Source of the DNA: Escherichia phage 236Ecol005PP
Strand: one strand, 5' to 3'
DNA length: 64,000 nt
Sequence record: PP434423.1
Shown here: piece by piece, positions 1-64,000 of the stretch
How the letters are laid out: each line of letters starts with the position of its first letter
Position numbering within the stretch: the stretch's first letter is position 1
The notes under the pieces: model-generated
What the model was told of the DNA's origin: nothing
Seen by the model: the letters and a program-made list of their open reading frames with translations, nothing else
Databases searched by the model: none
Made by a program: the position numbers and the translations under genes

Positions 1-1
1 C

Positions 2-751
2 GAATTAGCACAAGACCTCCGCGCTGTTCACGGTATGGATGCTGATGCTGAACTGTCTGGTATTCTGGCTACAGAAATCATGCTGGAAATTAACCGTGAA
101 GTTGTTGATTGGATTAACTACTCAGCTCAGGTTGGTAAATCTGGTATGACCCTGACTCCGGGTTCTAAAGCTGGTGTATTTGACTTCCAGGATCCGATTG
201 ATATTCGTGGTGCTCGCTGGGCGGGTGAATCCTTTAAAGCTCTGTTGTTCCAGATTGACAAAGAAGCAGTTGAAATTGCTCGTCAGACTGGTCGTGGTGA
301 AGGTAACTTCATTATCGCTTCCCGTAACGTAGTTAACGTTCTGGCTTCAGTTGATACCGGCATTTCTTATGCTGCACAGGGTCTGGCTACCGGCTTTAAC
401 ACTGATACTACCAAGTCAGTATTTGCTGGTGTTCTGGGTGGTAAATACCGTGTATATATCGACCAGTATGCTAAACAGGATTATTTCACTGTAGGTTATA
501 AAGGTCCGAACGAAATGGATGCTGGTATTTACTATGCTCCATATGTAGCTCTGACTCCGCTGCGTGGTTCCGATCCGAAGAACTTCCAACCAGTAATGGG
601 ATTCAAAACTCGTTACGGTATCGGTATCAACCCATTTGCAGAATCCGCTGCTCAGGCTCCGGCTTCTCGCATCCAGAGCGGTATGCCTTCTATTCTGAAT
701 AGCCTTGGTAAAAACGCTTACTTCCGCCGTGTATATGTTAAAGGTATCTAA
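2..751 (+). CDS. 23: major capsid protein gp23, C-terminal part (5' end lies outside window)
   Basis: ORF runs in from window edge; C-terminal 238 aa recognisable as T4-type gp23; followed by hairpin terminator and gene 24. Confidence 0.85.
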   Translation, partial: ELAQDLRAVHGMDADAELSGILATEIMLEINREVVDWINYSAQVGKSGMTLTPGSKAGVFDFQDPIDIRGARWAGESFKALLFQIDKEAVEIARQTGRGEGNFIIASRNVVNVLASVDTGISYAAQGLATGFNTDTTKSVFAGVLGGKYRVYIDQYAKQDYFTVGYKGPNEMDAGIYYAPYVALTPLRGSDPKNFQPVMGFKTRYGIGINPFAESAAQAPASRIQSGMPSILNSLGKNAYFRRVYVKGI

Positions 752-764
752 TCTTTGACGATTT

Positions 765-796
765 AAGGGACCTTCGGGTCCCTTTAGTTGTTTTTA
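765..796 (+). terminator. intrinsic terminator hairpin after gene 23
   Basis: GGGACC-TTCG-GGTCCC stem-loop followed by T-rich tract directly after gp23 stop. Confidence 0.6.
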
Positions 797-799
797 TGG

Positions 800-807
800 T
801 ATAAATA
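800..807 (+). promoter_or_regulatory. T4-type late promoter (TATAAATA) for gene 24
   Basis: exact TATAAATA about 28 nt upstream of gene 24 ATG. Confidence 0.6.
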
Positions 808-834
808 AATCATATAAACTGAAAGGAAAGCGCA

Positions 835-2118
835 ATGGCTAAAATCAACGAACTTTTGCGCGAATCAACCACAACGAATAGCAACTCAATCGGTCGCCCA
901 AATCTCGTTGCTTTGACTCGCGCTACCACTAAATTAATATATTCTGACATTGTAGCAACGCAAAGAACTAATCAACCTGTTGCTGCTTTTTATGGTATCA
1001 AATACCTTAACCCAGATAATGAATTTACATTTAAAACTGGTGCTACTTACGCTGGCGAAGCTGGGTACGTAGATCGAGAACAAATCACAGAATTAACAGA
1101 AGAGTCTAAATTAACTCTCAATAAAGGCGATTTATTCAAATATAATAATATCGTTTATAAAGTATTAGAAGATACACCATTTGCTGATATTGAAGAAAGC
1201 GATTTAGAATTAGCTCTTCAGATTGCAATTGTTCTTTTAAAGGTTCGTCTATTTTCTGATGCTGCAGTAACAAGCAAATTTGAAAGCTCTGATAGCGAAA
1301 TTGCGGATGCTAGATTCCAGATTAATAAATGGCAAACCGCAGTTAAATCTCGTAAACTTAAAACTGGCATTACGGTTGAATTAGCACAAGATTTAGAAGC
1401 AAATGGATTCGATGCTCCTAATTTCTTGGAAGATTTGCTTGCAACTGAAATGGCAGATGAAATCAATAAAGATATTCTGCAATCTTTGATTACAGTATCA
1501 AAACGCTATAAAGTTACAGGAATTACTGATAGTGGATTCATCGATTTGAGTTATGCATCTGCTCCTGAAGCAGGTCGTTCATTATACCGAATGGTATGTG
1601 AAATGGTTTCGCATATCCAAAAAGAATCAACTTATACAGCAACGTTCTGTGTTGCTTCTGCTCGTGCCGCTGCGATTCTTGCTGCATCAGGTTGGTTAAA
1701 ACATAAACCAGAAGATGACAAATATCTTTCACAAAATGCCTACGGGTTATTAGCTAATGGTTTACCGCTTTATTGCGATACTAACAGCCCATTAGATTAT
1801 GTAATCGTTGGTGTAGTAGAAAATATCGGTGAAAAAGAAATTGTTGGATCAATTTTCTATGCTCCGTATACAGAAGGTCTTGACTTAGATGACCCTGAAC
1901 ATGTAGGTGCATTTAAAGTTGTAGTTGATCCAGAAAGCTTACAACCATCTATCGGTTTATTGGTTAGATATGCTTTATCTGCAAATCCTTACACTGTAGC
2001 AAAAGATGAAAAAGAAGCAAGAATAATTGATGGTGGAGACATGGATAAAATGGCGGGTCGTTCAGATTTGTCTGTTTTATTAGGTGTTAAACTGCCAAAA
2101 ATTATCGTTGATGAATAA
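835..2118 (+). CDS. 24: head vertex protein gp24
   Basis: 427-aa ORF with capsid-fold protein, T4 gp24 length and synteny after gene 23. Confidence 0.9.
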   Translation: MAKINELLRESTTTNSNSIGRPNLVALTRATTKLIYSDIVATQRTNQPVAAFYGIKYLNPDNEFTFKTGATYAGEAGYVDREQITELTEESKLTLNKGDLFKYNNIVYKVLEDTPFADIEESDLELALQIAIVLLKVRLFSDAAVTSKFESSDSEIADARFQINKWQTAVKSRKLKTGITVELAQDLEANGFDAPNFLEDLLATEMADEINKDILQSLITVSKRYKVTGITDSGFIDLSYASAPEAGRSLYRMVCEMVSHIQKESTYTATFCVASARAAAILAASGWLKHKPEDDKYLSQNAYGLLANGLPLYCDTNSPLDYVIVGVVENIGEKEIVGSIFYAPYTEGLDLDDPEHVGAFKVVVDPESLQPSIGLLVRYALSANPYTVAKDEKEARIIDGGDMDKMAGRSDLSVLLGVKLPKIIVDE

Positions 2119-2123
2119 AACAA

Positions 2124-2146
2124 AGGGACCGAAAGGTCCCTTTTTA
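2124..2146. terminator. bidirectional hairpin terminator between convergent genes 24 and rnlB
   Basis: AGGGACC-GAAA-GGTCCCT stem-loop flanked by T/A runs. Confidence 0.6.
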
Positions 2147-2147
2147 T

Positions 2148-3152
2148 TTAACTTACCAATTCAATCCAAGCCGGACGAAGTACATCTTGTACCATTTTAA
2201 CTAATTCCTTTTTAATCAAAGAAGGATTATCCGCTTGAGTTAGAGTAATACCTTCACGAGAAGTTTCTTCCAAAATATCTTGAACAGTTAGCCCCATCAC
2301 CTTTCCAAAATCCTTTGGACCAATTTCGCCAATTTTAGAAATAACGTTATTTACTCGGTTCAGTGTAACGTAGCAAGCTAAAATTCCCAGCAATTTATTA
2401 TCAGCTTCTGACAGCTCAACTTTAGCTTTAATAGGCTTATCAGACTTTTTCTTTTCGCTAAATTTAGAGTTCTTGCATTTAATAGCTACACGATTGCCAT
2501 TAGGCATCCAAGAAGGATAACAAGGTTTCAATACATATCCTTCAGCAGTAAATACTTCGCCTTTTGCTTCGGCATTCCAAACGCATTTATTTGCATCAAC
2601 TAATCCAGCATGGTCTACTGTAAAATTATAATCCTGGACGACAGAATCTAAATCATTTGGCAATTTAATAAGTTCTTCAAATTTACCACGACCCAAAAGT
2701 GGAGCCGTTTTAAATTTGAATGTATTACAGAATGATTCCATCATATAATCATCGACATAAGTCACATCACCACTTTCTGTAGTAACAATAATGTCAAATA
2801 CATAAAAATCTTTATCACCATAATCGACATTCTTCTGAATGCCAGGTCCAGCGAATTCGCCAAAAACTTGATAAGATACAACTGCTGAAGTTTCCATAAT
2901 ATCTTGCACTGCTTTAATGGAATCAGCGTAATTCTTTAAAATAATTTCATACCCAAAGAAATCTTCAGCAGGAAGAATCGGTCCAGTACGTTTAGCACAA
3001 GTTGCTTTATCGCGTTCAATAATCAGTGAGAAATTTGTGCCATGAATCTTTTCACGAGCTACCCATTCGCCGTCAGTCAATCCTAAACTGTAAAGTTTTT
3101 CAATGAATTTAGAATTGTAATGATTTTCAAGACTGCTATACTTTTTAAACAT
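2148..3152 (-). CDS. rnlB: RNA ligase 2 (Rnl2)
   Basis: 334-aa ORF, N-terminal nucleotidyltransferase lysine motif (KIHGTN), T4 Rnl2 length and position. Confidence 0.9.
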
Positions 3153-3161
3153 AATTAATCC

Positions 3162-3440
3162 TCAAAATGTAATTTCTAACCAATCACCATCACGCTGATC
3201 ACTATTGACTTTAAAGCTAAATCCTTCTTTTCTCAGCCAATCACCAATTTCTTCAGTAATCAATTTATCGCGAGCGATACAATAATAACTAAAATATGTT
3301 TTACCTTGTTCAGCTGCTTTATTGGCAAGTTCCGAAAAATCTTTAATAAAACACTCTAGCTTAAACTGTTTACTTTTTAATGCTTTTTCGCGTAGTTGAT
3401 TAGCAAAAGATTCATTTTCATAAAGATCATACTGTTCCAT
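3162..3440 (-). CDS. 24.2: hypothetical protein (T4 24.2 position)
   Basis: 92-aa ORF in T4 synteny. Confidence 0.6.
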   Translation of the reverse strand: MEQYDLYENESFANQLREKALKSKQFKLECFIKDFSELANKAAEQGKTYFSYYCIARDKLITEEIGDWLRKEGFSFKVNSDQRDGDWLEITF

Positions 3441-3636
3441 TTTTCACCTTTTTATTGATATGTCTTTTTCTATAGACGACTTTTTCTCGAGTTTCAAATT
3501 TATTCTTAGCAGTCATAGCTCGAGCCCATAATACAGCCACTTCTTTCGCCTGTAAGTTCAATTCACGAGCAATTTCAATGAATGACTTTCCAGACTCATG
3601 AAGAGTAAACACCACAACCTCAGTTCTCATAATCAA
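3427..3636 (-). CDS. 24.3: hypothetical small DNA-binding-like protein (T4 24.3 position)
   Basis: 69-aa ORF; ORF-track start appears to be TTG, true start may be internal ATG at about 3630. Confidence 0.5.
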   Translation of the reverse strand: MIMRTEVVVFTLHESGKSFIEIARELNLQAKEVAVLWARAMTAKNKFETREKVVYRKRHINKKVKNGTV

Positions 3637-3699
3637 TCCCGTATTATTTGGTTTGTGCCATTATATACATCAATCTCAAGATGTGTTTTGTATGCTTTA

Positions 3700-3725
3700 A
3701 AAACGAAGAAAGGGGCCGAAGCCCC
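3700..3725 (-). terminator. intrinsic terminator downstream of hoc
   Basis: GGGGC-CGAA-GCCCC hairpin followed by T-run on minus strand. Confidence 0.55.
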
Positions 3726-3729
3726 ACGA

Positions 3730-4860
3730 TTATGGATAAGTATAGATGATACCAGTTTCTAAAGCAGTTTTATGAATGATGTATCCATTACGTGATTCTT
3801 GAACATCAACTTCTGGATAATCTTGAATCATCTTCTGAAGAGTGTAACGATGCAGGTAATATTTACTATCTGGGTCGTCAGTTTTCCAATCTTTACCTTC
3901 TTCGGTCATTTTTTGGATTTCATCCATAACCCACCAACCGCACCAGATATAAGCTGAAGTACGGTGTGGAAGAGGATGAACATAAGGCAATTCACCTTCT
4001 GGTTCCGGAGCAACTTTATCAGTCACTTGAACTTGACCTTCTGCTGTAATAGTTTTGCTATCATAATCAGTAGCAGTAACAGTAGCAGTAACTTCAATGG
4101 TTTGACTTCCAACAGATGAGGTATCAACGGTATATACATTAGTTGACCCTTCTACAGGAGAAGAATCTTTCTTCCATGAATAAGTAATTTGCGCTTCTTC
4201 TGGAGCATCAGTAACATTAGCAGTAAATGTAGCCGAAGCATCTTGTTGAACGTTAATAGAAGGAGGAGTCAATGTAACCTGTGGATTCATTGTCTTCTTA
4301 TTAACCGTTAATGATACTTCATTAGAAGTAACGCTTAGTGCATCATAATCTGTCGCGGTTACTTGAGCTACACACTTGATTTTTTTAACTCCGCTTGTGG
4401 TAGGAGTGTAATTGAATGTAGCGCTAGTTGCTTCGTCCACAGGAGAATCATCTACATACCACTGATACGTAGCAGATGCTCCATCAGGTTGAGAAGCTAA
4501 GGCAGCAGTAAATTGAACTGGGGTTCCGATTACTCCAGCGTCAGGGCTATCAGGAGTTACTGCTAAGGTGGTCGTTTGTGTCTTATTTTTAACCGTGATA
4601 GTCGTAGTAATTTCTGCTGTTTCGGGACTACTATCGGCAACTTGATTTGTTGCAACAACTTTAATTGTTTTTGTTCCAGCAGGTCCTTTTAATACATAAT
4701 TAAAAGTTGCTTCAGCTCCATCTTGTGGAACATTATCTACGCTCCAAGCATATGTAATAGGTCCATCTCCAGTTTGACCACTGGGTGTAGCAGTAAACTG
4801 CTGAGTCTGATCTATAACTCCAGTAGGTGTTTTAGGAGTTATATCAACTGTAAAAGCCAT
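3730..4860 (-). CDS. hoc: Hoc, highly immunogenic outer capsid protein (Ig-like repeats)
   Basis: 376-aa ORF with repeated Ig-like segments and conserved C-terminal capsid-binding region. Confidence 0.9.
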   Translation of the reverse strand: MAFTVDITPKTPTGVIDQTQQFTATPSGQTGDGPITYAWSVDNVPQDGAEATFNYVLKGPAGTKTIKVVATNQVADSSPETAEITTTITVKNKTQTTTLAVTPDSPDAGVIGTPVQFTAALASQPDGASATYQWYVDDSPVDEATSATFNYTPTTSGVKKIKCVAQVTATDYDALSVTSNEVSLTVNKKTMNPQVTLTPPSINVQQDASATFTANVTDAPEEAQITYSWKKDSSPVEGSTNVYTVDTSSVGSQTIEVTATVTATDYDSKTITAEGQVQVTDKVAPEPEGELPYVHPLPHRTSAYIWCGWWVMDEIQKMTEEGKDWKTDDPDSKYYLHRYTLQKMIQDYPEVDVQESRNGYIIHKTALETGIIYTYP

Positions 4861-4869
4861 AAGTTATCC

Positions 4870-5550
4870 TTATTTTAATGTTACGAAAGAAGAATTGCGT
4901 GTTTCACGAATTAGAACTGATCCGTCGCGATTAATATAATAAATTAAGCTAAATAAAGTTTGGTGTGCCGACGCATGTTCAAAACTAGTTGGGTGAGATT
5001 TCCAATCCGGAGTTTCAGCTATCCATTGATAAATCCACCAAGGAACAGTGCAGAATCCTGGATTTTTTCCAATCAGCTGAAGATTCGGGCTAAAGTTTTC
5101 CGGAAGAGTAAATACAGACGGCTTTTCAGATTCAATAATCTCAGCTACAGCTTGCTCGAATTTTTCTTCAACAAAAGGAGTATCTTCAATCAAAACATCG
5201 GTATTTTCGGGAATTTTATCCGTTTCGACTACTTCAATTTTAATGTCAGATTTAACCGGAGAATCAATCAGAAGTGCTGCTTCTGGATTGACTTCTTCAT
5301 CGTCATATTTTAATCCCTCTGCGGCATCAGCAGCATTGATTAAGTCTTTAATAGATAACCCATCAGTCTCTGGCATAGGTTCACTAGCGAGCTTCTGGAG
5401 GGCTTCTTCAATATCAACAACGATATTATCAAAAGATTTATTCTTTTTGACCTTTATACCAAACTGTTCAGCGTATTCAGCTAATTTAGCTTTAGCTTCT
5501 TTATTATCATCAAGAGCCTTCAGCTCTGCAATATAATCTTTATCTATCAT
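4870..5550 (-). CDS. inh: Inh, inhibitor of prohead protease
   Basis: 226-aa acidic protein, T4 Inh length and synteny. Confidence 0.8.
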   Translation of the reverse strand: MIDKDYIAELKALDDNKEAKAKLAEYAEQFGIKVKKNKSFDNIVVDIEEALQKLASEPMPETDGLSIKDLINAADAAEGLKYDDEEVNPEAALLIDSPVKSDIKIEVVETDKIPENTDVLIEDTPFVEEKFEQAVAEIIESEKPSVFTLPENFSPNLQLIGKNPGFCTVPWWIYQWIAETPDWKSHPTSFEHASAHQTLFSLIYYINRDGSVLIRETRNSSFVTLK

Positions 5551-5563
5551 AATATTTCCTCAG

Positions 5564-5571
5564 TATAAATA
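5564..5571 (+). promoter_or_regulatory. late promoter TATAAATA upstream of segD
   Basis: exact TATAAATA 29 nt upstream of segD ATG. Confidence 0.5.
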
Positions 5572-5599
5572 TAGATATATTTATTACTCGGAAAATAGT

Positions 5600-6217
5600 A
5601 TGTACCACTTTGTATATGAAACGACAAATCTAATAAATGGTAAAAAGTATATAGGAAAACACTCTACTGATGACTTGAATGATGGCTACCTTGGTTCCGG
5701 TAAAGCAATTCAGCAGGCTATAAAGAAATATGGTGAAAAGAATTTCTCTAGAACAATACTAAAAGAGTTTAAAACTTCCGAAGAAGCGTACATGTATGAA
5801 GAAGAAATTATAACTCCTGAACTAATAAAAAGCAAAAATTATTATAATATGAAACCTGGTGGAATTGGTGGAATTGTTATGACTGCAGAGGTTATAGCAA
5901 AGATGAAAGAATCTTCCGCTAAGAGATTTGAAAACTCACCGGGCACGGTATTAGGTACAACTTGTTACACCAATGGAACTAAAAATATTTTTATTAAACC
6001 TGGAGAACTTGTTCCAGAAGGATTTGTAAAAGGGATGGTTCATCTTAATAGAAAGTCCAGAAAAGGATGTAAAGTCAAACCGACTACCACAGGAACTTTT
6101 TGGGTCAATAATGGAGCAATAAATAAATTAATACAACCAGACGGTATTATTCCCGACGGATTTATTAAAGGTCGTCTCATGAAAAGAGACTCTAAAGGCA
6201 AATTTAGTAAGGCATAA
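5600..6217 (+). CDS. segD: GIY-YIG homing endonuclease SegD
   Basis: N-terminal GIY-YIG-type motif (VYETTNLINGKKYIGKH), C-terminal repeated PEGFVKG/PDGFIKG DNA-binding motifs. Confidence 0.75.
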   Translation: MYHFVYETTNLINGKKYIGKHSTDDLNDGYLGSGKAIQQAIKKYGEKNFSRTILKEFKTSEEAYMYEEEIITPELIKSKNYYNMKPGGIGGIVMTAEVIAKMKESSAKRFENSPGTVLGTTCYTNGTKNIFIKPGELVPEGFVKGMVHLNRKSRKGCKVKPTTTGTFWVNNGAINKLIQPDGIIPDGFIKGRLMKRDSKGKFSKA

Positions 6218-6219
6218 TT

Positions 6220-7728
6220 ATGGATATTAAAGTACATTTTCACGACTTCAGTCATGTACGCATCGATTGTGAAGAGAGCACGTTCCACGAATTAAGAGAT
6301 TTCTTTTCGTTTGAGGCCGATGGATATAGGTTTAATCCTCGCTTCAGATATGGCAACTGGGATGGACGAATCCGTCTTTTAGATTATAATCGCCTTCTTC
6401 CATTTGGCTTAGTCGGGCAAATTAAAAAGTTCTGTGATAACTTTGGCTATAAAGCCTGGATTGACCCGCAGATTAACGAAAAAGAAGAATTATCAAGAAA
6501 AGATTTTGATGAATGGCTTTCTAAATTAGAAATCTATTCAGGAAATAAAAGAATTGAACCACACTGGTATCAAAAAGATGCAGTGTTCGAAGGATTAGTT
6601 AATCGTCGTAGAATTCTTAATCTTCCAACATCCGCAGGTAAATCTTTAATTCAAGCTTTGCTTGCTCGATATTATTTGGAAAATTATGAAGGTAAAATTC
6701 TTATCATTGTTCCAACAACTGCTCTGACAACTCAGATGGCTGATGACTTTGTTGACTATCGTTTATTCAGTCATGCAATGATAAAGAAAATCGGTGGTGG
6801 AGCATCAAAAGATGATAAATATAAAAATGATGCACCGGTCGTTGTTGGTACATGGCAAACTGTAGTAAAACAACCGAAAGAATGGTTCTCACAGTTTGGA
6901 ATGATGATGAATGATGAATGCCATCTTGCTACAGGAAAAAGTATTTCATCTATCATATCAGGTTTAAATAACTGCATGTTTAAATTTGGTTTGTCCGGTT
7001 CATTGCGTGATGGCAAAGCTAATATCATGCAGTATGTTGGAATGTTTGGTGAAATATTTAAGCCAGTAACGACTTCTAAATTAATGGAAGATGGACAAGT
7101 AACTGAGTTAAAAATTAATAGTATTTTTCTTCGCTATCCCGATGAGTTCACTACTAAATTAAAGGGAAAAACTTACCAAGAAGAAATAAAAATTATTACT
7201 GGGCTCAGTAAAAGAAATAAATGGATCGCTAAATTAGCTATTAAGCTTGCGCAAAAAGATGAAAACGCTTTTGTCATGTTTAAGCATGTATCACATGGTA
7301 AAGCTATTTTCGATTTAATTAAAAATGAATACGATAAAGTTTATTACGTATCAGGGGAAGTTGATACCGAAACCCGCAATATAATGAAAACCTTAGCTGA
7401 AAACGGTAAAGGAATAATTATAGTAGCTAGTTATGGTGTATTTTCTACTGGTATTTCAGTTAAAAATCTGCATCACGTTGTTTTAGCGCACGGTGTTAAA
7501 TCTAAAATTATTGTATTGCAAACAATAGGTCGCGTATTACGTAAGCATGGTTCTAAAACAATCGCAACGGTCTGGGACCTCATAGATGATTGTGGCGTCA
7601 AGCCAAAATCTGCTAATACGAAAAAGAAATATGTTCATTTGAACTATCTTTTAAAACACGGCATTGATCGTATTCAGCGCTACGCAGATGAAAAATTTAA
7701 TTACGTAATGAAAACAGTTAATTTATAA
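6220..7728 (+). CDS. uvsW: UvsW RNA-DNA/DNA-DNA helicase
   Basis: 502-aa SF2 helicase with Walker A (PTSAGKS) and DEAH-like motifs. Confidence 0.9.
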   Translation: MDIKVHFHDFSHVRIDCEESTFHELRDFFSFEADGYRFNPRFRYGNWDGRIRLLDYNRLLPFGLVGQIKKFCDNFGYKAWIDPQINEKEELSRKDFDEWLSKLEIYSGNKRIEPHWYQKDAVFEGLVNRRRILNLPTSAGKSLIQALLARYYLENYEGKILIIVPTTALTTQMADDFVDYRLFSHAMIKKIGGGASKDDKYKNDAPVVVGTWQTVVKQPKEWFSQFGMMMNDECHLATGKSISSIISGLNNCMFKFGLSGSLRDGKANIMQYVGMFGEIFKPVTTSKLMEDGQVTELKINSIFLRYPDEFTTKLKGKTYQEEIKIITGLSKRNKWIAKLAIKLAQKDENAFVMFKHVSHGKAIFDLIKNEYDKVYYVSGEVDTETRNIMKTLAENGKGIIIVASYGVFSTGISVKNLHHVVLAHGVKSKIIVLQTIGRVLRKHGSKTIATVWDLIDDCGVKPKSANTKKKYVHLNYLLKHGIDRIQRYADEKFNYVMKTVNL

Positions 7729-7753
7729 GGGCTTCGGCCCTTTGGAGAAAAAG

Positions 7754-7984
7754 ATGTTACTAGAATTTAAACAATTTCTTTATGAAGCTTCTATTGATGA
7801 ATTTATGGGTAAAATTGCCTCTTGCCAAACATTAGAAGGTCTAGAAGAACTCGAAGCTTATTATAAGAAAAGAGTTAAAGAAACTGAATTAAAAGATACT
7901 GATGACATCTCTGTGAGAGATGCTTTGGCAGGAAAAAGAGCTGAATTAGAAGATTCAGACGATGAAGTAGAAGAAAGCTTTTAA
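7754..7984 (+). CDS. uvsW.1: UvsW.1 small acidic protein
   Basis: ORF-track start is TTG; ATG with GGAG RBS at 7754 gives the 76-aa T4-like product. Confidence 0.75.
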   Translation: MLLEFKQFLYEASIDEFMGKIASCQTLEGLEELEAYYKKRVKETELKDTDDISVRDALAGKRAELEDSDDEVEESF

Positions 7985-8040
7985 ATTAAAAAAGGCCCAA
8001 CCAAAAAAGGAAGGGCCAAAACTATAGACTAAAGGTCACA

Positions 8041-8208
8041 CTATAGCAAAAGTTGTGTTTCATTTAATTGTTCTTCCGAACTTTCTGAAACTGGTAGTTC
8101 TTTAATGTAATTATAGCAAGGCCCAGGATGTACAGGACCTTTGTCTGTTTCAACAACCAATGCAGAATCGATTGGAGTTTTACAGACAACACAAATCTTA
8201 TCTGACAT
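8041..8208 (-). CDS. uvsY.-2: small cysteine-containing protein (T4 uvsY.-2 position)
   Basis: 55-aa ORF below the track threshold; ATG with GAGGAGA RBS; MSDKICVVCK... product. Confidence 0.7.
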   Translation of the reverse strand: MSDKICVVCKTPIDSALVVETDKGPVHPGPCYNYIKELPVSESSEEQLNETQLLL

Positions 8209-8236
8209 GATTGTCTCCTCTAAATTATATATCTAT

Positions 8237-8461
8237 TTATATAACTCTCATATGCATATCAATGCCCATATCTTTAGAATAAAAATATTCATCAAGATAT
8301 CCGGCAAATTTTCCTTTAATATAAAGTACATCTTCACCGCATGGGTGGTCGGCCAGGATACGAATATCCTGGCGCTTGAGATTATACTTTTTCATTAAGA
8401 ATTGAATTTCCGTTTCGAATTCTTCTTCATAATTAAAAGCATCATCAATGCTATATTTCAT
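8237..8461 (-). CDS. uvsY.-1: hypothetical protein (T4 uvsY.-1 position)
   Basis: 74-aa ORF with TAATG overlap to uvsY stop. Confidence 0.65.
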   Translation of the reverse strand: MKYSIDDAFNYEEEFETEIQFLMKKYNLKRQDIRILADHPCGEDVLYIKGKFAGYLDEYFYSKDMGIDMHMRVI

Positions 8462-8874
8462 TATTTTCCAGCCTCAAATGCTCGCATGTCTTGAATATGC
8501 TTAATAGCAAATCCACGTGATTTAATAGCATCAAGAGCTCCGCTACAGAAATCCAGTAAAATTCCCCAATATTGTAATGAAGTATCAACTTTTAAAACAT
8601 CCTTATCAGCTGATAGAACTGTCTTCATTTCTGATTTTTCATAACGATCCATACTAAATTCATCACCATCTCCTCGTCCCGAGTAGTAGTCTAATTTAGC
8701 TTTAAGAGCAACTTTTTTCTGTGCGTCAATTCTAAGCATTTCCTTTTTAATACTTGAATGCTTATTAAGCCATTTACTATATAACATCACATTATTAGCT
8801 GCTTCATACTGTAATTTAGTCGAATCTATAAACACATCTTTCTTCAATTCTTCTTGAAGATCTTCTAATTTCAT
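8461..8874 (-). CDS. uvsY: UvsY recombination mediator
   Basis: 137-aa ORF, T4 UvsY length and sequence character. Confidence 0.9.
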   Translation of the reverse strand: MKLEDLQEELKKDVFIDSTKLQYEAANNVMLYSKWLNKHSSIKKEMLRIDAQKKVALKAKLDYYSGRGDGDEFSMDRYEKSEMKTVLSADKDVLKVDTSLQYWGILLDFCSGALDAIKSRGFAIKHIQDMRAFEAGK

Positions 8875-8914
8875 ATTGTTCTCTATTCAATTGTTATTGG
8901 ATGGACTTAGATTC

Positions 8915-8940
8915 ATTATACCACGTTTATACGTGAAGCA
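8915..8940 (-). promoter_or_regulatory. candidate MotA-dependent middle promoter for uvsY
   Basis: MotA-box-like TGCTTCA, 13-nt spacer, TATAAT, about 40 nt upstream of uvsY. Confidence 0.45.
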
Positions 8941-9339
8941 TTATACTCTATTACTGGAAGCCAATTGCAGTTTTATCTGCTCAATATCATCAGGGTTATC
9001 GATGACCGAAAAGCGTATTTCTACTATCAGAGTATAATCATCATAAACCGGTATTACATTAACTGCTAATTTATCAATACGTGGCTCGTAGTTTCTTACT
9101 GCGCTTTCGATGTTACGCTCAACTGTATCAGCAGTAAGAGGAGTCATATTCTCAAAAAGCTGGTCAGATAAATCGCATCCAAATTCTGGGTCAAAAGGTC
9201 TCGACCCTTTTCTGGTTGTAATAATTCCTAAAAGGCTATTTTTAATTGACCTTAATCCAAGAGATCTAGAAACATCTTTGTCCCAATCCATTTTCATTTC
9301 TGGGTCAATGTCAGAATAAAGCTTATTAATATTTGCCAT
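8941..9339 (-). CDS. 25: baseplate wedge protein gp25
   Basis: 132-aa ORF, T4 gp25 length and synteny. Confidence 0.9.
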   Translation of the reverse strand: MANINKLYSDIDPEMKMDWDKDVSRSLGLRSIKNSLLGIITTRKGSRPFDPEFGCDLSDQLFENMTPLTADTVERNIESAVRNYEPRIDKLAVNVIPVYDDYTLIVEIRFSVIDNPDDIEQIKLQLASSNRV

Positions 9340-9965
9340 TACAATAGCTCAAAGAATTCTTTGAGTCCTCTTATTACATGAGCGTGAGTTTTTCCACACT
9401 CTGGACACTTAATTGGAACAGCCAAATAAACAGTAGGCTTTAAAAGCATATCTTTTATAGCTACAATATCTGACTCTGTGATGATAGAATATAAATCTTC
9501 CAGTTCCTTTTCATTTAAGTCTTCAACTGGAATGCTTTCCCCGTTAGCATGAATCGTTTCTATGCATGATACTATCATGTGGGCTATATTTTTATCATCA
9601 AAAATTTTAGGGTAATGGAACTTAATTTTAATGTCACCCAGTGTATACCAGAGGTCTTCTGGTGCATCTATTTGTGTATGTAATAGATTTATATGGGTTG
9701 GTATTTCAGTTCCACAGGTGCACTTCCAGGAGTTTTCATGATTAACTTCTCCAAGAGAATGCGCCCATAAATGAATCAGCAGTAGTTCTGATTCTTGGCG
9801 GTTTAAATCTTTTGCATTTGTGCAGTCTTTGATTAGCTTTTTAACAATCTCTTCGACTGAACCGTTCTTTTTAGCAGTAATAAGTTCTAGATATTCTTTA
9901 AGAGTAAATGCGCGACAGTTGATTATTTTAGAACCAACTCTCACGTCAAATTTGTATTCATACAT
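9339..9965 (-). CDS. 26: baseplate hub protein gp26
   Basis: 208-aa ORF, synteny. Confidence 0.85.
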
Positions 9966-9986
9966 ATTTAGCTCCTTTATTTATCA

Positions 9987-9998
9987 TATTTATAAATA
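9987..9998. promoter_or_regulatory. overlapping divergent late promoters for genes 26 and 51
   Basis: TATTTATAAATA reads TATAAATA on both strands, between divergent starts. Confidence 0.55.
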
Positions 9999-10015
9999 GA
10001 ATAAAAGGAGCATCT

Positions 10016-10765
10016 ATGGCAAACATTATTCGTTGTAAATTACCAGATGGTGTTCATCGTTTTAAACCATTTACGGTAGAAGATTATCGAGATTTTTTGT
10101 TAGTTCGAAACGATATAGAACATCGGTCACCACAAGAACAAAAAGAAATAATTGCTGATTTAATTGCTGATTATTTTGGAGACTATCCGAAGACTTGGCA
10201 ACCATTTATATTTTTGCAGGTATTTGTAGGGTCGATAGGTAAAACTAAAGTACCGGTCACATTTGTATGTCCAAAATGTAAAAAAGAAAAGACAGTTCCA
10301 TTTGAAATATATCAAAAAGAATTAAAGGAACCTGTTTTTGATGTAGCTAATGTTAAAATTAAATTAAAGTTTCCTTCTGAGTTTTATGAAAATAAAGCAA
10401 AGATGATTACTGAAAATATTCATTCTGTTCAAGTAGATGAAACTTGGTATGATTGGAAGGAAATTAGCGAATCAAGTCAAATAGAACTCGTTGACGCCAT
10501 CGAGATAGAAACATTAGAAAAAATTCTCGATGCAATGAATCCTATTAATTTAACTCTACATATGTCATGCTGTAATAAGTATGTAAAAAAATACACTGAT
10601 ATAGTAGATGTGTTTAAGCTATTAGTTAACCCAGATGAAATATTTACTTTTTATCAAATCAATCACACGCTCGTAAAAAGTAATTATAGCTTAAATTCAA
10701 TAATGAAAATGATTCCTGCCGAGCGCGGATTCGTATTAAAACTGATTGAGAAGGATAAACAATAA
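10016..10765 (+). CDS. 51: baseplate hub assembly protein gp51
   Basis: 249-aa ORF, synteny. Confidence 0.85.
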
Positions 10766-11940
10766 TGAGTATGTTGCAACGCCCAGGATATCCAAATCTC
10801 AGCGTTAAATTATTTGATAGCTACGACGCTTGGAGTAATAATAGATTTGTTGAATTAGCTGCTACTATTACCACATTAACTATGCGGGATTCTCTTTATG
10901 GACGAAATGAAGGAATGCTGCAGTTTTATGATTCTAAAAACATCCATACAAAAATGGATGGAAATGAAATAATTCAGATTTCTGTAGCTAATGCAAATGA
11001 TATTAATAATGTTAAAACACGAATTTATGGATGTAAGCATTTTTCAGTGTCAGTAGATTCAAAAGGCGATAACATCATTGCTATTGAATTGGGAACTATT
11101 CATTCTATAGAAAATCTTAAATTTGGCAGACCGTTTTTCCCTGATGCAGGTGAATCTATAAAGGAAATGCTTGGCGTCATTTATCAAGACCGTACGCTAT
11201 TGACTCCAGCAATAAATGCTATAAATGCTTATGTTCCTGATATTCCGTGGACTAGTACATTTGAAAACTATTTGTCGTATGTCAGAGAAGTTGCTCTAGC
11301 TGTAGGAAGTGACAAATTTGTATTTGTGTGGCAAGACATCATGGGAGTTAACATGATGGACTATGATATGATGATAAATCAAGAACCATATCCAATGATT
11401 GTCGGTGAGCCATCTTTAATAGGTCAATTCATCCAAGAATTAAAATATCCATTAGCATATGATTTCGTTTGGTTGACTAAATCGAATCCTCACAAACGTG
11501 ACCCAATGAAAAATGCTACTATCTATGCACATTCATTTTTGGATTCTTCATTGCCAATGATTACTACAGGAAAGGGCGAAAACTCTATTGTAGTGTCAAG
11601 ATCAGGTGCTTATTCTGAAATGACTTATAGGAATGGGTATGAAGAAGCTATTCGTCTTCAAACTATGGCACAATACGATGGCTATGCTAAATGTTCTACT
11701 GTCGGTAATTTTAACTTGACACCTGGCGTTAAAATTATTTTTAACGATAGTAAAAACCAATTTAAAACAGAATTTTACGTTGATGAAGTCATCCATGAAT
11801 TATCAAATAATAATTCAGTAACTCATCTATATATGTTCACTAATGCAACGAAACTGGAAACAATAGACCCAGTTAAGGTTAAAAATGAATTTAAATCTGA
11901 TACTACCACTGAAGAAAGTAGTTCTTCCAATAAGCAATAA
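10765..11940 (+). CDS. 27: baseplate hub protein gp27
   Basis: 391-aa ORF, T4 gp27 length. Confidence 0.9.
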
Positions 11941-12418
11941 AGAAGTTTCTATTCCTAAAATGGGTCTTAAACATTATAACATTTTAAAAGATGTTAAAGG
12001 TCCTGATGAAAATTTAAAACTTCTTATTGATTCTATTTGTCCGAATTTATCACCAGCAGAAGTTGATTTCGTTTCCATTCATTTATTGGAATTTAATGGA
12101 AAGATTAAATCTCGTAAAGAAATAGATAGTTATACTTATGACATTAATGATGTTTATGTATGCCAAAGATTAGAATTTCAATACCAAGGAAATACATTTT
12201 ATTTTAGACCGCCTGGAAAATTTGAACAATTTTTAACTGTGAGCGATATGTTATCCAAATGCTTGCTTAAGGTCAATGATGAAGTTAAAGAAATTAATTT
12301 TCTTGAGATGCCAGCATTCGTTTTAAAATGGGCAAATGATATTTTTACAACTTTAGCAATTCCTGGCCCTAATGGTCCAATAACCGGAATTGGCAATATT
12401 ATTGGATTATTTGAATGA
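11885..12418 (+). CDS. 28: baseplate hub distal protein gp28
   Basis: 177-aa ORF overlapping gp27 3' end. Confidence 0.8.
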
Positions 12419-14187
12419 AAAAGCCACAAGAAATGCAAACGATGCGTAGAAAAGTTATTTCAGATAATAAACCAACACAGGAAGCGGCTAAATCCGCTTC
12501 TAACACTTTATCTGGACTTAACGATATATCTACGAAATTGGATGATGCTCAAGCTGCTTCTGAGTTAATTGCTCAAACTGTCGAAGAAAAATCGAATGAA
12601 ATAATTGGAGCAATTGACAACGTAGAAAGCGCAGTGAGTGATACTACCGCTGGTTCTGAGTTAATTGCTGAAACTGTTGAAATTGGCAATAATATTAATA
12701 AAGAAATCGGTGAATCACTCGGGAGCAAATTAGATAAATTAACAAGTTTACTAGAGCAAAAAATTCAGACAGCCGGAATTCAACAAACAGGAACTAGTTT
12801 AGCTACGGTTGAAAGCGCTATTCCTGTTAAAGTTGTTGAGGACGATACAGCTGAATCTGTGGGTCCTTTATTACCGGCTCCTGAAGCAGTTAATAATGAT
12901 CCTGATGCTGATTTTTTCCCTACCCCTCAGCCAGTTGAACCCAAACAAGAATCACCAGAAGAAAAACAGAAAAAAGACGCATTTAACTTAAAATTATCTC
13001 AAGCTTTAGATAAATTAACGAAGACTGTTGATTTTGGATTTAAGAAATCCATTTCAATTACTGATAAAATATCGAGCATGTTATTTAAGTATACTGTCAG
13101 TGCTGCTATTGAAGCTGCTAAAATGACTGCAATGATATTGGCTGTTGTTGTCGGAATAGATCTGTTGATGGTTCATTTCAAATATTGGTCAGATAAATTT
13201 TCGCAGGCTTGGGATTTGTTTAGTACAGACTTTACTAAATTCTCTAGCGAAACCGGAACATGGGGTCCTTTATTACAGAGCATCTTTGGTTCTATTGATA
13301 AAATTAAGAAGCTGTGGGAAGCTGGAGATTGGGGCGGATTGACAGCAGCTATTGTAGAAGGGCTTGGAAAGGTTCTTTTTAATTTAGGAGAGCTTATTCA
13401 ACTTGGTATGGCTAAATTATCTGCGGCAATTCTTCGAGTCATTCCTGGTATGAAGGATACTGCTGATGAAGTAGAAGGAAGAGCACTAGAAAATTTCCAA
13501 AATACTACAAATGCTTCTCTTAACAAAGAAGACCAAGAAAAAGTTGCAAACTATCAATATAAAAGAATGAATGGAGAACTTGGTCCGATAGCAAAAGGAC
13601 TCGACAAAATTGCGAACTGGAAAACTCGTGCATCTAACTGGATTCGTGGTGTTGATAATAAAGAAGCACTAACGACTGATGAAGAGAGAGCAGAGGAAGA
13701 AGAAAAATTAAAGCAACTTTCTCCGGAGGAAGCTAAAATTGCTTTAATGAAAGCTAATGAAGCTCGTGCTGCTATGAATCGTTTTGATGAATATGCTAAT
13801 TCAGCTGATATGAGTAAAGACTCAACAGTTAAATCAGTTGAAGCTGCCTATGAAGACCTTAAAAAACGGATGGATGACCCGGATTTAAATAATTCACCGG
13901 CAGTTAAAAAAGAACTTGCTGCTAGATTTTCTAAAATTGATGCTACTTATCAAGAGCTCAAGAAAAATCAGCCTAATGCCAAACCTCAAACTTCTGCTAA
14001 ATCGCCAGAAGCAAAACAAGTCCAGGTAATAGAAAAGAACAAAGCGCAACAAGCTCCTGTTCAACAAGCATCTCCTTCGATCAATAATACTAATAATGTT
14101 GTTAAGAAAAATACTGTCGTTCATAATATGACACCCGTAACGAGCACGACTGCTCCTGGTGTATTTGATGCGACTGGAGTTAATTAA
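12415..14187 (+). CDS. 29: tail tube initiator / tape measure protein gp29
   Basis: 590-aa ORF, synteny. Confidence 0.9.
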   Translation: MKKPQEMQTMRRKVISDNKPTQEAAKSASNTLSGLNDISTKLDDAQAASELIAQTVEEKSNEIIGAIDNVESAVSDTTAGSELIAETVEIGNNINKEIGESLGSKLDKLTSLLEQKIQTAGIQQTGTSLATVESAIPVKVVEDDTAESVGPLLPAPEAVNNDPDADFFPTPQPVEPKQESPEEKQKKDAFNLKLSQALDKLTKTVDFGFKKSISITDKISSMLFKYTVSAAIEAAKMTAMILAVVVGIDLLMVHFKYWSDKFSQAWDLFSTDFTKFSSETGTWGPLLQSIFGSIDKIKKLWEAGDWGGLTAAIVEGLGKVLFNLGELIQLGMAKLSAAILRVIPGMKDTADEVEGRALENFQNTTNASLNKEDQEKVANYQYKRMNGELGPIAKGLDKIANWKTRASNWIRGVDNKEALTTDEERAEEEEKLKQLSPEEAKIALMKANEARAAMNRFDEYANSADMSKDSTVKSVEAAYEDLKKRMDDPDLNNSPAVKKELAARFSKIDATYQELKKNQPNAKPQTSAKSPEAKQVQVIEKNKAQQAPVQQASPSINNTNNVVKKNTVVHNMTPVTSTTAPGVFDATGVN

Positions 14188-14195
14188 GGAATAAT

Positions 14196-15290
14196 ATGGC
14201 AATTGTTAAAGAAATAACTGCTGATTTAATTAAAAAGTCCGGTGAGAAAATTTCAGCCGGACAGAGTACTAAATCAGAAGTAGCAACTAAAACATACACT
14301 GCCCAGTTTCCAACTGGGCGTGCTAGTGGTAATGACACTACAGGGGACTTCCAGGTAACAGATCTATATAAGAATGGATTATTATTTACTGCATACAATA
14401 TGTCATCTAGGGATTCTGGAAGTCTTAGATCGATGAGATCTAACTACTCTTCTTCATCTTCGAGTATTTTAAGTACAGCTAGAAACACTATTAGTAGTAC
14501 AGTATCAAAACTATCAAATGGATTAATATCAAACAATAATTCAGGAACAATAAGTAAAGCTCCTGTGGCAAATATTCTTTTACCGAGATCTAAATCTGAT
14601 GTTGATACATCATCACATAGATTTAATGATGTTCAAGAAAGTCTTATCAGCAGAGGCGGAGGTACTGCTACTGGTGTGCTAAGTAATATTGCTTCAACTG
14701 CAGTGTTTGGGGCACTGGAAAGTATAACGCAAGGTATAATGGCTGATAATAATGAACAGATTTATACAACAGCCAGAAGTATGTATGGTGGTGCTGAGAA
14801 TAGAACTAAAGTGTTTACATGGGATTTGACTCCACGTTCAACAGAAGATTTAATGGCTATTATTAATATCTATCAATATTTTAACTATTTTTCTTATGGC
14901 GAAACAGGTAAATCTCAATACGCTGCTGAAATAAAGGGGTATTTGGATGATTGGTATCGTTCTACGTTAATTGAACCTTTATCTCCGGAAGACGCAGCTA
15001 AAAATAAAACACTATTTGAGAAAATGACAGCAAGTTTAACGAACGTTCTAGTAGTTTCAAACCCGACAGTTTGGATGGTGAAAAACTTTGGTGCAACATC
15101 TAAGTTTGATGGAAAAACGGAAATATTTGGCCCATGTCAAATACAGAGCATTAGATTTGATAAAACGCCTAACGGTAACTTTAATGGATTAGCTATTGCT
15201 CCAAACCTCTCTAGTACATTTACTCTTGAGATTACTATGAGAGAAATTATCACGTTAAACCGTGCTTCTTTATATGCGGGGACTTTTTAA
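14196..15290 (+). CDS. 48: baseplate-tail tube junction protein gp48
   Basis: 364-aa ORF, synteny. Confidence 0.9.
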   Translation: MAIVKEITADLIKKSGEKISAGQSTKSEVATKTYTAQFPTGRASGNDTTGDFQVTDLYKNGLLFTAYNMSSRDSGSLRSMRSNYSSSSSSILSTARNTISSTVSKLSNGLISNNNSGTISKAPVANILLPRSKSDVDTSSHRFNDVQESLISRGGGTATGVLSNIASTAVFGALESITQGIMADNNEQIYTTARSMYGGAENRTKVFTWDLTPRSTEDLMAIINIYQYFNYFSYGETGKSQYAAEIKGYLDDWYRSTLIEPLSPEDAAKNKTLFEKMTASLTNVLVVSNPTVWMVKNFGATSKFDGKTEIFGPCQIQSIRFDKTPNGNFNGLAIAPNLSSTFTLEITMREIITLNRASLYAGTF

Positions 15291-16255
15291 TGTATTCTTT
15301 AGAGGAATTTAATAATCAAGCAATAAACGCAGATTTCCAACGTAATAATATGTTTAGCTGCGTTTTTGCGACAACTCCATCAACTAAAAGCTCTTCGTTG
15401 ATAAGTTCAATTAGCAACTTTTCTTATAATAACTTGGGCCTAAATTCAAATTGGTTAGGATTAACTCAAGGTGATATTAATCAGGGAATTACCACGCTAA
15501 TTACAGCTGGCACACAAAAACTAATAAGAAAATCAGGAGTCAGTAAATATCTCATTGGTGCCATGAGTCAACGTACTGTCCAGAGTTTATTAGGCTCATT
15601 TACAGTTGGTACATATTTAATTGACTTCTTTAACATGGCATATAACTCATCTGGATTGATGATATACTCTGTAAAAATGCCAGAGAATAGATTATCCTAT
15701 GAAACTGACTGGAACTATAATTCTCCTAATATTCGTATAACTGGGAGAGAATTAGACCCTTTGGTTATTTCATTTAGAATGGATTCAGAAGCTTGTAACT
15801 ATCGTGCAATGCAAGACTGGGTTAACGCTGTTCAAGACCCAGTAACTGGATTGCGTGCTTTGCCACAAGATGTCGAGGCAGATATTCAGGTTAATCTTCA
15901 TTCTCGCAATGGATTGCCTCATACTGCGGTGATGTTCACCGGATGCATTCCAATATCAGTGAGCGCTCCTGAGCTATCATATGATGGAGATAACCAAATA
16001 ACTACATTTGATGTTACTTTTGCGTACAGAGTGATGCAGGCTGGAGCAGTTGATAGGCAAGCTGCGCTTGAATGGCTTGAATCTGCTGCTATAAATGGTA
16101 TTCAAAGCGTTCTCGGAAATAGTGGAGGTGTTACTGGACTATCTAATTCGCTTTCACGACTTAGTAGATTAGGAGGAACTGCGGGAAGCATTTCAAACAT
16201 TAATACTATGACGGGAATTGTCAACTCGCAAAGTAAAATATTAGGAGCAATATAA
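15290..16255 (+). CDS. 54: baseplate-tail tube initiator gp54
   Basis: 321-aa ORF, synteny. Confidence 0.9.
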   Translation: MYSLEEFNNQAINADFQRNNMFSCVFATTPSTKSSSLISSISNFSYNNLGLNSNWLGLTQGDINQGITTLITAGTQKLIRKSGVSKYLIGAMSQRTVQSLLGSFTVGTYLIDFFNMAYNSSGLMIYSVKMPENRLSYETDWNYNSPNIRITGRELDPLVISFRMDSEACNYRAMQDWVNAVQDPVTGLRALPQDVEADIQVNLHSRNGLPHTAVMFTGCIPISVSAPELSYDGDNQITTFDVTFAYRVMQAGAVDRQAALEWLESAAINGIQSVLGNSGGVTGLSNSLSRLSRLGGTAGSISNINTMTGIVNSQSKILGAI

Positions 16256-16257
16256 CA

Positions 16258-16286
16258 ATGGGGACCTTTCGGTCCCCATATTTTTA
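16258..16286. terminator. hairpin terminator between convergent genes 54 and alt.-3
   Basis: GGGGACC-TTTC-GGTCCCC followed by T-run. Confidence 0.6.
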
Positions 16287-16574
16287 TTTACGGAATGAAA
16301 TAAAAGCAGCAACTGAAGCAACTAAACTGTCTTCAATATAAACTTCAATTTTTACCGGAGCTTCTGACTCAAATTTACCTGTTACTACACCTTGGAAAAT
16401 ACTTTCAGTCTGTTCTGGCTTTGAAAAATTTTCAGAAGGAAAAATTCCGAACTTTTTATCTGTTCCAAAAATTTTGATAAATTCATCATAAACTGCTTCA
16501 TTAAAAGCATTATCAGCAGGAATAACGCCTTCAACTACAAGTTCTTGACCTAAAAAGCGCAAAGAAGATTTCAT
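16284..16574 (-). CDS. alt.-3: hypothetical protein (T4 alt.-3 position)
   Basis: 96-aa ORF downstream of an early-type promoter. Confidence 0.55.
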   Translation of the reverse strand: MKSSLRFLGQELVVEGVIPADNAFNEAVYDEFIKIFGTDKKFGIFPSENFSKPEQTESIFQGVVTGKFESEAPVKIEVYIEDSLVASVAAFISFRK

Positions 16575-16582
16575 TTTGTGTT

Positions 16583-16635
16583 CCTCATGTTATGTCAGTA
16601 AGATTACTATAACACAACATGAGGGACTTGTAAAC
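16583..16635 (-). promoter_or_regulatory. T4-type early promoter (GTTTACA, 17 nt, TATAGT) with leader hairpin
   Basis: sequence motif; near-identical copy at 30438-30490 upstream of alc. Confidence 0.55.
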
Positions 16636-16810
16636 TACATTTTGAACTTTTTAGTACGCGTAATAGGCATGCGTCGATTTTATACTGTTTCATTGTTTGA
16701 AGAGCAGTATCAAAAACAGCATTAATGACACCAATTGGATTTCCGCCCAAGTTTTTAAGCTTAACTAATGATAGTTTCTCATTAACACCTATCATTACGA
16801 TATGCATCAT
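16607..16810 (-). CDS. alt.-2: truncated Alt-like fragment (matches Alt residues about 64-120)
   Basis: 67-aa ORF with clear similarity to the alt N-terminal region of this same window. Confidence 0.55.
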   Translation of the reverse strand: MMHIVMIGVNEKLSLVKLKNLGGNPIGVINAVFDTALQTMKQYKIDACLLRVLKSSKCSLQVPHVVL

Positions 16811-16992
16811 TTTATCGCCCGGCTTAACGTTTTATTCGTATCACCGCCAGAGGTGTATGTACAAAATCTAAATCCAGGAAGCACACTTTCTTCACCGGCT
16901 TGAATAGCAAAAATTTGAGGTATTTTATGCTTAGGATTTAAGTTAACAACCGGCGCCGAAGCGCCGTCAAATAATTCTGTAATAAGTTCCAT
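16807..16992 (-). CDS. alt.-1: truncated Alt-like fragment (matches Alt residues about 2-57)
   Basis: 61-aa ORF beginning MELITELFD, the same N-terminus as alt. Confidence 0.55.
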   Translation of the reverse strand: MELITELFDGASAPVVNLNPKHKIPQIFAIQAGEESVLPGFRFCTYTSGGDTNKTLSRAIK

Positions 16993-16995
16993 GAT

Positions 16996-19044
16996 TTATC
17001 CTTGAACGAACTTGTAAGGCATGTTTGCAATATCTATGCAAGACGCAATAATTCCAAGAGATGATTCTGCTTTCTGTTTAACATTTGATGAAACAAACGA
17101 TGCAAAGTCAACTCTATCTTCTATATCACCTGTCATTGTAACCAATTCACCAGTTTCCATTAAACGGTCACCGTCATAAATTACCGATTCGGTGAGTTCT
17201 TCTGTGGTCATAACTTCAGCTTGAATAAGCTTGTTGTTAGTTCTAACTGTTCCATCGTTGTAAGATGCATCAGTTATTTTATTAACTTTGACCATTAATC
17301 CACGTGGCAAAATGACTTCCATTTCATTTGAAGGCGCTAAACTTCCACCGGGTAAAACAACATTGACTTTATCAGCCCCAGTAATAACCCATCCAATTCC
17401 AACTAAATTATCGCTAGAATTTACAAGTCCTTCATCAGTTTTATCAATAGAAACACTTAAACGCTTTTCGTCTGGTAAAACACCCACAGATGAATCAGTC
17501 ATCCAAGTACCAAAAATATTTGGATATAATGATGTTGACACAAAGTTTCTAAAATAAAAAACTCGATTTTTTACCATTGCTTCGTATATTGAAGGTAACA
17601 TTCGTTGTGAACGATACAAAGTAATACCTTTTGGTAATCGTTCACCATTTTTAAAGGCTGAATCTAAATTATCAATGGCTTGTTCTATTTCAGGTGCTGT
17701 TAAAATACTTGTACGCTCATCTGGATTATATAATCCCAAAAGAGCATTATTCATGTCTACATATCCTGAACCTACATATTCACGAATTCCGCGTTTTTGC
17801 GCTGGTGTGTATTTAGATGAATCTTTATTTTCGACTATAGGATGTAATGACCATCCAGCGGTAAGAGCATATCCACGTAATTCTCTTCGAATAATCTTTG
17901 TTTTTATTGCATTCCAAGAATTTTGTACTAACTCATTTGCAGCATCTTGGTTTAAATGCGAATGTCTGTTAATATTTCTTTCAAACCAAGCACCTTTATA
18001 TTTTTCTAAAGTATCATCGACGATAGAAGCAATAGTTTCTAAAGTTTTTATTGAAGTAATAGATTCTTTTCGTAATTTTTCTAAAGCTTTATTTTTTATT
18101 TCTGCATTAATAATGGATTCTTTATCTTCAGGAATTATAGAAGCTTCTCTGAATGCCATCCCAGCTGTAACACTGCTAAGAGCATTCTCTAATGCAAATC
18201 CTGAAGTAGAAATAACAGTTAATTCGTTAGCATCAGAAATTAAAGGCGCGTCGGCGGGTTTATTTAATTCTGCTGCTGAAGCCTCAAATTTTTGAAACAT
18301 TGGTGTTTCAAATCTAGAAGATTCCAATGACTGACTTTGTGCAATTGCTCTACGGGAAATTTTAACTTTAACAATAACAGCTTGGTCAGAACGTTTATCA
18401 TTTTCTTGCGCAATAGATGCAGCAATTGCCTCATTTTTAGTTACTTGAGCTCCAGTATCTTTATTGATATAAACATCACCGACCTTCGATTCAACTTTAG
18501 TAAAGAGCTCGGTGCTAATTTCCGGAACTCCTGGAATGTCTTCTAGTGATACATTTTTGCGATGTATAAGAATATATGCATACTTTTTATCGTAATCCCA
18601 GAGTTCCTTAAGAAGGACGTATCTGCCACCTGAACGACTGCGGATAAGTCTATCAGCAATAACTTGAATTTGTCGAGCTTGACCAGCAGTTTTAGACTTA
18701 AGAATACGAAGCATGCAGGCATCAATTTTATACTGACGCATCGTTTGCATCGCAACAGTAAAAACTGAATTGATGTAATTAATTGGGCTTGGACCGAGAC
18801 CTTTTAATTTAGCAATTGAACCTTTAGCAGTTAATGTAAAAGGAACGATGTGCATCATTTTATCGCCCATCTTTAAATCACGGTTAGTATCACCTCCAGA
18901 TGTATAAGTACATAAACGAAAGCCTGGTTGTTCTATTGCGTCATCAACATGAACTGAAAAAATTTGTGGTATTTTCTTCTTTGGATACAAATTTGTAATC
19001 GGAAGAGTAGTATTTTCGTCAAATAATTCTGTAATAAGTTCCAT
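16996..19044 (-). CDS. alt: Alt ADP-ribosyltransferase (packaged into capsid)
   Basis: 682/683-aa ORF; second ATG at 19044 has better RBS spacing; T4 Alt length. Confidence 0.9.
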   Translation of the reverse strand: MELITELFDENTTLPITNLYPKKKIPQIFSVHVDDAIEQPGFRLCTYTSGGDTNRDLKMGDKMMHIVPFTLTAKGSIAKLKGLGPSPINYINSVFTVAMQTMRQYKIDACMLRILKSKTAGQARQIQVIADRLIRSRSGGRYVLLKELWDYDKKYAYILIHRKNVSLEDIPGVPEISTELFTKVESKVGDVYINKDTGAQVTKNEAIAASIAQENDKRSDQAVIVKVKISRRAIAQSQSLESSRFETPMFQKFEASAAELNKPADAPLISDANELTVISTSGFALENALSSVTAGMAFREASIIPEDKESIINAEIKNKALEKLRKESITSIKTLETIASIVDDTLEKYKGAWFERNINRHSHLNQDAANELVQNSWNAIKTKIIRRELRGYALTAGWSLHPIVENKDSSKYTPAQKRGIREYVGSGYVDMNNALLGLYNPDERTSILTAPEIEQAIDNLDSAFKNGERLPKGITLYRSQRMLPSIYEAMVKNRVFYFRNFVSTSLYPNIFGTWMTDSSVGVLPDEKRLSVSIDKTDEGLVNSSDNLVGIGWVITGADKVNVVLPGGSLAPSNEMEVILPRGLMVKVNKITDASYNDGTVRTNNKLIQAEVMTTEELTESVIYDGDRLMETGELVTMTGDIEDRVDFASFVSSNVKQKAESSLGIIASCIDIANMPYKFVQG

Positions 19045-19067
19045 CATATCCTCTCTAGTGTTTATTC

Positions 19068-19075
19068 TATTTATA
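19068..19075 (-). promoter_or_regulatory. late promoter TATAAATA for alt
   Basis: exact motif on minus strand about 21 nt upstream of alt start. Confidence 0.55.
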
Positions 19076-19096
19076 AAATTAAAGGCCCGAAGGCCT

Positions 19097-19285
19097 TTAA
19101 TAATCTAATGGTAAGAGAGTACGATATATTTCAAACTTTGGCCCTTTTTCATAGGCATCAAATGTTTCTGAAAATTTATTATAAGCATATGCATCTACAA
19201 ATTCGAGAATGATTTGTGATACAGAAGTAGAAACATCTCCACCTTCTTTTTGAGCAATGACAATTGTTTCTAAGTAAGCTTTCAT
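19097..19285 (-). CDS. hypothetical protein
   Basis: 62-aa ORF between gene 30 and alt with start overlapping gene 30 stop. Confidence 0.45.
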   Translation of the reverse strand: MKAYLETIVIAQKEGGDVSTSVSQIILEFVDAYAYNKFSETFDAYEKGPKFEIYRTLLPLDY

Positions 19286-20745
19286 AGACCAGTTACCTCA
19301 TGAAAATCGCCAAATACATCCTCGAATGTATTAGCTTTAGTTTTATCTTCACGTAAACGAATCGCAATCGGAAGAAATAATTTAACGTAATCAGTGCGGC
19401 CATCAGATTTTAACCAACCATTGCATTCGCACTCTAGAATTTTTCCAATATAATAATTTTGGTTTTCCATAATGCGAGTACGGTCAAGTTCATGCGATTT
19501 TACACCGGCTTTATCTTTTAAGCCTGAACCAGCATTTACTTTAATTTTTCCACACTCTGACTCAAGAATAAATCCACCTGCTTTAGTAGGGTCTTTACGG
19601 TGAGGATAAATTCCTACAATTTTTAAATCAACATCAATTACTTCTTTAAATTTATAGAGATTTTTTGAACGAGCATTTTCCCATAATCCATCGATATTTT
19701 TGAGAATAATACCTTCAAGACCTTGGTCAATATACTTTTTATAAATTACCTTAGCTTCATCTAGGTTATTTACTACCTGGTTTTCAATTAAAATTACTTT
19801 ATCATAGCCTGATGTCATTTGTTCTAGTTTAGAAAAACGTACATCATATTTCAAACGAAATGCAGGAAGACCGTATATTTCTACCAACGGGACATAATCC
19901 CAGACCTGAAACTTCATGCATTGAGCTTCTTTTTCAGAAATGGTTCCCTTTAAAGATTTATTGGCGATGCCATTAGATGCAGTACGTGATTCAGCTACTT
20001 CTGTGAAGTCTTTAACTTTGCTGTTTTCAGGATGAGCATCAAAAAGAAAATCTAGGCCTTCTGGCTCCTTTTTAACTTGCTCATGGTATACCAATTCGCC
20101 ATCAATTAACACACCTTCTGGATGAATCTGGCGGGCTTCAGCAGTCATTTTGATTAACTCTTCCTTAAGAAGATCTAATCCTAGATATTCATTACCGGCT
20201 CGTGATAAAAGACGAACATCATCTAATTCATCACCTCGGACTTCAGCAAAACACCGAGCTCCATCTGCTTTTAACTGTGCAAAGGCTGGAAACTTAATAT
20301 TCTTATTAATGCCTTTTTCATCATAAGAACTTGCCAGCATTTGAGGTTGTTCAGGAATTAAACCTGACCAAACTTTGTTTGCAATAGATACTGAAGCACC
20401 GCATTCAAGGTCTCGCATCATAACTCGACGCAAAACTTCAACATCATTCTTTTTACCATCAGTGATATATCCAGTCAATTCCTCAATTGCAGCATTTCCA
20501 GTCAATTTCCGAGTAGCTAATGTGAATTCAATGAAGTCAAGCATATCGGTAAGAGTCAACATTCCAAAACTCTGGGTAGTAATACCAGGTTTAGGCCATT
20601 TCTTGATATAATACTGCAACCCACGAGAATAAGTCAGACGATATACTCGTTTAAGCAATTCATTATCTTTATTCTTTTCAAGAATTGCTTGCTTCTGCTT
20701 AGTTGAACCAATAGATGCTATTTCGTTCAGAATTTTAAGAATCAT
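19282..20745 (-). CDS. 30: ATP-dependent DNA ligase gp30
   Basis: 487-aa ORF with ligase adenylation motif (KADGAR). Confidence 0.9.
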   Translation of the reverse strand: MILKILNEIASIGSTKQKQAILEKNKDNELLKRVYRLTYSRGLQYYIKKWPKPGITTQSFGMLTLTDMLDFIEFTLATRKLTGNAAIEELTGYITDGKKNDVEVLRRVMMRDLECGASVSIANKVWSGLIPEQPQMLASSYDEKGINKNIKFPAFAQLKADGARCFAEVRGDELDDVRLLSRAGNEYLGLDLLKEELIKMTAEARQIHPEGVLIDGELVYHEQVKKEPEGLDFLFDAHPENSKVKDFTEVAESRTASNGIANKSLKGTISEKEAQCMKFQVWDYVPLVEIYGLPAFRLKYDVRFSKLEQMTSGYDKVILIENQVVNNLDEAKVIYKKYIDQGLEGIILKNIDGLWENARSKNLYKFKEVIDVDLKIVGIYPHRKDPTKAGGFILESECGKIKVNAGSGLKDKAGVKSHELDRTRIMENQNYYIGKILECECNGWLKSDGRTDYVKLFLPIAIRLREDKTKANTFEDVFGDFHEVTGL

Positions 20746-21011
20746 TATTCATCCTTCAGAGTTTGGTTTACAGCTCTATTATAAATCAATTCATCATTAA
20801 GCTCAGTCAAAGACTTATGATATGTGGTTCTAACTTTATTTCCTTGCATCCAGTGCTTGATATAAATGAAACCTTGCTCTACACATTTTTTAAAAATTCG
20901 TTCGTCTTTTTGAGCTCGGAACTCTGGATTGCATCTAAAAAATTGATTTACGTGACCGTAATCACGTGTAGTATTACCTTCATTTTCATAAATAGTGTGA
21001 ACAACAAACAT
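20745..21011 (-). CDS. 30.1: hypothetical protein
   Basis: 88-aa ORF, synteny. Confidence 0.55.
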   Translation of the reverse strand: MFVVHTIYENEGNTTRDYGHVNQFFRCNPEFRAQKDERIFKKCVEQGFIYIKHWMQGNKVRTTYHKSLTELNDELIYNRAVNQTLKDE

Positions 21012-21874
21012 TAGAATGCTCCTTGAAAAATATTATCACCACTAGTAAGTCTATTAAAATACCCTGCGTCGCCAGGCTTAATATAACTCCACGTGTGGAA
21101 TGGATTCATATGATACGGGTGTGTATAATATGGATTATATGGATGTGTATAATATGGATGATATGGATTTAATCCAGGCGTTCTCCAGGTAGTGTTCCAA
21201 GGAAAAGAATCGTTTTTAACCATCTTCTCAATTACATCTTTTATAGCTTTTTCACTATCAAAACTTTCTTTATTTTCCTTTGGTGAAAAAAGCTTATTCT
21301 CTACATCGTTCCATGTATAAACTCGCTGTGCAGTTTTTGGAATATTGTCACGCTCTCCTCGCGCCATCCAATAAACAGGAACATTTAATATTTCATTCGC
21401 ATGATCGCAATGGTGAGCAAGATCGTCAATATAACAAATTACGTTATATTTCTCTTTTGCCTTTTTGAATAACTCTTCTTTTGAAGAATCATGACCACAC
21501 ATCATTACTTCTGAGAAGGCACCAGGAAAAAGAGCATTCAAATTAAATTGACGATTCAACAGAGCGTCAATAGAATCACCCAATGCTGTAACAGCTACAA
21601 AATTATAATCTTCTTTTAATTTGTTAATTACACACAGAGCATCTTTATACGGAGACAAGTAACGAATAAAATCTGAACGATTGTATTTTTCAATTAACTT
21701 GACGCCAAGTTCTTCATCACAATTAAATAGTTTACCTGGAGAAATAAATTTCTCATCTTGGATCATTTTTAAAATATGTTCTAACGGAAGATTATATTTC
21801 TGAGCAAAATAAGGAAGGCCTGATTGCCAGCTTAAACATACTCCATCAATATCAGTCAAAATAGTTGGCTTCAT
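21011..21874 (-). CDS. 30.2: HAD-superfamily hydrolase-like protein (nucleotidase-like)
   Basis: N-terminal DIDGV motif; C-terminal tyrosine/proline-rich short repeat. Confidence 0.6.
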   Translation of the reverse strand: MKPTILTDIDGVCLSWQSGLPYFAQKYNLPLEHILKMIQDEKFISPGKLFNCDEELGVKLIEKYNRSDFIRYLSPYKDALCVINKLKEDYNFVAVTALGDSIDALLNRQFNLNALFPGAFSEVMMCGHDSSKEELFKKAKEKYNVICYIDDLAHHCDHANEILNVPVYWMARGERDNIPKTAQRVYTWNDVENKLFSPKENKESFDSEKAIKDVIEKMVKNDSFPWNTTWRTPGLNPYHPYYTHPYNPYYTHPYHMNPFHTWSYIKPGDAGYFNRLTSGDNIFQGAF

Positions 21875-22335
21875 AGAGAGTCTCTTAATAGGTTTAACAC
21901 ATCAATAAATTCAGCTTCGGTTAGTATTGTATCATCTTTTGTTAGACCACTAGCCATGCTGTGCTTCAAAACTTTTCCTTTCGAGGCTTGTAATGCATCG
22001 CGAAAGCCCTTGTTTTGGAACGCTGCTTCAAAATATGCATTTGTGTATAATTCTTTCCACGCCGGAGAGTATCTTGAAAACGGAACTCCAAGCCAAAAGA
22101 GGGTCCCACGGTCCTGAGCTCTAGCATAAGACCTTCCAGCTTGTTGGGCGGCAAGCCCGGATAACCCAAATATACGACGCTGTTGTTCAACATTTTTCAC
22201 CTTGCATCCTTGGAGGAATCCTTCGAGACCTCCAAATTGAATACCATCCATAACGAAAGGCCATTGGGCGAAATTACTTAATGCGCATGATGGCCATCTA
22301 AAATTGCTTCTTATCTCTAACTCAGACATTTTCAA
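21871..22335 (-). CDS. 30.3: NADAR (YbiA-like) domain protein
   Basis: SNFAQWPF...DG...EGFLQGCK pattern matching the NADAR signature. Confidence 0.6.
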   Translation of the reverse strand: MKMSELEIRSNFRWPSCALSNFAQWPFVMDGIQFGGLEGFLQGCKVKNVEQQRRIFGLSGLAAQQAGRSYARAQDRGTLFWLGVPFSRYSPAWKELYTNAYFEAAFQNKGFRDALQASKGKVLKHSMASGLTKDDTILTEAEFIDVLNLLRDSL

Positions 22336-22528
22336 TACTTATAATTTCAACATCAGCCCAATGACCATAGCAAGGAAGACGAAATTCAACTGGCCAGTTA
22401 GGGTCCTTTTCTAATATAATAGACTGAACTTGTGGCTCTTCATGTTCATCGGTATACGGACCTTTATACGTTACTTTATATGTGACCTTAATGTACTGAA
22501 TTCCAAAAATCTTATTAATTATATTCAT
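22322..22528 (-). CDS. 30.4: hypothetical protein
   Basis: 68-aa ORF, synteny. Confidence 0.5.
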   Translation of the reverse strand: MNIINKIFGIQYIKVTYKVTYKGPYTDEHEEPQVQSIILEKDPNWPVEFRLPCYGHWADVEIISIENV

Positions 22529-22722
22529 ATTAATTCCTTTAATCCATAGATAGGAGATAATTCATCACCCATACGAAGGTCTTCATTTCCATCTACCCAG
22601 GAAACAATATAAGCCTCTTTTATTTGAATACCACTCCATTTAAATGGAGGTAGAACCTTAGAAATTAATCCAGGTATACCAACTCCCTTTAATTCAACAG
22701 TTTGACCCGAAAAGAATTTCAT
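22525..22722 (-). CDS. 30.5: hypothetical protein
   Basis: 65-aa ORF, overlapping start/stop. Confidence 0.5.
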   Translation of the reverse strand: MKFFSGQTVELKGVGIPGLISKVLPPFKWSGIQIKEAYIVSWVDGNEDLRMGDELSPIYGLKELI

Positions 22723-23009
22723 TAGAACCTCATCTGAAAACCATGCGATTTAACATTACCGCCGCCAATATCAGAAATGTTAATTTCGCGCGCAATTGAA
22801 GGGTCAATGTCAATTTCACGATTGAGTTTAGTGATAGCTAAAGTATCGCGTCCATTTACAGTACGGAACTCTAAAGGGCAGACTACATTAACGTAGTTTT
22901 TAATCGATTCACTGATAGGTTGCAAATGAGCAGGAAGGTCTTTAGGTGCCTTAGAGAAAACCACTTCACAGAAATTTTTGCGGGTATCAAAATAAGTAGT
23001 CATAAACAT
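22722..23009 (-). CDS. 30.6: hypothetical protein
   Basis: 95-aa ORF. Confidence 0.55.
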   Translation of the reverse strand: MFMTTYFDTRKNFCEVVFSKAPKDLPAHLQPISESIKNYVNVVCPLEFRTVNGRDTLAITKLNREIDIDPSIAREINISDIGGGNVKSHGFQMRF

Positions 23010-23050
23010 AGTATTTTCCTCAGTAAGGGGCCGAAGCCCCTCATTTTATT

Positions 23051-23416
23051 TTAAATATCAAATTCGTTAAGAACTACATCAAAGATCGCTTCAAGATGCT
23101 CAGGTTTAGCTCTGTTACTCAGAATATGACGAATCCAAGTTTTAACCAGAAGCTTACGATTGACGCCATTCCAGCAAGGATGAGTCCCTAAATCACGTTG
23201 ACGGAAATCATCATCTAATGCGATTTTAAAAGAAGAACCTTCTTTCGTGATTGAAACCGTGATGCCATTTTCAAATCGCATATAAACGTAATTAGGAGTC
23301 ATATACTGTTCAATTTCGCATACTGATCCATTTTGATGTTTCCAAAGGCAGATAGTATCAATAGAACCTGCAATACCGTTAGAAACATATTTACGTTCAA
23401 AGTTGATGTAGTTCAT
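23051..23416 (-). CDS. 30.7: hypothetical protein
   Basis: 121-aa ORF downstream of early promoter. Confidence 0.55.
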   Translation of the reverse strand: MNYINFERKYVSNGIAGSIDTICLWKHQNGSVCEIEQYMTPNYVYMRFENGITVSITKEGSSFKIALDDDFRQRDLGTHPCWNGVNRKLLVKTWIRHILSNRAKPEHLEAIFDVVLNEFDI

Positions 23417-23453
23417 TTTTATTCTCCGAGATGTTTAATTGCGGTACAGGTAT

Positions 23454-23482
23454 ATAATATCATATCCTGTACCAAAGTAAAC
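23454..23482 (-). promoter_or_regulatory. T4-type early promoter
   Basis: GTTTACT, 16-17 nt, TGaTATTAT on minus strand. Confidence 0.5.
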
Positions 23483-23484
23483 AA

Positions 23485-23817
23485 TTATTTTACTACTTTC
23501 CATTGCTGCATGTCAAGTTTACCAACTTTTTTCATCTTCTCAATTAAGCGTTCGACACGTTGGCGAGCTGTAACATAATACCATTCACCCAATTCATTTT
23601 GTTCAATTTTTCCAACGATTACTGTATTCAATTCATAAATCCAACCAGTAAAGAAATTATGAACTTGAATTGTAAAGGTGAAATCTGTTCCCATACCTTC
23701 TGTTGTTTCTACTTCAATAATATCACCTTCAACTGCCATTAAGAACCACATAGTTTCATCATATTTACCATTGAAGCATTTAATTTTAACTGTAGCGTTC
23801 AGATTAATCGTTTTCAT
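23485..23817 (-). CDS. 30.8: hypothetical protein
   Basis: 110-aa ORF. Confidence 0.55.
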   Translation of the reverse strand: MKTINLNATVKIKCFNGKYDETMWFLMAVEGDIIEVETTEGMGTDFTFTIQVHNFFTGWIYELNTVIVGKIEQNELGEWYYVTARQRVERLIEKMKKVGKLDMQQWKVVK

Positions 23818-23844
23818 TTTATTCTCCTTTGTTTGTGTAAGATA

Positions 23845-23874
23845 ATACTATTACAAAGGAACCATACTGTAAAC
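23845..23874 (-). promoter_or_regulatory. T4-type early promoter
   Basis: GTTTACA, 17 nt, TAGTAT. Confidence 0.4.
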
Positions 23875-23893
23875 AACTTTGTGCAATCTTTGG

Positions 23894-23923
23894 AAAATAA
23901 AAAAGGACTCCCGAAGGAGTCCT
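23894..23923 (-). terminator. intrinsic terminator after 30.9
   Basis: AGGACTCC-TTCG-GGAGTCCT hairpin followed by T-run on minus strand. Confidence 0.6.
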
Positions 23924-23927
23924 CAAC

Positions 23928-24104
23928 TTATGCTTTCTGCTTACCAAAACGAGAAGCATCATCTCGAAGAACCGCACGTGCTCGGCGCATGATCTTCTCA
24001 ACAGTTTGATTGATACGAGAGTTCGACCCACGCTTGTAACCAGCGCGTTTAGAATCACCAACTTTCTTTTCAACTGCTTTCTTTGCTTTAGCTTGTTTTG
24101 CCAT
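23928..24104 (-). CDS. 30.9: small basic protein
   Basis: ORF-track ORF trimmed to the ATG giving 58 aa (MAKQAKAKK...). Confidence 0.5.
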   Translation of the reverse strand: MAKQAKAKKAVEKKVGDSKRAGYKRGSNSRINQTVEKIMRRARAVLRDDASRFGKQKA

Positions 24105-24500
24105 TATAAATTCTCTTTTAAATGAAAATGCAGGACTTATTGGCATTGCCTGCGCAAGCCCTCAAGGGGAACATAGGTTTTGGATATTTAACGACAGGAT
24201 AACCATAAACCCGTCATCATACCTTATAGCTCTTATCTGTTGCACACCGTTAGCTTAAAGGTTCCGGGTCCGATTTCTCGAGGATAAGATATATACTGAT
24301 GGATATATAGGCCTTGAGGCGTACTCCCGATTGGCCATCACCTCGGGGTAGCATGCACTTGCCGCTATAAGAATAACATTCAAGAGGTACACCGTAAAAC
24401 TGCCGGGGTCTTAAAACTATAATGATTCGCAAATCATTAATCAGACAGTTCGACGGCTCCTCGATTTTAGCTCACACTAAGGCAGTGACTCTCCAATAAA

Positions 24501-24749
24501 TTACTTCAGTGTTACCACAAAGTGACGAACTGCTTTTCGTGCGGCAGAAGCCAGAGGCTTAGCATACTTAAGTTCATCTTTTTCCTGGAGCTCAGCGGCT
24601 AATGCAGTTTGAGCAGGATTCAGATGTTTGAAATAACGCAGGATTTCAAGAGCTTCGGCTTCAACATCAATAGATGCGCCATAGTTTTCGTGACCATTAT
24701 TCCATGCGTTTCGTTGCAGTTCAAGAGCGTGTTGTAATTGTTTAATCAT
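24501..24749 (-). CDS. rIII: rIII lysis-inhibition accessory protein
   Basis: 82-aa ORF, T4 rIII length and synteny next to gene 31. Confidence 0.85.
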   Translation of the reverse strand: MIKQLQHALELQRNAWNNGHENYGASIDVEAEALEILRYFKHLNPAQTALAAELQEKDELKYAKPLASAARKAVRHFVVTLK

Positions 24750-24888
24750 TTAAAAATTCTCGTTAGAGATTAAAACTCGGTAGTCACGTTCTTCTGAATT
24801 TCATCTTCTTTCGACAGATCTCTCAGTTGTAGACTACCACATAGAATTGTTCGGTTAACTTATTATTCCGACACCCAATTCATATTAT

Positions 24889-24896
24889 TATTTATA
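24889..24896 (-). promoter_or_regulatory. late promoter TATAAATA upstream of rIII
   Basis: exact motif on minus strand just downstream of gene 31 stop. Confidence 0.5.
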
Positions 24897-25232
24897 TCAC
24901 TTATAAAGACACGGAATAGCTTTATAGTGACAGGTAACAAATTTTTGTTTAATTTCTTTTGGCTGCTTAAGACCCAGAGCTACAAAAGGATGAGGAACAT
25001 TTCGAATTTGACCAACTGGAAGAGAAGTCAAATCACCAACTTCGCAGAAACCTTCAGGAACATCAGGACCAACAGAGTGAACTACACACAGTTCAGGAAC
25101 TTCACCTTGGACACGTTTACCGATAATAAGTCCTGATTCTGTAACTTCTTCATCGCCGGCTTGTGCAGGTTCAGAAACTAAAATAACATATTCACCGACA
25201 GCACGAATTGGTAGCTGTTGTACTTCAGACAT
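24897..25232 (-). CDS. 31: gp31 co-chaperonin (GroES-like)
   Basis: 111-aa ORF, synteny. Confidence 0.9.
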
Positions 25233-25288
25233 CGTTTTTCCTTTTTGTTAACAGATGAATTAATAATAACAAATAATTCTTAAAGCAT

Positions 25289-25597
25289 TTATTTACCAAT
25301 AAATTGAAGCAAATGCTCAACTTTCATACCATTAACGGAAATCAATTTGTCAATAGAAAAACCTCGCCATGCACCTAGTTCAACATCAAATACTGGAATC
25401 ATATCAGTAGATTCTTTCCGAGTAGATTCAGTCAATTTACCGGTTTGCATGGTTGGCATAAAGTCAGCATCACGAGTGCCTTTCATAGTACGAATAGTAC
25501 CATCAGACTTTTCAAAAACCACGTTTGAAATACCCATGGACAATTTAGTTTTCAAAATTTCACGAATTGCTACTTTCTGTTCAGTTGTCAGTTTCAT
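25289..25597 (-). CDS. 31.1: hypothetical protein
   Basis: 102-aa ORF. Confidence 0.55.
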   Translation of the reverse strand: MKLTTEQKVAIREILKTKLSMGISNVVFEKSDGTIRTMKGTRDADFMPTMQTGKLTESTRKESTDMIPVFDVELGAWRGFSIDKLISVNGMKVEHLLQFIGK

Positions 25598-25834
25598 TTA
25601 TTTACCTATCACAGTTTTAATATGAGTTGTTCCACGTTCTTTAAGAGTGGAAAGCAATTTTTGGCATTTTTCTAAATCAGATTTCCAACTATACGGTCTA
25701 TCAATACAAACCCAGTTTGACTTATAATACTGCTTCCATTTAGAGAAAAAATATTTCTTATACTCTACAGCAAATGAAATGTTCTCGTTGGAATAAGAAC
25801 TAATTGCTGTGAGTTGTACCAAACGAAATTTCAT
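25598..25834 (-). CDS. 31.2: hypothetical protein
   Basis: 78-aa ORF. Confidence 0.5.
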   Translation of the reverse strand: MKFRLVQLTAISSYSNENISFAVEYKKYFFSKWKQYYKSNWVCIDRPYSWKSDLEKCQKLLSTLKERGTTHIKTVIGK

Positions 25835-26415
25835 TATTCACCACAGAATTCGTTGATATTTTCCCAGTTTAACTTATTCAAGTTTTTCTTAGGAACATTA
25901 AACACTTCAATACCTGCATTTCGCAGAATATCATCCCAGCCAGGTTTATTTTTATCGTATGTTTCGCAATAAACTAGCTTTTTAATACCAGATTGAGCTA
26001 TCGCTTTTGCACAATCCGGACAAGGAGAAAGTGTTACATACATAGTAGCACCTTCAATTGAAGAACCGTTTCGTGCAGCAAACAAAATCGCATTTAGTTC
26101 AGCATGAATTTCATTTTTAGACGACCATTCAGAGTGAGCGCTACGGTGTTCTTTCGCCAAGACAAAGCGATCAGTTGAACCAAACGATACACATTCAGGC
26201 TTATGACCTTGAATGATAGTATGTTTAGGCTTATTCAGCAACCAGCCTTGTTCAGCAGCATAATCACAGCAATTCACACCACCTGCTGGAGAACCGTTAT
26301 ATCCGGTAGAAATAATACGTCCATTCTTTTCAATTACTGCTCCTACCTTCCAGGAGCAACATTTGGATTCTTGTGATACTAAATATGCAATTTGAAGTAC
26401 TGTACTCGCTTTCAT
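25834..26415 (-). CDS. cd: dCMP deaminase
   Basis: 193-aa ORF with zinc-binding HAE...PCxxC deaminase motifs. Confidence 0.9.
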   Translation of the reverse strand: MKASTVLQIAYLVSQESKCCSWKVGAVIEKNGRIISTGYNGSPAGGVNCCDYAAEQGWLLNKPKHTIIQGHKPECVSFGSTDRFVLAKEHRSAHSEWSSKNEIHAELNAILFAARNGSSIEGATMYVTLSPCPDCAKAIAQSGIKKLVYCETYDKNKPGWDDILRNAGIEVFNVPKKNLNKLNWENINEFCGE

Positions 26416-26750
26416 TTCATAATCACCAGATAAGCAGATTTAGCAGTTTCAACACGATAAATTTCGTGACGAAGTTTAGTTATACTTTTAATAACAGAAC
26501 TAATTATATTCTGCCCATCTTTAAAGCGGTTTTTCTTATCAATAAAAATTGCACCAGCCATCTTTTTGTGAAGCTCAACTGGATACTTCGTCACAATAAT
26601 AGCATCATACACAGAAGGATGAATACTATTCACTAGAGTATCATTCATTAAAGTTATTCTAATGAACTGTGCTGTTTCAGAATCAAGCGCTCTATGATCG
26701 CCAGTATCATTTTCAAGACAATTATCAATTATATCAGTTAAATTCATCAT
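26412..26750 (-). CDS. cd.1: hypothetical protein
   Basis: 112-aa ORF. Confidence 0.5.
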   Translation of the reverse strand: MMNLTDIIDNCLENDTGDHRALDSETAQFIRITLMNDTLVNSIHPSVYDAIIVTKYPVELHKKMAGAIFIDKKNRFKDGQNIISSVIKSITKLRHEIYRVETAKSAYLVIMK

Positions 26751-26983
26751 AGTACGCCATACACCCTTTGTGCTTCAACTAATCCATCAAAATCCAGTTT
26801 GAGATGTGTTATTTGGTCACCATCACTTGGATTCACAATTACTAATACTGAACGAGGAGTTTCGGTAATAACACGAACCGATGTTTCAGGAAATCGTTCA
26901 GAAACTTTATTTACCAATTCCTGAGCAAATAGTTTAACTTTTTCTTGGAATTCTTTAACAGTAATTGGTTTTTCACTTAGCAT
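26747..26983 (-). CDS. cd.2: hypothetical protein
   Basis: 78-aa ORF. Confidence 0.5.
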   Translation of the reverse strand: MLSEKPITVKEFQEKVKLFAQELVNKVSERFPETSVRVITETPRSVLVIVNPSDGDQITHLKLDFDGLVEAQRVYGVL

Positions 26984-27013
26984 TTCAATTTCCTCATTTG
27001 TTTTGGTAAAGCT

Positions 27014-27043
27014 ATAATATCACAACTCTACCGTAAAGTAAAC
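27014..27043 (-). promoter_or_regulatory. T4-type early promoter
   Basis: GTTTACT, 17 nt, TGaTATTAT. Confidence 0.5.
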
Positions 27044-27045
27044 TG

Positions 27046-27321
27046 TTAAATTGCCTTGAATTCTGATGTCTGTGATTCAAAGCGAATATCGCCTTTGATG
27101 ACTAGCTCAGCACCAAGACCGAATACGACAATGATATGTGCGGAACCTGGATACAGCGTAATGGCAATAGAATCAACCTGGTCTGGAAGCAAAGTATTCA
27201 ATACATGAGTCACTTGAGCATGAATTCGAAGCTCGGCTGCGTTATCAAGCTTTTCAAACATATTATTAGCAATAATTTGGCTAAACACTACTTCTACGAT
27301 TTTAGAATAAGTTGGAAACAT
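27046..27321 (-). CDS. cd.3: hypothetical protein
   Basis: 91-aa ORF. Confidence 0.5.
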   Translation of the reverse strand: MFPTYSKIVEVVFSQIIANNMFEKLDNAAELRIHAQVTHVLNTLLPDQVDSIAITLYPGSAHIIVVFGLGAELVIKGDIRFESQTSEFKAI

Positions 27322-27323
27322 AT

Positions 27324-27524
27324 TTACCTCACATAATTTTCTTCAAGCCAATCAATAACATCCAACGCATTATCAAAAGTTGAACCATCTACTTTATCTT
27401 CTGTTTCATAATCAAGAACATCTAAGCCTACTCTTCCATCAACAATAGGCCATAAACAAAATAGATATTTCTTTTCTTTTTCAATTTTATCACAAAGTCG
27501 ATAAATCTTTTCTATGTTATTCAT
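27324..27524 (-). CDS. cd.4: hypothetical protein
   Basis: 66-aa ORF. Confidence 0.5.
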   Translation of the reverse strand: MNNIEKIYRLCDKIEKEKKYLFCLWPIVDGRVGLDVLDYETEDKVDGSTFDNALDVIDWLEENYVR

Positions 27525-27713
27525 AAGTTTTCCATGGTAAAGGCAGTTTAGTTTTCTTTACTGTTAGTTCAACATCAGGATTCTTTTCTCTTAATTTAAG
27601 GCATTCCTCCCAAGCTCTGATTTCACTAGTGAATATACAAAATTGCCCATTACTAGTACCAACTAAACCACTATTTACAATAACAATAGCCCAAGTTTCA
27701 TGATGCCACGCCA

Positions 27714-27714
<1 letters not shown>
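27517..27714 (-). CDS. cd.5: hypothetical protein
   Basis: 65-aa ORF. Confidence 0.5.
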
Positions 27715-29058
<1,344 letters not shown>

Positions 29059-29062
<4 letters not shown>

Positions 29063-29295
29063 TTATTTTTCTCAACTAATGATTGAATATAATCATGCAG
29101 GTCTTTAGATGCTTTACCCCACTTATTTTGATATTCATTTTTAAGATTAGCACGTGATTGAGCTAATAAAACATCATTGGTTGGAGGTAAAGATTCTAAT
29201 CGTTGAATCTGGCGTCCATAAATCATTGCAGCCATCTCGGATTCATAAATCAATCCTTTGAGATGTTCAAATTGATGCCATGAAATCATTTGCAT
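29059..29295 (-). CDS. hypothetical protein
   Basis: 78-aa ORF. Confidence 0.5.
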
Positions 29296-29585
29296 TTATC
29301 CTCTTTTAACTCTTGGCGATAATAACATATCATAGTTTTTTGGTCATGTACATATCGTTTTACATCATTAAGCCAAATACGAAATTCCTGGGAATCTTCG
29401 AATGGCATACCGACCCAAGCTTTACCATCAATAACTTTAACTTGCCAGGATAGTTTAGCTTCATCATATGACTTTATTTGCACGGGCCAATTAGGATGAA
29501 CTGTTTCTTTCTTTACTTCTAAAGGCTTTGTCGAACAACCAACTAGAAGACCAATAGATAATATTACTGCTGATAGTTTAATCAT
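29286..29585 (-). CDS. outer-membrane lipoprotein, o-spanin candidate
   Basis: signal peptide with lipobox LLVGC; small Cys-containing protein directly downstream of i-spanin-like gene. Confidence 0.6.
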   Translation of the reverse strand: MIKLSAVILSIGLLVGCSTKPLEVKKETVHPNWPVQIKSYDEAKLSWQVKVIDGKAWVGMPFEDSQEFRIWLNDVKRYVHDQKTMICYYRQELKEDKCK

Positions 29586-29935
29586 TTAGAAAGGTCCTGG
29601 ATGTCTTCTGCGAACTTGTTGAAGGAGTTGTTGATTTGTTTTTCAACCAATCCTGGCTTATGAGCCACCACATCCGCCTTCTTTGCGTCTTTGCGCAGTT
29701 TTTCATTTTCACGCTCAATAGCAGCAATTGCCTCACGATTTTTATTATTCATCGCATCAATATAATTATACTGAATTCGCAAATTATTTAATGCTAAAGC
29801 GTTTTCATTGGCCGTTTTTGTAATTTCTACAACAGACGTTTCTAATCTTTCAATTTTACTTTTTAAAATTAAAGAAGTTCCGCCCAATGCAATTACAATT
29901 AATAGCAAGCCTGCTGTCGTATTACTTAATTGCAT
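29582..29935 (-). CDS. i-spanin candidate (N-terminal TMD plus coiled coil)
   Basis: N-terminal hydrophobic helix then charged helical region; 4-nt overlap with the lipoprotein gene. Confidence 0.6.
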   Translation of the reverse strand: MQLSNTTAGLLLIVIALGGTSLILKSKIERLETSVVEITKTANENALALNNLRIQYNYIDAMNNKNREAIAAIERENEKLRKDAKKADVVAHKPGLVEKQINNSFNKFAEDIQDLSK

Positions 29936-30432
29936 AAAGTTTTAATAACCTCTATAATATCGTCTTGAGAAAGACCGTTAATTAAAATATGATGTTCAGC
30001 CGGAGATTTAGAAATTTTAAAGCATGCCTCAACATCTTCTGCCATATCTGATGCGCTACGATTTGGATTACTAATTCCAAGACGATGTTTTCCCGTCAAA
30101 GGATTAACGATGATATAGCATTTACAGTTATTAATATGAACATTAGGTTGAGTCTGATTAATGAACACATCACAATCATATTTCGCAAGCTGATTTTCTA
30201 AAAAGACTTTCATCTCCTCAACTGCATCAGGAAGCATATCACGGGCTTGCTCAAGACGACGATTTCGATATTCTTTAATGGTCGTTTTCCGCTTGACTTG
30301 CTTAGCTAAATCTTTCTTAAGATCGGTGATATATCCAACTCGACGATTTCCTTTAAACACAGAAATCCCATCTGTAGTATCACCGTATGCTTCAACGACC
30401 ATTTCAGTAGTAATAAGCTGTAAATCCATCAT
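29926..30432 (-). CDS. alc: Alc, host transcription termination/unfolding protein
   Basis: 167/168-aa ORF, synteny between spanins and rnlA. Confidence 0.8.
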   Translation of the reverse strand: MMDLQLITTEMVVEAYGDTTDGISVFKGNRRVGYITDLKKDLAKQVKRKTTIKEYRNRRLEQARDMLPDAVEEMKVFLENQLAKYDCDVFINQTQPNVHINNCKCYIIVNPLTGKHRLGISNPNRSASDMAEDVEACFKISKSPAEHHILINGLSQDDIIEVIKTLCN

Positions 30433-30437
30433 AAAGT

Positions 30438-30490
30438 CCTCATGTTATGTCAGTAAGACTACTGTAACACAACACGAGGGACTTGTAAAC
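30438..30490 (-). promoter_or_regulatory. early promoter with leader hairpin upstream of alc
   Basis: GTTTACA, 17 nt, TACAGT; 53-nt element about 94 percent identical to 16583-16635. Confidence 0.5.
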
Positions 30491-30493
30491 AGC

Positions 30494-32081
<1,588 letters not shown>

Positions 32082-32109
32082 AATAAAATGGGCCCTTGCG
32101 GCCCACTCC

Positions 32110-33279
32110 TTAAAAATATTTTTTAAAACTCATCATAACTTTATCATCAACATCATTATCAATCTGTGCTACAAGGTAAGATGAAAGTTCTACTTCTTGT
32201 GGCGCGGATTGAACATTATCAGAATTAAGATATTCACGAATCCAAGGATATGGATGTTTAACCGGAGCATCAGTAATTGGGCATGGAAGACCACACTGTT
32301 TCATACGAGATACAGTTAAGTAATCAATAAAGCTCCACATGCTATTTGTATTTAATCCAGGAACATCGCCATCTTTAAATAAATGAACTGCCCAATCTTT
32401 TTCTTGGCGGTTAACTTCCATGAAAATATCAACTGCTTCTTGTTCACACTCTTGAGCAATTTTAACCCATTCATCGCCATCAGTACCGGATTGAAGTTGA
32501 CGAATAATATATTGAGTGCCTTTAAGGTGAAGCTGCTCATCACGAGCAATGAACTTCATAATCTTGGCATTACCTTCCATGATTTCCATGTTTTTGTGGA
32601 AGTTAAATGTACAGGCGAAAGATACATAAAAACGAATAGCTTCCAATGCGTTGATTACATGAAGGCAAAGATAAAGAGATTTCATTAGTGCTCGTTTAGT
32701 GCATTCAACAACTTTGCCTAGCTCTTCTTTACGAAATCCTTCTGATAAAATTCCTTCATAATCTTCAACCGCATTCTGATATTCACGAGTCTTAACTAGA
32801 ACATCATCGTAATAGCGACCAATGGACTCGGCACGTTTCATGATAGCTTTATCTAATACAATCTCATCAAACACTTTTGACGGATCAGTATAAAGATTTC
32901 GCATAATATGAGTGTATGAACGGCTGTGAATAGTTTCACTAAAAGTCCATGTAGCAACCCATGTATCAAGGCTTGGGTCTGAAATTAATGACATAAGTAC
33001 AGCAGACGGTGCACGACCCTGAATGCTATCTAGAAGTGATTGATACTTCAGGTTATTAGTAAAAATATCTTGCTGATACTGAGGAAGCTTGTTAAATTGT
33101 GCAGCATCCATCATCAAGTTTACTTCTTCCGGACGCCAGAAAAATGACAACTGCTTTTCGGTTAAATCTTCAAAAACTTTATGGCGTTGAATATCATAAC
33201 GCGCAATACCAAGACCTGAACCGAAGAACATAGGTTCTTTTAAAACATCAACTGGATTTGTATTAAAAACTGTAGACAT
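32110..33279 (-). CDS. nrdB: ribonucleotide reductase beta subunit, uninterrupted
   Basis: 389-aa continuous ORF with di-iron/tyrosyl radical motifs; no intron. Confidence 0.9.
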   Translation of the reverse strand: MSTVFNTNPVDVLKEPMFFGSGLGIARYDIQRHKVFEDLTEKQLSFFWRPEEVNLMMDAAQFNKLPQYQQDIFTNNLKYQSLLDSIQGRAPSAVLMSLISDPSLDTWVATWTFSETIHSRSYTHIMRNLYTDPSKVFDEIVLDKAIMKRAESIGRYYDDVLVKTREYQNAVEDYEGILSEGFRKEELGKVVECTKRALMKSLYLCLHVINALEAIRFYVSFACTFNFHKNMEIMEGNAKIMKFIARDEQLHLKGTQYIIRQLQSGTDGDEWVKIAQECEQEAVDIFMEVNRQEKDWAVHLFKDGDVPGLNTNSMWSFIDYLTVSRMKQCGLPCPITDAPVKHPYPWIREYLNSDNVQSAPQEVELSSYLVAQIDNDVDDKVMMSFKKYF

Positions 33280-33314
33280 ATTATTCTCGCTTATTATAGG
33301 TTTAAATTATTTAA

Positions 33315-34106
33315 TCACATATTGTGTATAAGCACTTCAGTCTGAAATGATGCACCTTTCTTTTGCTTCCTATACATGGTTTCAAAATATTCAATTTTGA
33401 AATTATTAGAAAGGGCCCAATCTTTTAAAATATAATTATTAATATCGTCTGATAGATTATTAGTGATAATAAATTTAGACTTCGATTGTTTAATTTTGTC
33501 TAATAATTCTAATTCATCCTTTTCTTCCCAGCCTGAATATTTAAATTTAGTAGAAAGATATGGCGGGTCAATGAATAAATTTTTGTTTTCAAAATCCAAA
33601 TCTCTGAATGATTTATTACTAAATGTAAATCTGTGTTGTCTATTTTTAAATTCAGAAAATTTATCCTGCTGAGACTTATTAAAAGAAGTTCTGGAATACT
33701 TGGCTCTATTGGCGAAAGCCGCGTTATAATTCCCATTACTAGAAAATCGGATTAACGAACTGAATGAAAATAAATGTAGAACATAAAGATATAGTCCGTT
33801 TTTGGTTTTATCGTATTCTTTTGACAGATTATAAAAAGGTGCTGAATCTTTGTCATTCAAATTAAAGTCTTCAATAATTTGAACTATATCATTAATTGAA
33901 GATGATTTCATCTTATTATACATATCTATAAGAGGAGTATTAATATCATTACATATAACATCTCTCTGACAATTCATAGAAAATCCAAGACCACCACAAA
34001 AAGCATCCAAAACAGGCTTATCGTCAAAGCGGTTTGAAAATTGTCTAATAAATGGCATATACTTATGTTTTGCACCTGGATATGTTATGGCAGGTAGGTC
34101 TTTCAT
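33315..34106 (-). CDS. Dam-family N6-adenine DNA methyltransferase
   Basis: motif I FCGGLG near N-terminus, motif IV DPPY around residue 181, Dam-like region LYVLH...F..IR..NG.YN. Confidence 0.7.
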   Translation of the reverse strand: MKDLPAITYPGAKHKYMPFIRQFSNRFDDKPVLDAFCGGLGFSMNCQRDVICNDINTPLIDMYNKMKSSSINDIVQIIEDFNLNDKDSAPFYNLSKEYDKTKNGLYLYVLHLFSFSSLIRFSSNGNYNAAFANRAKYSRTSFNKSQQDKFSEFKNRQHRFTFSNKSFRDLDFENKNLFIDPPYLSTKFKYSGWEEKDELELLDKIKQSKSKFIITNNLSDDINNYILKDWALSNNFKIEYFETMYRKQKKGASFQTEVLIHNM

Positions 34107-34149
34107 TTTATTTCTCGTTGTTAGTGACTCGTCCGTGAGTCAAATTATA

Positions 34150-35139
34150 TCATAATTTACAGGATGAACAATCTTCAGCTTTTGGAGTTTCTATTTCGTA
34201 ATCATCAGTACCGGAACCATCACGAGTATTATGATAATAGAAGTTTTTAATGCCATAATACCATCCATATAGCATGTCATCAATCATTATTGACATTGGA
34301 ACCTTTCCTTTTGGAAAAATCTGCGGGTCATAATATGTATTCGCTGAAGCTGATTGACATACCCATTTAAGCATAATAGCTACCTGCGTAAGATAAGGTT
34401 TATTACCTTTCTTAGCTAATTTCCACGTATAATCATATAGGTCTATGTTATGTTCAATATTGGGCACGACTTGATTAAAGGAACCCTCTTTTGATTCTTT
34501 AACAGAGACTGGTCCACGTGGAGGCTCGATACCATTAGTACTGTTAGAAACTTGGGAAGATGACTCACATGGCATAAGTGCTGATAATGTGCTATTACGG
34601 ATGCCAAAGAGCTTAAGGTCTTCCCGCAGCGCCGACCAGTCACAAACGTATTTTGGAGCTGCGATTTGGTCAATCTTTTTATTGTACCAGTCGATAGGTA
34701 ATTCGCCTCGAGACCAACGAGTGTCTGAATAATATTCGCAAGGTCCTTTTTCTTTGGCGAGCTTAATGGATGCTTTAATGAGTCCATACTGTAATCTCTC
34801 AAATAGTTCATGTGTTAAATCGTTAGCATCTTCATAAGAAGCAAAGTTACTTGCCAGCCAAGCTGCATAGTTAGTAACACCTACACCAAGATTTCGACGC
34901 TTTTTAGCTTTTTCTGCTTCAGGAACTGGATATCCTTGGTAATCCAAAAGATTATCAAGAGCACGAACTTGGACTTCTGCTAATTCATTAATTTTATCTT
35001 GGTCTTGCCAATCGAAGTTATCCAACACAAATGCGCTAAGGGTACAAAGCCCCACTTCTCCCTTGTTTTCAATAACTTCTATTGTAGTATACTCATCATC
35101 TTCGTAAAATTCATCTACAAATTCATAATCAATATTCAT
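34150..35139 (-). CDS. nrdA: ribonucleotide reductase alpha subunit, C-terminal piece
   Basis: contains LCTLSAF active-site segment and C-terminal CSSCKL tail; own ATG and RBS inside the 3' end of the HNH gene. Confidence 0.8.
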   Translation of the reverse strand: MNIDYEFVDEFYEDDEYTTIEVIENKGEVGLCTLSAFVLDNFDWQDQDKINELAEVQVRALDNLLDYQGYPVPEAEKAKKRRNLGVGVTNYAAWLASNFASYEDANDLTHELFERLQYGLIKASIKLAKEKGPCEYYSDTRWSRGELPIDWYNKKIDQIAAPKYVCDWSALREDLKLFGIRNSTLSALMPCESSSQVSNSTNGIEPPRGPVSVKESKEGSFNQVVPNIEHNIDLYDYTWKLAKKGNKPYLTQVAIMLKWVCQSASANTYYDPQIFPKGKVPMSIMIDDMLYGWYYGIKNFYYHNTRDGSGTDDYEIETPKAEDCSSCKL

Positions 35140-35974
35140 TTAATTCTTCTACCTTTTTTCTAGTAATTCCTAAAGCTTTAGATGCTCGATGTATTGATTG
35201 ATATTCTATACCGTTTATTTTTACAGCAATTAAGTTATGGGGTTTTAATCCCTTTGGATGAGGTTTACTGACGAAAACTAAATTATCAAGCTCTGAAATC
35301 TTATCCAATTTCTTACACTTAAATCCTTTGTGATGCGCCCGTTTACCTTTACAAACGGCTGACATCGCAGATGGATTTAAATTATGCTCTTTACAAAATT
35401 CGTTAAGACCTCGATGAATTTCCTCATGACCATCTGGAAATGTAAACACCCAAGACGTTTGAAGTCGAGATTTAACTTCTGGAGACATAGGAATACCTTT
35501 GTTCCAGGCCGGTTTGCCTTTATTATTTTCAGATACAGAAATAGCCAATTTTCTTCTAAGCCACCCATGTCGTTTATTGGTGTTCTTTCGTTCAATATTA
35601 TCTTCAGAATAAACACACATCATATTAGCGGCAAATATCAATTTATGATTATCTGGATATATCTTTACTAATAATTGATGAGCTATGTAATGCTCTTCTG
35701 GTGTCAAATCTACCAGGTTTTCCTTTGTATCAGAACCACCAATACACAGAGGTATAATATGATGTGATTCGGTATAGCAATCTAATTTTCTGTTCTTAGC
35801 TTTAGAAATAAGGTTATTGTAAATTTTAGAATAATCCATAACTTTTCCTCTTGTTATGGATTATTTATTAACGGTCTGTGTACTTTATTTGCTTTGAATT
35901 ATACCGCCAGGATTAGCTTCATAAAACTTAGCTACATCCGACTTCTTAATTTTAATTAAACGGGTTTGTTGACT
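35071..35974 (-). mobile_element. inserted HNH homing-endonuclease cassette splitting nrdA (approximate limits)
   Basis: limits set where NrdA similarity stops in the upstream ORF and resumes in the downstream ORF. Confidence 0.6.
35129..35839 (-). CDS. HNH homing endonuclease (Mob-like)
   Basis: N-terminal HNH motif (ESHHIIP...GGSD..EN...LTPEEH), NUMOD-like GKPAWNKG repeat, C-terminal HTH; strong GAGGA RBS. Confidence 0.8.
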   Translation of the reverse strand: MDYSKIYNNLISKAKNRKLDCYTESHHIIPLCIGGSDTKENLVDLTPEEHYIAHQLLVKIYPDNHKLIFAANMMCVYSEDNIERKNTNKRHGWLRRKLAISVSENNKGKPAWNKGIPMSPEVKSRLQTSWVFTFPDGHEEIHRGLNEFCKEHNLNPSAMSAVCKGKRAHHKGFKCKKLDKISELDNLVFVSKPHPKGLKPHNLIAVKINGIEYQSIHRASKALGITRKKVEELNEY

Positions 35975-37318
35975 ATTCACATCATTTGTTGGAATAGCAA
36001 TTTCACAACACAAGTTACTCTGACGAATAGGTGCTTTTTCACGAATAAATGGAGTATAGTTATTCGTATTATCAATGAACTGCACATAAATCCTTGCTGT
36101 TCCTGAGCGTTCAGTCATTAGCAATTCAAACAGTTCACGGGCTTTAATACGCTTTTTACGAATATTAGGGTCTTTTTCTGCGGCTTCATATAATTCACGG
36201 AAACGGTCTTGGTCTTTAAAATAAGAATAATAAAGCTCACCACCCATTTCATGTGGACTGAACAAAGTAATGTAGTCGTTCTTTCCAAAACGTTCCATCA
36301 TCAAATCATTCAGCTGGACGCCATAATCCATATGACGGATACGGTTTTCTTCTACACCTTTGTTATTTTTCAAAACGAGAAGATTTTCAACTTCCAAATG
36401 CCAAATAGGATAATAAGCAGTAGCAGCGCCGCCACGAATTCCACCCTGTGAGCATGATTTAACAGCAGTCTGAAAATGTTTCCAAAAAGGAATAACACCA
36501 GTATGGCGTACTTCACCTGTACCAATCTTAGAACCTTCGGCACGAATCATACCAACGTTAATACCAATTCCAGCGCGTTTGGAGATATATTCAACAATTG
36601 AAGCGGAAACCTTATTGATAGACTTCAGCGAATCACCTGCCTCAATAACAACACATGAACTAAACTGTCGAGTCGGAGTACGACAGCCAGCCATAATAGG
36701 AGTTGGCAATGAAATCTGTCGAGTAGATACTGCTTCATAAAAACGAATAACGTGTTTTAGTCTATCAACAGGTTCATCTTGATGCAATGCCATTCCAATA
36801 GTCATAAATGCAAACTGCGGAGTTTCATAAATTTGACCAGTGGTTTTATCTTTAACTAGATATTTTTCTTTTAATTGCATCGCCCCGGAATAAGTAAATT
36901 CCATATCCCGCTCATGCTTAATTTTTGATTCTAAAAATGTAATTTCTTCTGCTGAATATTTTGACAGCAGTTCAGGGTCATATTTACCTTCATTTACACA
37001 GTAAGAAATATGGTCAATAAATGAACGTGGTTCATATTGTCCGTAAACATGCTTACGAAGAGCAAACATTAAACAGCGTGCAGCTACATATTGATAATCA
37101 GGCTCTTCAACTGAAATAGAATTCGCAGCAGCCTTAATTACAATGGTTTGAATGTCATCAGTGGTCATTCCATCACGGAGATATGATTTAATATTTTCAT
37201 ATAATTCATAAGGATCTACAGATGTTCCTTCAGCTGCCCAAGATAAAACTTTAATAATTTTTTGCGGGTCAAAGCTCTGAGAAACACCACTACTTTTGAT
37301 AACATTAATTAATTGCAT
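35885..37318 (-). CDS. nrdA: ribonucleotide reductase alpha subunit, N-terminal piece
   Basis: ATP-cone and catalytic core up to SNLCCEIAIPTNDVN, then 29 unrelated codons and a stop. Confidence 0.8.
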   Translation of the reverse strand: MQLINVIKSSGVSQSFDPQKIIKVLSWAAEGTSVDPYELYENIKSYLRDGMTTDDIQTIVIKAAANSISVEEPDYQYVAARCLMFALRKHVYGQYEPRSFIDHISYCVNEGKYDPELLSKYSAEEITFLESKIKHERDMEFTYSGAMQLKEKYLVKDKTTGQIYETPQFAFMTIGMALHQDEPVDRLKHVIRFYEAVSTRQISLPTPIMAGCRTPTRQFSSCVVIEAGDSLKSINKVSASIVEYISKRAGIGINVGMIRAEGSKIGTGEVRHTGVIPFWKHFQTAVKSCSQGGIRGGAATAYYPIWHLEVENLLVLKNNKGVEENRIRHMDYGVQLNDLMMERFGKNDYITLFSPHEMGGELYYSYFKDQDRFRELYEAAEKDPNIRKKRIKARELFELLMTERSGTARIYVQFIDNTNNYTPFIREKAPIRQSNLCCEIAIPTNDVNSQQTRLIKIKKSDVAKFYEANPGGIIQSK

Positions 37319-37635
37319 AAGTCCTCAACTTGAAAATCGTCTTTAAACAATCGGTTAACTATATGAGCTATTATATCACCATGACACGGCTTTGGTTTAC
37401 ATGTGCATCCTAGCCTCATTCCACGTAAAGGCTCTAAATGTGCTTTAGTTATTTCTCCGGATTTAATTCGACGTATAAAATCTTTTTTGAATAATTCAAT
37501 GGCAGCCTCCCGGCTGCCAGCATCTTTACCGACGTAATTTCCCCAAAATGTACCGCGGTGAATATTAACATCAAAGTCGGATTTATATTTATTCACTACC
37601 TGGCATAGACGGCCCGCGCGGTAATAGTTCGTCAT
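37309..37635 (-). CDS. DUF4326-like small protein (T4 nrdA.1 position)
   Basis: FWGN...[13 protein letters not shown] pattern; ORF-track start may be over-extended. Confidence 0.5.
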
Positions 37636-37852
37636 ATTGTTTTTCCGTTAAAACAGTAATATCATAATAACAATCTGAAGAAGTTTTAACTGTAGAAATT
37701 TTATTATCAAAATACTCACGAGTCATTTTATGAGTATAATATTTTTTGCCATAAATGATAATAGGCTGTTCTGGTCCTGGAACTTCTAACTCGCTTGGAT
37801 TAGGAAGTGTAAAAAGAACGACACCAGAAGTATCTTTAAATCGTAAAATCAT
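37589..37852 (-). CDS. hypothetical protein (T4 nrdA.2 position)
   Basis: 87-aa ORF with GAGG RBS; overlaps the next ORF by up to 47 nt. Confidence 0.45.
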
Positions 37853-37875
37853 ATATCCTCACAATTAATAATTAA

Positions 37876-38187
37876 TTACACCGCCATTTTTCCTTTAATA
37901 GGAGGGTGTGATTCGTAACCTTTAAGAACGAAATCTTTAGGCCTGAGTTTAAGAGTGTATTCCAATTGTTCTTTAGTAGAAAGATAGCGGAATTTATAAG
38001 GCAATCCGCCTATTACCAGTTCACAAAGCTCTTTAGGTTCACGACGTAAAATTTCTTTACATTGTTCTACGTGATTCATATAGATATGAGTATTACCACC
38101 AGAAAATATCAAATCTCCTGGAATAAGATTACACATCTTAGCTACAATATGAACTAACGCAGCATATGATGCAATATTAAATGGAAG
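37876..38187 (-). CDS. td: thymidylate synthase, exon 2
   Basis: C-terminal TS sequence; the ORF-track initial Met is the intron-terminal ATG. Confidence 0.9.
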   Translation of the reverse strand, partial: LPFNIASYAALVHIVAKMCNLIPGDLIFSGGNTHIYMNHVEQCKEILRREPKELCELVIGGLPYKFRYLSTKEQLEYTLKLRPKDFVLKGYESHPPIKGKMAV

Positions 38188-38441
38188 CATTATGTTCAGA
38201 TAAGGTCGTTAATCTTATCCCGGAATTATATCCAGCTGCATGTCACCATACAGATCAGACTATATCTCCATCTTGATGAAGCAAGATGTCTATCGTTTCG
38301 AGTCACTTGACCCTACTCCCCAAAGGGATAGTCGTTAGGCATTTAGTTCAAAAGAACATTTAGCACGGGATTGTCTACTAGAGAGGTTCCCCGTTTAGAT
38401 AGATTACAAGTATAAGTCACCTTATACTCAGGCCTCAATTA
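38188..38441 (-). ncRNA. group I self-splicing intron in td, lacking any homing-endonuclease ORF
   Basis: starts TAATTGAGGCCTGAG... and ends ...CTGAACATAATG like the T4 td intron core; exon 1 ORF stops at the intron-initial TAA. Confidence 0.85.
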
Positions 38442-38990
38442 ACCCAAGAAAACATCTACACTTCTTTGGTACCATTGTAAATCAAGATAACCATTACGCA
38501 CATTAAACTGATAGAACATATGACAGGGCGGTAATGCCATTTGATTGATTTCAGCTGGATTCCATGCTGAAACGATTTGACGTCGATCAGTTGGTAATTT
38601 TTTAATACGATCAATAGTTTCAACTAATTGATCCACACCACCGAAATCACGCCATTGTTTACCGTATATAGGACCAAGTTCACCACTATGATATCCTAGG
38701 TCTTTAGCCTGGTTTTCATAGTTATCGTCCCAAATAGTTTTACCTTGAATAAGACTACCATGAGTGCGAAGACGTAAATCATTAACATTGGTAGAACCGG
38801 AAATAAACCATAGAAGCTCAGCAATGCAAGCTTTCCAAGCGAGCTTCTTAGTCGTTACTGCAGGAAAACCTTTAGTTAAATCCCAACGTAATTTAGTACC
38901 GAACAAAGCAATTGTTCCTGTGCCTGTTCGGTCATCGGTTTCATAGCCATTTTCAAAAATGTCTTTAATTAAATCTTGGTATTGTTTCAT
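38442..38990 (-). CDS. td: thymidylate synthase, exon 1
   Basis: N-terminal TS sequence including the catalytic PPCH motif. Confidence 0.9.
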
Positions 38991-39069
38991 TTAGTACCTT
39001 ATATAAATTATAATACATTTTATGAAGCTAAATAATCAATACGGTTTAGCATCAAATTTTCTTTCGATT

Positions 39070-39396
39070 TCAGGAGTGAAATATATTTTCTTTACCACGT
39101 TTGGAAAAGCGACCAATAATATGATAATTATTCTCATCAAACGTGATATTGCCAATATCCATAGCTTTCAACCAAATATCGATATTTCTGTCAAGCTTTA
39201 TATCAAAATTCCAATACGGAGAACTATTACCGAAAATACTGCAAGCGGATTCAGTGAAACAACTGCTATAAATCTTGTCTTTAGGAACTACTAATTGATA
39301 GACGCCTTTAATAAACTGAGGACCCTGCCATTTTGGCTGTTTCGCGTCTTTTTCTAATAGAATAGGATAATAATTAAAGTTCATATTTTCCGCCAT
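39070..39396 (-). CDS. hypothetical protein between frd and td
   Basis: 108-aa ORF on the transcribed strand; no recognisable motif; weak RBS. Confidence 0.45.
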   Translation of the reverse strand: MAENMNFNYYPILLEKDAKQPKWQGPQFIKGVYQLVVPKDKIYSSCFTESACSIFGNSSPYWNFDIKLDRNIDIWLKAMDIGNITFDENNYHIIGRFSKRGKENIFHS

Positions 39397-39404
39397 GCGT
39401 TATT

Positions 39405-39995
<591 letters not shown>

Positions 39996-40238
39996 TCAAA
40001 CAGACTTTTTCACAATTTTCCAATCAGCTTTAAACTGTTCAACGCCAGAGTGGTAAATCCAAAATCCTGCGCTTTCTCCATCTTCATAAAGAGGGCATCC
40101 ATCGCATTCATCTTCCCATCCCATATCACGTAAAAGATGTTCAGCTTTTTCAACAAGTTCAGAATCTTTACCAATGATATTAAAATACCATTTACCTCTA
40201 ACTTCTGAATCTTTAATGCTCTGGCGTTGTAATCTCAT
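39996..40238 (-). CDS. frd.1: hypothetical protein
   Basis: 80-aa ORF. Confidence 0.55.
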   Translation of the reverse strand: MRLQRQSIKDSEVRGKWYFNIIGKDSELVEKAEHLLRDMGWEDECDGCPLYEDGESAGFWIYHSGVEQFKADWKIVKKSV

Positions 40239-40263
40239 TTTATTCTCCTTAGTTGATAGGGTA

Positions 40264-40293
40264 ATAGTATCACACTACTACCCTTCTGTAAAC
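40264..40293 (-). promoter_or_regulatory. T4-type early promoter
   Basis: GTTTACA, 17 nt, TGaTACTAT. Confidence 0.5.
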
Positions 40294-40658
40294 TACTTTT
40301 TGAAAGTTTTTCGCAAAAGTTCAATGATTTCATCTACATTGTTTTCGTCTACAATGCAGTGAATTTTTGTTACGCCAGAAACCTTGTCTTTGACTTCATC
40401 TTCTTCAGAAGTCGGTTCTTTATACTCGCGGAAACAATGAAATTCGTCTTCGCAGACGTTGAAGTAAAAATGCTTTCCATTTGCGCATTCAATGTGTTTT
40501 ATTAATCTAAATCCATCAACAGAGAAAGCTTCTTTAACTTCAAACCATCCGCCATTTTCTTGAATAATTTTAACTATTGATGAATTAGAACGTGGGCGAT
40601 AATTAATAAATGTATTAATAAGTCTTGGAACAAGCTCATACTTTTTGCCGATATACAT
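40293..40658 (-). CDS. frd.2: hypothetical protein
   Basis: 121-aa ORF. Confidence 0.55.
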   Translation of the reverse strand: MYIGKKYELVPRLINTFINYRPRSNSSIVKIIQENGGWFEVKEAFSVDGFRLIKHIECANGKHFYFNVCEDEFHCFREYKEPTSEEDEVKDKVSGVTKIHCIVDENNVDEIIELLRKTFKK

Positions 40659-40702
40659 TGAGTTTTCCTCATTTTAATAGGGGCTTGATAGCCCCTTGAT
40701 AA

Positions 40703-40954
40703 TTACTGCTCAATAAATCCTGTGTAAAATTCTACATCTTCAGCATCCATACCATCACAATATTCATCAACCATAAATTGTTTAAGACGATTTAAAGGAC
40801 CTTCAATAACAACTGAAACATTGCAGTTAGGATCATTTAGTGCGCTTGTAATACGGAGTTCAGGATAACGATTACGAATAATTTCTTCAATATATTCAAA
40901 ATCAACAACATCAATATCAATTTTAGCCATGTTATTTTCCTCTTTAATCATCAT
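40703..40954 (-). CDS. frd.3: hypothetical protein
   Basis: 83-aa acidic ORF. Confidence 0.55.
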
Positions 40955-40976
40955 CAGCAGTATTGCCGATAGTTGT

Positions 40977-41006
40977 ATAGTACCATAGTCCTTGTTGTGT
41001 GTAAAC
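40977..41006 (-). promoter_or_regulatory. T4-type early promoter
   Basis: GTTTACA, 17 nt, TGgTACTAT with upstream A/T tract. Confidence 0.5.
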
Positions 41007-41031
41007 TGTTTTGTGAAAAAATTTTTGAAAT

Positions 41032-41056
41032 AAAAAAGGGGACCTCTAGGGTCCCC
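41032..41056 (-). terminator. intrinsic terminator after gene 32
   Basis: GGGGACC-CTAGA-GGTCCCC hairpin followed by T-run on minus strand. Confidence 0.6.
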
Positions 41057-41078
41057 AATTAATTAGTAATATAATCTA

Positions 41079-41987
41079 TTAAAGGTCATTCAAAAGGTCA
41101 TCCAGGTCCGTGTCATCAGCACTAGATGAACTGCCAGAGCTTGAGCTCATAAAATCATCTTCAGTTTTTGTTTTGAAGTCATCAACATTGAATGCATCCA
41201 AATCATCAGCAACTTTATCGGCTTTCTTAGCAGCAGTTGCTGCGGCACCACCCATAGCAGCAGTTCCCATAACTTGACTGAACTTAGTGCTCAGTTCTTC
41301 AAACGATTTGAATTTATCTTTAGAAGTCATTTCAGAAAGGTCAACCATTTGTTCGAACAGTTCTTTCTGGAAAGATTCATCATCAATGTTTGGAATCGCA
41401 GATTGATTCAGGAATTTAGATTCGTCGTAGTTACTAAAACCAGAAACTTGTTTAACTTTCAGTACAAAGTTAGCACCTTCCCACGGACAAGTTACATCAA
41501 CCGGAGTTTCACCCATTTCAACATCAACTGCAATCATTGCATTGATTTTATCCCAGATTTTCTTACCGAAACGATATTTAAATACTTTACCTTCATTTTC
41601 TGGAGCAGCTGGGTCTTTTACTACAAGAATGTTAGCCCAGTAAGAAATTTTACGTTTAACAAGACCGTACTCTTTATTGTCAGTATTATACAAATCATTT
41701 TTACTGATGTATTGACATACTGGACAAGAATCGTAATCACCGTGGGTAGATGAACATGTTTCAATATACCATTTACCATTTTTCTTGAAACCGTGATTTA
41801 CAAGAATTGCGAATGGTGCTTGTTCATCATTTTTAGACGGAAGAAAACGAATTACTGCTTGACCGTTACCCGCATTGTCGAGTTTCAGTTTCCACTCGCC
41901 TTTATCTTCAGAAGAAAAACCACCTTTATTTCCAGCCAGTTTAGCCATTTGTGCAGCGAGTTCAGCAGTAGATTTACGTTTAAACAT
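41079..41987 (-). CDS. 32: gp32 single-stranded DNA-binding protein
   Basis: 302-aa ORF with zinc-binding Cys/His cluster and acidic C-terminus. Confidence 0.9.
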
Positions 41988-42086
41988 TTTTATTTCCTTT
42001 TTAATTTAATTAACAGTTGGTGCTATGACGATGTATGACCTCATAGCTGGTCAGTGAGATAATTATAATCTATTTATAATAAGCAA
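41988..42086 (-). promoter_or_regulatory. gene 32 leader: late promoter, candidate middle promoter and translational operator region
   Basis: TATAAATA on minus strand at about 42071-42078; A/U-rich leader with potential pseudoknot-forming stems; T4 gene 32 is autoregulated at translation. Confidence 0.45.
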
Positions 42087-42740
42087 TTAATACTTGCAAG
42101 ATTTCACAGTTTCAATGAAAACACTTTTAGCTTTCTGTGAATCAATATTTAAAATTTTTCTATAAGCCTTTAACTTTATAGAATAATTATTCCAGACTAA
42201 ATTATCAGTCTGTTCATCATGTTTATCAATTATATTTAAAAACGAATCAAGCAAGATAAACGTCTCAAACGAAATTATATTCGATTGAAGCAGTTTAAAA
42301 ATATAACTTGATTGAACTTTTGGATTATACTCAAAGATTTCTTTAAAAGCAGAAACTTCAACTTTTTTACTAAAATAATAAATGTTGCGAATATCTTCTT
42401 CAAACTTAAATTTAATTTGCTTTAAGCGTCCGATATATTCACGATAAAACACAAGTGCATCAGCGTCAGAGATGTCACCAATCCAAGCATCTTGGTTAGC
42501 AACAAGATTGCTTATAAAGATTAAAGCAAGTTCCTTTAATTTATATTTTTCTGATAACTTCTGGAAAAAATACTTATCCCTTCGCTTTTGATAAGCGGCA
42601 TCAGACACCCGCATGCACCAATTATACTTAATTACATCATACTTTCCATTCATATGTTGTTTTATCATTAAGTATAATTTATAAACTGATTTACCATCAA
42701 TGTATCTTTCACCACCAGCAGGCATGCGGAGTTTAATCAT
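42087..42740 (-). CDS. 59: gp59 helicase loader
   Basis: 217-aa ORF, synteny. Confidence 0.9.
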   Translation of the reverse strand: MIKLRMPAGGERYIDGKSVYKLYLMIKQHMNGKYDVIKYNWCMRVSDAAYQKRRDKYFFQKLSEKYKLKELALIFISNLVANQDAWIGDISDADALVFYREYIGRLKQIKFKFEEDIRNIYYFSKKVEVSAFKEIFEYNPKVQSSYIFKLLQSNIISFETFILLDSFLNIIDKHDEQTDNLVWNNYSIKLKAYRKILNIDSQKAKSVFIETVKSCKY

Positions 42741-43075
42741 AGTAGAAAATCTAATGTATTAGTTTTTTCACAACGAACAACAGAAGGACGTAAAAGATTT
42801 TCGTCGATAGCTTCTGACTGAATTTTTTCAATTATACCCGAAGGAATAAATTTAGCAAATTGAGTTTCAGGAATAGAATTTTCTTCCAAGAATGCTGTTG
42901 TAGCTTCAAGATAACTCATTCCAAACTCTTCTACCATTTTTTCAATAATAAATCCATTTTCTTGGCGGTCAAGAAGCTTTGCTATTTCATCCTTTTCTTT
43001 CTTAATTGAAAGTTCTTTTTCTGAAAGACCGGTCTCATCGACCGGACGAATATCATTTAGAGAAAACTGTGTCAT
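42737..43075 (-). CDS. 33: gp33 late transcription co-activator
   Basis: ORF-track ORF trimmed to the MTQFSL start (112 aa). Confidence 0.8.
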   Translation of the reverse strand: MTQFSLNDIRPVDETGLSEKELSIKKEKDEIAKLLDRQENGFIIEKMVEEFGMSYLEATTAFLEENSIPETQFAKFIPSGIIEKIQSEAIDENLLRPSVVRCEKTNTLDFLL

Positions 43076-43322
43076 AAAGTTCAACTACCTCTTCGGTTTC
43101 AGCTTCAAACACATCACGGTTATCTTTATGATACAAAGCTAAAAGACGATTAAACATCTTACCATCAACGCCAAGTTCATCTTTGGCACGAATTCGAATG
43201 TCTTTAATCAATTCATTATAACCGGAAATTTTCAGTTTATGATCAGATGCTTCTTTGATAAATTTAGCTAAGTCTTCGCCATGGATAGCTTCATCAAATT
43301 CAACCATTTCTTTTTTAGCCAT
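43053..43322 (-). CDS. dsbA: DsbA double-stranded DNA-binding protein
   Basis: 89-aa ORF, synteny. Confidence 0.75.
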   Translation of the reverse strand: MAKKEMVEFDEAIHGEDLAKFIKEASDHKLKISGYNELIKDIRIRAKDELGVDGKMFNRLLALYHKDNRDVFEAETEEVVELYDTVFSK

Positions 43323-43330
43323 TATTCACC

Positions 43331-44248
43331 TCAAAATTCATTAATGCTATTAGTTAATTTAGAAAGACCCGCTTTTACAAAATATGAATAAATTTTGCCA
43401 CGCGGTGGTAATTTATATGAATTATAGTAATTCACAATGTTTGAAGCAATATTATCAGGAATATAATCAAAATCAATTAGAACTAAATTTTCTTTGTATC
43501 GATTATATTCAGATTCGGTGAGAAGCACCTTAGCTTGCTCACGGTCATTAGCAATAGCTTCAACAATAGAGGTTTTCATTGAAGGAGTTCGTTCACCTTC
43601 AACTCTGGTAAACCAAAAATCAGATCGTACTTTAACTGAAGCAACGTTATCCTTTTTGTCGCCTTTAAGGATTTTAGTCATACAGTCAATTTCAGCAGAA
43701 CCGCTTTTAATTTTAACCCATTTCTTATGCATCGGTGACCATTGCTTAACATTTGGGTATTTGTGAAGTTGAGTAAAGTCACCATCCGACGAAATGATTA
43801 AAATCTTATGTCCTTCTAAAGAGAACTTTTTAACAAGAACAGCAATATGGTCATCTGCTTCATACTTATCAATATCCATAACGATGTATGGCATATAAGT
43901 TTTCAATTCATCTATAACTTTATGACTGGATTCAAAATAACCTTCCCAATCCCAAGTAGATTCTTCTCGTGCTTTTCCACGGTTTTTCTTATAATAATAA
44001 GCAAAATCACGACGCCAGTATCCAGATTTCGCGTTATCAATACACAATACAATTTTAGTGTATCCAAGAGTTTTTGCTTTTTTGACATTAAACTTAATTG
44101 AGTTCAATATCAAATGACGAACCATTGATAAATTAATTTTTTCTTTATCTGGGAAGTTTACCAAAGCAGTTGAAAGCGCAATTTGACTAAAGTCAATTAA
44201 GCAGATTCCTTCTTTGTAATCTTCATCCAGCATCATTTCTAAATCCAT
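43331..44248 (-). CDS. rnh: RNase H (5'-3' exonuclease)
   Basis: ORF-track start is TTG; ATG at 44248 with GAGG RBS gives the 305-aa product. Confidence 0.9.
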   Translation of the reverse strand: MDLEMMLDEDYKEGICLIDFSQIALSTALVNFPDKEKINLSMVRHLILNSIKFNVKKAKTLGYTKIVLCIDNAKSGYWRRDFAYYYKKNRGKAREESTWDWEGYFESSHKVIDELKTYMPYIVMDIDKYEADDHIAVLVKKFSLEGHKILIISSDGDFTQLHKYPNVKQWSPMHKKWVKIKSGSAEIDCMTKILKGDKKDNVASVKVRSDFWFTRVEGERTPSMKTSIVEAIANDREQAKVLLTESEYNRYKENLVLIDFDYIPDNIASNIVNYYNSYKLPPRGKIYSYFVKAGLSKLTNSINEF

Positions 44249-44277
44249 ATGAACCTCGTTCAATTAGTGAGATTTCT

Positions 44278-44307
44278 ATTATATACCATCCAAATCTTAA
44301 AGTAAAC
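44278..44307 (-). promoter_or_regulatory. T4-type early promoter for rnh
   Basis: GTTTACT, 17 nt, TGgTATAAT. Confidence 0.5.
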
Positions 44308-44310
44308 AAG

Positions 44311-44318
44311 TATAAATA
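44311..44318 (+). promoter_or_regulatory. late promoter TATAAATA for gene 34
   Basis: exact motif 35 nt upstream of gene 34 ATG. Confidence 0.6.
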
Positions 44319-44352
44319 CTTATTATTGAAAACACAATAGGAGCCCGGGAGA

Positions 44353-47300
44353 ATGGCCGAGATTAAAAGAAAGTTCAGAGCAGAAGATGGTCTGGACGCA
44401 GGTGGCGATAAAATAATCAACGTAGCTTTAGCTGATCGTACCGTAGGAACTGACGGTGTTAACGTTGATTACTTAATTCAAGAAAACACAGTTCAACAAT
44501 ACGATCCAACTCGTGGATATTTAAAAGATTTTGTAATCATTTATGATAACCGCTTTTGGGCTGCTATAAATGATATTCCAAAACCGGCAGGAGCTTTTAA
44601 TAGCGGACGCTGGAGAGCATTACGTACTGATGCTAACTGGATCACAGTTTCATCTGGTTCATATCAATTAAAATCCGGTGAAGCGATTTCGGTTAACACT
44701 GCAGCCGGTAATGATATTACATTTACTTTACCATCTTCCCCAATTGACGGTGACACTATCGTTCTCCAAGATATTGGAGGAAAACCTGGAGTTAATCAAG
44801 TTTTAATTGTAGCTCCAGTGCAAAGTATTGTAAACTTTAGAGGTGAACAGGTACGTTCAGTACTAATGACTCATCCAAAATCACAGATAGTTTTAATTTT
44901 TAGTAATCGTCTGTGGCAAATGTATGTTGCTGATTATAGTAGAGAAGCTATAGTTGTAACACCAGCGAATACTTATCAAGCGCAATCCAACGATTTTATC
45001 GTGCGTAGATTTACTTCTGCTGCACCAATTAATGTTAAACTTCCAAGATTTGCTAATCATGGCGATATTATTAATTTCGTCGATTTAGATAAACTAAATC
45101 CGCTTTATCATACAATTGTTACTACATACGATGAAACGACTTCAATACAAGAAGTTGGAACTCATTCCATTGAAGGCCGTACAACGATTGACGGTTTCTT
45201 GATGTTTGATGATAATGAGAAATTGTGGAGATGGTTTGACGGGGATAGTAAAGCGCGTTTACGCATTATAACGACTAATTCTAATATTCGTCCAAATGAA
45301 GAAGTTATGGTATTTGGTGCGAATAACGGAACAGCTCAGACAATTGAACTTCAGCTTCCTACTGATATCTCTGTTGGTGATACTGTTAAAATTTCCATGA
45401 ATTACATGAGAAAAGGACAAACAGTTAAAATCAAAGCTGCCGGTGAAGATAAAATTGCTTCTTCAGTTCAATTGCTGCAATTCCCAAAACGTTCAGAATA
45501 TCCGCCTGAAACTAAATGGGTAACTGTTCAAGAATTAGTTTTTAATGGTGAAACTAATTATGTTCCAGTTTTACAACTTGCTTATATAGAAGATTCTGAT
45601 GGAAAATACTGGGTTGTACAGCAAAACGTTCCAACTGTAGAAAGAGTAGATTCTTTAAATGATTCTACTAGAGCAAGATTAGGCGTAATTGCTTTAGCTA
45701 CACAAGCTCAAGCTAATGTTGATTTAGAAAATTCTCCACAAAAAGAATTAGCAATTACTCCAGAAACGTTAGCTAATCGTACTGCTACTGAAACTCGTAG
45801 AGGTATCGCAAGAATAGCAACTACTGCTCAAGTGAATCAGAACACCACATTCTCTTTTGCTGATGATCTTATCATTACTCCTAAAAAGCTGAATGAAAGA
45901 ACTGCTACAGAAACTCGCAGAGGTGTTGCTGAAATTGCTACGCAGCAAGAAACTAATACAGGTACTGATGATACTACAATCATCACTCCTAAAAAGCTTC
46001 AAGCTCGTCAGGGTTCTGAATCATTATCTGGTATTGTAACTTTTGTATCTACTGCAGGTGCTACTCCAGCTTCTAGCCGTGAATTAAATGGTACGAATGT
46101 TTATAATAAAAACACTAATAATTTAGTTGTTTCACCTAAAGCTTTGGATCAGTATAAAGCTACTCCAACACAGCAAGGTGCAGTAATTTTAGCAGTTGAA
46201 AGTGAAGTAATTGCTGGACAAAGTCAGCAAGGATGGGCAAATGCGGTTGTAACACCAGAAACGTTACATAAAAAGACATCAACTGATGGAAGAATTGGTT
46301 TAATTGAAATTGCTACGCAAAGCGAAGTTAATACAGGAACTGATTATACTCGTGCAGTCACTCCTAAAACTTTAAATGACCGTAGAGCAACTGAAAGTTT
46401 AAGTGGTATAGCTGAAATTGCTACACAAGTTGAATTCGACGCAGGCGTCGACGATACTCGTATCTCTACACCATTAAAAATTAAAACCAGATTTAATAGT
46501 ACTGATCGTACTTCTGTTGTTGCTCTATCTGGATTAGTTGAATCAGGAACTCTCTGGGACCATTATACCCTTAATATTCTTGAAGCAAATGAGACACAGC
46601 GTGGTACACTTCGTGTAGCTACACAAGTTGAAGCTGCTGCAGGAACATTAGATAATGTTTTAATAACTCCTAAAAAGCTTTTAGGTACTAAATCTACCGA
46701 ATCGCAAGAAGGTGTTATTAAAGTTGCGACTCAGTCTGAAACTGTAACTGGAACGTCAGCAAATACTGCTGTATCTCCAAAAAATTTAAAATGGATTGCG
46801 CAGAGTGAACCTACTTGGGCAGCTACTACTGCGATAAGAGGCTTTGTTAAAACTTCATCTGGTTCAATTACATTCGTTGGTAATGACACAGTTGGTTCTA
46901 CACAGAACTTAGAGCTATACGAGAAAAATAGCTATGCAGTATCACCATATGAATTAAACCGCGTATTAGCAAATTATTTGCCGTTAAAAGCAAAAGCCGC
47001 TGACACAAATTTATTGGATGGTCTAGATTCATCCCAGTTCATTCGTAGGGATATTGCACAGACGGTTAATGGTTCACTAACCTTAACCCAACAAACGAAT
47101 CTGAGTGCCCCTCTTGTATCATCTAGTACTGCTACGTTTGGTGGATCAGTTTCGGCAAATAGTACATTAACTATTTCTAATACTGGAACGGCAACTCGTC
47201 TGATTTTTGAGAAAGGACCTCAGACTGGAACTAACCCAGTACAGACGATGACTATCAGAGTTTGGGGAAATCAGTTTGGTGGCGGTTCAGATACAACACG

Positions 47301-48222
47301 TTCTACTGTATTTGAAGTTGGTGATGAAACTTCTAATCACTTTTATTCTCAACGTAATAAAGCTGGGAATATAACGTTTAGTATCAATGGTACTGTGATG
47401 CCGATAAACGTTAATGCTTCGGGTTCTTTGAACGCGGGCGGCGTTGCAACATTTGGTAGTTCAGTTACTGCTAATGGTGAATTCATCAGCAAGTCTGCAA
47501 ATGCCTTTAGAGCTATTAATGGTAATTACGGATTCTTTATTCGCAATGATGGCACTAATACCTATTTTTTGCTCACTGCATCTGGTGATCAGACTGGCGG
47601 ATTTAATGGATTACGTCCTTTAGCTATTAACAATCAGTCCGGTCAAGTAACGATTGGTGAAAGCTTAATCATTGCCAAAGGTGCTACTATAAATTCAGGT
47701 GGTTTGACTGTTAACTCGAGAATTCGTTCTCAAGGCACTAAAACATCTAATTTATATACTCGTGCACCAACATCTGATACTGTAGGATTCTGGTCAATCG
47801 ATGTTAATGATTCAGCTACTTATAACCAGTTCCCAGGTTATTTTAAAATGGTTGAAAAAACTAATGAAGTGACTGGACTTCCATACTTAGAACGCGGAGA
47901 AGAGGTTAAATCTCCTGGTACATTGACTCAGTTTGGTAACACACTTGATTCGCTTTACCAAGATTGGATTACTTATCCAACGACTCCAGAAGCACGTACC
48001 ACTCGCTGGACACGCACATGGCAGAAAACCAAAAACTCCTGGTCAAGTTTTGTTCAGGTATTTGACGGAGGTAACCCTCCTCAACCATCTGATATTGGTG
48101 CTTTACCATCTGATAATGCTACAATGGGGAATCTTACTATTCGTGATTTCTTACGAATTGGTAATGTTCGCATTATTCCTGACCCAGTGAATAAAACGGT
48201 TAAATTTGAATGGGTTGAATAA
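44353..48222 (+). CDS. 34: long tail fibre proximal subunit gp34
   Basis: 1289-aa ORF with repeated ~35-aa fibre motifs. Confidence 0.9.
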   Translation: MAEIKRKFRAEDGLDAGGDKIINVALADRTVGTDGVNVDYLIQENTVQQYDPTRGYLKDFVIIYDNRFWAAINDIPKPAGAFNSGRWRALRTDANWITVSSGSYQLKSGEAISVNTAAGNDITFTLPSSPIDGDTIVLQDIGGKPGVNQVLIVAPVQSIVNFRGEQVRSVLMTHPKSQIVLIFSNRLWQMYVADYSREAIVVTPANTYQAQSNDFIVRRFTSAAPINVKLPRFANHGDIINFVDLDKLNPLYHTIVTTYDETTSIQEVGTHSIEGRTTIDGFLMFDDNEKLWRWFDGDSKARLRIITTNSNIRPNEEVMVFGANNGTAQTIELQLPTDISVGDTVKISMNYMRKGQTVKIKAAGEDKIASSVQLLQFPKRSEYPPETKWVTVQELVFNGETNYVPVLQLAYIEDSDGKYWVVQQNVPTVERVDSLNDSTRARLGVIALATQAQANVDLENSPQKELAITPETLANRTATETRRGIARIATTAQVNQNTTFSFADDLIITPKKLNERTATETRRGVAEIATQQETNTGTDDTTIITPKKLQARQGSESLSGIVTFVSTAGATPASSRELNGTNVYNKNTNNLVVSPKALDQYKATPTQQGAVILAVESEVIAGQSQQGWANAVVTPETLHKKTSTDGRIGLIEIATQSEVNTGTDYTRAVTPKTLNDRRATESLSGIAEIATQVEFDAGVDDTRISTPLKIKTRFNSTDRTSVVALSGLVESGTLWDHYTLNILEANETQRGTLRVATQVEAAAGTLDNVLITPKKLLGTKSTESQEGVIKVATQSETVTGTSANTAVSPKNLKWIAQSEPTWAATTAIRGFVKTSSGSITFVGNDTVGSTQNLELYEKNSYAVSPYELNRVLANYLPLKAKAADTNLLDGLDSSQFIRRDIAQTVNGSLTLTQQTNLSAPLVSSSTATFGGSVSANSTLTISNTGTATRLIFEKGPQTGTNPVQTMTIRVWGNQFGGGSDTTRSTVFEVGDETSNHFYSQRNKAGNITFSINGTVMPINVNASGSLNAGGVATFGSSVTANGEFISKSANAFRAINGNYGFFIRNDGTNTYFLLTASGDQTGGFNGLRPLAINNQSGQVTIGESLIIAKGATINSGGLTVNSRIRSQGTKTSNLYTRAPTSDTVGFWSIDVNDSATYNQFPGYFKMVEKTNEVTGLPYLERGEEVKSPGTLTQFGNTLDSLYQDWITYPTTPEARTTRWTRTWQKTKNSWSSFVQVFDGGNPPQPSDIGALPSDNATMGNLTIRDFLRIGNVRIIPDPVNKTVKFEWVE

Positions 48223-48230
48223 GAGGTATT

Positions 48231-49346
48231 ATGGAAAAATTTATGGCAGAGTTTGGACAAGGATATGTCCAAACGCCATTTTTATCGGAAAGTAATTCAG
48301 TAAGATACAAAATAAGTATAGCGGGTTCTTGCCCGCTTTCTACTGCAGGACCATACGTTAAATTTCAGGATAATCCTGTCGGAAATCAAACATTTAGCGC
48401 CGGTCTTCATTTAAGAGTTTTTGACCCTTCTACAGGAGCATTAGTTGATAGTAAGTCATATGCTTTTTCGACTTCAGATGATACTACATCAGCTGCTTTT
48501 GTTAGTTTCATGAATTCTTTGACGAATAATAGACTTGTTGCTATATTAACTAACGGAAAAGTTAATTTTCCTCCTGAAGTAGTATCTTGGATAAGAACCG
48601 CAGGAACGTCTGCTTTTCCATCTGATTCTATATTGTCAAGATTCGACGTATCATATGCTGCTTTTTACACTTCTTCTAAAAGAGCTATTGCATTAGAGCA
48701 TGTTAAATTAAGTAATAGAAAAAGCACAGATGATTATCAAACTATTTTAGATGTTGTATTTGACAGTTTAGAAGACGTTGGAGCTACAGGATTTCCTAAA
48801 AGAACATACGAAAGCGTTGAGCAATTTATGTCGGCAGTTGGTGGAACTAATAACGAAATTGCGCGATTACCAACTTCAGCTGCTATAAGTAAACTCTCTG
48901 ATTATAATTTAATTCCTGGCGATGTGCTTTATCTTAAAGCTCAATTATATGCTGATGCTGATTTACTTGCGCTTGGAACTACAAATATATCTATCCGTTT
49001 TTATAATGCATCTAACGGATATATTTCCTCGACACAAGCTGAGTTTACCGGACAAGCTGGGTCTTGGGAATTAAAGGAAGATTATGTAGTTGTTCCAGAA
49101 AATGCTGTGGGATTTACGATATATGCACAAAGAACTGCACAAGCCGGTCAAGGTGGTATGAGGAATTTAAGCTTTTCTGAAGTGTCAAGAAATGGAGGTA
49201 TTTCGAAACCTGCTGAATTTGGCGTCAACGGCATTCGTGTTAATTATATCTGTGAATCTGCTTCACCTCCGGATATAATGGTACTTCCTACGCAAGCATC
49301 GTCTAAAACTGGTAAAGTGTTTGGGCAAGAATTTAGAGAAGTATAA
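48231..49346 (+). CDS. 35: long tail fibre hinge protein gp35
   Basis: 371-aa ORF, synteny. Confidence 0.85.
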   Translation: MEKFMAEFGQGYVQTPFLSESNSVRYKISIAGSCPLSTAGPYVKFQDNPVGNQTFSAGLHLRVFDPSTGALVDSKSYAFSTSDDTTSAAFVSFMNSLTNNRLVAILTNGKVNFPPEVVSWIRTAGTSAFPSDSILSRFDVSYAAFYTSSKRAIALEHVKLSNRKSTDDYQTILDVVFDSLEDVGATGFPKRTYESVEQFMSAVGGTNNEIARLPTSAAISKLSDYNLIPGDVLYLKAQLYADADLLALGTTNISIRFYNASNGYISSTQAEFTGQAGSWELKEDYVVVPENAVGFTIYAQRTAQAGQGGMRNLSFSEVSRNGGISKPAEFGVNGIRVNYICESASPPDIMVLPTQASSKTGKVFGQEFREV

Positions 49347-49351
49347 ATTGA

Positions 49352-49375
49352 GGGAGCCTTCGGGTTCCCTTTTTC
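49352..49375 (+). terminator. intrinsic terminator after gene 35
   Basis: GGGAGCC-TTCG-GGTTCCC hairpin followed by TTTTT. Confidence 0.6.
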
Positions 49376-49377
49376 TT

Positions 49378-49385
49378 TATAAATA
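49378..49385 (+). promoter_or_regulatory. late promoter TATAAATA for gene 36
   Basis: exact motif 23 nt upstream of gene 36 ATG. Confidence 0.6.
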
Positions 49386-49408
49386 CTATTAAAATAAAGG
49401 GGCATACA

Positions 49409-50071
49409 ATGGCTGATTTAAAAGTAGGTTCAACAACTGGAGGCTCTGTCATTTGGCATCAAGGAAATTTTCCATTGAATCCAGCCGGTGACGATGTACT
49501 CTATAAATCATTTAAAATATATTCAGAATATAATAAACCACAAGCTGCAGATAACGATTTCGTTTCTAAAGCTAATGGTGGTACTTACGCCGCGACCGTT
49601 CGATTTAATGGAGGAGTACATGTTCCTACTATAGGTAGTAGTCAACAGTGTGGTGTTTATCCAGGTAACGGTGATGCAGCTACTTTTGCTATGGCAAATA
49701 TTGACATCGTTTCGTGGAATGGTATTGGTTTTAAATCATCACAAGGTTCAGCAGACCGAACTGTTGTTGTTAACACTCGTACTGGTGATATCAGCACTAA
49801 GGGTGGTATTTATGCAACTGGACCCGTCCGTTCTAACGTTACGGCTCCAGTTGCAGCAAATGACCTTACTAGAAAGGACTATGTTGATGGAGCAATAAAT
49901 ACTGTTACGGCAAATGCGAACTCTAGAGTGTTACGATCTGGCGACACTATGACGGGTAACTTAACCGCACCAAACTTTTTCTCGCAGAATCCTGCATCTC
50001 AACCTTCACACGTTCCACGATTTGACCAAATCGTAATTAAGGATTCTGTTCAAGATTTCGGCTATTATTAA
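49409..50071 (+). CDS. 36: long tail fibre distal connector gp36
   Basis: 220-aa ORF, synteny. Confidence 0.85.
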
Positions 50072-50079
50072 GAGGACTT

Positions 50080-53000
50080 ATGGCTACTTTAAAACAAATA
50101 CAATTTAAAAGAAGCAAAACCGCAGGTGCACGTCCTGCTGCTTCAGTATTAGCCGAAGGTGAATTGGCTATAAACTTAAAAGATAGAACAATTTTTACTA
50201 AAGACGATTCAGGAAATATCATTGATCTAGGTATTGCTAAAGGCGGTCAAATTGATGGAAATGTGACTATTGATGGAACTTTACGCGTCAATGGACCAAT
50301 AAACAACTTTGGAAATTTTTCTACAAGTGGTACTATCACGGCAAGTAATATTGTTTCTGCTACAGTATTCAGATCAACATCCGGTTCATTTTATACAAGA
50401 GCAATAAATGATACAGCAAATGCCCATCTTTGGTTTGAAAATACAAATGGATCAGAGAGAGGTGTTTTATATTCAAAACCACAGTCTGAAAATGAAGGCG
50501 TAATTACAATGCGTGTTCGCCAAGGAACCGCAGCAGGGGCTCAAAATTCAGAATTTCATTTCATTTCTACTGATGGCGGTATCTTCCAGGCACGCAAATT
50601 AACTGCTTTAACTTCTATTAGTACACCAACTATTAGTGTTAATTTAATTAATCATGATTCTAAAGCCTTTGGACAATATGATTCACAATCTTTGGTCAAC
50701 TATGTTTATCCTGGAACCGGTGAAACAAACGGTATAAACTATCTTCGTAAAGTTCGCGCTAAAGCTGCCGGAACCATGTGGCACGAAATCTGTACAGCTC
50801 AGACCGGCCAAGCAGATGAAATGTCTTGGTGGACAGGTAATACTCCATCATCTAAACAATATGGCATTCGTAATGACGGACGAATGGCAGGCCGTAATAG
50901 CCTTGCATTAGGTACATTCACTACGGGTTTCCCGTCTAGTGATTATGGTAACGTCGGTGTAATGGGCGATAAGTATCTTGTTCTCGGTGACACTGTAACC
51001 GGTCTGAAATATATTAAGCAAGGTGTTTATGATTTAGTTGGTGGAGGTTATTCCGTTGCATCTATTACCCCGGATAGTTTCCGTAGTACTCGTAAAGCAA
51101 TATTTGGACGCTCAGAAGACCAAGGTGCAACATGGATTATGCCTGGAACCAACGCTGCGGCTTTATCGGTTCAAACACAAGCTGATGAAAACACTGCTGG
51201 AGACGGCCAGACACATATTGGCTATAACTCAGGCGGTAAAATGAACCACTATTTCCGTGGTAAAGGCAAAACTAATATTAATACTCAAGAAGGCATGGAA
51301 GTTAACCCGGGTATTCTTAAACTAGTAACCGGTGCTAACAGTATTAGCTTTAACGCTGCAACAGGTAATATTGATTCTACATTAGCTTTTCGTCTTAATA
51401 AAGGTATAATTATTGATGGACCTGATAATCAGGGATTCCAATTTAATGCTCCGACGGCTGTAGATGGTACTAGAAGCATATACTGGAATAGTGGCACTCG
51501 CGCAGGTCAAAACAAAAACCCTGTTACAGTTAAAGTGTGGGGTAATTCATTTAACGCATCTGGTGATCGTAGTCGTGAAACCGTTTTTGAAGTAGCTGAT
51601 GGGCAAGGTTACCATTTTTATTCTCAACGCGTAGCTCCTGCACCTGGTTCGACTGTCGGGCCTATTCAACTCCGAGTTAATGGTGGTTTATTAACTTCAG
51701 GTAGTATTGTTACTTCTGGTTCTATTACAACCGAATCAAGCTTAGTTGCAAATAATGGATTGTCTGTAAATGGACAAGCTAAATTTGGCGGAACAGCAAA
51801 CGCACTAAGAATTTGGAACGCTGAATATGGTGCTATTTTCCGTCGTTCGGAAAGTAACTTTTATATTATTCCAACCAATCAAAATGAAGGCGAAAGCGGA
51901 GACATTCACAGCTCTTTGAGACCTGTGAGAATAGGATTAAACGATGGCATGGTTGGGTTAGGAAGAGATTCTTTTATAGTAGATCAAAATAATGCTTTAA
52001 CTACTATAAACAGTAACTCTCGCATTAATGCCAACTTTAGAATGCAATTAGGACAAAACGCTTATATAGATATTGAAGCTTCTGACGGCATTCGTCCAGC
52101 AGGGTGTGGTTCATTTGCATCCCAGAATGACGTAAACGTCAGAGCTCCAATTTATATGAATATAGAGCGTACTGCTACTTCTGAATATATTCCTATTGTT
52201 AAACAGCGTTATGTGCAAGGTGATAGCACTTATTCTATTGGGACATTAATTAATCAAGGAGATTTCCGTGTTCATTATCACCAGGGAACTAGCACCAATG
52301 GCGTAGATTTGAGTTGGGAATTCCGTCGCACAGGCGATTTCCGCGCGGCAGGTAAAATTATTGCCGGTGCTGCTACTCTTGGCACTGATGGTAATATCAC
52401 GGGCGGTTCAGGAAACTTTGCTAACTTGAATACAACTTTAAACCGTAAAGTGAATTCTGGTTTTATTACTTATGGAGCAACTGCAGGTTGGTACAAGTTT
52501 GCAACAGTAACAATGCCTCAAGCTACATCAACCGTTTCAATTACAGTCACTGGCGGAAATGGATTTAATTCTGGATCATTTAATCAGTGCGCAATTTCTG
52601 AAATTGTTCTTCGTACAGGAAACAATAATCCTAAAGGATTAAATGCTGTTCTATATAGAAGAGGACTAAATTCATTTAGAGATATTGCTTGGGTTAATAC
52701 ATCTGGTGATACATATGACATTTATGTTAATATGGGAACATATGCTAATCAGTTGATATTTAACTATAGTTCTGTTGATAACGCTACAGTTCAAATTATT
52801 GGCGCATTCAGTTCAGCCCAAAATCCTGTTGATGCATTGCCAGGAACATATATTAAAGGTCAGGTAGCAGATGTATTAACTAACTTAGTTGATTCTGGAA
52901 AAACGAAACGTTTTGTTGCTGAATCTGAAATAGCTGTTAATAATCAAACTGGATTACGTATTACGAGTAATGGTGATAAATCTGGTTCAAATTCAGTATT

Positions 53001-54003
53001 ATTCAGAAATGACGGTGGAAGTTTCTATATTTTACTGACCGACAAAAACTCTTCAGACGGCGATAATAAAGCAACTGAAGGTGATTGGAATGGAAAACGA
53101 CCGTTTTCAATTGATATGACTGCTGGTACTGTTCGTCTTGGCGAAAATACTTCTTTTAGTAAAGATGTTACTATTGATGGAAACATTAATTCACGAGTTA
53201 AAGTTGTCGGACAGTGGAATGTTAGCTTTTCTGATATTTCAGATGTGACTCGTGACCGTTCTGCATTTTTAGTGAATACGGGTGCTATAACAGCTACAAG
53301 CCAATCTTATTATCCATTGTTTTCTGGGTATAGTTATTTGAAAGATACTGGATATTGTCAATCATTTGAATTTGGATGGTTAGGTGTTTCTGGTACTTGG
53401 CGTCAAGGCATTATTCGCATGCGTGGTGACAGTACATCAGGGCAACAGGCTCGTTGGACTTTTGATATGGACGGAACATTTTATGCTCCTATACTATCAT
53501 GCGGATCTGCGAGAGCATTCGGTGTCAATACATCAAATGGTCTCGGTGGAAACAGTATAACATTTGGTGATAGCGATACTGGTATTAAGCAAAATGGCGA
53601 TGGATTATTAGACATATATGCGAACAACGTACAAGTATTCCGTTTCCAAAATGGCGATTTGTACTCATATAAAAATATAAATGCTCCAAACGTTTATATT
53701 CGTTCTGATATTCGTTTAAAATCCAACTTTAAACCTATCGAAAACGCACTTGATAAAGTTGAAAAACTTAACGGTGTCATTTACGATAAAGCTGAATACA
53801 TCGGTGGAGAGGCAATTGAAACTGAAGCGGGTATTGTGGCTCAAACTTTACAAGACGTTTTACCAGAAGCTGTCCGTGAAACAGAAGACAGTAAGGGTAA
53901 TAAAATACTCACTGTTTCTTCTCAAGCCCAGATTGCTCTTCTGGTTGAAGCTGTGAAAACACTTTCTGCTCGTGTAAAAGAACTTGAATCTAAACTTATG
54001 TAA
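50080..54003 (+). CDS. 37: long tail fibre distal subunit gp37 (T2-type, with C-terminal chaperone-like domain)
   Basis: 1307-aa ORF, longer than T4 gp37; C-terminal ~100 aa resemble intramolecular-chaperone domains of fibre proteins. Confidence 0.9.
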
Positions 54004-54033
54004 AAGAGGGCTTCGGCCCTCTAAGGATTTTTA

Positions 54034-54816
54034 ATGGCAATTGTAGGTGTTCCTGGCTGGATTGGCGAATCTGCCGTGAATGAAACTGGACAACGTTGGA
54101 TGGATGCTGCGATGAAAGCAGTTCGTGTTTCAGTTCCCGGTTGGATGAGCTCAATGGCTGGACAATCTAAAGAAATACATTACAGCATTGGTGCTAGCAA
54201 TTCTTATAATAAAGACACACTAATAAATTGGATAAAAGCTCAAGGAAGTACTCCTGTTGTTATTACAATTACAGGCAATATCGTTTCTCACTCTACCGGC
54301 GTTCCGTGTCTGGATTTCCCTAGTTCGTTGACCAACGCATATGTTACGTTGATCATTAACTCCGGTGTGACTGTCTATGGACGCGGTGGCAATGGTGGTA
54401 GTAACGCTGGTGGTGGCGCTGGTGGTAACGCAATTAATAATGGCATCGGTACACGCTTGCGTATTACGAATAATGGTGCAATCGCTGGAGGTGGTGGCGG
54501 TGGTGGCGGCGGTAACTACGGTAGACTATCATTTGGTGGTGGTGGTGGTCGCCCATTCGGTGCTGGCGGGTCTTCCAATCATATGAGTTCCGGTGCAACC
54601 GCTGGCTCCATTTCCGCTCCAGGTAAAGGATCTGCTGGTGAGGGGTCTCTTCATGTATATAAAGGCGGGAATGGCGGTGAAGTTGGCTCTGCTGGAGGAA
54701 GATGTAATATTCAAGGGAACGGTACAGAATATAACGGCGGCGCAGCAGGTAAAGCTGTTACTGGTAATGCTCCAACTTGGACTAAAGTTGGTACAATATA
54801 TGGTTCAAGAGTATAA
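54034..54816 (+). CDS. 38: gp38 receptor-recognising adhesin (T2 type) with polyglycine tracts
   Basis: 260-aa ORF with several glycine-rich stretches flanking short variable segments. Confidence 0.8.
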   Translation: MAIVGVPGWIGESAVNETGQRWMDAAMKAVRVSVPGWMSSMAGQSKEIHYSIGASNSYNKDTLINWIKAQGSTPVVITITGNIVSHSTGVPCLDFPSSLTNAYVTLIINSGVTVYGRGGNGGSNAGGGAGGNAINNGIGTRLRITNNGAIAGGGGGGGGGNYGRLSFGGGGGRPFGAGGSSNHMSSGATAGSISAPGKGSAGEGSLHVYKGGNGGEVGSAGGRCNIQGNGTEYNGGAAGKAVTGNAPTWTKVGTIYGSRV

Positions 54817-54847
54817 TTTTGAATAAATATCCTTAAAAGGAGGGTCT

Positions 54848-55504
54848 ATGGCAGCACCTAGAATATCATTTTCGCCCTCTGATATTCTGTTTGGTGTTCT
54901 AGATCGCTTGTTCAAAGATAACGCTACCGGGAATGTTCTTGCTTCCCGGGTAGCTGTCGTAATTCTTTTGTTTATAATGGCGATTGTTTGGTATAGGGGA
55001 GATAGTTTCTTTGAGTACTATAAGCAATCAAAGTATGAAACATACAGTGAAATTATTGAAAAGGAAAGAAATGCACGCTTTGAATCTGTCGCCCTGGAAC
55101 AACTCCAGATAGTTCATATATCATCTGAGGCAGACTTTAGTGCGGTGTATTCTTTCCGCCCTAAAAACTTAAACTATTTTGTTGATATTATAGCATATGA
55201 AGGAAGACTACCTTCAACAATAACCGAAAAATCACTTGGAGGATATCCTGTTGATAAAACTATGGATGAATATACAGTTCATTTAAATGGACGTCATTAT
55301 TATTCCAACTCAAAATTTGCTTTTTTACCGACTAAAAAGCCTACTCCCGAAATAAATTACATGTACAGTTGTCCATATTTTAATTTGGATAACATCTATG
55401 CTGGAACAATAACCATGTACTGGTATAGAAATGATCATATAAGTAATGACCGCCTTGAATCAATATGTTCTCAGGCGGCCAGAATATTAGGAAGGGCTAA
55501 ATAA
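54848..55504 (+). CDS. t: holin T
   Basis: 218-aa ORF with single N-terminal TMD and large periplasmic domain. Confidence 0.9.
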   Translation: MAAPRISFSPSDILFGVLDRLFKDNATGNVLASRVAVVILLFIMAIVWYRGDSFFEYYKQSKYETYSEIIEKERNARFESVALEQLQIVHISSEADFSAVYSFRPKNLNYFVDIIAYEGRLPSTITEKSLGGYPVDKTMDEYTVHLNGRHYYSNSKFAFLPTKKPTPEINYMYSCPYFNLDNIYAGTITMYWYRNDHISNDRLESICSQAARILGRAK

Positions 55505-55777
55505 TTATTTGTTTGTATACATCTCTAGATATCGATATACACCCTCAAAACCCTCGTTGAATTCGTCGATGAGGGTTTTCTTATTTTCTTGGGTTAATTC
55601 AGAAACAATTTTACGGAATGAATTCTGATTCAACTTTCTACCTTCATGCGTTACTCCAATCTCATTCAGAAATGCGATAAAATTAACACGATTCTCAACA
55701 ATATCTTCTCTGGAAAATTTAATCAAAATAGATGCAACAGTAATAATTTCACGAACTGTATCAATGTTTTTATTCAT
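55505..55777 (-). CDS. asiA: anti-sigma-70 factor AsiA
   Basis: 90-aa ORF MNKNIDTVREI..., T4 AsiA length. Confidence 0.9.
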   Translation of the reverse strand: MNKNIDTVREIITVASILIKFSREDIVENRVNFIAFLNEIGVTHEGRKLNQNSFRKIVSELTQENKKTLIDEFNEGFEGVYRYLEMYTNK

Positions 55778-55808
55778 TAACTACACCACTCAATTAGTTG
55801 ACTTTATT

Positions 55809-55838
55809 ATAATATCATCAGACGCTTGATTTGTAAAC
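55809..55838 (-). promoter_or_regulatory. T4-type early promoter for asiA
   Basis: GTTTACA, 17 nt, TGaTATTAT. Confidence 0.5.
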
Positions 55839-55938
55839 TGGTCTGTGTTATTTTCTTCAAAAATTTTTTCTACGAATTCCTTGAACGACTCACGTTCCTG
55901 AGCTACATTATGCTCGATTACCTTTTCAAGATTATGAC

Positions 55939-56217
55939 TCATTCGAAATAATCTTCAATTTCGTAATCATGGACATAAATCATTATAGTTTTTAATACAT
56001 CATCAATACTTTTTCCTGGAGCTGGAATTACGTAAAAATATCCTGCTTTTGAGAGGTCTTTATAAGTTCCAACCAAGAAATCATTATTCTCAAGATGTAG
56101 TTCTTCAACTAATTCATCGACAATTGAGTGGTATAAATTTGGTAGAAACTTATATAGCTTTTCTAGAATGTCAATTTTGATTGTATATTGAACCACAGAT
56201 TGAGAATCAATAATCAT
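55939..56217 (-). CDS. arn: Arn anti-restriction protein (McrBC inhibitor)
   Basis: 92-aa acidic ORF, synteny. Confidence 0.8.
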   Translation of the reverse strand: MIIDSQSVVQYTIKIDILEKLYKFLPNLYHSIVDELVEELHLENNDFLVGTYKDLSKAGYFYVIPAPGKSIDDVLKTIMIYVHDYEIEDYFE

Positions 56218-56300
56218 AGACCTTCCCCTTATGTTTCTGTTTGCGATTAGATTCTTTAAACGCTTTCTTCTTATCTTTATGAACAGAAGCTTTATTAAAA

Positions 56301-56519
56301 TTATGTTTTGCGACTAAATTGTTCATAGTGCTGAATTACCTCTCTTAAACATTTGCATGTGAATGAAAACTTTTTAGCTACACCACATTCAAATATATGT
56401 TCTCTTAAATCACTTGTATCAGTATATCCCATCTCAACGATAAAATGCCGTATTAGATTTTTATCTTTATCATTGAGAGAATTAAAATAATCGGATTTTG
56501 AATTAATTTCCCTGGCCAA
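56301..56519 (-). CDS. hypothetical protein (arn.x series)
   Basis: 72-aa ORF. Confidence 0.45.
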   Translation of the reverse strand: MAREINSKSDYFNSLNDKDKNLIRHFIVEMGYTDTSDLREHIFECGVAKKFSFTCKCLREVIQHYEQFSRKT

Positions 56520-56799
56520 ATTGAATCACCTTCAGTTGACGTTTTAGCTCTTTTATCATCTCTTCGTTCATCGCAATATAAAGATCGCGTAAAGCAGGTT
56601 TTAACATTCCATTTATTGGAGAACTAAATGGACACACATAATCTTTTCCTACGAGCTTTTTAGTGAATTCCATATTACAGAACTGAAATGCCGGTTCATT
56701 GGCATAAATTCCCCATTTAGTTGACATCATTTTATTGGCATATTCCAATGCCTGGATTTGATTCATAATTCCATCAATTTGAAACTTTTTAATATTCAT
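56503..56799 (-). CDS. hypothetical protein (arn.x series)
   Basis: 98-aa ORF. Confidence 0.5.
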   Translation of the reverse strand: MNIKKFQIDGIMNQIQALEYANKMMSTKWGIYANEPAFQFCNMEFTKKLVGKDYVCPFSSPINGMLKPALRDLYIAMNEEMIKELKRQLKVIQFGQGN

Positions 56800-57260
56800 T
56801 AGTAAAGGTCCTCAGAGTAAAGTTCTTTTTCACTACCACCACGTTCAATGCGTACTTGTCCAGCGTAAGTTGCAATAATCATTGCTTCTTCACGTGTCCA
56901 ATAATTACTATATTGGTCAATAAACCCTTGGTCATCATCACAAACTTGCTGAGTAACTAATTGAGGTTTAACTACATCTAAAACTGCTGCCATATCTTTA
57001 GAATAATGACGAACACCCGGAATAATAAGAGTTCGTCCATCTTTTAATTTAAAACGGTTGGCTGCGCAAACAATTCGTCGTTGATACTTTTGGTTTTCAT
57101 CCCAGTATGCGGTCTGCCAACAGATTTCAGGAACTTCTGTAAGAATATCTTCTTCTGTGCATTTATAACCATGTGCTTTAAATTTTTCAACAAGACTTTC
57201 TGGAGTTTCACGAGATAAAGGAACATTCAGCATTTTTAAACGATTAATAAATGGGTTCAT
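56799..57260 (-). CDS. hypothetical protein (arn.x series)
   Basis: 153-aa ORF. Confidence 0.55.
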
Positions 57261-57586
57261 TTAAACCATCCTTTAATACGTTGCCACAAAGTTTTCTGTT
57301 GAGCTTTGTTAACACCAATTGAGCGAATAACTGGTTGAGATTCCTGAAATTCTTTATAATCAGCAAGGTAAATTTCGTAAGCTGAATCTGTAAAAGAACT
57401 TATCGCTGCCATGAAATTATTGCGAATACCTACTGGAGCATCTTTACTTTCACGAATAATCATGTATTTGCCAGTCTTAATCTTTACGATGGTTCCAAGA
57501 TAAGCTCCATGGTACCAGATATCCCATCCCTCTTGAGTGGGTTCTGCACAACGACGAAGTTCATTGATAATTTCTAACTTGTTCAT
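57257..57586 (-). CDS. hypothetical protein (arn.x series)
   Basis: 109-aa ORF. Confidence 0.5.
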
Positions 57587-57596
57587 TATTTATTCC

Positions 57597-58232
57597 TCAC
57601 AGTTCAGATGCTACGGTGATTACAGCTTCAATGTTTTCTGCCGAGCGTTTAATGTCAAGATACACATTACCATTTTTAGCGATTTTACATGACATTCCGA
57701 TATCAGTAAATTTCTGAATATGATGTTCCATCATTTTGTATCCAAAAATTCGCATATTTCCATTGTTGTTAATTTCAAAATTACGAATTCCATGAGTGCG
57801 TTTTTCTAAAATAGCGAGATAGTTACTGCGATAAATTTCAATCTTTTTAACAACAAATCTGGTTTCATTTAAAAGTTTTAACATGAAATCTTTATCTTCT
57901 TCCATATCAGAAGTAATTTCACGAGCTTTACGAGTTGCTCGTTTTTTCAGTAGTTCCGGAGCATTTTCCTGTGCGTATAAAGTTGCTGCATTTGAAATAA
58001 TATCCTGAGCTTCACCCGTAATGATTAATCCATCACCAGATTTCTCCACCAGGCCTTTTTTAATCAATACCCCAATATTACTATTAACTACTGCGTTACC
58101 TAAATCTGGATGCACCTCACGAACTTCTGCAGCTGTAATGAAATCTTTCTTAGCAATGGTAATTAAAATCGCAGCAGTTTTTTCATTCAGAACATCGTTA
58201 GAAGCTTTGATGATGTAAGTTACTTTAGACAT
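57597..58232 (-). CDS. motA: MotA middle-transcription activator
   Basis: 211-aa ORF, T4 MotA length and sequence character. Confidence 0.9.
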   Translation of the reverse strand: MSKVTYIIKASNDVLNEKTAAILITIAKKDFITAAEVREVHPDLGNAVVNSNIGVLIKKGLVEKSGDGLIITGEAQDIISNAATLYAQENAPELLKKRATRKAREITSDMEEDKDFMLKLLNETRFVVKKIEIYRSNYLAILEKRTHGIRNFEINNNGNMRIFGYKMMEHHIQKFTDIGMSCKIAKNGNVYLDIKRSAENIEAVITVASEL

Positions 58233-58273
58233 TTTCTAATCTCCGTAATTCTGTATCAGTAGTTGATAGTTGT

Positions 58274-58303
58274 ATAGTACCACAGTATGCTTTGGTTGTA
58301 AAC
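58274..58303 (-). promoter_or_regulatory. T4-type early promoter for motA
   Basis: GTTTACA, 17 nt, TGgTACTAT with upstream A/T tract. Confidence 0.5.
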
Positions 58304-58327
58304 CGTTTTGTGAAAAAATTTTTGAAA

Positions 58328-58354
58328 TAAAAAAGGGAGAGCCTCGGCTCTCCC
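58328..58354 (-). terminator. intrinsic terminator
   Basis: GGGAGAGCC-GAG-GCTCTCCC hairpin followed by T-run on minus strand. Confidence 0.6.
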
Positions 58355-58360
58355 TAAAAT

Positions 58361-58510
58361 TTACTGCATGACTGTGATAACTGTCATGATAACACGTTGA
58401 ATGCCGAACGCAAGAAGACCTCCTGCTACGGCTGGAACAACACCTAAACCCGCCAGTAAAATGCTACCAGATACTAATGCCGCGCTTGTAATACCTATGA
58501 ATGGACTCAT
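58361..58510 (-). CDS. small hydrophobic membrane peptide (T4 motA.1 position)
   Basis: 49-aa ORF below track threshold; ATGA overlap with gene 52 stop. Confidence 0.4.
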   Translation of the reverse strand: MSPFIGITSAALVSGSILLAGLGVVPAVAGGLLAFGIQRVIMTVITVMQ

Positions 58511-59835
58511 TTGATTTCCTCTAAATCTTTAGTGTATTCGGTAACTACATCAGTAGTTTTCCAATATTCGTTTTCTTCTTTCTTAGCTTTAGCTTCTTCA
58601 GCAAGTTTCTTTGCTTCATCAGAAGTCATATGAAAAATATTCATTCCGACTAGTTTATCAACATAAGAAGAATACATATCAATTTTAGAAAGTTCTTCGG
58701 TCAGTTCTTTACGAGTTTTACCCTGCACAACAATTTCACCTGAAATTACTTTCTTAATGAAATGCGCCTTGGCAAAGGCTAAACGAAATGCTGATTCAGT
58801 TTCTTTGATTTTGTTATCAATTCGTTTTTGGACATAATCTTTACGAACTTCAACGAAGTCTTTGATTAAATCAACTACGTTGTCATAAACTTGCAGCTTT
58901 CCTTTCTCGTTGATGACTGTAATATTCTGAGAACGACGCTCAATCAACCCGAAGTCTTTCATGATTTTTGCATGGCGTTCTTCTTCGTTATCACTCAAAG
59001 AATATTCTTTGCGGAATTTAACTTTAAAGCCAAAACCATGCTCACCACAAGCATCATCCCATGTAATGAAGCCCTTATCTTCAAGCGGGTCTAAGATTTT
59101 ACTCACATAAGTTTCGCGATCATACTTATATGGAATCTCAGTGATATGCATTTGGGTTCGTGAAGTAAACTTGTACGTTCCACGAATTTCATATTGCCCA
59201 TCAATTTCAACGACTTCACCACGAAATTCTGGGAATTCTACCTTCGGTTTAGTTACTTTCTTTCCTTGGAGAGCTTGCAATACAGCTTTCTTGACAGAAG
59301 AAACACTATGAGGAAGAATGTAAGTTGCATAACCAGTTGCAATACCGGAAACGCCATTAAGAAGAACAGTAGGAATAATAGGCAAATAGAAAGCAGGCGG
59401 AATGTGTTCTTTATCTTGATGTACCGGAGCATATTCAGTATCTTTATATACGTTATAGAAATTTTTACTTACACGAGCAAAAATATAACGACTTGCTGCT
59501 GCCTTTTGGACAGTACGAGAACCAAAGTTTCCTTGACCATCTAACAAAGGAAAGTTATTATTCCAAGTGTTAGCCATCAAAGCACCTGCGTCTTGCGCAG
59601 AGATTTCACCATGATGATATCCAAGGTCCGCTACACCGCCTGCAATAGAAGCAAGTTTGTGAAACTTATCTTTATTTCCTCGTGCCAAATCAAGAGCTCG
59701 AGCAATAACAAATCGTTGAACTGGCTTAAATCCATCAATCATATTTGGAATAGCACGATTTTCAACCGTGTACATAGCATAAGCCAATGCTTCGTTATCA
59801 ATGATACTTTTTAAATCGCGATTATTCAGTTGCAT
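58507..59835 (-). CDS. 52: topoisomerase II medium subunit gp52
   Basis: 442-aa ORF, synteny. Confidence 0.9.
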   Translation of the reverse strand: MQLNNRDLKSIIDNEALAYAMYTVENRAIPNMIDGFKPVQRFVIARALDLARGNKDKFHKLASIAGGVADLGYHHGEISAQDAGALMANTWNNNFPLLDGQGNFGSRTVQKAAASRYIFARVSKNFYNVYKDTEYAPVHQDKEHIPPAFYLPIIPTVLLNGVSGIATGYATYILPHSVSSVKKAVLQALQGKKVTKPKVEFPEFRGEVVEIDGQYEIRGTYKFTSRTQMHITEIPYKYDRETYVSKILDPLEDKGFITWDDACGEHGFGFKVKFRKEYSLSDNEEERHAKIMKDFGLIERRSQNITVINEKGKLQVYDNVVDLIKDFVEVRKDYVQKRIDNKIKETESAFRLAFAKAHFIKKVISGEIVVQGKTRKELTEELSKIDMYSSYVDKLVGMNIFHMTSDEAKKLAEEAKAKKEENEYWKTTDVVTEYTKDLEEIK

Positions 59836-59839
59836 AAAT

Positions 59840-59980
59840 TTACCATACTAGTGAATGTAGTGCCATAATAACATCAGAAATGAAAAGCACGACTTGAATT
59901 AATCCGAACATTACTCCATAATATAGCGCTACCAATAAAGTAGCAAGGGCTAATGAATAGCCCAAGATTTTCTTAATCAT
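59840..59980 (-). CDS. small hydrophobic membrane peptide (T4 52.1 position)
   Basis: 46-aa ORF below track threshold. Confidence 0.4.
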   Translation of the reverse strand: MIKKILGYSLALATLLVALYYGVMFGLIQVVLFISDVIMALHSLVW

Positions 59981-60131
59981 TAGTAGATAGCAACACAAAT
60001 GTTAAATATGCACACATACCCTGGGCCAAAGCTTGTGAAAACACACTGCTAGCATCGATACAGATAGTTAAAACACATGCTACTATCCAACAAATAAATG
60101 AAATAACTCCTAATAATTTTGCGATATTCAT
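59973..60131 (-). CDS. ac: small membrane protein, probable Ac (acriflavine sensitivity)
   Basis: 52-aa hydrophobic ORF at the T4 ac position. Confidence 0.45.
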   Translation of the reverse strand: MNIAKLLGVISFICWIVACVLTICIDASSVFSQALAQGMCAYLTFVLLSTND

Positions 60132-60138
60132 ATTTTCC

Positions 60139-60219
60139 TCACTGGCGTCCGAAGACGCCTTTAGTTTTAAGATTGTTACGATAGAACTGCATCACATGTT
60201 CGTTATGGAAATTGCTCAT
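60139..60219 (-). CDS. stp: Stp peptide (activator of host PrrC anticodon nuclease)
   Basis: 26-aa [29 protein letters not shown] with TAATG overlap to ndd. Confidence 0.8.
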
Positions 60220-60674
60220 TAATATGCCTGCAAAACAAATTTAAAATTATCAGCCAACATACGGTTCATTTCTTCAAGTGTTTGATACTCAGAATGATGA
60301 TTACGAGTAAACGCCAGAGCTAACTGACCTTTTCCGAATCCAGCCGTCAGAGGTTTCATCTTAGAAGCAGGCAAATAAAATACCGTGTATGGAACATTAT
60401 TATTTGCAATAGTACGCGCAAGCTGAGACCGACGCTGACGAATATGACTTAGAACTGCACTGAACCCTTGTTTAGAACGCTGATTACCTACATAAAATCG
60501 TGCAGATACACACGGACTATCAAATGGACCACCAAATTTACTCACTAAAAAGTAAAATCCAGGTGTAGATAAAATGTCTTTATGCGGAGTTCCAAAAACC
60601 CATTCACCACCCTTGATTGTACCAATAACAGTTGCGCCTGCATTATTCAAATCAGTAACAGTCATATATTTCAT
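60219..60674 (-). CDS. ndd: Ndd nucleoid disruption protein
   Basis: ORF-track ORF trimmed to the MKYMTV start (151 aa) with GAGGAA RBS. Confidence 0.85.
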
Positions 60675-60734
60675 GTTAATTTCCTCTAAATTATTTTCTA
60701 CTCCAAGGCCGCATGAATACATACGGCCGATAAA

Positions 60735-60950
60735 TTAATCGTCGCAGTCGACGCTCAATTCCCAGAACTCTTCTACAGTATAAGTTTCAGTATCATTTTC
60801 AATACAGAAACGTTCATTACTGTTATTTGCTAAAGTAGCGTTAACTGTCATTTTCTCGCTGGTGCTCTTAAGAGGCGAAATACGAATTAACTGATCACCA
60901 TTATCTAAACAGAAAATTTCACCAACTTTTACATCTTTAAAAATTTTCAT
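60735..60950 (-). CDS. hypothetical protein (ndd.x series)
   Basis: 71-aa ORF with GAGGTG RBS. Confidence 0.5.
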   Translation of the reverse strand: MKIFKDVKVGEIFCLDNGDQLIRISPLKSTSEKMTVNATLANNSNERFCIENDTETYTVEEFWELSVDCDD

Positions 60951-61065
60951 AATTCACCTCAAGGAGTATAAAATCCAAATGCAGTTGTTGACCATCCCAT
61001 CCAATATGGGAAATTTGCGCCAATGTAAAACATGAGAATATAAAACCAACCACTCAGCAAATTCA

Positions 61066-61284
61066 TCATTTTACGCCATTCCAAATTGTTTCAACCACAG
61101 ATTTCAAACCATTTTGGTGAATATCCATTCCGACAACTGCCATCAAATAGATTCCAACCACAACTGAACCTAAAGCGAAAATCAGCATGAAAATGAATAA
61201 AGCTGGAAAAATATTATCGAAAAACCATTCAATAAATGTAAAAGCACTGCGTTTACGCTTCATATTTTCCTCACATAAATCCAA
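61066..61284 (-). CDS. small membrane protein (ndd.x series)
   Basis: 72-aa ORF with hydrophobic core. Confidence 0.45.
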   Translation of the reverse strand: MDLCEENMKRKRSAFTFIEWFFDNIFPALFIFMLIFALGSVVVGIYLMAVVGMDIHQNGLKSVVETIWNGVK

Positions 61285-61384
61285 AGTAAGCGTTTAATAC
61301 ATCAATCATTAAAACGATTGGGAATATACTCAAAACTACTAATATTATAACTACATTCCATATAGCTTTAACAATCTTTTTCAT
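61271..61384 (-). CDS. small membrane peptide (ndd.x series)
   Basis: ORF-track ORF trimmed to the ATG with GGAGG RBS (37 aa) downstream of an early promoter. Confidence 0.4.
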   Translation of the reverse strand: MKKIVKAIWNVVIILVVLSIFPIVLMIDVLNAYFGFM

Positions 61385-61412
61385 TTTCTGTTCCTCCGTA
61401 GTTGATAAGGTA

Positions 61413-61442
61413 ATAATACCACAGAGGAACAGTCTTGTAAAC
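61413..61442 (-). promoter_or_regulatory. T4-type early promoter
   Basis: GTTTACA, 17 nt, TGgTATTAT. Confidence 0.45.
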
Positions 61443-61627
61443 AACTTTTTTAAAAATATTCGTAATAAATGTGAATACCAACTACTACCGCTGAAACTTG
61501 TGCAACCCACCACGCACAAGCAATAAGTACAGAATTCAAAATTTTCATAATAACCTCATCACAAAAGTAAATGTTAAACAAATTAATGGAATACTAATTA
61601 ACCAAACAAAACACCACCACAATGAAC

Positions 61628-61939
61628 TCATAGTTCAATCTCAGCGATTTTCATTTCATTACTATTAATAGCCGCTTTAAGACTATCTGAAAGAATTACA
61701 TCCCAGTGGTCATTCATATGACCATTAACTAAACGTGTAATTTCTTCGGGAGTTGAAAAATAAGGCGTATCAGACTCCCAATGCGATAGTCCCAAGCGAG
61801 TATAAATCATACCTTCATCATCGCTAGAATATTCAACTGACACAAACTTATCAGTTATTTTATGTTTAGCGTAATAAAATTTAAATTTCATTTTACTCAA
61901 TAATCCGCTAAAAGATCGACGATTGCATCGCGAAGACAC
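61628..61939 (-). CDS. hypothetical protein (ndd.x series)
   Basis: 103-aa ORF. Confidence 0.5.
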   Translation of the reverse strand: MSSRCNRRSFSGLLSKMKFKFYYAKHKITDKFVSVEYSSDDEGMIYTRLGLSHWESDTPYFSTPEEITRLVNGHMNDHWDVILSDSLKAAINSNEMKIAEIEL

Positions 61940-62103
61940 TTATTCGCAATACGTTTAAGAGCAATTTCAGTTTCTGGAGCATTTTGAATAATCATTGAAT
62001 TCAATTCAGCCTCAGCAAACTGAAGTTCTTTAACTAATTCAGCTTTATATTTTCCTTGCCCTTTCTTAGCTTTTGCTCGTTTTAATTCAGCTGTAGTAAA
62101 CAT
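61897..62103 (-). CDS. hypothetical protein (ndd.x series)
   Basis: ORF-track ORF trimmed to the ATG with RBS (68 aa) downstream of an early promoter. Confidence 0.45.
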   Translation of the reverse strand: MFTTAELKRAKAKKGQGKYKAELVKELQFAEAELNSMIIQNAPETEIALKRIANKCLRDAIVDLLADY

Positions 62104-62137
62104 TTTATTCTCCAAATCCGTATCAGTTGATAGTTGT

Positions 62138-62167
62138 ATAGTACCACAGTCCTTGTGGTATGTAAAC
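62138..62167 (-). promoter_or_regulatory. T4-type early promoter
   Basis: GTTTACA, 17 nt, TGgTACTAT. Confidence 0.45.
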
Positions 62168-62183
62168 CGTTTTGTGAAAATTT

Positions 62184-62741
62184 TTAAATGGAAAGATACC
62201 ATCCGTTGTAGTTGCTTTTTCTTACAACTTTACGAAGGTCTTCTCTATCACCGATGAACTTCGGAGTGTATTGGATGACACCTGGATGAATTTCTTTAGT
62301 GTTGAATATAATTATACAGTCAGCGACTTGGTGATTCAGAATGGGCCCTAGATTTATTCCAGAACCGTATGGATACTCTCCGCTGCATCCGGTTGTTACC
62401 GAAATCCAACGTGAGTCAGTTTGATGTGTTTTGACTTCTACACGAAGCCCACAGTATTTTGGGTGTGCCAATACATCCCACGCATATGTATACGGGTCAT
62501 TAACATCCTCTTGACCTTTGTTAACATACCCGCTTAGCCAATCTGCTACAAAAAACTCTGCATACACGGCGATACGGCATCTTTCGATGACTTCTGCTTT
62601 ATCCTGATTAGGATTTTGTTTTAAAGAGTATCTTGCTGTATCAGCAATTTTGACCTTCATTTCACTAGTCAAGTCATTGTTCGATAGGGTAAATGTTGGA
62701 ATCTGAAATAGTCTCTGTAAACCCGGATTCGTTTTCTGCAT
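62184..62741 (-). CDS. denB: endonuclease IV
   Basis: 185-aa ORF, synteny. Confidence 0.85.
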   Translation of the reverse strand: MQKTNPGLQRLFQIPTFTLSNNDLTSEMKVKIADTARYSLKQNPNQDKAEVIERCRIAVYAEFFVADWLSGYVNKGQEDVNDPYTYAWDVLAHPKYCGLRVEVKTHQTDSRWISVTTGCSGEYPYGSGINLGPILNHQVADCIIIFNTKEIHPGVIQYTPKFIGDREDLRKVVRKSNYNGWYLSI

Positions 62742-62827
62742 TAAACTTTCCTTTTACGTCGGAATCACTGATGTTAATATAATAAATCATAGTTTCCCTT
62801 AAAACAAAAGGGCCGAAGCCCTTTACT

Positions 62828-63022
62828 TTATTTGAATTGTGCAATTCTTTTCTCTAAACAATCTGCATAAGATTTCATTGAGATAAACTGCGAAAGCAGT
62901 AATTCTTGCTCAACTTCATTAATCGTTAGAAACTTTGTGCTTTCTAAAAATTTGCTCAGTGCATTAATTTTGAGCATTAATTGATCGTATTCTTCTTTTA
63001 CTCGTGCTTGATAACCTAACAT
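62828..63022 (-). CDS. hypothetical protein (T4 denB.1 position)
   Basis: 64-aa ORF followed by hairpin. Confidence 0.5.
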   Translation of the reverse strand: MLGYQARVKEEYDQLMLKINALSKFLESTKFLTINEVEQELLLSQFISMKSYADCLEKRIAQFK

Positions 63023-63050
63023 AATTTTCCTTAGTTAAGGGCCGAAGCCC

Positions 63051-63989
63051 TTATTTGAATTGTTCAGTAACGTCTTCAACTACTTCGTATTGACAGGTAC
63101 GCATTTTAGCATCGTTGTAATCAATCGGAATTGATACTACATCGCGAGGATGTACTTTAACTTTTACAACTCGGCTGGTTGAACTGCCAAAGTGGAAAAT
63201 ATAAGATTTAGAACACACATGCAGACCGCGAGAACAAGTTTGTGTATCATCGTCATTCACACGAGTACGTGGCATTTTAACTACTTTACCAGGACTGTTA
63301 TCAAAAGTATTTGAATGGCAGTCAAAGTAATTACTGCGAACTACTTTCCAAGCATAGAAGTAACCGTCTTCTGTAATTTCAATATCGTTTGCTACCAAGA
63401 AATCAAAGAGTCGAGATACTGCTTTTTGGCTTGGGTTTTCCAACAGATTTTCCAAGAACGGAAAATAAAATTCAAAGTTTTCACCTTTTTCCATCGAATC
63501 GAGAATACGATCAACTAAACCAGACCGCAATTCAATATTTTGATAGAACAAGCTTCCGCCTTCAATTCGAACATCACCGGAAATATATTTTTCAACAGCA
63601 CGACGAACATTAATTTTTTGCGCCGCTTCTTCCAATTTATCTTCAACAAGCAGATTAAGAATTTCCTGGAAGTTTGAATGAGTATTAGGAGTTGCGTTAT
63701 AAGTTACGCCATCAACAGTAATTGAAATGAATTTTTTAGATGCATTCCAAATAATGTCAGATTTAGCAACTGGAGCAATAGCTACATCACTCTTAACTTC
63801 AACTGTAATGTCACCGCTAATGGTAACTTTGGAACGCTCAGCTTCTTCAGCATTTTTCAAAACACGACGGATTGTGTCCACCGATACACCTTGCCAATCA
63901 GCCAATTCCTGTTGGGTATAATTACCGCTTGAATACAGTTTGACAATTTCAGCTTGTTCGTTTTTGGTCAGGCATTTAATATTGTACAT
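63051..63989 (-). CDS. rIIB: rIIB membrane-associated protein
   Basis: 312-aa ORF; start close to window end. Confidence 0.9.
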   Translation of the reverse strand: MYNIKCLTKNEQAEIVKLYSSGNYTQQELADWQGVSVDTIRRVLKNAEEAERSKVTISGDITVEVKSDVAIAPVAKSDIIWNASKKFISITVDGVTYNATPNTHSNFQEILNLLVEDKLEEAAQKINVRRAVEKYISGDVRIEGGSLFYQNIELRSGLVDRILDSMEKGENFEFYFPFLENLLENPSQKAVSRLFDFLVANDIEITEDGYFYAWKVVRSNYFDCHSNTFDNSPGKVVKMPRTRVNDDDTQTCSRGLHVCSKSYIFHFGSSTSRVVKVKVHPRDVVSIPIDYNDAKMRTCQYEVVEDVTEQFK

Positions 63990-64000
63990 AATTTTCCTTA

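What the first reader, a model, noticed from the sequence alone, without database searches (positions are those of the whole stretch)
30438..30490. Repeated early-promoter plus stem-loop module, copy 2 (upstream of alc)
Partner of the 16583-16635 element with the same architecture and about 94 percent identity, placed between rnlA and alc.
Basis: seen in the sequence. Interest (0 to 1): 0.4.

Follow-up and report, generated by a model that had tools for sequence, protein, structure and literature searches.

The report
Duplicated early promoter with ribosome-site-masking hairpin
A 54-base control cassette in a T4-like phage, present once before the alc gene and once before alt.-3, combines a strong early promoter with a hairpin that probably hides the gene's ribosome-binding site in longer transcripts coming from upstream; it is real, but it belongs to kinds of phage control element that are already known.

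Summary
On the minus strand, 30437-30490 (between rnlA and alc) and 16582-16635 (before alt.-3) match at 51 of 54 bases. Ten other clear early promoters in the window match at only 20-30 of 54, so the similarity goes well beyond promoter consensus.

The window is a Tequatrovirus. All 498 full-length matching phage records have exactly these two copies.

The cassette holds a T4-type early promoter (GTTTACA, 17-nt spacer, TGn, TACAGT). A long hairpin pairs the promoter spacer with the Shine-Dalgarno sequence (GAGG). The predicted transcription start lies at the top of the hairpin, so the promoter's own transcripts lack the 5' arm.

Six other genera have the same layout before alc with different stem sequences. 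Matching arms pair at -19.8 kcal/mol against -10.1 for swapped arms, and the true pairing is the best of 5040 permutations. The hairpin is therefore under selection, and G-U pairs favour the sense RNA. Neither copy has a terminator-type U tract.

Three other genera have an ordinary early promoter before alt.-3, so the alt.-3 copy was probably derived from the alc cassette.

Best reading: translation is masked in read-through transcripts. This mirrors T4 e/soc/49/I-TevI with early timing, in a PeSL-like cassette. No function was tested by experiment.

The parts
30437..30490 (-). Copy 2 of the 54-nt cassette (GTTTAC...GAGGA), between rnlA and alc
   Evidence: 51 of 54 identical to 16582-16635. 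Present, with its partner, in every full-length Tequatrovirus record that matched: 997 places in 499 records.
30484..30489 (-). -35 hexamer TTTACA, part of the T4-type GTTTAC(A) motif at 30485-30490
   Evidence: Promoter scan. GTTTACA is invariant upstream of alc in 7 genera.
30461..30469 (-). Extended -10: TGn (30467-30469) plus TACAGT (30461-30466), 17 nt after the -35
   Evidence: 17-nt spacer, TG present. Annotated 'predicted early promoter' at the same place in phage fPS-90.
30454..30454 (-). Predicted transcription start (A, 7 nt after the -10), on the 3' side of the apical stem next to the loop. Inferred, not mapped.
   Evidence: Based on spacing only (sequence). No 5'-end data were available.
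30434..30484 (-). Hairpin. The 5' arm (30467-30484) is the promoter spacer. The apical stem (30460-30464 paired with 30451-30455) and its loop (30456-30459) cover the -10 and the start site. The 3' arm (30434-30455) is the 5' UTR.
   Evidence: Folds: -25.7 to -28.6 kcal/mol, z about -5. Sense RNA is much more stable than antisense (-28.6 against -17.9). Stems covary across genera.
30437..30441 (-). Shine-Dalgarno GAGGA of alc, fully paired with CCUC of the promoter spacer in the long-transcript fold
   Evidence: Probability that the Shine-Dalgarno sequence pairs with the first 30 nt = 1.00.
29926..30432 (-). alc (inhibitor of host transcription), the gene served by copy 2. The T4 annotation starts at the second ATG, 30429.
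   Evidence: ORF, T4 annotation, tblastn.
30494..31618 (-). rnlA (RNA ligase 1). Its stop codon lies 3 nt before the cassette, and its transcripts would carry the masked form of the alc ribosome site.
   Evidence: No terminator-like site anywhere in 29800-32200.
16582..16635 (-). Copy 1 of the cassette: -35 at 16629-16634, -10 TATAGT at 16606-16611, Shine-Dalgarno at 16582-16586
16284..16574 (-). alt.-3 (96 aa), the gene served by copy 1
   Evidence: ORF, T4 annotation.
19068..19075 (-). Late-promoter motif TATAAATA just upstream of alt. It is the likely source of late read-through transcripts that reach copy 1.
   Evidence: No minus-strand terminator between alt and alt.-3.
16258..16279 (.). 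Bidirectional terminator-like hairpin that closes the alt / alt.-3 transcription unit
   Evidence: Annotated as a terminator on both strands in fPS-90.

Best explanation
The element is a compact regulatory cassette of a T4-like phage (Tequatrovirus).

It contains a strong host-sigma-70 early promoter (GTTTACA, 17-nt spacer, TGn, TACAGT) and the 5' UTR and ribosome-binding site of the downstream gene.

The promoter spacer carries an anti-Shine-Dalgarno stretch (CCCUC...). This stretch is complementary to the Shine-Dalgarno region about 35 nt downstream.

In transcripts that enter from upstream, both arms are present. These are rnlA transcripts for alc, and late alt transcripts for alt.-3. A hairpin of -23 to -29 kcal/mol then buries the Shine-Dalgarno sequence, so the gene is translated poorly or not at all.

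Transcripts that start at the cassette's own promoter begin at the top of the hairpin and lack the 5' arm. They should have an essentially open ribosome site.

The net effect would be to tie synthesis of Alc and Alt.-3 to the short period when early promoters fire. This is the mirror image of the T4 e/soc/49/I-TevI design.

The alc copy is the ancestral one. In the Tequatrovirus lineage, the stretch from the -35 to the Shine-Dalgarno sequence was copied onto the alt.-3 promoter, probably by ectopic recombination or gene conversion between two early-promoter cassettes.

Shown here: the repeat, the promoter motifs, the hairpin and its covariation, and the lack of a terminator tail. Inferred: the start site, the translational effect, the timing logic, and the direction and mechanism of copying.
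For: Repeat:
- 51 of 54 identical, against 16-30 of 54 for other promoter-like sites in the window.

Promoter:
-; annotated as a predicted early promoter in fPS-90.
- T4 early promoters are UP/-35/TGn/-10 promoters (PMC2988021).

Hairpin:
- z = -4.3 to -5.2 as sense RNA. Antisense is 2-11 kcal/mol weaker because of G-U pairs.
- The Shine-Dalgarno sequence is paired with probability 1.00.
- Transcripts from the cassette's own promoter fold at only -3 to -4 kcal/mol.

Conservation of the layout, not the sequence:
- Dhakavirus, Winklervirus, Gelderlandvirus, Karamvirus, Jiaodavirus and Bragavirus all have GTTTACA, then a 5' arm in the spacer, the -10 in the loop, and the Shine-Dalgarno sequence in the 3' arm upstream of alc.
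- Each of these folds with z = -3.2 to -5.7.
- Arm-swap test: matching arms -19.8 kcal/mol against -10.1 for non-matching arms. The matching partner ranks first in 6 of 7 genera, and the true pairing is the best of 5040 permutations.

Variation within the genus:
- 5'-arm changes C11T, C15T and G16A all keep pairing as U-G or A-U. C13T falls at the bulged or alternatively paired position.
- Pair 27-40 occurs as U-G, C-G and U-A.
- The transcribed 3' arm is almost invariant.

Other points:
- No terminator-like site at either copy.
- Upstream transcription is plausible. The rnlA stop is 3 nt before the cassette, and a late-promoter motif precedes alt with no terminator before alt.-3.
- Direction of copying: the alt.-3 promoter in Jiaodavirus, Karamvirus and Winklervirus is an ordinary early promoter without the masking hairpin.
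- Known precedent for the mechanism: e, soc, 49 and I-TevI (PMC3014915).
Against: - No experimental data were available on the 5' ends, or on translation from long versus short transcripts. The start site is inferred from spacing alone.
- A ribosome terminating at the rnlA stop codon, 9 nt before the 5' arm (13 nt before the CCCUC stretch), could open the base of the stem. Masking in long transcripts may therefore be partial, or may act as translational coupling.
- In copy 1 of this window, the alt.-2 remnant ORF reads through the 5' arm. If it is translated, it would melt the hairpin.
- For alt.-3, the own-promoter transcript still shows weak pairing of the Shine-Dalgarno sequence with the coding region (probability unpaired 0.12, but only -4.2 kcal/mol).
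- A null that shuffled only the spacer still gave pairing of at least 0.9 in 21-27% of trials. C/U-rich composition alone therefore goes a long way, and that statistic is uninformative.
- Some relatives lack the masking hairpin before alc (NHEP11, Providencia PSTCR6, Gaprivervirus, Acinetobacter, Aeromonas and Cronobacter phages). It is therefore not indispensable.
Confidence: 0.6

Rival explanations
1. It is a PeSL in the sense of Arbiol and Comeau. The stem-loop would terminate or attenuate transcription coming from the upstream gene, so insulating transcription units. The conserved cassette would mainly serve as a homology patch for modular shuffling of the adjacent genes.
For: - The composition matches the published description: AT-rich lead, -35, -10, stem-loop, Shine-Dalgarno sequence, start codon (PMC2839356 section 13; PMC4122927 Fig. 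3 legend).
- Stem-loops between the -35 and -10, or overlapping the -10, are listed PeSL subclasses.
- Copy 1 lies next to a presence/absence polymorphism: a full second alt paralog in T2 against a remnant in T4 and in this window.
- The alt.-3 copy looks like the product of recombination between promoter cassettes.
- T4 recombination needs only about 50 bp of homology (cited in PMC2839356).
Against: - No U tract follows the stem in either copy or in the six other genera, and the terminator scan finds nothing there.
- The stem always ends on the Shine-Dalgarno sequence, which a terminator does not need.
- Both copies sit at the same two loci in every full-length record that matched, so there is no sign of ongoing mobility.
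- The deletion next to copy 1 ends 10-18 nt upstream of the repeat at a 9-nt microhomology, not within it.
- PeSLs of the PST/T4 pair were described with the stem-loop upstream of the promoter (PMC4122927).
Confidence: 0.17
2. It is a translational-coupling device. In long transcripts, the hairpin keeps the alc ribosome site closed unless a ribosome terminating at the rnlA stop codon, 3 nt before the cassette, melts the base of the stem. Alc would then be made from read-through mRNA in proportion to rnlA translation, rather than being silenced.
For: - The rnlA stop codon lies 0-5 nt before GTTTAC in six of the seven genera (9 nt before it in Bragavirus).
- The Shine-Dalgarno partner is at the very base of the 5' arm, 7-13 nt further on, which is within reach of a terminating ribosome.
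Against: - At the alt.-3 copy the upstream stop position is not conserved. It is 17 nt before the cassette in T2 and inside the cassette in T4 and in this window.
- The hairpin is long (up to 22 bp). A terminating ribosome would open only a few base pairs.
- This reading does not explain why a promoter sits inside the hairpin.
Confidence: 0.12
3. It is an RNA processing or stability element. The hairpin would form the protected 3' end of rnlA and alt messages after cleavage, or would be a double-strand-specific RNase site. Inclusion of the Shine-Dalgarno sequence would be incidental.
For: It is a strong sense-strand RNA hairpin placed directly after a stop codon. T4 early mRNAs are heavily processed (PMC3014915).
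Against: - The 3' arm contains the Shine-Dalgarno sequence in all seven genera, despite complete turnover of the rest of the stem.
- Stems in other genera are only 9-15 bp, which from general knowledge is short for RNase III.
- No Rfam family matches.
Confidence: 0.07
4. It acts at the DNA level. The inverted repeat would be an operator for a dimeric DNA-binding protein, or a cruciform that modulates promoter firing.
For: The inverted repeat spans the promoter core. With DNA energy parameters it still folds better than shuffled sequences (z = -3.0 to -4.3).
Against: - The arm sequences are not conserved between genera but covary, which is the opposite of what a protein-binding site would show.
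- G-T positions make the two strands unequal: -28.6 against -17.9 kcal/mol as RNA, and -13.1 against -10.1 as DNA.
- Arm spacing and loop length vary.
Confidence: 0.03
5. It is not a distinct feature. The two sites would resemble each other only because all T4 early promoters and ribosome sites share a long consensus.
For: T4 early promoter regions do share extended consensus. Other promoter-like sites in the window match the cassette at 16-30 of 54 positions.
Against: 51 of 54 identity, including the non-consensus spacer and the 5' UTR. No matches in shuffled sequence. blastn E = 2e-19 within the window.
Confidence: 0.01

Closest known systems
Promoter-inside-hairpin translational control of T4 genes e, soc, 49 and I-TevI (also mobE of phage Aeh1)
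   Same: The Shine-Dalgarno sequence is buried in a helix in transcripts coming from upstream. [quoted passage not shown] The geometry here is the same.
   Different: The known cases use late promoters (TATAAATA) and restrict translation to late times. Here the internal promoter is a sigma-70 early promoter, so the predicted effect is early-only translation. The known cases were tested by experiment, and this one was not.
PeSL (promoter-early stem-loop) regulatory cassettes of T4-like phages (Arbiol et al. 2010, PMC2839356; Comeau et al. 2014, PMC4122927)
   Same: A short intergenic cassette with an early promoter, a stem-loop, a Shine-Dalgarno sequence and a start codon, repeated within a genome. 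The cassette appears to have been copied from one gene to another, and one copy lies next to an indel polymorphism.
   Different: PeSL stem-loops were characterised as terminators or attenuators. In RB49/phi1 they are G/C-rich, and in PST/T4 they lie upstream of the promoter. PeSLs are numerous (about 50 per genome) and cluster before ORFans in hyperplastic regions. Here there are two near-identical copies at fixed loci, no terminator tail, and a stem whose conserved feature is pairing with the Shine-Dalgarno sequence.
Homology boxes at the T-even internal-protein loci (Repoila et al. 1994, as described in PMC2839356)
   Same: Conserved T4-type early-promoter sequences with AT-rich stem-loops flank genes and are proposed as sites of exchange.
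   Different: That comparison rests only on the description in PMC2839356. Those boxes flank internal-protein genes, and no masking of the Shine-Dalgarno sequence was described.
Rho-independent terminators
   Same: A stable RNA hairpin directly after a stop codon.
   Different: There is no U-rich tail, and the consensus scan is negative at both copies.

Membership tests
T4-type early (sigma-70) promoter | -35 GTTTAC/TTTACA, 17-nt spacer, TGn, and a -10 of form TAnnnT | tested here: met
   (TTTACA, 17 nt, TACAGT or TATAGT, TG present). GTTTACA is invariant in 7 genera.
T4-type early (sigma-70) promoter | A/T-rich UP-like region at -40 to -60 | tested here: inconclusive
   Copy 1 has AAAAAGTTCAAAATGTA. 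Copy 2 has AAAAAATTTATCCC inside the end of rnlA. No quantitative test was done.
T4-type early (sigma-70) promoter | Transcripts start there within the first minutes of infection | not testable with these tools
   Only a 'predicted early promoter' annotation in the fPS-90 record.
Promoter-inside-hairpin translational control (T4 e/soc/49/I-TevI type) | The Shine-Dalgarno sequence and/or AUG is sequestered in a stable helix in upstream-initiated transcripts | tested here: met
   Predicted only. Pairing probability of the Shine-Dalgarno sequence is 1.00, at -23 to -29 kcal/mol. Covariation supports the helix.
Promoter-inside-hairpin translational control (T4 e/soc/49/I-TevI type) | A proximal promoter gives transcripts that lack the 5' strand of the helix | tested here: met
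   By spacing, the -10 lies at the top of the hairpin and the predicted start is at cassette position 37, after the 5' arm. Not mapped by experiment.
Promoter-inside-hairpin translational control (T4 e/soc/49/I-TevI type) | The internal promoter is a late promoter (TATAAATA) | tested here: not met
   No TATAAATA in the cassette. The promoter is of the early type.
Promoter-inside-hairpin translational control (T4 e/soc/49/I-TevI type) | Demonstrated difference in translation between long and short transcripts | not testable with these tools
   Needs reporter, toeprint or ribosome-profiling experiments.
PeSL cassette | Early promoter plus stable stem-loop plus Shine-Dalgarno sequence and start codon in one short intergenic unit | tested here: met
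   Definition in PMC2839356 section 13.
PeSL cassette | The stem-loop works as a terminator or attenuator of upstream transcription | tested here: inconclusive
   No U tract, and the terminator scan is negative. Attenuation without a U tract cannot be excluded by computation.
PeSL cassette | Many copies, concentrated in hyperplastic regions upstream of ORFans | tested here: not met
   Exactly two copies of this sequence per genome, at fixed loci. One of them precedes the conserved gene alc.
PeSL cassette | Associated with insertions, deletions or replacements between close relatives | tested here: inconclusive
   The alt.-3 promoter appears to have been replaced by the alc cassette. An indel lies next to copy 1, but its junction is a 9-nt microhomology outside the repeat.
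Intrinsic terminator | G+C-rich hairpin followed by a U run | tested here: not met
   The tails are CUUUAUGAUG and AACACAAAAUG.
Any Rfam RNA family | Covariance-model match | tested here: not met
   No hit at gathering threshold in the window, and none at E <= 1 in 30300-30650.

The most novel reading that the evidence does not exclude
T4-like phages may use an early-only translational gate. An anti-Shine-Dalgarno stretch is built into the spacer of an early promoter. Any later read-through message then carries a closed ribosome site, and only the promoter's own immediate-early transcripts are translated. This is the temporal inverse of the classical gene e/soc/49/I-TevI switch.

The gate has been kept upstream of alc in at least seven genera while the stem sequence turned over completely. 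In Tequatrovirus it was copied whole onto alt.-3, which would put Alc and Alt.-3 under the same control.

Two more promoters in this window (61442 and 23874, minus strand) show the same design with unrelated stems, so it may be a general principle of T-even early gene expression.
Probability: 0.4. Interest if true: 0.5.

Novelty: new member of a known kind. Interest (0 to 1): 0.35.

Why it matters
The finding is of modest importance.

If the masking model holds, it would explain how a densely packed phage genome with few terminators can keep some proteins strictly immediate-early although later transcripts run through their genes. Alc is the inhibitor of host transcription. Alt.-3 is a small protein recently linked to escape from the CmdTAC defence system (PMC11618068).

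It would also add an early-promoter counterpart to a textbook T4 translational switch.

The alt.-3 copy gives a clean example of a promoter-to-ribosome-site cassette being transplanted between genes. This is the type of event proposed for PeSL-mediated shuffling.

For genome annotation, the two 54-bp direct repeats lie 13.9 kb apart. They are a potential substrate for recombination across a block that holds genes 30, 31, cd and pseT.

Tried and rejected
- Shuffling only the promoter spacer as a null for Shine-Dalgarno pairing was uninformative. 21-27% of shuffles still paired at 0.9 or more, because the C/U-rich composition and the fixed inner stem are kept. I relied instead on whole-sequence dinucleotide shuffles, on natural promoters as controls and on the arm-swap test.
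- MAFFT plus RNAalifold on the seven alc leaders put the 3' arms out of register and gave a meaningless consensus of -1.6 kcal/mol. It was replaced by per-sequence folds indexed from the -35 and by the alignment-free arm-swap test.
- The IMG/VR pattern scan returned only 11 true copies among 23 hits; the rest were chance matches in unrelated contigs. It was not enough for a population analysis. The metagenome and bacterial-genome scans were not used.
- The idea that Jiaodavirus also keeps a matched alc/alt.-3 pair was rejected. Its two sites are 82% alike over 67 nt. However, the alt.-3 site lacks the hairpin and is no closer to its own genome's alc site than to promoters of other genera.
- The idea that the truncated alt duplicate (alt.-1/alt.-2) was cut by recombination within the cassette was rejected. 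The junction is a 9-nt microhomology 10-18 nt upstream.
- The T4 GenBank record as held has no promoter features. The 2003 T4 genome review is not in the library, and no paper in the library contains the cassette sequence in a phage context. Older print literature may still describe this promoter or hairpin.
- Terminator and Rfam readings were rejected.

Full report
**What is there**

Read on the minus strand, 30490 to 30437 is GTTTACAAGTCCCTCGTGTTGTGTTACAGTAGTCTTACTGACATAACATGAGGA. It starts 3 nt after the rnlA stop codon (TAA, 30496-30494). It ends 4 nt before the first ATG of alc, or 7 nt before the second.

A second copy lies at 16635 to 16582, in front of a 96-aa ORF. That ORF is the homologue of T4 alt.-3.

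The two copies are identical at 51 of 54 positions. The similarity begins exactly at the G of GTTTAC and stops at GAGGA, and the flanks are unrelated.

Searches allowing three mismatches, with the whole cassette or either half, find only these two sites, and none in 100 shuffled windows. A sensitive local blastn gives E = 2e-19 for the partner and nothing else below 0.046.

It fails. The thirteen other matches to a loose early-promoter pattern in the window share only 16-30 of 54 positions with the cassette, and the ten clear minus-strand GTTTAC promoters among them share 20-30.

**Where the window comes from**

The rnlA-alc stretch matches 497 phage records at 90-99% identity. All are T4-like phages of enterobacteria (Tequatrovirus), and the best match is 98.7%. 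T4 itself has the same gene order.

A 76-nt query around the cassette hits 499 records at 997 places, which is two per genome. The single exception is a 13-kb partial record.

In every genome I inspected, the two places are the alc and alt.-3 upstream regions. These were T4, T2, fPS-90, three IMG/VR genomes and the window. In T4 the two copies differ at one base.

**Anatomy**

- The -35 hexamer is TTTACA (30489-30484).
- A 17-nt spacer follows.
- TGn and the -10 hexamer TACAGT lie at 30469-30461. Copy 1 has TATAGT.
- This matches the description of T4 early promoters as UP/-35/TGn/-10 promoters (PMC2988021).
- The same site is annotated 'predicted early promoter' in the fPS-90 record.

The cassette is also a long imperfect inverted repeat.

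- As sense RNA it folds at -28.6 kcal/mol (copy 2) and -23.4 kcal/mol (copy 1), z = -5.2 and -4.3.
- The 5' arm is the promoter spacer (AAGUCC-CUCGUGUUGUGU).
- A small apical stem-loop carries the -10 and the expected start site.
- The 3' arm is the 5' UTR and ends with the Shine-Dalgarno sequence (ACAUAACAUGAGGACUU).
- GAGG is paired with probability 1.00.
- Several pairs are G-U, so the antisense strand folds much less well: -17.9 kcal/mol for copy 2. The same asymmetry holds with DNA parameters.
- A start 7 nt after the -10 (about 30454) would give a transcript that lacks the whole 5' arm. Such transcripts fold at only -3 to -4 kcal/mol.
- The start site is inferred from spacing. It was not mapped.

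**Comparative evidence**

A tblastn search with Alc found homologues in 1136 records, down to 33% identity. I fetched the region upstream of alc from thirteen phages outside Tequatrovirus.

Six of these genera have an rnlA-alc spacer of the same length, 61-64 nt from GTTTAC to ATG. They are Dhakavirus, Winklervirus, Gelderlandvirus, Karamvirus, Jiaodavirus and Bragavirus. All show the same layout:

- GTTTACA, followed by a 5' arm that starts 7-9 nt into the cassette.
- The -10 in the loop.
- A 3' arm that ends in GGAGA, GAGGA or GAGAGG.

The stem sequences differ. Examples are UCUCCGUUUAGUU/AACUAAACGGAGA, UCCUCAUUUCGUU/AACGAAAUGAGGA and ACCUCUCAUUUUU/GAAAAUGAGAGGU. Each folds with z = -3.2 to -5.7.

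An alignment-free arm-swap test supports covariation:

- Matching 5' and 3' arms pair at a mean of -19.8 kcal/mol.
- Non-matching arms pair at a mean of -10.1 kcal/mol.
- The matching arm is the best partner in 6 of 7 genera.
- The true assignment is the single best of all 5040 permutations.

This shows that pairing between the promoter spacer and the Shine-Dalgarno region has been maintained by selection.

The other relatives examined lack it:

- NHEP11 has only a small hairpin in the spacer.
- Providencia phage PSTCR6 has a hairpin around the -10 only.
- Gaprivervirus has an extra ORF in place of the cassette.
- The Acinetobacter, Aeromonas and Cronobacter phages have no such structure.

**Variation within Tequatrovirus**

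Variation within the genus points the same way.

- The consensus of the alc and alt.-3 copies is identical.
- Changes in the 5' arm (C11T, C15T, G16A) all keep pairing as U-G or A-U, and C13T falls at the bulged or alternatively paired position.
- Pair 27-40 occurs as U-G, C-G and U-A.
- The transcribed 3' arm is almost invariant.
- The same variants (A16, A29, A32) turn up at both loci in different phages. This suggests occasional exchange between the copies, but the sample of 17 sequences is too small to prove it.

**Which copy is original**

In Jiaodavirus, Karamvirus and Winklervirus, the alt.-3 homologue is preceded by an ordinary early promoter. That promoter has the common ACAAGGA...GTG spacer and no masking hairpin.

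The alc locus carries the hairpin in seven genera. The simplest history is therefore that the stretch from the -35 to the Shine-Dalgarno sequence was copied from alc onto the alt.-3 promoter in the Tequatrovirus ancestor. The shared consensus ends (GTTTAC and AUGAGGA) would have served as the edges of the exchange. This is an inference.

**What it most likely does**

In transcripts arriving from upstream, the ribosome site is closed. In transcripts from the cassette's own promoter, it is open.

Upstream transcription is plausible at both copies:

- No terminator-like site lies anywhere in 29800-32200.
- A late-promoter motif TATAAATA sits just before alt, at 19068-19075 on the minus strand.
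- No minus-strand terminator lies between alt and the bidirectional terminator after alt.-3, at 16258-16279 (also annotated).

Early promoters shut off within a few minutes (PMC3014915, PMC2988021). The arrangement would therefore confine Alc and Alt.-3 synthesis to the immediate-early period.

The mechanism itself is established for T4 e, soc, 49 and I-TevI. There a late promoter inside the hairpin frees the ribosome site (PMC3014915). Here the internal promoter is of the early type, so the timing is reversed.

I could find no description of this in the searchable literature. The older T4 literature and the 2003 genome review are not held.

**Rival explanations**

- PeSL terminator and recombination linker. 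This fits the composition and the cassette-transplant history (PMC2839356, PMC4122927). Against it: there is no U tract in any genus, both loci are fixed in every full-length matching record, and the indel next to copy 1 ends at a 9-nt microhomology outside the repeat.
- Translational coupling. This is a real alternative for alc, because the rnlA stop codon is 0-5 nt before GTTTAC in six of the seven genera (9 nt in Bragavirus). It does not carry over to alt.-3, where the position of the upstream stop varies.
- RNA 3'-end protection or processing. This does not explain why the Shine-Dalgarno sequence is always in the stem.
- A DNA operator or cruciform. This is contradicted by the covariation and by the strand asymmetry.
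- No Rfam family matches.

**A wider pattern in the window**

Eleven early promoters in the window have a recognisable Shine-Dalgarno sequence downstream.

- Four have that sequence fully paired to their own spacer: alc, alt.-3, and the promoters at 61442 and 23874 (minus strand), the last two with unrelated stems.
- Three more have a strong hairpin that encloses only the -10: 27043, 40293 and 23482.

The design therefore seems to recur, which fits the broad PeSL idea of early promoters combined with stem-loops.

**Verdict**

The finding is real and correctly described. It is a member of known kinds of phage regulatory element: an early-promoter/stem-loop cassette that works like the T4 promoter-in-hairpin translational switches. 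The extra points are modestly new but untested by experiment: masking of the Shine-Dalgarno sequence by the promoter spacer, cross-genus covariation, and alc-to-alt.-3 copying. Interest is moderate to low.

Noticed in passing
window 28055-28337 (inside the pseT ORF, 27714..28763, minus strand): A perfect, in-frame 141-bp tandem duplication (2.0 copies, 100% identical). It makes polynucleotide kinase 349 aa, against about 300 aa in T2 and T4. It could be a recent duplication or an assembly artefact.
   Followed up: partly
window 61442 and 23874 (minus strand; promoters upstream of a 37-aa ORF starting at 61384 and a 110-aa ORF starting at 23817): Two further early promoters whose -35/-10 spacer is complementary to their own Shine-Dalgarno sequence, with stems unrelated to the alc cassette (pairing probability 1.00; z = -6.1 and -2.1). 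The design therefore recurs.
   Followed up: partly
window 27043, 40293 and 23482 (minus strand): Early promoters with a strong hairpin that encloses only the -10 hexamer and leaves the Shine-Dalgarno sequence free (z = -2.5 to -4.7). This resembles PeSL subclasses in which the stem-loop overlaps the -10.
   Followed up: no
window 16607-16992 (alt.-1/alt.-2 remnants), compared with T2 locus L042:147-2204: T2 and UFV05 carry a full-length second alt paralog between alt and alt.-3. The window and T4 keep only nt 4-354 of it fused to nt 2045-2128, with a 9-nt overlap at the junction. This is a 1.69-kb microhomology deletion that ends 10-18 nt upstream of cassette copy 1.
   Followed up: yes
window 38236-38451 (minus strand) and 32110-33279 (minus strand): A group I intron (Rfam RF00028, 72.7 bits), probably the td intron. 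The nrdB ORF in this phage is uninterrupted (389 aa). From memory, T4 nrdB carries an intron, so this differs from T4.
   Followed up: no
L028 (phage VR7) 360-593 and L033 (phage TH44): In Gaprivervirus, the rnlA-alc spacer holds an extra 78-aa ORF (annotated as similar to Alc) in place of the promoter/hairpin cassette. Here alc follows without a recognisable GTTTAC promoter.
   Followed up: no
window 16284-16574 (alt.-3): Alt.-3 is otherwise uncharacterised. C-terminally extended variants of it let T4 escape the CmdTAC defence system (PMC11618068). The bidirectional terminator at 16258-16279 lies right after its stop codon.
   Followed up: no

What the first reader, a model, noticed from the sequence alone, without database searches (positions are those of the whole stretch)
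33315..34106. Dam-family adenine methyltransferase gene between nrdB and nrdA
The 263-aa ORF has the N-terminal FCGGLG motif I, a Dam-like LYVLH...IRF..NGNYN region and DPPY motif IV, so it is an alpha-class N6-adenine MTase of the Dam family. As I recall the T4 map, dam lies in a different region and the nrdB-nrdA interval holds the mobE endonuclease gene. Here the interval holds an MTase, directly beside the HNH-disrupted nrdA. It may be a relocated or second Dam-like enzyme, possibly with a different target, acting in anti-restriction or in protecting DNA from the neighbouring endonuclease.
Basis: partly seen in the sequence, partly recalled or inferred. Interest (0 to 1): 0.6.

Follow-up and report, generated by a model that had tools for sequence, protein, structure and literature searches.

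The report
Second-lineage Dam methyltransferase between nrdA and nrdB
A T4-like phage carries, between its two ribonucleotide reductase genes, an intact DNA adenine methyltransferase gene that is a distant cousin (34% identity) of the classical T4 Dam enzyme; it is a rare but already annotated accessory gene, real and probably active, but not a new kind of system.

Summary
Window 33315-34106 (minus strand) is a 263-aa ORF with FCGGLG (36-41), a Dam-type hairpin (115-134) and DPPY (180-183). It passes Pfam D12 MTase (84.6 bits, cut-off 22). Its best solved relative is T4 Dam (E 6e-37, 34% identity), and its AlphaFold model superposes on T4 Dam (TM 0.83).

It is not a moved copy of T4 dam. It belongs to a small separate subfamily: four 90%-identity clusters in 5.8 billion proteins, two 50%-identity clusters in 1.84 billion. 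Every member for which flanking DNA was read lies in the nrdA-nrdB slot, in four T4-like groups. T4 holds nrdB.1+mobE in that slot and FL34 holds nothing. Only 8 of about 970 phage records with this nrd region carry it.

dN/dS of 0.03-0.18 indicates a functional gene. It has no terminator and sits behind a conserved extended -10, so it is probably co-transcribed with nrdB.

T4_ev240 and ECO07P2, and by indirect evidence NR1, lack canonical dam. BGP has both genes. About two thirds of Tequatroviruses lack canonical dam anyway.

There is no link to the HNH in nrdA: every other carrier read has intact nrdA, including a contig nearly identical to the window.

Target sequence is unknown. GATC-like is most likely, but the third-base-pair Pro is Ala here. 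This is a new member of a known kind, of modest interest.

The parts
33315..34106 (-). CDS of the 263-aa Dam-family (D12, alpha-group) N6-adenine DNA methyltransferase. Motif I is FCGGLG at aa 36-41, the DNA-recognition hairpin is aa 115-134, a subfamily-specific insertion AKYSR lies at aa 135-139, and motif IV DPPY is at aa 180-183.
   Evidence: dN/dS is 0.03-0.18.
33300..34119 (-). Approximate extent of the roughly 820-bp cassette that is present here and absent from phages with an empty nrdA-nrdB interval (FL34). The borders fall just after the conserved intergenic hairpin and about 15-20 nt before the nrdB start codon. No flanking repeats are seen.
   Evidence: Alignments with FL34, T4_ev240 and T4. 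FL34's matching stretch is 820 bp shorter than the query.
34144..34152 (-). TGATATAAT, an extended -10-like element. Its TGA is the nrdA stop codon. It is conserved in phages with an empty interval, where it lies directly upstream of nrdB. It is the likely promoter now driving MTase plus nrdB (inferred).
   Evidence: Sequence. [quoted passage not shown] The consensus scan did not list it, because it has no -35 hexamer.
34125..34142 (-). Short inverted repeat TGACTC-ACGGAC-GAGTCA in the leader between the promoter-like element and the MTase start. It is conserved in occupied and empty intervals. No T-run follows it, so it is not a terminator.
   Evidence: Sequence and alignment. No terminator-like site lies in 33100-34400.
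32110..33279 (-). nrdB (389 aa), 35 nt downstream of the MTase stop codon. It is the downstream conserved flank of the slot.
34150..35139 (-). C-terminal fragment of nrdA (329 aa), the upstream conserved flank of the slot.
35129..35839 (-). Free-standing HNH/I-HmuI-NUMOD-type homing endonuclease ORF that splits nrdA. It is context only and is not functionally tied to the MTase.
   Evidence: It is absent from all other MTase carriers read and present without the MTase in FL34 and others.

Best explanation
The ORF encodes an active, stand-alone ('orphan') S-adenosylmethionine-dependent DNA N6-adenine methyltransferase of the Dam/D12 alpha group. It belongs to a small T-even-phage lineage that is paralogous to classical T4 Dam.

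Expression: it lies in the same orientation as nrdA and nrdB, behind the conserved promoter-like element at the nrdA stop codon, with no terminator. It is therefore probably made early or in the middle of infection on the nrdB message (inferred).

Mechanism: by analogy with T4 Dam and EcoDam it flips out and methylates the adenine of a short site. GATC or a GATC-like site is most likely, because the intercalating aromatic residue (F115), L118 and the Arg that reads the fourth base pair (R120) are kept. The biological role would be that proposed for phage orphan MTases: marking phage DNA so that host or prophage restriction-type defences that cut unmethylated sites are blunted (inferred, not shown).

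Genomic status: it is one of several alternative occupants of the nrdA-nrdB slot, the others being mobE+nrdB.1, another endonuclease gene, or nothing. It is inherited and exchanged by homologous recombination through the conserved nrd flanks, probably helped by gene conversion started by neighbouring homing endonucleases. It is independent of the HNH gene that splits nrdA here.
For: Family and fold: Pfam PF02086 at 84.6 bits against a cut-off of 22. T4 Dam structures are the best PDB sequence hits at E 6e-37, with 34% identity by BLASTP. The AlphaFold model has pLDDT 87.7 and pTM 0.87 and superposes on T4 Dam at TM 0.82-0.83, EcoDam at 0.74 and DpnM at 0.72.

Catalytic motifs: G38 and D180-P-P-Y183 match near-invariant columns in 163 aligned sequences (the window protein, its relatives, T4 Dam and EcoDam).

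Functional constraint: dN/dS is 0.03 within the clade and 0.12-0.18 between clades, with dS up to 1.3.

DNA-contact residues: EcoDam Y119, L122 and R124 correspond to F115, L118 and R120. Their roles are described in PMC4417163 and PMC10073500.

Expression context: no terminator-like site in the region. TGATATAAT and the leader hairpin are conserved with the empty-site phage FL34. The nrdB middle promoter location in mobE-less phages comes from PMC2790892.

Slot behaviour: every member with readable flanks lies between nrdA and nrdB, in Tequatrovirus, Gelderlandvirus, Marfavirus and fDHCT2. BGP has Tequatrovirus nrdA (99% aa) but a clade-B MTase (80% aa) next to an intron-plus-endonuclease nrdB, which indicates exchange between lineages.

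Independence from the HNH: (L024).
Against: No activity or methylome data exist for any member in the literature I could search. PMC13390438 analysed NR1 and BGP DNA, and its text has no mention of adenine methylation.

The protein scores below the curated cut-off of the NCBIfam 'dam' subfamily model (93.6 against 114.85). It is far below the EcoDam equivalog (35.6 against 441).

The proline that contacts the third base pair (EcoDam P134, T4 P126) is Ala here. A 5-6-residue insertion found in almost no relative (157 of 163 aligned sequences have a gap) follows the hairpin. GATC specificity is therefore not assured.

The anti-restriction role is inferred. T-even DNA is already protected by glucosyl-hydroxymethylcytosine, and about two thirds of Tequatroviruses do without any Dam.

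The promoter assignment rests on sequence and conservation only.
Confidence: 0.8

Rival explanations
1. Same enzyme class, but with a target that is not plain GATC. It could be a naturally relaxed, 'Damh-like' enzyme that methylates GATC plus related sites, or one with a new site. Specificity may also be diversifying between allelic clades, giving wider protection against restriction-type defences.
For: The third-base-pair proline (EcoDam P134, T4 P126) is replaced by Ala130, and by Ser or Ala in the other subfamily clusters. A subfamily-specific insertion AKYSR follows the hairpin and is disordered in the model.

Between clade A (this window) and clade B (BGP, CF-SP2, fDHCT2), substitutions are concentrated in the hairpin (45-50% of residues, Fisher p 0.002-0.007). 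They are also concentrated in the N-terminal 31 residues (39-42%, p 0.005-0.01). These are the two DNA-reading elements of Dam enzymes, and the changes include R120K at the fourth-base-pair contact.

From memory only: Miner, Schlagman and Hattman 1989 (NAR 17:8149) reported that T4 damh is P126S with relaxed specificity, and that Ala, Cys or Gly at 126 behave alike. That paper is not held in the library.

The score lies below the NCBIfam dam cut-off.
Against: Among the 163 aligned sequences the Pro column is not invariant (P 82, S 30, A 21, T 17), so Ala alone is weak evidence. F115, L118 and R120 match GATC-reading enzymes. The regions tested for enrichment were chosen after looking at the alignment. 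No experimental data exist.
Confidence: 0.3
2. The MTase is functionally paired with the adjacent HNH endonuclease, or with another phage nuclease. On this view it protects the phage's own DNA from that nuclease, like a restriction-modification or homing-immunity pair.
For: Physical proximity in this window: the MTase lies about 1 kb from the HNH ORF. The slot is a known homing-endonuclease hot spot (PMC2790892).
Against: All other carriers whose nrdA could be read (more than 20) have intact nrdA without the HNH. At least about 20 listed phage records carry the HNH-split nrdA without the MTase (e.g. FL34). Contig L024 is 100% identical to the window in denA, the 5' half of nrdB, the MTase and nrdA.2 but has no HNH, so the HNH arrived later on an MTase-bearing background. 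Neighbouring endonucleases vary freely among carriers: I-TevI in td, HNH_3 in the nrdB intron, or none.
Confidence: 0.03
3. The ORF is a decaying or inactive remnant, or a chance ORF, with no present function.
For: It is rare (8 phage records) and dispensable, since most relatives lack it.
Against: It is full length in every copy. The catalytic and cofactor motifs are intact. There is strong purifying selection across dS up to 1.3. The exact protein is present on 20 independent metagenome contigs.
Confidence: 0.03

Closest known systems
Bacteriophage T4 Dam (M.EcoT4Dam; PDB 1Q0S, 1YF3, 1YFJ, 1YFL)
   Same: It is the best sequence and structure match (E 6e-37, 34% identity, TM 0.83). Length is similar (263 against 259 aa). 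It has the same alpha-group order, motif I then hairpin then DPPY. The hairpin core is similar: F-S-x-[LM]-I-R...G-N-[YF]...F-x-x-R. Both are orphan MTases of a T-even phage transcribed with early or middle genes.
   Different: Only 34% identical. It sits at a different locus (nrdA-nrdB, not 56-dam-61). Pro126 is Ala and Gly128 is Ala. There is a 5-6-aa insertion after the hairpin. The target site is untested. It can coexist with canonical Dam (BGP), so it is a paralogue, not an allele.
E. coli Dam (EcoDam; PDB 2G1P) and DpnM (2DPM)
   Same: Same fold (TM 0.72-0.76). The EcoDam contact residues Y119, L122 and R124 have counterparts F115, L118 and R120 (PMC10073500).
   Different: Very distant: phmmer E about 1e-5 and 16-18% identity in the structural alignment. 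The NCBIfam EcoDam equivalog scores 35.6 against 441. There is no Lys at the EcoDam K9 position, and P134 is not conserved.
T4 mobE / nrdB.1 cassette (occupant of the same slot in T4)
   Same: Same insertion slot between nrdA and nrdB and same orientation. Like mobE it is embedded in the nrd transcription unit without a terminator (PMC2790892).
   Different: No nuclease domain; the only Pfam hit is D12 MTase. It therefore cannot promote its own homing and can only spread by recombination or by hitch-hiking on neighbouring endonucleases.

Membership tests
D12-class / Dam-family alpha-group N6-adenine DNA MTases (Pfam PF02086) | Profile match above the curated Pfam threshold over the whole domain | tested here: met
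   84.6 bits against a cut-off of 22; residues 9-245 match profile positions 1-251 of 253.
D12-class / Dam-family alpha-group N6-adenine DNA MTases (Pfam PF02086) | AdoMet-binding motif I (FxGxG) N-terminal to catalytic motif IV (DPPY), with the target-recognition hairpin between them | tested here: met
   F36-C-G-G-L-G41, hairpin 115-134 and D180-P-P-Y183. G38, D180, P182 and Y183 match the dominant residue in at least 161 of 163 aligned sequences, and P181 in 156.
D12-class / Dam-family alpha-group N6-adenine DNA MTases (Pfam PF02086) | Dam fold (Rossmann-type catalytic domain plus helical DNA-binding domain with a beta-hairpin) | tested here: met
   AlphaFold pLDDT 87.7. Foldseek gives T4 Dam TM 0.82-0.83, EcoDam 0.74 and DpnM 0.72.
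NCBIfam TIGR00571 'dam' subfamily / NF008152 EcoDam equivalog | Score above the curated cut-off | tested here: not met
   TIGR00571 scores 93.6 bits against 114.85. NF008152 scores 35.6 against 441.
GATC-specific Dam enzymes (T4 Dam, EcoDam, DpnM) | Conserved DNA-reading residues: intercalating aromatic, Leu/Met and Pro on the third base pair, Arg on the fourth base pair | tested here: inconclusive
   F115, L118 and R120 are present. The Pro position is Ala130, and an extra insertion follows the hairpin. Residue roles come from PMC4417163 and PMC10073500.
GATC-specific Dam enzymes (T4 Dam, EcoDam, DpnM) | Methylation of the adenine in GATC | not testable with these tools
   This needs a methylome or a digestion assay. 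No data were found in the literature.
Orthologue of T4 dam (gene between 56 and 61) | High identity to T4 Dam and the conserved 56-dam-61 position | tested here: not met
   34% identity. Canonical Dam proteins of Tequatroviruses are at least 90% identical to T4 Dam (182 records). The locus here is nrdA-nrdB. BGP carries both genes.
Restriction-modification or endonuclease-immunity pair with the adjacent HNH | Consistent co-occurrence of the MTase with the nuclease gene | tested here: not met
   No other carrier read has the HNH. The HNH is common without the MTase.
Free-standing homing endonuclease cassette (mobE-like) | Encodes a nuclease (HNH, GIY-YIG and the like) | tested here: not met
   The D12 MTase domain is the only hit, and it covers residues 9-245.

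The most novel reading that the evidence does not exclude
The nrdA-nrdB MTase lineage may not be a plain GATC Dam. It may be a naturally relaxed or re-targeted adenine MTase whose DNA-reading hairpin and N-terminal loop are diversifying between allelic clades: clade A has R120/A130, clade B has K120/S130. On this reading it is a swappable anti-defence 'specificity cassette' that spreads among T-even genera by hitch-hiking on homing-endonuclease-driven gene conversion at the nrd locus.
Probability: 0.2. Interest if true: 0.5.

Novelty: new member of a known kind. Interest (0 to 1): 0.28.

Why it matters
If active, this enzyme shows that T-even phages draw on at least two separate Dam-family lineages, at two different loci, for adenine methylation. 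Phages scored as 'dam-less' from the classical 56-61 locus (for example NR1, ECO07P2, T4_ev240) may still methylate adenine. That affects how phage sensitivity to restriction-modification, BREX-type and methyl-dependent defences is predicted. It also adds a non-nuclease cargo gene to a textbook homing-endonuclease hot spot. It is a useful annotation point and a cheap experiment, not a new biological principle.

Tried and rejected
1. I looked for a second dam copy in the window by tblastn with T4 Dam. Only the ORF itself was hit. The canonical 56-dam-61 locus lies outside the 64 kb, so the window's own dam status cannot be settled.

2. I tested 'functional replacement of canonical dam'. Carriers T4_ev240 and ECO07P2 have no dam at the 56-61 locus. 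NR1, EP02SG, CF-SP2 and fDHCT2 show a single tblastn place, and NR1 is reported to lack it. But only about 182 of about 510 Tequatrovirus-level records have canonical Dam, and BGP has both genes. Absence in carriers is therefore not significant, and I rejected it as evidence.

3. I tried to identify the source genome. No phage record and no metagenome contig combines the MTase with the HNH-split nrdA. The closest is contig L024, which lacks the HNH.

4. I tried to verify from the literature my recollection that T4 damh is P126S and that Ala126 is Damh-like. The primary papers (NAR 1989; Cell 2005; NSB 2003; JMB 2006) are not held. Searches found only secondary descriptions of the EcoDam contacts. 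The claim stays marked as memory.

5. I tested whether the Pro-to-Ala change is unique. It is not: Ser, Ala and Thr are common among relatives.

6. The sigma-70 and terminator scan gave only generic AT-rich promoter-like hits and no terminator.

7. I looked for methylation data on carrier phages. The Durham-collection paper reports cytosine modifications, and its text has no mention of adenine methylation.

8. GATC is depleted in the window (69 observed, 212 expected). Other palindromes are depleted too, and I did not compare carriers with non-carriers, so this gives no information on specificity.

Full report
**Observation**

The window is a Tequatrovirus (T4-like) segment. Megablast of 32000-37400 finds 973 phage records, the best at 93-98% identity. 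At 33315..34106 on the minus strand there is a 263-aa ATG-initiated ORF. It is co-oriented with nrdB (32110..33279) and with nrdA. nrdA is in two pieces, 34150..35139 and 35885..37318, separated by a 236-aa I-HmuI/NUMOD-type endonuclease ORF at 35129..35839. T4 dam lies between genes 56 and 61, and the T4 nrdA-nrdB interval holds mobE and nrdB.1.

**What the protein is**

- Pfam D12-class N6-adenine MTase matches over the whole domain, 84.6 bits against a cut-off of 22. PHROG 56 'DNA methyltransferase' gives E 1e-35.
- The best solved relatives are the T4 Dam structures (E 6e-37). BLASTP identity to T4 Dam is 34%.
- An AlphaFold model built on 21 sequences has pLDDT 87.7 and pTM 0.87. It superposes on T4 Dam at TM 0.82-0.83, on EcoDam at about 0.74 and on DpnM at 0.72.
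- The protein falls below the curated cut-off of the NCBIfam 'dam' subfamily (93.6 against 114.85). It is far below the EcoDam equivalog.

It is therefore a Dam-family enzyme, but an outlying one.

**A small, separate lineage tied to one slot**

- A word-indexed search of 5.8 billion proteins finds only four 90%-identity clusters at 75-99% identity. The next hits drop to 33%.
- An exhaustive HMMER pass over 1.84 billion 50%-identity representatives finds a single other cluster (P0003). The next best is 34% identical, E 2e-28.
- In the phage collection only eight records carry it. T4_ev240, EP02SG, ECO07P2 and vB_Eco_NR1 are at least 99% identical. vB_Eco_BGP, CF-SP2, fDHCT2 and PhiKpNIH-6 are 75-80% identical.
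- Every copy for which I read flanking DNA lies between nrdA and nrdB in the same orientation. That covers six of the eight records and the metagenome contigs. The carriers span Tequatrovirus, Gelderlandvirus (CF-SP2), Marfavirus (PhiKpNIH-6) and the unclassified fDHCT2.
- The same slot holds nrdB.1+mobE in T4. It holds nothing in FL34, and another endonuclease gene in some records.

**Cassette borders**

Alignment with the empty site of FL34 places the roughly 820-bp cassette precisely. It starts just after a conserved leader hairpin, TGACTC-ACGGAC-GAGTCA at 34125-34142. It ends about 15-20 nt before the nrdB start codon. No flanking repeats are seen.

**Is it functional?**

All copies are full length with intact cofactor and catalytic motifs. 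Nei-Gojobori dN/dS is 0.03 within the window's clade. It is 0.12-0.18 between clades, at dS up to 1.3. This is the signature of a protein under purifying selection, not of a remnant.

**Expression (inferred)**

No terminator-like site lies in 33100-34400. Immediately upstream, overlapping the nrdA stop codon, is TGATATAAT (34144-34152), an extended -10 element. It is conserved in the empty-site phage, where it directly precedes nrdB. [quoted passage not shown] The MTase thus appears to be inserted between that promoter and nrdB, and would be co-transcribed with nrdB.

In some alleles an ATG four codons upstream gives a 267-aa call (P0001). In the window that codon is ACG, so the 263-aa start is the common one.

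**Relation to canonical dam**

- The window does not reach the 56-dam-61 locus. tblastn with T4 Dam hits only this ORF.
- T4_ev240 and ECO07P2 have nothing but a short opposite-strand ORF between genes 56 and 61.
- NR1 is reported to lack the T4-like Dam gene (PMC13390438).
- EP02SG, CF-SP2 and fDHCT2 show only one Dam-like place each.
- BGP has both canonical dam and this gene.

Canonical Dam (at least 90% identity to T4 Dam) occurs in only 182 records. About 510 records match the nrd region at Tequatrovirus level. Lacking canonical dam is therefore the majority state and is no evidence of 'replacement'. The two genes are paralogues that can occur singly, together or not at all.

**Relation to the neighbouring HNH**

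The data argue against this.

- All other carriers whose nrdA could be read have an uninterrupted 751-754-aa nrdA.
- The HNH-split nrdA is common without the MTase, for example in FL34, FL33, SH-2 and fPS-90.
- Contig L024 (ERR1300954) is 100% identical to the window in denA, the 5' half of nrdB, the MTase and nrdA.2, but has no HNH.

The HNH therefore entered nrdA recently on an MTase-bearing background. The two elements are independent.

**How it spreads (inferred)**

In CF-SP2 and fDHCT2 the MTase is about as diverged from the window's (78-79% aa) as the flanking nrdA, nrdB and denA (75-88%). This fits long residence with many losses. BGP, however, has a Tequatrovirus nrdA (99% aa) joined to a clade-B MTase (80% aa; dN 0.03 to CF-SP2) and a divergent, intron-containing nrdB. 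That indicates exchange between lineages through the conserved flanks. The slot is surrounded by homing endonucleases (in nrdA, in the nrdB intron, in the td intron). Hitch-hiking on their gene-conversion tracts is therefore plausible. 'Trans homing' driven by mobE has been shown for I-TevIII (PMC2790892).

**Target specificity**

In EcoDam, Y119 intercalates, L122 and P134 contact the third base pair, R124 reads the fourth, and K9 reads the first (PMC4417163 and PMC10073500). In this protein the counterparts are:

- F115, L118 and R120, all conserved in character;
- Ala130 in place of the Pro;
- Ala132 in place of the following, usually conserved Gly;
- a 5-6-residue insertion (AKYSR) that 157 of 163 aligned sequences lack, which follows the hairpin and is disordered in the model.

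The Pro column is not invariant among the aligned sequences (P 82, S 30, A 21, T 17). The change by itself is therefore weak evidence.

I recall that the T4 hypermethylating mutant damh is P126S, and that Ala at 126 gives the same relaxed behaviour (Miner, Schlagman and Hattman 1989). I could not retrieve that paper, so this is memory only.

A further hint comes from comparing clades. Between clade A (window) and clade B (BGP, CF-SP2, fDHCT2), substitutions are enriched in the hairpin (45-50% of residues, Fisher p 0.002-0.007). They are also enriched in the N-terminal 31 residues (39-42%, p 0.005-0.01), and they include R120K. The C-terminal 84 residues differ at only about 10%. The regions were chosen after inspection, so this is suggestive only.

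My estimate is that GATC or a GATC-like site is the most likely target. There is about a 30% chance of relaxed or different specificity.

**Comparison with what is known, and verdict**

The gene is already annotated by homology as 'DNA adenine methylase' or 'putative methylase' in ECO07P2, CF-SP2, fDHCT2 and NR1, and as 'similar to DNA adenine methyltransferase' in PhiKpNIH-6. I found no paper that characterises it or remarks on its locus.

It works like T4 Dam but is not its orthologue. It is a new member, a divergent phage-restricted subfamily, of a well-known kind. The points of interest are modest:

- a second Dam lineage in T-even phages;
- a fixed accessory slot shared with homing endonucleases;
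- a possible specificity difference.

I score interest at 0.28.

Noticed in passing
window 38236-38451 (-), between td exons 38439..38990 and 37876..38190: The thymidylate synthase gene is interrupted by a short group I intron (Rfam RF00028, 72.7 bits, E 1.6e-16). It has no endonuclease ORF, unlike the T4 td intron, which carries I-TevI. Relatives show all three states: no intron, intron with I-TevI, and intron without an ORF.
   Followed up: partly
window 34150-37318 (-); compare locus L024 1041-3305: nrdA is a 'gene in pieces', with 477-aa and 329-aa fragments split by a free-standing HNH/I-HmuI-NUMOD endonuclease at 35129-35839. The endonuclease ORF overlaps the start of the C-terminal fragment by 11 nt. 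A nearly identical contig (ERR1300954) has intact nrdA, so the insertion is recent. The arrangement resembles the split nrdA of Aeromonas phage Aeh1 (PMC3045599, seen by title and abstract only).
   Followed up: partly
window 33277-33279 region (nrdB codon 2); alignment A1: nrdB codon 2 is TCT (Ser) in the MTase-carrying haplotypes (window, T4_ev240). It is AGC or AGT (Ser) in FL34 and T4. This synonymous change needs multiple substitutions and marks the edge of the cassette-linked haplotype. The MobE nick and recombination region lies in the 5' part of nrdB (PMC2790892).
   Followed up: no
whole window: GATC is strongly under-represented, 69 observed against about 212 expected from base composition. 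It is more depleted than the other 4-bp palindromes tested: CTAG 81, TCGA 124, GTAC 138, CATG 157. Only two GATC sites occur in 31000-38000, at about 32883 and 37213.
   Followed up: no
L004 3196-3321 (T4_ev240) and L015 7259-7459 (ECO07P2): In phages lacking canonical dam, the 56-61 interval holds only a small ORF (41-66 aa) on the opposite strand, where T4 has dam.
   Followed up: no
L016 6404-6964 (vB_Eco_BGP): Directly upstream of canonical dam, BGP has an extra 186-aa ORF. PMC13390438 calls it a 'restriction enzyme-like gene' found only in Geo, EL and BGP. This may be a nuclease-MTase pairing at the classical dam locus.
   Followed up: no
window 34107-34118 (-): Some alleles (P0001, P0003) have an in-frame ATG four codons upstream of the MTase start, giving 267-aa gene calls. 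In the window that codon is ACG, so only the 263-aa start is available.
   Followed up: yes
window 37309-37635 (-): nrdA.1 is a DUF4326 protein (Pfam 77.5 bits). Its gene is present in some carriers and absent in others (L009, L011, L021, L023), which shows further mosaicism just upstream of nrdA.
   Followed up: no

What the first reader, a model, noticed from the sequence alone, without database searches (positions are those of the whole stretch)
34150..37318. nrdA is split into two ORFs by an inserted HNH homing-endonuclease gene
The N-terminal nrdA ORF (35885-37318) follows NrdA through the catalytic SNLCCEIAIPTNDVN segment, then reads 29 unrelated codons into a stop. After 45 nt comes a 236-aa HNH/NUMOD endonuclease gene with its own strong RBS (35129-35839). 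A second ORF (34150-35139) starts with an ATG inside the HNH 3' end, has about 23 unrelated codons, then resumes NrdA at ENKGEVGLCTLSAF and ends with the C-terminal CSSC tail. No NrdA sequence appears to be lost. The separate frames, stops and RBSs argue against an intein, and the flanking non-coding sequence (about 190 nt) looks too short for a group I intron core. This resembles the genes-in-pieces nrdA described for Aeromonas phage Aeh1, here in a T-even coliphage-like backbone. Both active-site halves would have to reassemble from two polypeptides.
Basis: partly seen in the sequence, partly recalled or inferred. Interest (0 to 1): 0.8.

Follow-up and report, generated by a model that had tools for sequence, protein, structure and literature searches.

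The report
Homing-endonuclease cassette splits phage nrdA
A selfish endonuclease gene sits inside this T4-like coliphage's ribonucleotide reductase large-subunit gene and cuts it into two separately translated halves with conserved oppositely charged tails, which is a further member of the arrangement already worked out in Aeromonas phage Aeh1.

Summary
On the minus strand, nrdA-a (35885-37318), an HNH gene (35129-35839) and nrdA-b (34150-35139) are colinear with an uninterrupted NrdA, and no residues are lost. The HNH protein is a full-length homologue of Aeh1 MobE (45% identity, E 5e-45). The break lies in the same hairpin loop, between the Cys439/Glu441 strand and Cys462. The "unrelated" codons are homologous to the Aeh1 tails. 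The a-tail is basic (core L-I-K-I-K-K-S-D-V-x-K-F, pI about 10). The b-head is acidic (Y-E-D-D-E-Y-T-T-I-E, pI about 4). Both are under purifying selection in 10 cassettes.

The cassette is 97-100% identical between Tequatrovirus and Mosigvirus backgrounds whose nrdA flanks are 66-87% identical, which indicates recent homing. A covarying hairpin sequesters the HNH start codon and overlaps a late-promoter-like box.

At least 32 GenBank phage records carry the arrangement. A 2022 preprint mentions such insertions as unpublished. This is a new member of a known kind and of moderate interest. Splicing was not tested directly, and the Rfam negative is uninformative.

The parts
35885..37318 (-). nrdA-a: N-terminal 449 residues of NrdA (ATP-cone, all-alpha domain, first half of the barrel with the Cys225- and Cys439/Glu441-equivalents) plus a 28-aa tail and the stop codon.
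   Evidence: ORF list. Pfam PF03477, PF00317 and PF02867 positions 1-221. Alignment to E. coli NrdA residues 377-455.
35888..35971 (-). a-tail codons: QQTRLIKIKKSDVAKFYEANPGGIIQSK. Basic, net +4, pI 10.0.
   Evidence: Translation. Homologous tails in 10 cassettes including Aeh1. Charge. Substitutions weighted to the third codon position, pS 0.74 against pN 0.245.
35840..35884 (-). 45-nt spacer between the nrdA-a stop and the HNH start. It contains a second in-frame TAA and a conserved GTAC box (AGTACACAGA, 35875-35884) of unknown role.
   Evidence: Sequence. Spacer comparison across the family.
35862..35869 (-). Late-promoter-like box AATAAATA, a 7 of 8 match to the T4 late consensus TATAAATA. 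It overlaps the 5' arm of the hairpin.
   Evidence: Sequence. An exact TATAAATA sits at the same place in L006, L007 and L088. Function is inferred from the I-TevI and Aeh1 mobE precedent (PMC2988022).
35830..35865 (-). RNA hairpin with a 13-bp stem (AAUAAUCCAUAAC / GUUAUGGAUUAUU). The Shine-Dalgarno sequence GAGGAAAA lies in the loop and the HNH AUG in the 3' arm. It is predicted to block HNH translation on read-through transcripts.
   Evidence: Predicted energy -13.8 kcal/mol. Conserved in 6 cassettes with 92.6% of cells paired against 32-42% in slid controls, and 3 pairs with compensatory changes.
35129..35839 (-). mobE-type HNH homing endonuclease gene (236 aa): an N-terminal HNH motif and C-terminal I-HmuI-like NUMOD and helix-turn-helix modules.
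   Evidence: Pfam PF22083 at 1.7e-9 and PF01844 weak. phrog_655 at 6.9e-59. 45% identity over 96% of length to Aeh1 MobE, E 4.8e-45. Invariant H26, H27 and N41. Match to I-HmuI, PDB 1U3E.
34150..35139 (-). nrdA-b: 21-24-aa acidic head, then NrdA from the Cys462-equivalent (Cys32) through the YY radical-transfer pair and the C-terminal CSSC. Its ATG lies inside the HNH 3' end.
   Evidence: ORF list. Pfam PF02867 positions 219-523. Alignment to E. coli NrdA residues 452-526. Purine-rich SD-like sequence upstream, conserved across the family.
35077..35139 (-). b-head codons: MNIDYEFVDEFYEDDEYTTIE. With the next four residues the net charge is -10 and the pI 4.1.
   Evidence: Translation. Core motif YED[DE]EYTT conserved in all 10 cassettes. 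Charge. Purifying selection.
35047..35067 (-). Seven loop codons (NKGEVGL) that replace PDAEIGL of the uninterrupted allele. They differ at about 12 of 21 nt, so they are donor-type nrdA sequence carried in with the cassette.
   Evidence: Junction alignment to teqskov. Identical in the Mosigvirus JM17 copy.
35047..35971 (-). The whole mobile cassette (925 nt): a-tail, spacer with regulatory elements, HNH gene, b-head and donor loop codons.
   Evidence: Boundaries from the teqskov alignment. Identity plateau of 95-100% to Mosigvirus JM17 over about 36000-35101, against 66-87% in the nrdA flanks.

Best explanation
This is an Aeh1-type 'genes-in-pieces' nrdA. A 925-nt mobile cassette sits at the tip of the beta-hairpin loop that joins the Cys439/Glu441 strand to the Cys462 strand of the NrdA barrel. 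The cassette carries codons for a basic C-terminal tail plus a stop, a short regulatory spacer, a free-standing mobE-type HNH endonuclease gene, and codons for an acidic N-terminal head whose ATG and SD lie inside the HNH 3' end.

Shown here:
- The anatomy and colinearity of the three ORFs.
- Homology of the endonuclease and of both tails to the Aeh1 element.
- Purifying selection on the tails.
- Near-identity of the cassette in two phage genera whose nrdA backbones have diverged.
- A conserved, covarying hairpin over the HNH start.

Inferred from the Aeh1 biochemistry and the T4 literature:
- The three ORFs are co-transcribed with nrdB.
- They associate, and the oppositely charged tails are needed to form the (a/b)2 dimer and the holoenzyme with NrdB2.
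- HNH translation is blocked on early and middle read-through transcripts by the hairpin. It is released on late transcripts that start inside the 5' arm.
- In mixed infections the endonuclease cuts cassette-free nrdA alleles near the loop codons, and repair copies the cassette in.

My own further inference is that the alternating hydrophobic/basic a-tail (L-I-K-I-K-K) and the hydrophobic/acidic b-head (T-T-I-E-V-I-E) extend the two native hairpin strands as an intermolecular beta-ribbon.
For: - ORFs and overlap.
- Colinear Pfam coverage.
- Break mapped to E. coli residues 452-455.
- Exact junction against the uninterrupted teqskov allele.
- HNH protein 45% identical over 96% of its length to Aeh1 MobE, with a graded series of relatives at 83-50% identity.
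- All 9 looked-up relatives have the same nrdA-a/HNH/nrdA-b architecture, with a 1-20 nt overlap of HNH and nrdA-b.
- Tail motifs conserved in all 10 cassettes; a-tails net +4 to +7 with pI about 10; b-heads net -7 to -13 with pI 4.1. Aeh1 is reported at pI 10.4 and 3.8 (PMC3045599).
- Differences by codon position are 245/161/401 in the a-tail and 217/77/362 in the b-head; mean pS 0.74 against pN 0.245; both other frames contain stops.
- Cassette 97-100% identical to Mosigvirus JM17 while the flanks are 66-87% identical.
- Hairpin with 3 compensatory pairs, 92.6% of cells paired against 32-42% in slid controls.
- 32 phage records hold the whole arrangement.
Against: - There is no transcript or protein data for this phage, so separate translation, absence of splicing and enzyme activity all rest on Aeh1.
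- The late-promoter box in the window matches only 7 of 8 positions.
- Cleavage specificity of the endonuclease is unknown. T4 MobE cuts nrdB, not nrdA (PMC2988022).
- Rfam silence over the cassette cannot be used as support, because the same search missed an ORF-containing td intron in L006.
- The beta-ribbon idea is untested.
Confidence: 0.85

Rival explanations
1. The insert is a group I (or other self-splicing) intron with the HNH gene in a peripheral loop. Splicing would restore one continuous nrdA message, and the two ORFs would be annotation artefacts.
For: - T-even phages carry group I introns in td, nrdB and nrdD. This window has one in td.
- The last base of the putative 5' exon is U (AGT), and in-frame G residues exist near the 3' junction.
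- Rfam would not necessarily see an ORF-bearing intron. The control failed.
Against: - Both flanks of the HNH gene evolve as protein. The peptide motifs are conserved at saturating synonymous divergence (pS 0.74, pN 0.245). Variation is highest at the third codon position. Both other frames contain stops.
- A conserved ATG with an SD-like sequence starts the b-head in every member.
- Only about 130 nt lie 5' and about 60 nt 3' of the ORF, and all but 45 nt of that is this conserved coding sequence.
- A splice that restores the 8-residue loop would need an intron ending in A, not G.
- In Aeh1 the tail peptides were found by MS/MS in the mature, separate polypeptides (PMC3045599).
Confidence: 0.04
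2. The tails are the halves of a (degenerate) split intein, and protein trans-splicing joins NrdA-a and NrdA-b.
For: - Fractured nrdA genes with split inteins and an intervening endonuclease gene are known from metagenomes (PMC2677866).
- Crona et al. raise a degenerate intein as one possible origin.
- RNR genes are intein hot spots. L088 has a true intein 10 residues upstream.
Against: - The tails are only 28 and about 21 aa, far shorter than split-intein halves.
- Neither fragment has a Hint/intein Pfam match. The real intein in L088 is detected.
- There is no conserved Cys/Ser at the start of the a-tail and no His-Asn before the resuming extein.
- The Aeh1 proteins keep their tails and remain two chains, an a/b heterodimer of about 91 kDa.
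Confidence: 0.03
3. The insertion simply killed nrdA. The fragments are decaying pseudogene pieces and the phage relies on host NrdAB.
For: - T4 nrdA is non-essential in nrd+ hosts (listed as auxiliary in PMC5931544).
- No activity data exist for this phage.
Against: - Both halves are intact and keep every catalytic residue: C222, C437/E439, C32 of the b piece, the YY pair and the C-terminal CSSC.
- The split form persists in lineages whose HNH proteins have diverged to 45-58% identity, with NrdA still 54-74% identical and full length.
- The tails are under purifying selection.
- The Aeh1 split enzyme has wild-type-like specific activity (PMC3045599).
Confidence: 0.07

Closest known systems
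Aeromonas phage Aeh1 nrdA-a / mobE / nrdA-b (Friedrich et al. 2007 PNAS; Crona et al. 2011 NAR, PMC3045599)
   Same: - Same gene and the same loop between the Cys439/Glu441 strand and Cys462.
- Homologous full-length HNH protein (45% identity).
- The HNH 3' end overlaps the nrdA-b start (11 nt here, 14 nt in Aeh1).
- The spacer is 45 nt here and 46 nt in Aeh1.
- Homologous basic a-tail and acidic b-head.
- A hairpin lies over the endonuclease ribosome-binding region.
   Different: - Host and backbone differ: Tequatrovirus/Mosigvirus coliphages here, Cinqassovirus there.
- The hairpin pairs with the AUG and leaves the SD in the loop. In Aeh1 the stem covers the SD itself.
- The cassette here is demonstrably recent and shared between genera.
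- No biochemistry exists for this copy.
T4 mobE (free-standing HNH gene between nrdA and nrdB; Wilson & Edgell 2009, PMC2790892)
   Same: Same endonuclease superfamily and the same RNR operon neighbourhood. The N-terminal HNH domain is about 35-55% identical in T4-type copies (hits H57, H78, H79, H85).
   Different: - T4 mobE is intergenic, does not split a gene, and cuts nrdB.
- Its C-terminal region is not conserved with the window protein.
- In this window the intergenic slot holds a Dam-like methyltransferase instead.
T4 mobA splitting the topoisomerase large subunit into genes 39 and 60 (bioRxiv 10.1101/2022.08.31.505936)
   Same: A related Mob HNH gene lies inside an essential enzyme gene. 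The split products carry conserved C- and N-terminal extensions and reassemble.
   Different: The target gene is different. The MobA element also carries the 50-nt translational bypass, and nothing comparable is seen here.
I-TevI in the T4 td group I intron (regulation)
   Same: An RBS-occluding hairpin plus a late promoter placed so that late transcripts lack the 5' arm (PMC2988022).
   Different: I-TevI is a GIY-YIG enzyme inside a self-splicing intron. Here no intron core is evident, and host-gene function is restored at the protein level.
Fractured genes with split inteins and an intervening endonuclease gene (Dassa et al. 2009, PMC2677866)
   Same: nrdA is broken into two ORFs with an endonuclease gene between them.
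   Different: Those rely on trans-splicing split inteins. Here there is no Hint domain and the tails are retained.

Membership tests
Aeh1-type MobE-split nrdA (genes-in-pieces class Ia RNR) | nrdA is broken in the hairpin loop between the Cys439/Glu441 strand and Cys462, with no loss of NrdA sequence. | tested here: met
   The N piece aligns to E. coli NrdA up to residue 455 and the C piece from residue 452. Junction against the uninterrupted teqskov allele. Aeh1 has Cys431 in the a piece and Cys31 in the b piece, against Cys437 and Cys32 here.
Aeh1-type MobE-split nrdA (genes-in-pieces class Ia RNR) | The intervening free-standing HNH gene is homologous to Aeh1 MobE over its full length. | tested here: met
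   P0013 (Aeh1 MobE): 45% identity, 96% coverage, E 4.8e-45. The 13-sequence alignment has 44 invariant columns spanning both domains.
Aeh1-type MobE-split nrdA (genes-in-pieces class Ia RNR) | Basic C-terminal tail on NrdA-a and acidic N-terminal tail on NrdA-b. | tested here: met
   Net charge and pI are +4 and 10.0 for the a-tail, and -10 and 4.1 for the b-head. The motifs are shared with Aeh1. Purifying selection.
Aeh1-type MobE-split nrdA (genes-in-pieces class Ia RNR) | The endonuclease gene overlaps the nrdA-b start, and nrdA-b has its own initiation region. | tested here: met
   The overlap is 11 nt in the window and 1-20 nt across the family. An SD-like purine run lies 7-14 nt upstream in all members.
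Aeh1-type MobE-split nrdA (genes-in-pieces class Ia RNR) | [quoted passage not shown] | not testable with these tools
   Only indirect evidence is available: coding-type conservation of the flanks and no intein domain. It was shown experimentally only for Aeh1.
Aeh1-type MobE-split nrdA (genes-in-pieces class Ia RNR) | The split enzyme is active as (a/b)2 beta2, and the tails are required. | not testable with these tools
   Inferred from Aeh1 and from long-term retention of intact halves and tails.
Aeh1-type MobE-split nrdA (genes-in-pieces class Ia RNR) | Endonuclease expression is restrained by an RNA structure over the ribosome-binding region, together with a late promoter. | tested here: inconclusive
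   The hairpin is present and covaries. The promoter box in the window matches only 7 of 8 positions of TATAAATA, though it is exact in L006, L007 and L088. No transcript mapping is available.
Group I intron carrying a homing endonuclease ORF | A conserved catalytic core (P3-P8) is detectable by a covariance model. | tested here: inconclusive
   There is no RF00028 match at E<=10 over 35000-36000, while the ORF-less td intron scores 72.7 bits. However, the ORF-containing td intron of L006 is also missed, so the negative is uninformative.
Group I intron carrying a homing endonuclease ORF | Sequence flanking the ORF is structured non-coding RNA and not a selected peptide. | tested here: not met
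   The flanks show third-position-biased change, pN/pS of about 0.33 at saturated pS, and stops in both other frames. The peptide motifs are conserved down to 45% HNH identity.
Intein / split intein | A Hint-domain splicing module (or its split halves) is fused in frame to the extein ends, with Cys/Ser at the N junction and His-Asn followed by Cys/Ser/Thr at the C junction. | tested here: not met
   Neither fragment has an intein or Hint Pfam hit. The tails are 28 and 21 aa. No junction residues are conserved. Positive control: the true intein in L088 nrdA-a is detected.
HNH homing endonuclease (I-HmuI-like) | A beta-beta-alpha-metal HNH motif plus a NUMOD-type DNA-binding module. | tested here: met
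   H26, H27 and N41 are invariant and H50 and H54 nearly invariant. PF22083 at 1.7e-9. PF01844 scores 18.2 bits, below its 21.4 cut-off. phrog_655 at 6.9e-59. Aligns to I-HmuI 1U3E residues 86-169.
HNH homing endonuclease (I-HmuI-like) | Site-specific cleavage of the cassette-free allele, leading to homing. | not testable with these tools
   The only evidence is indirect: a cassette identity plateau of 97-100% inside nrdA flanks that are 66-87% identical.

The most novel reading that the evidence does not exclude
The tail-stop / regulated mobE / start-head cassette may be a self-contained 'split-and-staple' mobile element, a third route beside introns and inteins for making an insertion into an essential gene harmless. 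On this reading the element carries its own conserved pair of oppositely charged peptides. These would extend the severed beta-hairpin as an intermolecular ribbon and could work as a portable heterodimerisation tag. The conserved GTGTACA box in the spacer could be an operator that mimics the homing site, as in I-TevI autorepression. The coliphage copies would make all of this testable in E. coli/T4 genetics.
Probability: 0.3. Interest if true: 0.6.

Novelty: new member of a known kind. Interest (0 to 1): 0.35.

Why it matters
When Aeh1 was characterised, its split RNR was presented as unique: none of 1200 nrdA sequences was split, and the tails had no database match (PMC3045599). This window shows the same element in T-even coliphages. 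The tails travel with the endonuclease gene as conserved, selected parts of one cassette. That favours the 'inherited with the element' origin over in-situ evolution.

The element is also currently mobile between Tequatrovirus and Mosigvirus. This gives an E. coli-tractable system for several experiments: homing crosses, tail mutagenesis, mapping the cleavage site, and testing how two short peptides rescue a fractured active site.

The gain is incremental. The mechanism is known, at least 32 GenBank genomes already annotate the pieces, and a 2022 preprint mentions such insertions with conserved extensions as unpublished.

Tried and rejected
- Rfam cmscan over the cassette gave nothing at E<=10. 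I first read this as evidence against an intron. The control on L006, whose td intron contains an I-TevI ORF, also gave nothing, so I dropped the argument.
- The all-representatives phmmer search with the 40-aa b-head returned only 2 hits, one a 73-aa fragment. A word-indexed search with 60 aa returned 1 hit. Neither measures how diverse the family is.
- The IMG/VR scan with the HNH profile gave 79 loci. Only Aeh1 was a full-length relative with the tail motifs.
- My first guess at the Aeh1 nrdA position (175-225 kb) was wrong. The locus was later obtained through the MobE protein.
- The Friedrich 2007 PNAS paper is not held, so statements about RT-PCR in Aeh1 are not cited from it.
- The sigma-70 promoter and terminator scan was no better than shuffles.
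- In-frame read-through from nrdA-a into HNH was considered, because the two share a frame. I rejected it because there are two in-frame TAA codons and because Aeh1 is out of frame.
- Literature searches for a description of the coliphage split nrdA found none, apart from a passing 'unpublished' remark.


Full report
**Observation**

The region was read on the minus strand. It holds three ORFs.
- nrdA-N, 35885-37318, 477 aa.
- An HNH gene, 35129-35839, 236 aa.
- nrdA-C, 34150-35139, 329 aa.

A 45-nt spacer separates the nrdA-N stop from the HNH ATG. The HNH gene and nrdA-C overlap by 11 nt.

Pfam places the ATP-cone, the all-alpha domain and barrel profile positions 1-221 in the N piece. It places barrel positions 219-523 in the C piece. 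Against E. coli NrdA (PDB 1RLR), homology of the N piece stops at residue 455 and homology of the C piece starts at residue 452. The two ORFs are therefore colinear halves and nothing is missing.

The closest uninterrupted allele is that of phage teqskov (locus L001). It reads ...IPTNDVNS-PDAEIGL-CTLSAF. The window reads ...NDVNS followed by QQTRLIKIKKSDVAKFYEANPGGIIQSK and a stop. It resumes as MNIDYEFVDEFYEDDEYTTIEVIE-NKGEVGL-CTLSAF. The insert is 925 nt (35047-35971) and replaces 21 nt.

nrdA-N and the HNH ORF share a frame and are separated by two TAA codons. In Aeh1 they are out of frame, so I treat the shared frame as coincidence.

**What the middle gene is**

The 236-aa protein matches the I-HmuI NUMOD-like domain (1.7e-9) and, weakly, the HNH domain. 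It also matches phrog_655 'homing endonuclease' (6.9e-59) and I-HmuI itself.

In the 5.8-billion-protein search, the best named full-length relative is MobE of Aeromonas phage Aeh1, at 45% identity over 96% of the length and E 4.8e-45. A graded series of unnamed relatives at 83-50% identity precedes it. The 13-sequence alignment keeps H26, H27 and N41 and the whole C-terminal DNA-binding part. The enzyme is probably active.

**Context of the relatives**

I looked up nine relatives.
- Aeh1 (L005).
- Mosigvirus JM17 (L003).
- Seven metagenomic contigs (L006, L007, L087-L091).

Every one sits between an nrdA-a piece and an nrdA-b piece. Complete nrdA-a pieces are 473-485 aa. L088 is 614 aa because it also carries an intein, and L007 is cut by the contig end. 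Complete nrdA-b pieces are 323-329 aa, and L089 is cut by the contig end. The spacer is 38-81 nt, and the HNH 3' end overlaps the nrdA-b start by 1-20 nt.

In GenBank phages, 32 records hold the whole arrangement. They are annotated as two RNR pieces plus a homing endonuclease. About 34 records encode the protein at 80% identity or more.

**The tails**

The 'unrelated' codons are not unrelated.
- The a-tails share the core x-K-x-L-[IVF]-K-[IV]-[KR]-K-[SKC]-[DE]-[VI]-x-x-F.
- The b-heads share Y-E-[IF]-V-x-E-F-Y-E-D-[DE]-E-Y-T-T-[ILV]-[EQ]-[VI].
- Both cores are present in Aeh1.
- All a-tails are basic, net +4 to +7 with pI 9.6-10.6.
- All b-heads are acidic, net -7 to -13 with pI 4.1.

This matches the pI of 10.4 and 3.8 reported for Aeh1 (PMC3045599).

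Across the family, nucleotide differences by codon position are 245/161/401 in the a-tail core and 217/77/362 in the b-head core. Between 40% and 43% of differing codons are synonymous. Mean pS is 0.74, which is saturated, against pN of 0.245. Both alternative frames contain stops. Both flanks are therefore translated peptides under purifying selection.

In Aeh1 these tails were found by MS/MS in the mature, separate polypeptides. Deleting them lowered activity about 2000-fold by preventing (a/b)2 and holoenzyme formation.

**Mobility**

I compared the window with Mosigvirus JM17. The nrdA flanks are 66-87% identical per 100 nt. The stretch from about 36000 to 35101 is 95-100% identical, with intermediate values in the 100 nt on each side. 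This is the signature of a recently transferred cassette with short co-conversion tracts.

The seven loop codons NKGEVGL differ from the resident PDAEIGL at about 12 of 21 nt. They are identical in JM17, so they came in with the cassette.

**Regulation**

Immediately upstream of the HNH ATG, a 13-bp stem (35865-35853 with 35842-35830) places the SD in the loop and the AUG in the stem. The predicted energy is -13.8 kcal/mol.

In six cassettes the helix is 92.6% paired, against 32-42% when the partner is slid. Three pairs change on both sides, tracking the second codon of the HNH gene. The sample is small.

A TATAAATA box overlaps the 5' arm in L006, L007 and L088. The window has AATAAATA. This matches the scheme described for I-TevI and for Aeh1 mobE, in which read-through transcripts are translationally silent and late transcripts lack the 5' arm (PMC2988022). 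The promoter function is inferred.

**Rivals**

*Intron.* Rfam finds the ORF-less td intron in this window (72.7 bits) and nothing in the cassette. It also misses the ORF-containing td intron in L006, so I do not use this result. The case against an intron rests on three points.
- The flanks show coding-type conservation.
- The ATG and SD of the b-head are conserved.
- The Aeh1 protein data show separate chains that keep their tails.

*Intein.* Neither fragment has a Hint domain, whereas the true intein in L088 is detected. The tails are too short and lack junction residues.

*Pseudogene.* The halves and all catalytic residues persist in lineages whose endonucleases have diverged to 45% identity.

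**Comparison with what is known**

This is the same element family as Aeh1 nrdA-a/mobE/nrdA-b.

The differences are these.
- The backbone is a T-even coliphage, with the best match Escherichia phage FL33 at 97.7% identity.
- The hairpin geometry differs from Aeh1.
- There is clear evidence of recent spread between genera.

No paper in the held library describes the coliphage copies. [quoted passage not shown] I therefore rate this a new member of a known kind.

**Verdict**

It is of moderate interest, mainly as a tractable E. coli-phage instance, and because it shows that the tails are a conserved part of the mobile cassette.

Noticed in passing
window 38188-38441 (minus strand), within td 37876-38990: The thymidylate synthase gene is interrupted by an ORF-less 254-nt group I intron. 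Rfam RF00028 scores 72.7 bits, and the boundaries are ...TTGGGT|taattgagg...cataatg|CTTCCA. Relatives (FL33, JM17, L006) carry an I-TevI-type GIY-YIG ORF in the same intron.
   Followed up: partly
window 33315-34106 (minus strand): A D12-class (Dam-like) DNA adenine methyltransferase gene lies between nrdA-b and nrdB. This is the intergenic slot that holds mobE in T4. The close relative FL33 lacks it, and L087 has a NUMOD3 endonuclease gene there.
   Followed up: partly
window 35875-35884 (minus strand); the same position in L005-L007 and L087-L091: A conserved GTGTACA-type box lies in the spacer just after the nrdA-a stop in all 10 cassettes. It shares TGTAC with the Cys462-Thr codons of the homing site. 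The Aeh1 spacer shares the 10-mer GTGTACGTTA with the teqskov nrdA target. It may be an operator or a relic of the target site, but this is unexplained.
   Followed up: partly
L088 1107-2951: In this metagenomic relative, nrdA-a carries a mini-intein at the catalytic cysteine (CLSGDS...VHN|C). The mobE cassette follows 10 residues downstream, so there are two different selfish elements within about 40 nt of coding sequence.
   Followed up: no
L006 383-1395 (td intron with I-TevI ORF): Rfam cmscan at E<=1 does not report this ORF-containing group I intron. Covariance-model silence is therefore not evidence against introns that carry large ORFs.
   Followed up: yes
window 37309-37635 (minus strand): A DUF4326 ORF (108 aa, phrog_464) overlaps the nrdA-a start by 10 nt. 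The same family precedes nrdA in L087, L090 and L091 and follows nrdB in L007.
   Followed up: no
P0003 (Escherichia phage UFV-AREG1 HNH) in alignment A1: This endonuclease looks mosaic. Its N-terminal 75 residues diverge, while much of the remainder (about residues 77-130 and 200-236) is identical or nearly identical to the window protein. That suggests recombination within the HNH gene.
   Followed up: no

What the first reader, a model, noticed from the sequence alone, without database searches (positions are those of the whole stretch)
38188..38441. td group I intron is only 254 nt and has no homing-endonuclease ORF
Exon boundaries match the T4 td intron: exon 1 ends CTTGGGT, the intron starts TAATTGAGGCCTGAG and ends CTGAACATAATG. 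The intron is only 254 nt, with the ORF-bearing loop replaced by a short hairpin (GTTCTTTTGAAC region), so no I-TevI-like endonuclease gene is present. From memory of the T4 sequence, one 3' stem appears to carry paired substitutions, which would favour a natural variant over a simple deletion; that needs alignment. The same genome carries an endonuclease insertion in nrdA and lacks the nrdB intron, so its mobile-element complement differs from T4.
Basis: partly seen in the sequence, partly recalled or inferred. Interest (0 to 1): 0.5.

Follow-up and report, generated by a model that had tools for sequence, protein, structure and literature searches.

The report
Endonuclease-less td intron, td/nrdD chimera
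A T4-like phage carries a 254-base self-splicing intron in its thymidylate synthase gene that has lost its homing-endonuclease gene, apparently because that part was overwritten with a 12-base hairpin copied from the related nrdD intron; this is a natural case of something known from laboratory work, not a new kind of element.

Summary
Window 38188-38441 (minus strand) is a 254-nt group I intron (Rfam RF00028, 72.7 bits) at the T4 td insertion site. It has no ORF, and removing it restores a 286-aa thymidylate synthase.

The paired P8 substitution is real, but endonuclease-containing alleles carry it too. The intron core (84 + 158 nt) is 100% identical to the 1016-nt I-TevI-containing intron of phage WL-3. 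The only difference is that 774 nt (P6a plus I-TevI) is replaced by GTTCTTTTGAAC.

That hairpin lies in a 71-nt block identical to the nrdD (sunY) intron allele of many Tequatrovirus phages. A second ORF-less td allele (GRNsp7) carries CAGCAGTAGCTG, the P6a hairpin of the reference T4 nrdD intron. So the endonuclease was most likely lost by recombination between the td and nrdD introns, not by simple deletion.

I predict the intron still splices, cannot home on its own, and is immune to I-TevI.

The same 254-nt allele is already in at least four deposited genomes. About 37 of 273 td-intron records carry shortened forms. I rate it a new variant of a known kind, of modest interest.

The parts
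38442..38990 (-). td exon 1 (codons 1-183, ends ...CTTGGGT)
   Evidence: The ORF 38439-38990 ends in a TAA formed by the first intron bases. The spliced product is 286 aa, 265/286 identical to the T4-like Td.
38188..38441 (-). 254-nt group I (IA2-type) td intron with no ORF
   Evidence: Rfam RF00028 at 72.7 bits, E=1.6e-16. Aligns to the T4-type td intron. MFE fold -69.1 kcal/mol, z=-2.7, recovers P2-P6a and P7.1-P9.2. No ORF in any frame.
37876..38187 (-). td exon 2 (starts CTTCCATTTAAT, includes the stop codon)
38427..38433 (-). Internal guide sequence GCCUGAG (3' strand of P1). It pairs with exon 1 CUUGGGU, with U.G at the 5' splice site.
   Evidence: Read directly from the sequence; identical to the T4-type intron.
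38329..38399 (-). 71-nt block (intron positions 43-113: P3'-P4-P5-P6-P6a-P6'-J6/7-start of P7), 100% identical to the N2/JK45-type nrdD intron
   Evidence: Longest-common-substring analysis against L088. Same block in metagenome contig L087, which is an nrdD intron with I-TevII. A T4-type td intron shares only a 42-nt arm and a 17-nt arm with it.
38346..38357 (-). P6a hairpin GUUC-UUUU-GAAC, replacing the 774-nt P6a + I-TevI segment of full-length td introns
   Evidence: The 12-mer is absent from the T4-like, WL-3, TuIa and Melville inserts.
38269..38288 (-). P8 stem-loop carrying the compensatory A-U to U-A change (intron positions 156:171) plus two loop changes relative to the T4-type intron
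   Evidence: Of 16 td alleles, 9 have U-A and 7 have A-U. U-A is also present in I-TevI-containing WL-3.
38328..38333 (-). P7 5' strand GACUAU (part of the guanosine-binding helix; pseudoknot with P3)
   Evidence: Pairs with 38258-38263. Invariant in all 16 td alleles.
38258..38263 (-). P7 3' strand AUAGUC
38188..38188 (-). Terminal (omega) G of the intron
   Evidence: The intron ends ...CAUAAUG|CUUCC, as in the T4-type intron.

Best explanation
This is the thymidylate-synthase (td) self-splicing group I intron of T-even phages, in an allele without its homing endonuclease gene.

How it works (inferred). After transcription the 254-nt RNA should fold into the standard td ribozyme: P1-P9.2, the P3/P7 pseudoknot, and the P7.1/P7.2 helices typical of subgroup IA2. 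It should then excise itself by guanosine-initiated transesterification, joining ...VFLG to LPFNIA... to give a 286-aa enzyme. With no I-TevI it cannot home by itself. Because the intron interrupts the I-TevI recognition site at the exon junction, the allele should also resist I-TevI from a co-infecting phage.

Origin. It derives from a full-length, I-TevI-containing td intron of the WL-3 type. Recombination or gene conversion with the paralogous nrdD (sunY) intron, using conserved core sequences as homology arms (42 nt on the left, 17 nt on the right), replaced the 774-nt P6a + I-TevI segment with the nrdD intron's 12-nt P6a hairpin.

Shown here: the sequence identities, the intact helices, the absence of an ORF, and the distribution among genomes. 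Inferred: that it splices, that the donor was nrdD and the recipient td, and what triggered the event. One possible trigger is a double-strand break inside the intron, for example weak I-TevI cleavage at its own operator, repaired from the ectopic nrdD intron.
For: Identity and intactness:
- Rfam full-length hit.
- The core is 241/241 identical to the I-TevI-containing WL-3 intron and differs from the T4-type core at 6 positions.
- Every pair of P2-P9.2 stays canonical across the 14 Tequatrovirus-type td alleles. The only exceptions among all 16 are alignment gaps in the shorter P8 of the two Gelderlandvirus alleles and one G-G at 160:167.
- P6 pair G78:C103 matches the published G78-C865 pair, and laboratory td constructs with shortened P6a self-splice (PMC2729099).

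Not a deletion:
- Window intron = WL-3 prefix (84 nt) + 12 foreign nt + WL-3 suffix (158 nt). The 12-mer is absent from four full-length inserts.

The nrdD link:
- Intron positions 43-113 are identical to the nrdD intron of phage N2 and about 45 other Tequatrovirus records.
- Independent second case: the GRNsp7 td intron carries CAGCAGTAGCTG in a 28-nt block identical to the reference T4 nrdD intron.
- The window and GRNsp7 td cores differ at 1 of 241 nt, but their hairpins differ at 10 of 12 nt. At least one hairpin must therefore have been imported.
- P6a evolves fast in this intron family: 78 IMG/VR homologues with the same P6 flanks have 56 different hairpins, and 98% of the hairpins form a stem of at least 4 bp. 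Exact hairpin identity therefore implies recent shared origin.

Immobility and cleavage:
- An ORF-deleted td intron (tdDelta1-3) is used as the negative donor control in homing assays (PMC1865063).
- I-TevI binds an operator inside its own intron and cleaves it about 100-fold less well than the homing site (PMC2988022).
Against: - Splicing was not tested.
- Direction of transfer is inferred only from parsimony: the nrdD alleles occur in about 45 and about 25 records, the chimeric td alleles in about 5 and 1.
- The N2-type nrdD allele could instead have received the 71-nt block from an old ORF-less td intron.
- The window does not contain nrdD, so I cannot say whether this genome carries the donor allele.
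- HMD-9 has the same td allele but shows no second match. GRNsp7's resident nrdD intron is the other type. So the events did not occur in the present genomes.
- The GRNsp7 case has homology arms of only 7-8 nt, which is short for homologous recombination.
- No donor was found for the third 12-nt hairpin, GTTCGAAAGAAC of Salmonella phage SEA1.
Confidence: 0.72

Rival explanations
1. Simple internal deletion: a T4-type td intron lost the I-TevI ORF by one deletion between short repeats, as laboratory constructs and several natural alleles have.
For: Such alleles exist. The 320-nt (HP3 group), 315-nt (Klebsiella phage EI, joined at a repeated AAGTGGAAT), 445-nt (e11/2 group) and 262/263-nt (BYEP01, PD112) forms can each be derived from the 1016-nt intron by one deletion.
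Against: After subtracting the common prefix (84 nt) and suffix (158 nt) shared with WL-3, 12 nt remain that occur nowhere in the 774-nt insert of the T4-like, WL-3, TuIa or Melville introns. Those 12 nt are identical to the nrdD intron's P6a.
Confidence: 0.04
2. Ancestral state: this is a surviving ORF-less td intron that I-TevI never invaded. It shares its P6a with the nrdD intron by common descent, or it donated the block to nrdD.
For: Group I introns are thought to have been ORF-less originally (PMC3073962). Short P6a hairpins are the norm in 78 related phage introns. A Gelderlandvirus td intron (SEA1) has the same GUUC/GAAC stem with a GAAA loop. The N2-type nrdD allele is td-like across P4-P6 whereas the T4-type is not, so some td-to-nrdD transfer is plausible.
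Against: The core is identical (241/241) to an I-TevI-containing allele and nested within the diversity of such alleles. The same hairpin sits on two different cores (window/WL-3-type and CJY920/T4-type). SEA1's core is closest to I-TevI-containing Melville, with 8 differences. A near-identical td core (1 difference) carries a completely different hairpin that matches the other nrdD allele. I-TevI-containing td introns span at least two genera, Tequatrovirus and Gelderlandvirus, while the 254-nt alleles are rare.
Confidence: 0.18
3. Assembly artefact: short-read assembly collapsed the td and nrdD introns at their shared core sequences.
For: The two introns share exact repeats of 42 and 17 nt.
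Against: The path would have to enter and leave nrdD sequence within 12 nt through a 17-nt repeat, shorter than usual assembly k-mers, and would have to drop 774 nt. The identical allele occurs in independently sequenced phages (N2, HMD-9, SP21535, and CJY920 on another core). In GRNsp7 the shared arms are only 7-8 nt.
Confidence: 0.02

Closest known systems
Phage T4 td group I intron (1016 nt, encodes I-TevI)
   Same: Same host gene, same insertion site, same P1/IGS, and the same core helices. The core is 235/241 identical to the T4-type intron and 241/241 identical to the WL-3 allele.
   Different: It lacks the 774-nt P6a extension that carries I-TevI with its promoter, operator and ribosome-binding-site hairpin. 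P6a is a foreign 12-nt hairpin.
T-even nrdD (sunY) group I intron, N2/JK45-type allele (encodes I-TevII downstream of P9)
   Same: A 71-nt block covering P4-P5-P6-P6a-J6/7 is identical, including the GUUC-UUUU-GAAC hairpin.
   Different: Different host gene. P1, P2, P7.1, P7.2, P8 and the P9 region differ, and it carries its own endonuclease ORF 3' of the core.
Laboratory recombinants between T4 introns (Bryk & Belfort 1990, Nature 346:394, 'Spontaneous shuffling of domains between introns of phage T4'; Hall, Liu & Shub 1989, Nature 340:574). Cited from memory; neither is in the searchable library.
   Same: Recombination between different T4 introns at conserved core sequences, giving hybrid introns that still splice.
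   Different: Those were selected or observed in laboratory crosses. This is a natural allele found in several field isolates, and here the exchange removes the homing endonuclease gene.
Engineered ORF-less td introns (tdDelta1-3; constructs with shortened P6a)
   Same: About 250-390 nt td ribozymes without I-TevI. Shortened-P6a constructs self-splice (PMC2729099). tdDelta1-3 does not home (PMC1865063).
   Different: They are man-made deletions that keep td's own P6a stem.
Deletion-derived ORF-less or truncated td introns in deposited Tequatrovirus genomes (262/263, 315, 320 and 445 nt)
   Same: Natural loss of I-TevI from the same intron, consistent with the homing-endonuclease degeneration cycle. 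From memory, Sandegren & Sjoberg 2004 (J Biol Chem 279:22218) reported deleted intron endonuclease genes in T-even-like phages.
   Different: Each can be explained by one deletion within td sequence. The window allele cannot.
Endonuclease-lacking introns mobilised by free-standing endonucleases (collaborative or trans homing)
   Same: An ORF-less intron in a phage nucleotide-metabolism gene, with free-standing endonuclease genes in the neighbourhood (PMC3984707; PMC2790892).
   Different: No endonuclease gene lies next to td in this window. The nearest is the HNH ORF inside nrdA, about 2.3 kb away. Phage N2 does have an I-TevI paralogue (46% identity) next to td.

Membership tests
Group I intron (Rfam RF00028), subgroup IA2-like | Covariance-model score above the curated threshold over the full model | tested here: met
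   72.7 bits against gathering score 50, model positions 1-253 of 253, E=1.6e-16.
Group I intron (Rfam RF00028), subgroup IA2-like | P1 formed by the 5' exon and an internal guide sequence, with a U.G wobble at the 5' splice site, and a terminal G at the 3' end | tested here: met
   Exon CUUGGGU pairs with intron GCCUGAG (positions 9-15). The intron ends ...AAUG.
Group I intron (Rfam RF00028), subgroup IA2-like | Core helices P3-P9 including the P3/P7 pseudoknot, plus the extra P7.1/P7.2 helices | tested here: met
   The MFE fold recovers P2, P3, P4, P5, P6, P6a, P7.1, P7.2, P8, P9, P9.1 and P9.2. P7 was assigned by hand. All assigned pairs are canonical in the window allele.
Group I intron (Rfam RF00028), subgroup IA2-like | Self-splicing activity | not testable with these tools
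   Predicted from identity to the td ribozyme core and from active shortened-P6a constructs (PMC2729099).
T-even td intron (orthologue of the T4 td intron) | Same insertion site in td and a homologous core sequence | tested here: met
   Exon junction ...VFLG|LPFN..., and 84 + 157 nt of core at 97.5-100% identity.
Mobile (homing) group I intron | An intron-encoded homing endonuclease (I-TevI, GIY-YIG) in the P6a loop | tested here: not met
   No ORF in six frames, and no I-TevI homologue in the window by tblastn (best E=0.64).
Hybrid ('domain-shuffled') T-even intron | A segment identical to a different intron, bounded by core sequences conserved between the two | tested here: met
   The 12-nt hairpin lies in a 71-nt block identical to the nrdD intron. 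The arms (42 and 17 nt) are shared by T4-type td and N2-type nrdD introns.
Hybrid ('domain-shuffled') T-even intron | Direction of transfer (nrdD to td), and that it arose by recombination rather than descent | tested here: inconclusive
   Supported by parsimony and by the second td/nrdD hairpin pair. The reverse direction is not excluded for the 71-nt block.
Collaborative/trans-homing system | A free-standing endonuclease gene next to the ORF-less intron that cuts intronless alleles | tested here: not met
   The td neighbours are frd, a 108-aa ORF, and nrdA.2-like and nrdA.1-like ORFs. There is no nuclease gene within about 2 kb.

The most novel reading that the evidence does not exclude
Conversion from the nrdD intron to the td intron at conserved ribozyme core sequences may be a recurrent natural route for purging I-TevI from the td intron while keeping the intron, and with it the resistance to I-TevI. 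It could even be self-inflicted: I-TevI occasionally cuts its own operator inside the intron, and the break is repaired from the ectopic nrdD intron. P6a would then behave as an exchangeable cassette among paralogous phage introns. That would add a 'paralogue-templated endonuclease loss' step to the homing-endonuclease life cycle.
Probability: 0.4. Interest if true: 0.55.

Novelty: new variant of a known kind. Interest (0 to 1): 0.35.

Why it matters
The td intron with I-TevI is the textbook mobile group I intron. The standard picture of the homing-endonuclease life cycle has the endonuclease decaying by point mutation and deletion.

Here the endonuclease gene was removed cleanly and the ribozyme left intact, by copying a hairpin from a paralogous intron elsewhere in the genome. 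A second td allele matching the other nrdD allele suggests this happened more than once.

This gives a natural counterpart to the laboratory 'intron domain shuffling' of 1989-1990. It also gives a simple, testable route for endonuclease loss.

There is a practical point for annotation. Deposited genomes list these td genes as two separate 'thymidylate synthase' CDSs with no intron feature.

The element itself is an ordinary, probably functional, immobile td intron.

Tried and rejected
- Literature. I looked for Sandegren & Sjoberg 2004 by DOI and for Bryk & Belfort 1990 by title phrases. Neither is held, so both are cited from memory only.
- T4_ev151 as a T4 reference for nrdD. Its nrdD is intronless, so I switched to NC_000866.
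- Window-type hairpin in other collections. IMG/VR gave 0 hits. Metagenomes gave 1 hit, which was an nrdD intron.
- td-specific chimeric junctions. IMG/VR and GTDB genomes gave 0 hits.
- Donor for the SEA1 hairpin GTTCGAAAGAAC and for any other copy of CAGCAGTAGCTG in the phage collection. Only the reference-T4-type nrdD intron matched the latter; nothing matched the former.
- Simple deletion: rejected.
- Assembly artefact: rejected, see rivals.
- A neighbouring free-standing endonuclease acting as helper: none is near td in this window.
- Exon co-conversion tracts. The identical intron sits in td exon 1 sequences that differ by about 14%, with differences starting 10 nt upstream of the intron in N2. 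This shows the allele moves between backgrounds but does not show how.

Full report
**1. What is there**

Read on the minus strand, window 38990-37876 is the thymidylate synthase gene td, interrupted by a 254-nt insert at 38441-38188. Exon 1 ends ...TTCTTGGGT. The insert begins TAATTGAGGCCTGAG and ends CTGAACATAATG. Exon 2 begins CTTCCATTTAAT.

Rfam's group I intron model matches the insert over its full length: 72.7 bits against a gathering score of 50, E=1.6e-16. It is the only Rfam family found in the 64-kb window.

Removing the insert gives an uninterrupted 286-aa thymidylate synthase, 265/286 identical to that of the T4-like reference. All six reading frames of the insert are full of stop codons. 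The best tblastn match to I-TevI anywhere in the window has E=0.64.

**2. Anatomy**

The MFE fold (-69.1 kcal/mol, z=-2.7 against shuffles) recovers P2, P3, P4, P5, the 2-bp P6, a 4-bp P6a (GUUC-UUUU-GAAC), P7.1, P7.2, P8, P9, P9.1 and P9.2.

I assigned two helices by hand. P1 pairs exon CUUGGGU with intron GCCUGAG, with U.G at the splice site. P7 pairs GACUAU with AUAGUC and forms a pseudoknot with P3. Both are identical to the T4-type intron.

Across 16 td intron alleles gathered from public phage genomes, every pair in these helices is invariant or changes to another canonical pair. The exceptions are a shorter P8 in the two Gelderlandvirus alleles, which the alignment shows as gaps, and one G-G at 160:167. 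P6 pair G78:C103 corresponds to the published G78-C865 pair. Laboratory td constructs with shortened P6a regions self-splice (PMC2729099). Splicing competence is thus well supported, but it remains an inference.

**3. Comparison with full-length td introns**

Relative to a T4-type 1016-nt intron, the first 84 nt are identical and the last 157 nt differ at six positions. The differences are:
- a compensatory A-U to U-A change in P8, plus two changes in the P8 loop;
- a G-C to G.U change in P9;
- a G.U to A-U change in P9.2.

The full-length, I-TevI-containing intron of phage vB_EcoM_WL-3 has exactly the same core, 241/241.

The window intron equals the WL-3 prefix (84 nt), plus GTTCTTTTGAAC, plus the WL-3 suffix (158 nt). 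That 12-mer occurs nowhere in the 774-nt P6a/I-TevI insert of the T4-like, WL-3, TuIa or Melville introns. A single deletion cannot produce this allele.

**4. Where the hairpin comes from**

A metagenome scan for the hairpin with its P6 flanks returned one contig. Its intron differs from td in P1, P2, P7.1, P7.2, P8 and P9, and it is followed by a GIY-YIG ORF. It is the nrdD (sunY) intron with I-TevII, present at 99.6% identity or better in at least 25 listed Tequatrovirus records.

Window intron positions 43-113 (38329-38399) are 100% identical to this nrdD allele. A T4-type td intron shares only the flanking 42 nt and 17 nt with it.

The reference T4 nrdD intron (NC_000866) is a different allele, with P6a = CAGCAGTAGCTG. 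That exact hairpin, in a 28-nt identical block, is the P6a of another 254-nt ORF-less td intron, in Salmonella phage GRNsp7.

The two ORF-less td alleles differ at 1 of 241 core positions but at 10 of 12 hairpin positions. Each hairpin matches one of the two nrdD alleles. At least one hairpin, and most simply both, was therefore imported into td from an nrdD intron.

That exact identity is meaningful because P6a evolves fast. In IMG/VR, 78 introns sharing the same P6 flanks carry 56 different hairpins, and 98% of them form a terminal stem of at least 4 bp, against 3% of shuffled versions.

**5. Direction and alternatives**

The nrdD alleles are common, in about 45 and about 25 records. The chimeric td alleles are rare. 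The chimeric td cores nest within the diversity of I-TevI-containing alleles. The same GTTCTTTTGAAC hairpin sits on two cores, WL-3-type in the window, HMD-9 and N2, and T4-type in CJY920. This favours nrdD-to-td conversion followed by spread through recombination.

The reverse direction is not excluded for the 71-nt block. An old ORF-less td intron could have donated its P4-P6 domain to nrdD. The N2-type nrdD allele is td-like in P4-P6 whereas the T4-type is not. A Gelderlandvirus td intron (SEA1) has GUUC-GAAA-GAAC with no donor in the databases. I give that rival about 0.18.

An assembly artefact is very unlikely. The path would have to switch twice within 12 nt through a 17-nt repeat, and the allele is present in several independently sequenced phages.

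**6. How it likely behaves**

I predict a self-splicing but immobile intron. An ORF-deleted td intron is the standard negative donor in homing assays (PMC1865063).

Because the intron interrupts the I-TevI recognition sequence at the exon junction, the allele should resist I-TevI from co-infecting phages. This rests on established knowledge of td homing (PMC2988022).

The identical 254-nt intron lies in td exon 1 backgrounds that differ by about 14%, with the first difference 10 nt upstream of the intron in N2. So the allele has moved between phages, by general recombination or with help in trans.

One possible trigger for the original event is the weak cleavage by I-TevI of its own operator inside the intron (PMC2988022), with repair from the ectopic nrdD intron. 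This is speculation.

**7. How new is it**

In the phage collection, 273 records carry the td intron, and about 37 (RefSeq duplicates included) carry shortened forms:

| Intron length | Phages |
|---|---|
| 254 nt, identical to the window | N2, HMD-9 (both full length); SP21535 (212 of 254 nt only; the record starts inside the intron) |
| 254 nt, same hairpin on a T4-type core | CJY920 |
| 254 nt, other hairpin | GRNsp7 |
| 250 nt | SEA1 |
| 262/263 nt | BYEP01, PD112, CE1, 215Ecol030PP |
| 315 nt | Klebsiella phage EI |
| about 320 nt | HP3 group |
| 445 nt | e11/2 group |

Loss of intron endonuclease genes in T-even-like phages was reported by Sandegren & Sjoberg 2004. Recombination between T4 introns at conserved core elements was shown in the laboratory by Hall, Liu & Shub 1989 and Bryk & Belfort 1990. 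All three are cited from memory because none is in the searchable library.

I found no paper describing a natural td/nrdD chimera, but my literature access is limited. I therefore rate this a new variant of a known kind with modest interest (0.35). The element is ordinary. The route by which it lost I-TevI is the interesting part.

**8. Side claims**

nrdA is split into a 477-aa N-terminal part (ATP-cone, all-alpha domain, first half of the barrel) and a 329-aa C-terminal part (second half of the barrel). The intervening 236-aa ORF has an I-HmuI-like NUMOD domain and an HNH-like motif. nrdB is an uninterrupted 389-aa ORF. A D12-class adenine methyltransferase gene lies between nrdA and nrdB.

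The same split nrdA is annotated in many Tequatrovirus genomes. No deposited genome matches this 12-kb region better than 93% coverage at 95% identity, so the phage is a new mosaic of known modules.

Noticed in passing
window 34150-37318 (-): nrdA is in two pieces: a 477-aa N part (35885-37318) and a 329-aa C part (34150-35139). They are separated by a 236-aa ORF (35129-35839) with an I-HmuI-like NUMOD domain and an HNH-like motif. Each half has its own extension at the break, so this looks like a genes-in-pieces arrangement rather than an intron or intein. Many Tequatrovirus records annotate the same layout.
   Followed up: partly
window 33315-34106 (-): A D12-class N6-adenine DNA methyltransferase gene (DPPY motif, Pfam PF02086, E=1e-23) lies between nrdA and nrdB, where T4 has mobE.
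   Followed up: partly
L013 7354-8085 (phage N2, ON645936.1 143353-144084): Phage N2 has the identical 254-nt ORF-less td intron. It also encodes a free-standing GIY-YIG endonuclease, 46% identical to I-TevI over its full length, about 350 bp from td exon 2 on the opposite strand. This could be a collaborative-homing arrangement. It is absent from this window.
   Followed up: partly
L088 1560-1830 (N2 nrdD intron) and L090 (reference T4 nrdD intron): The two nrdD intron alleles are themselves mosaics relative to td. The N2-type shares P4-P6 (42 + 17 nt exact) with td. The T4-type instead shares blocks in P7.2 and P9 (15-21 nt exact). This suggests repeated exchange in more than one segment.
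   Followed up: partly
L059, L034, L028, L046, L080 (IMG/VR contigs): Several viral contigs of about 50-155 kb (plus one of 12 kb) carry two to four related IA2 introns close together. L059 has four copies within 1.5 kb. All have the conserved P6 flanks but different P6a hairpins.
   Followed up: no
L010 701-950 (Salmonella phage SEA1, Gelderlandvirus): A 250-nt ORF-less td intron whose P6a has the same GUUC/GAAC stem but a GAAA loop. Its genus relatives (Melville, STP4-a) carry an I-TevI-like gene. No donor for this hairpin was found in any collection.
   Followed up: yes
window td exon 1 compared with L003 (N2) and L086 (WL-3): The 254-nt intron is 100% identical between the window and N2, but the exon 1 sequences differ at 76 of 549 nt, starting 10 nt upstream of the intron. 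Exon 2 is identical for 140 nt. The intron allele has therefore been transferred between divergent td backgrounds.
   Followed up: partly
L012 (Klebsiella phage EI, MN106245.1) and MK327933.1 (vB_EcoM_G2285): Annotation oddities. The td CDS of phage EI is annotated 'with intron of plasmid pMTL007C-E2'. G2285 has a group I intron in its DNA polymerase gene that is about 76% similar to the td intron.
   Followed up: no
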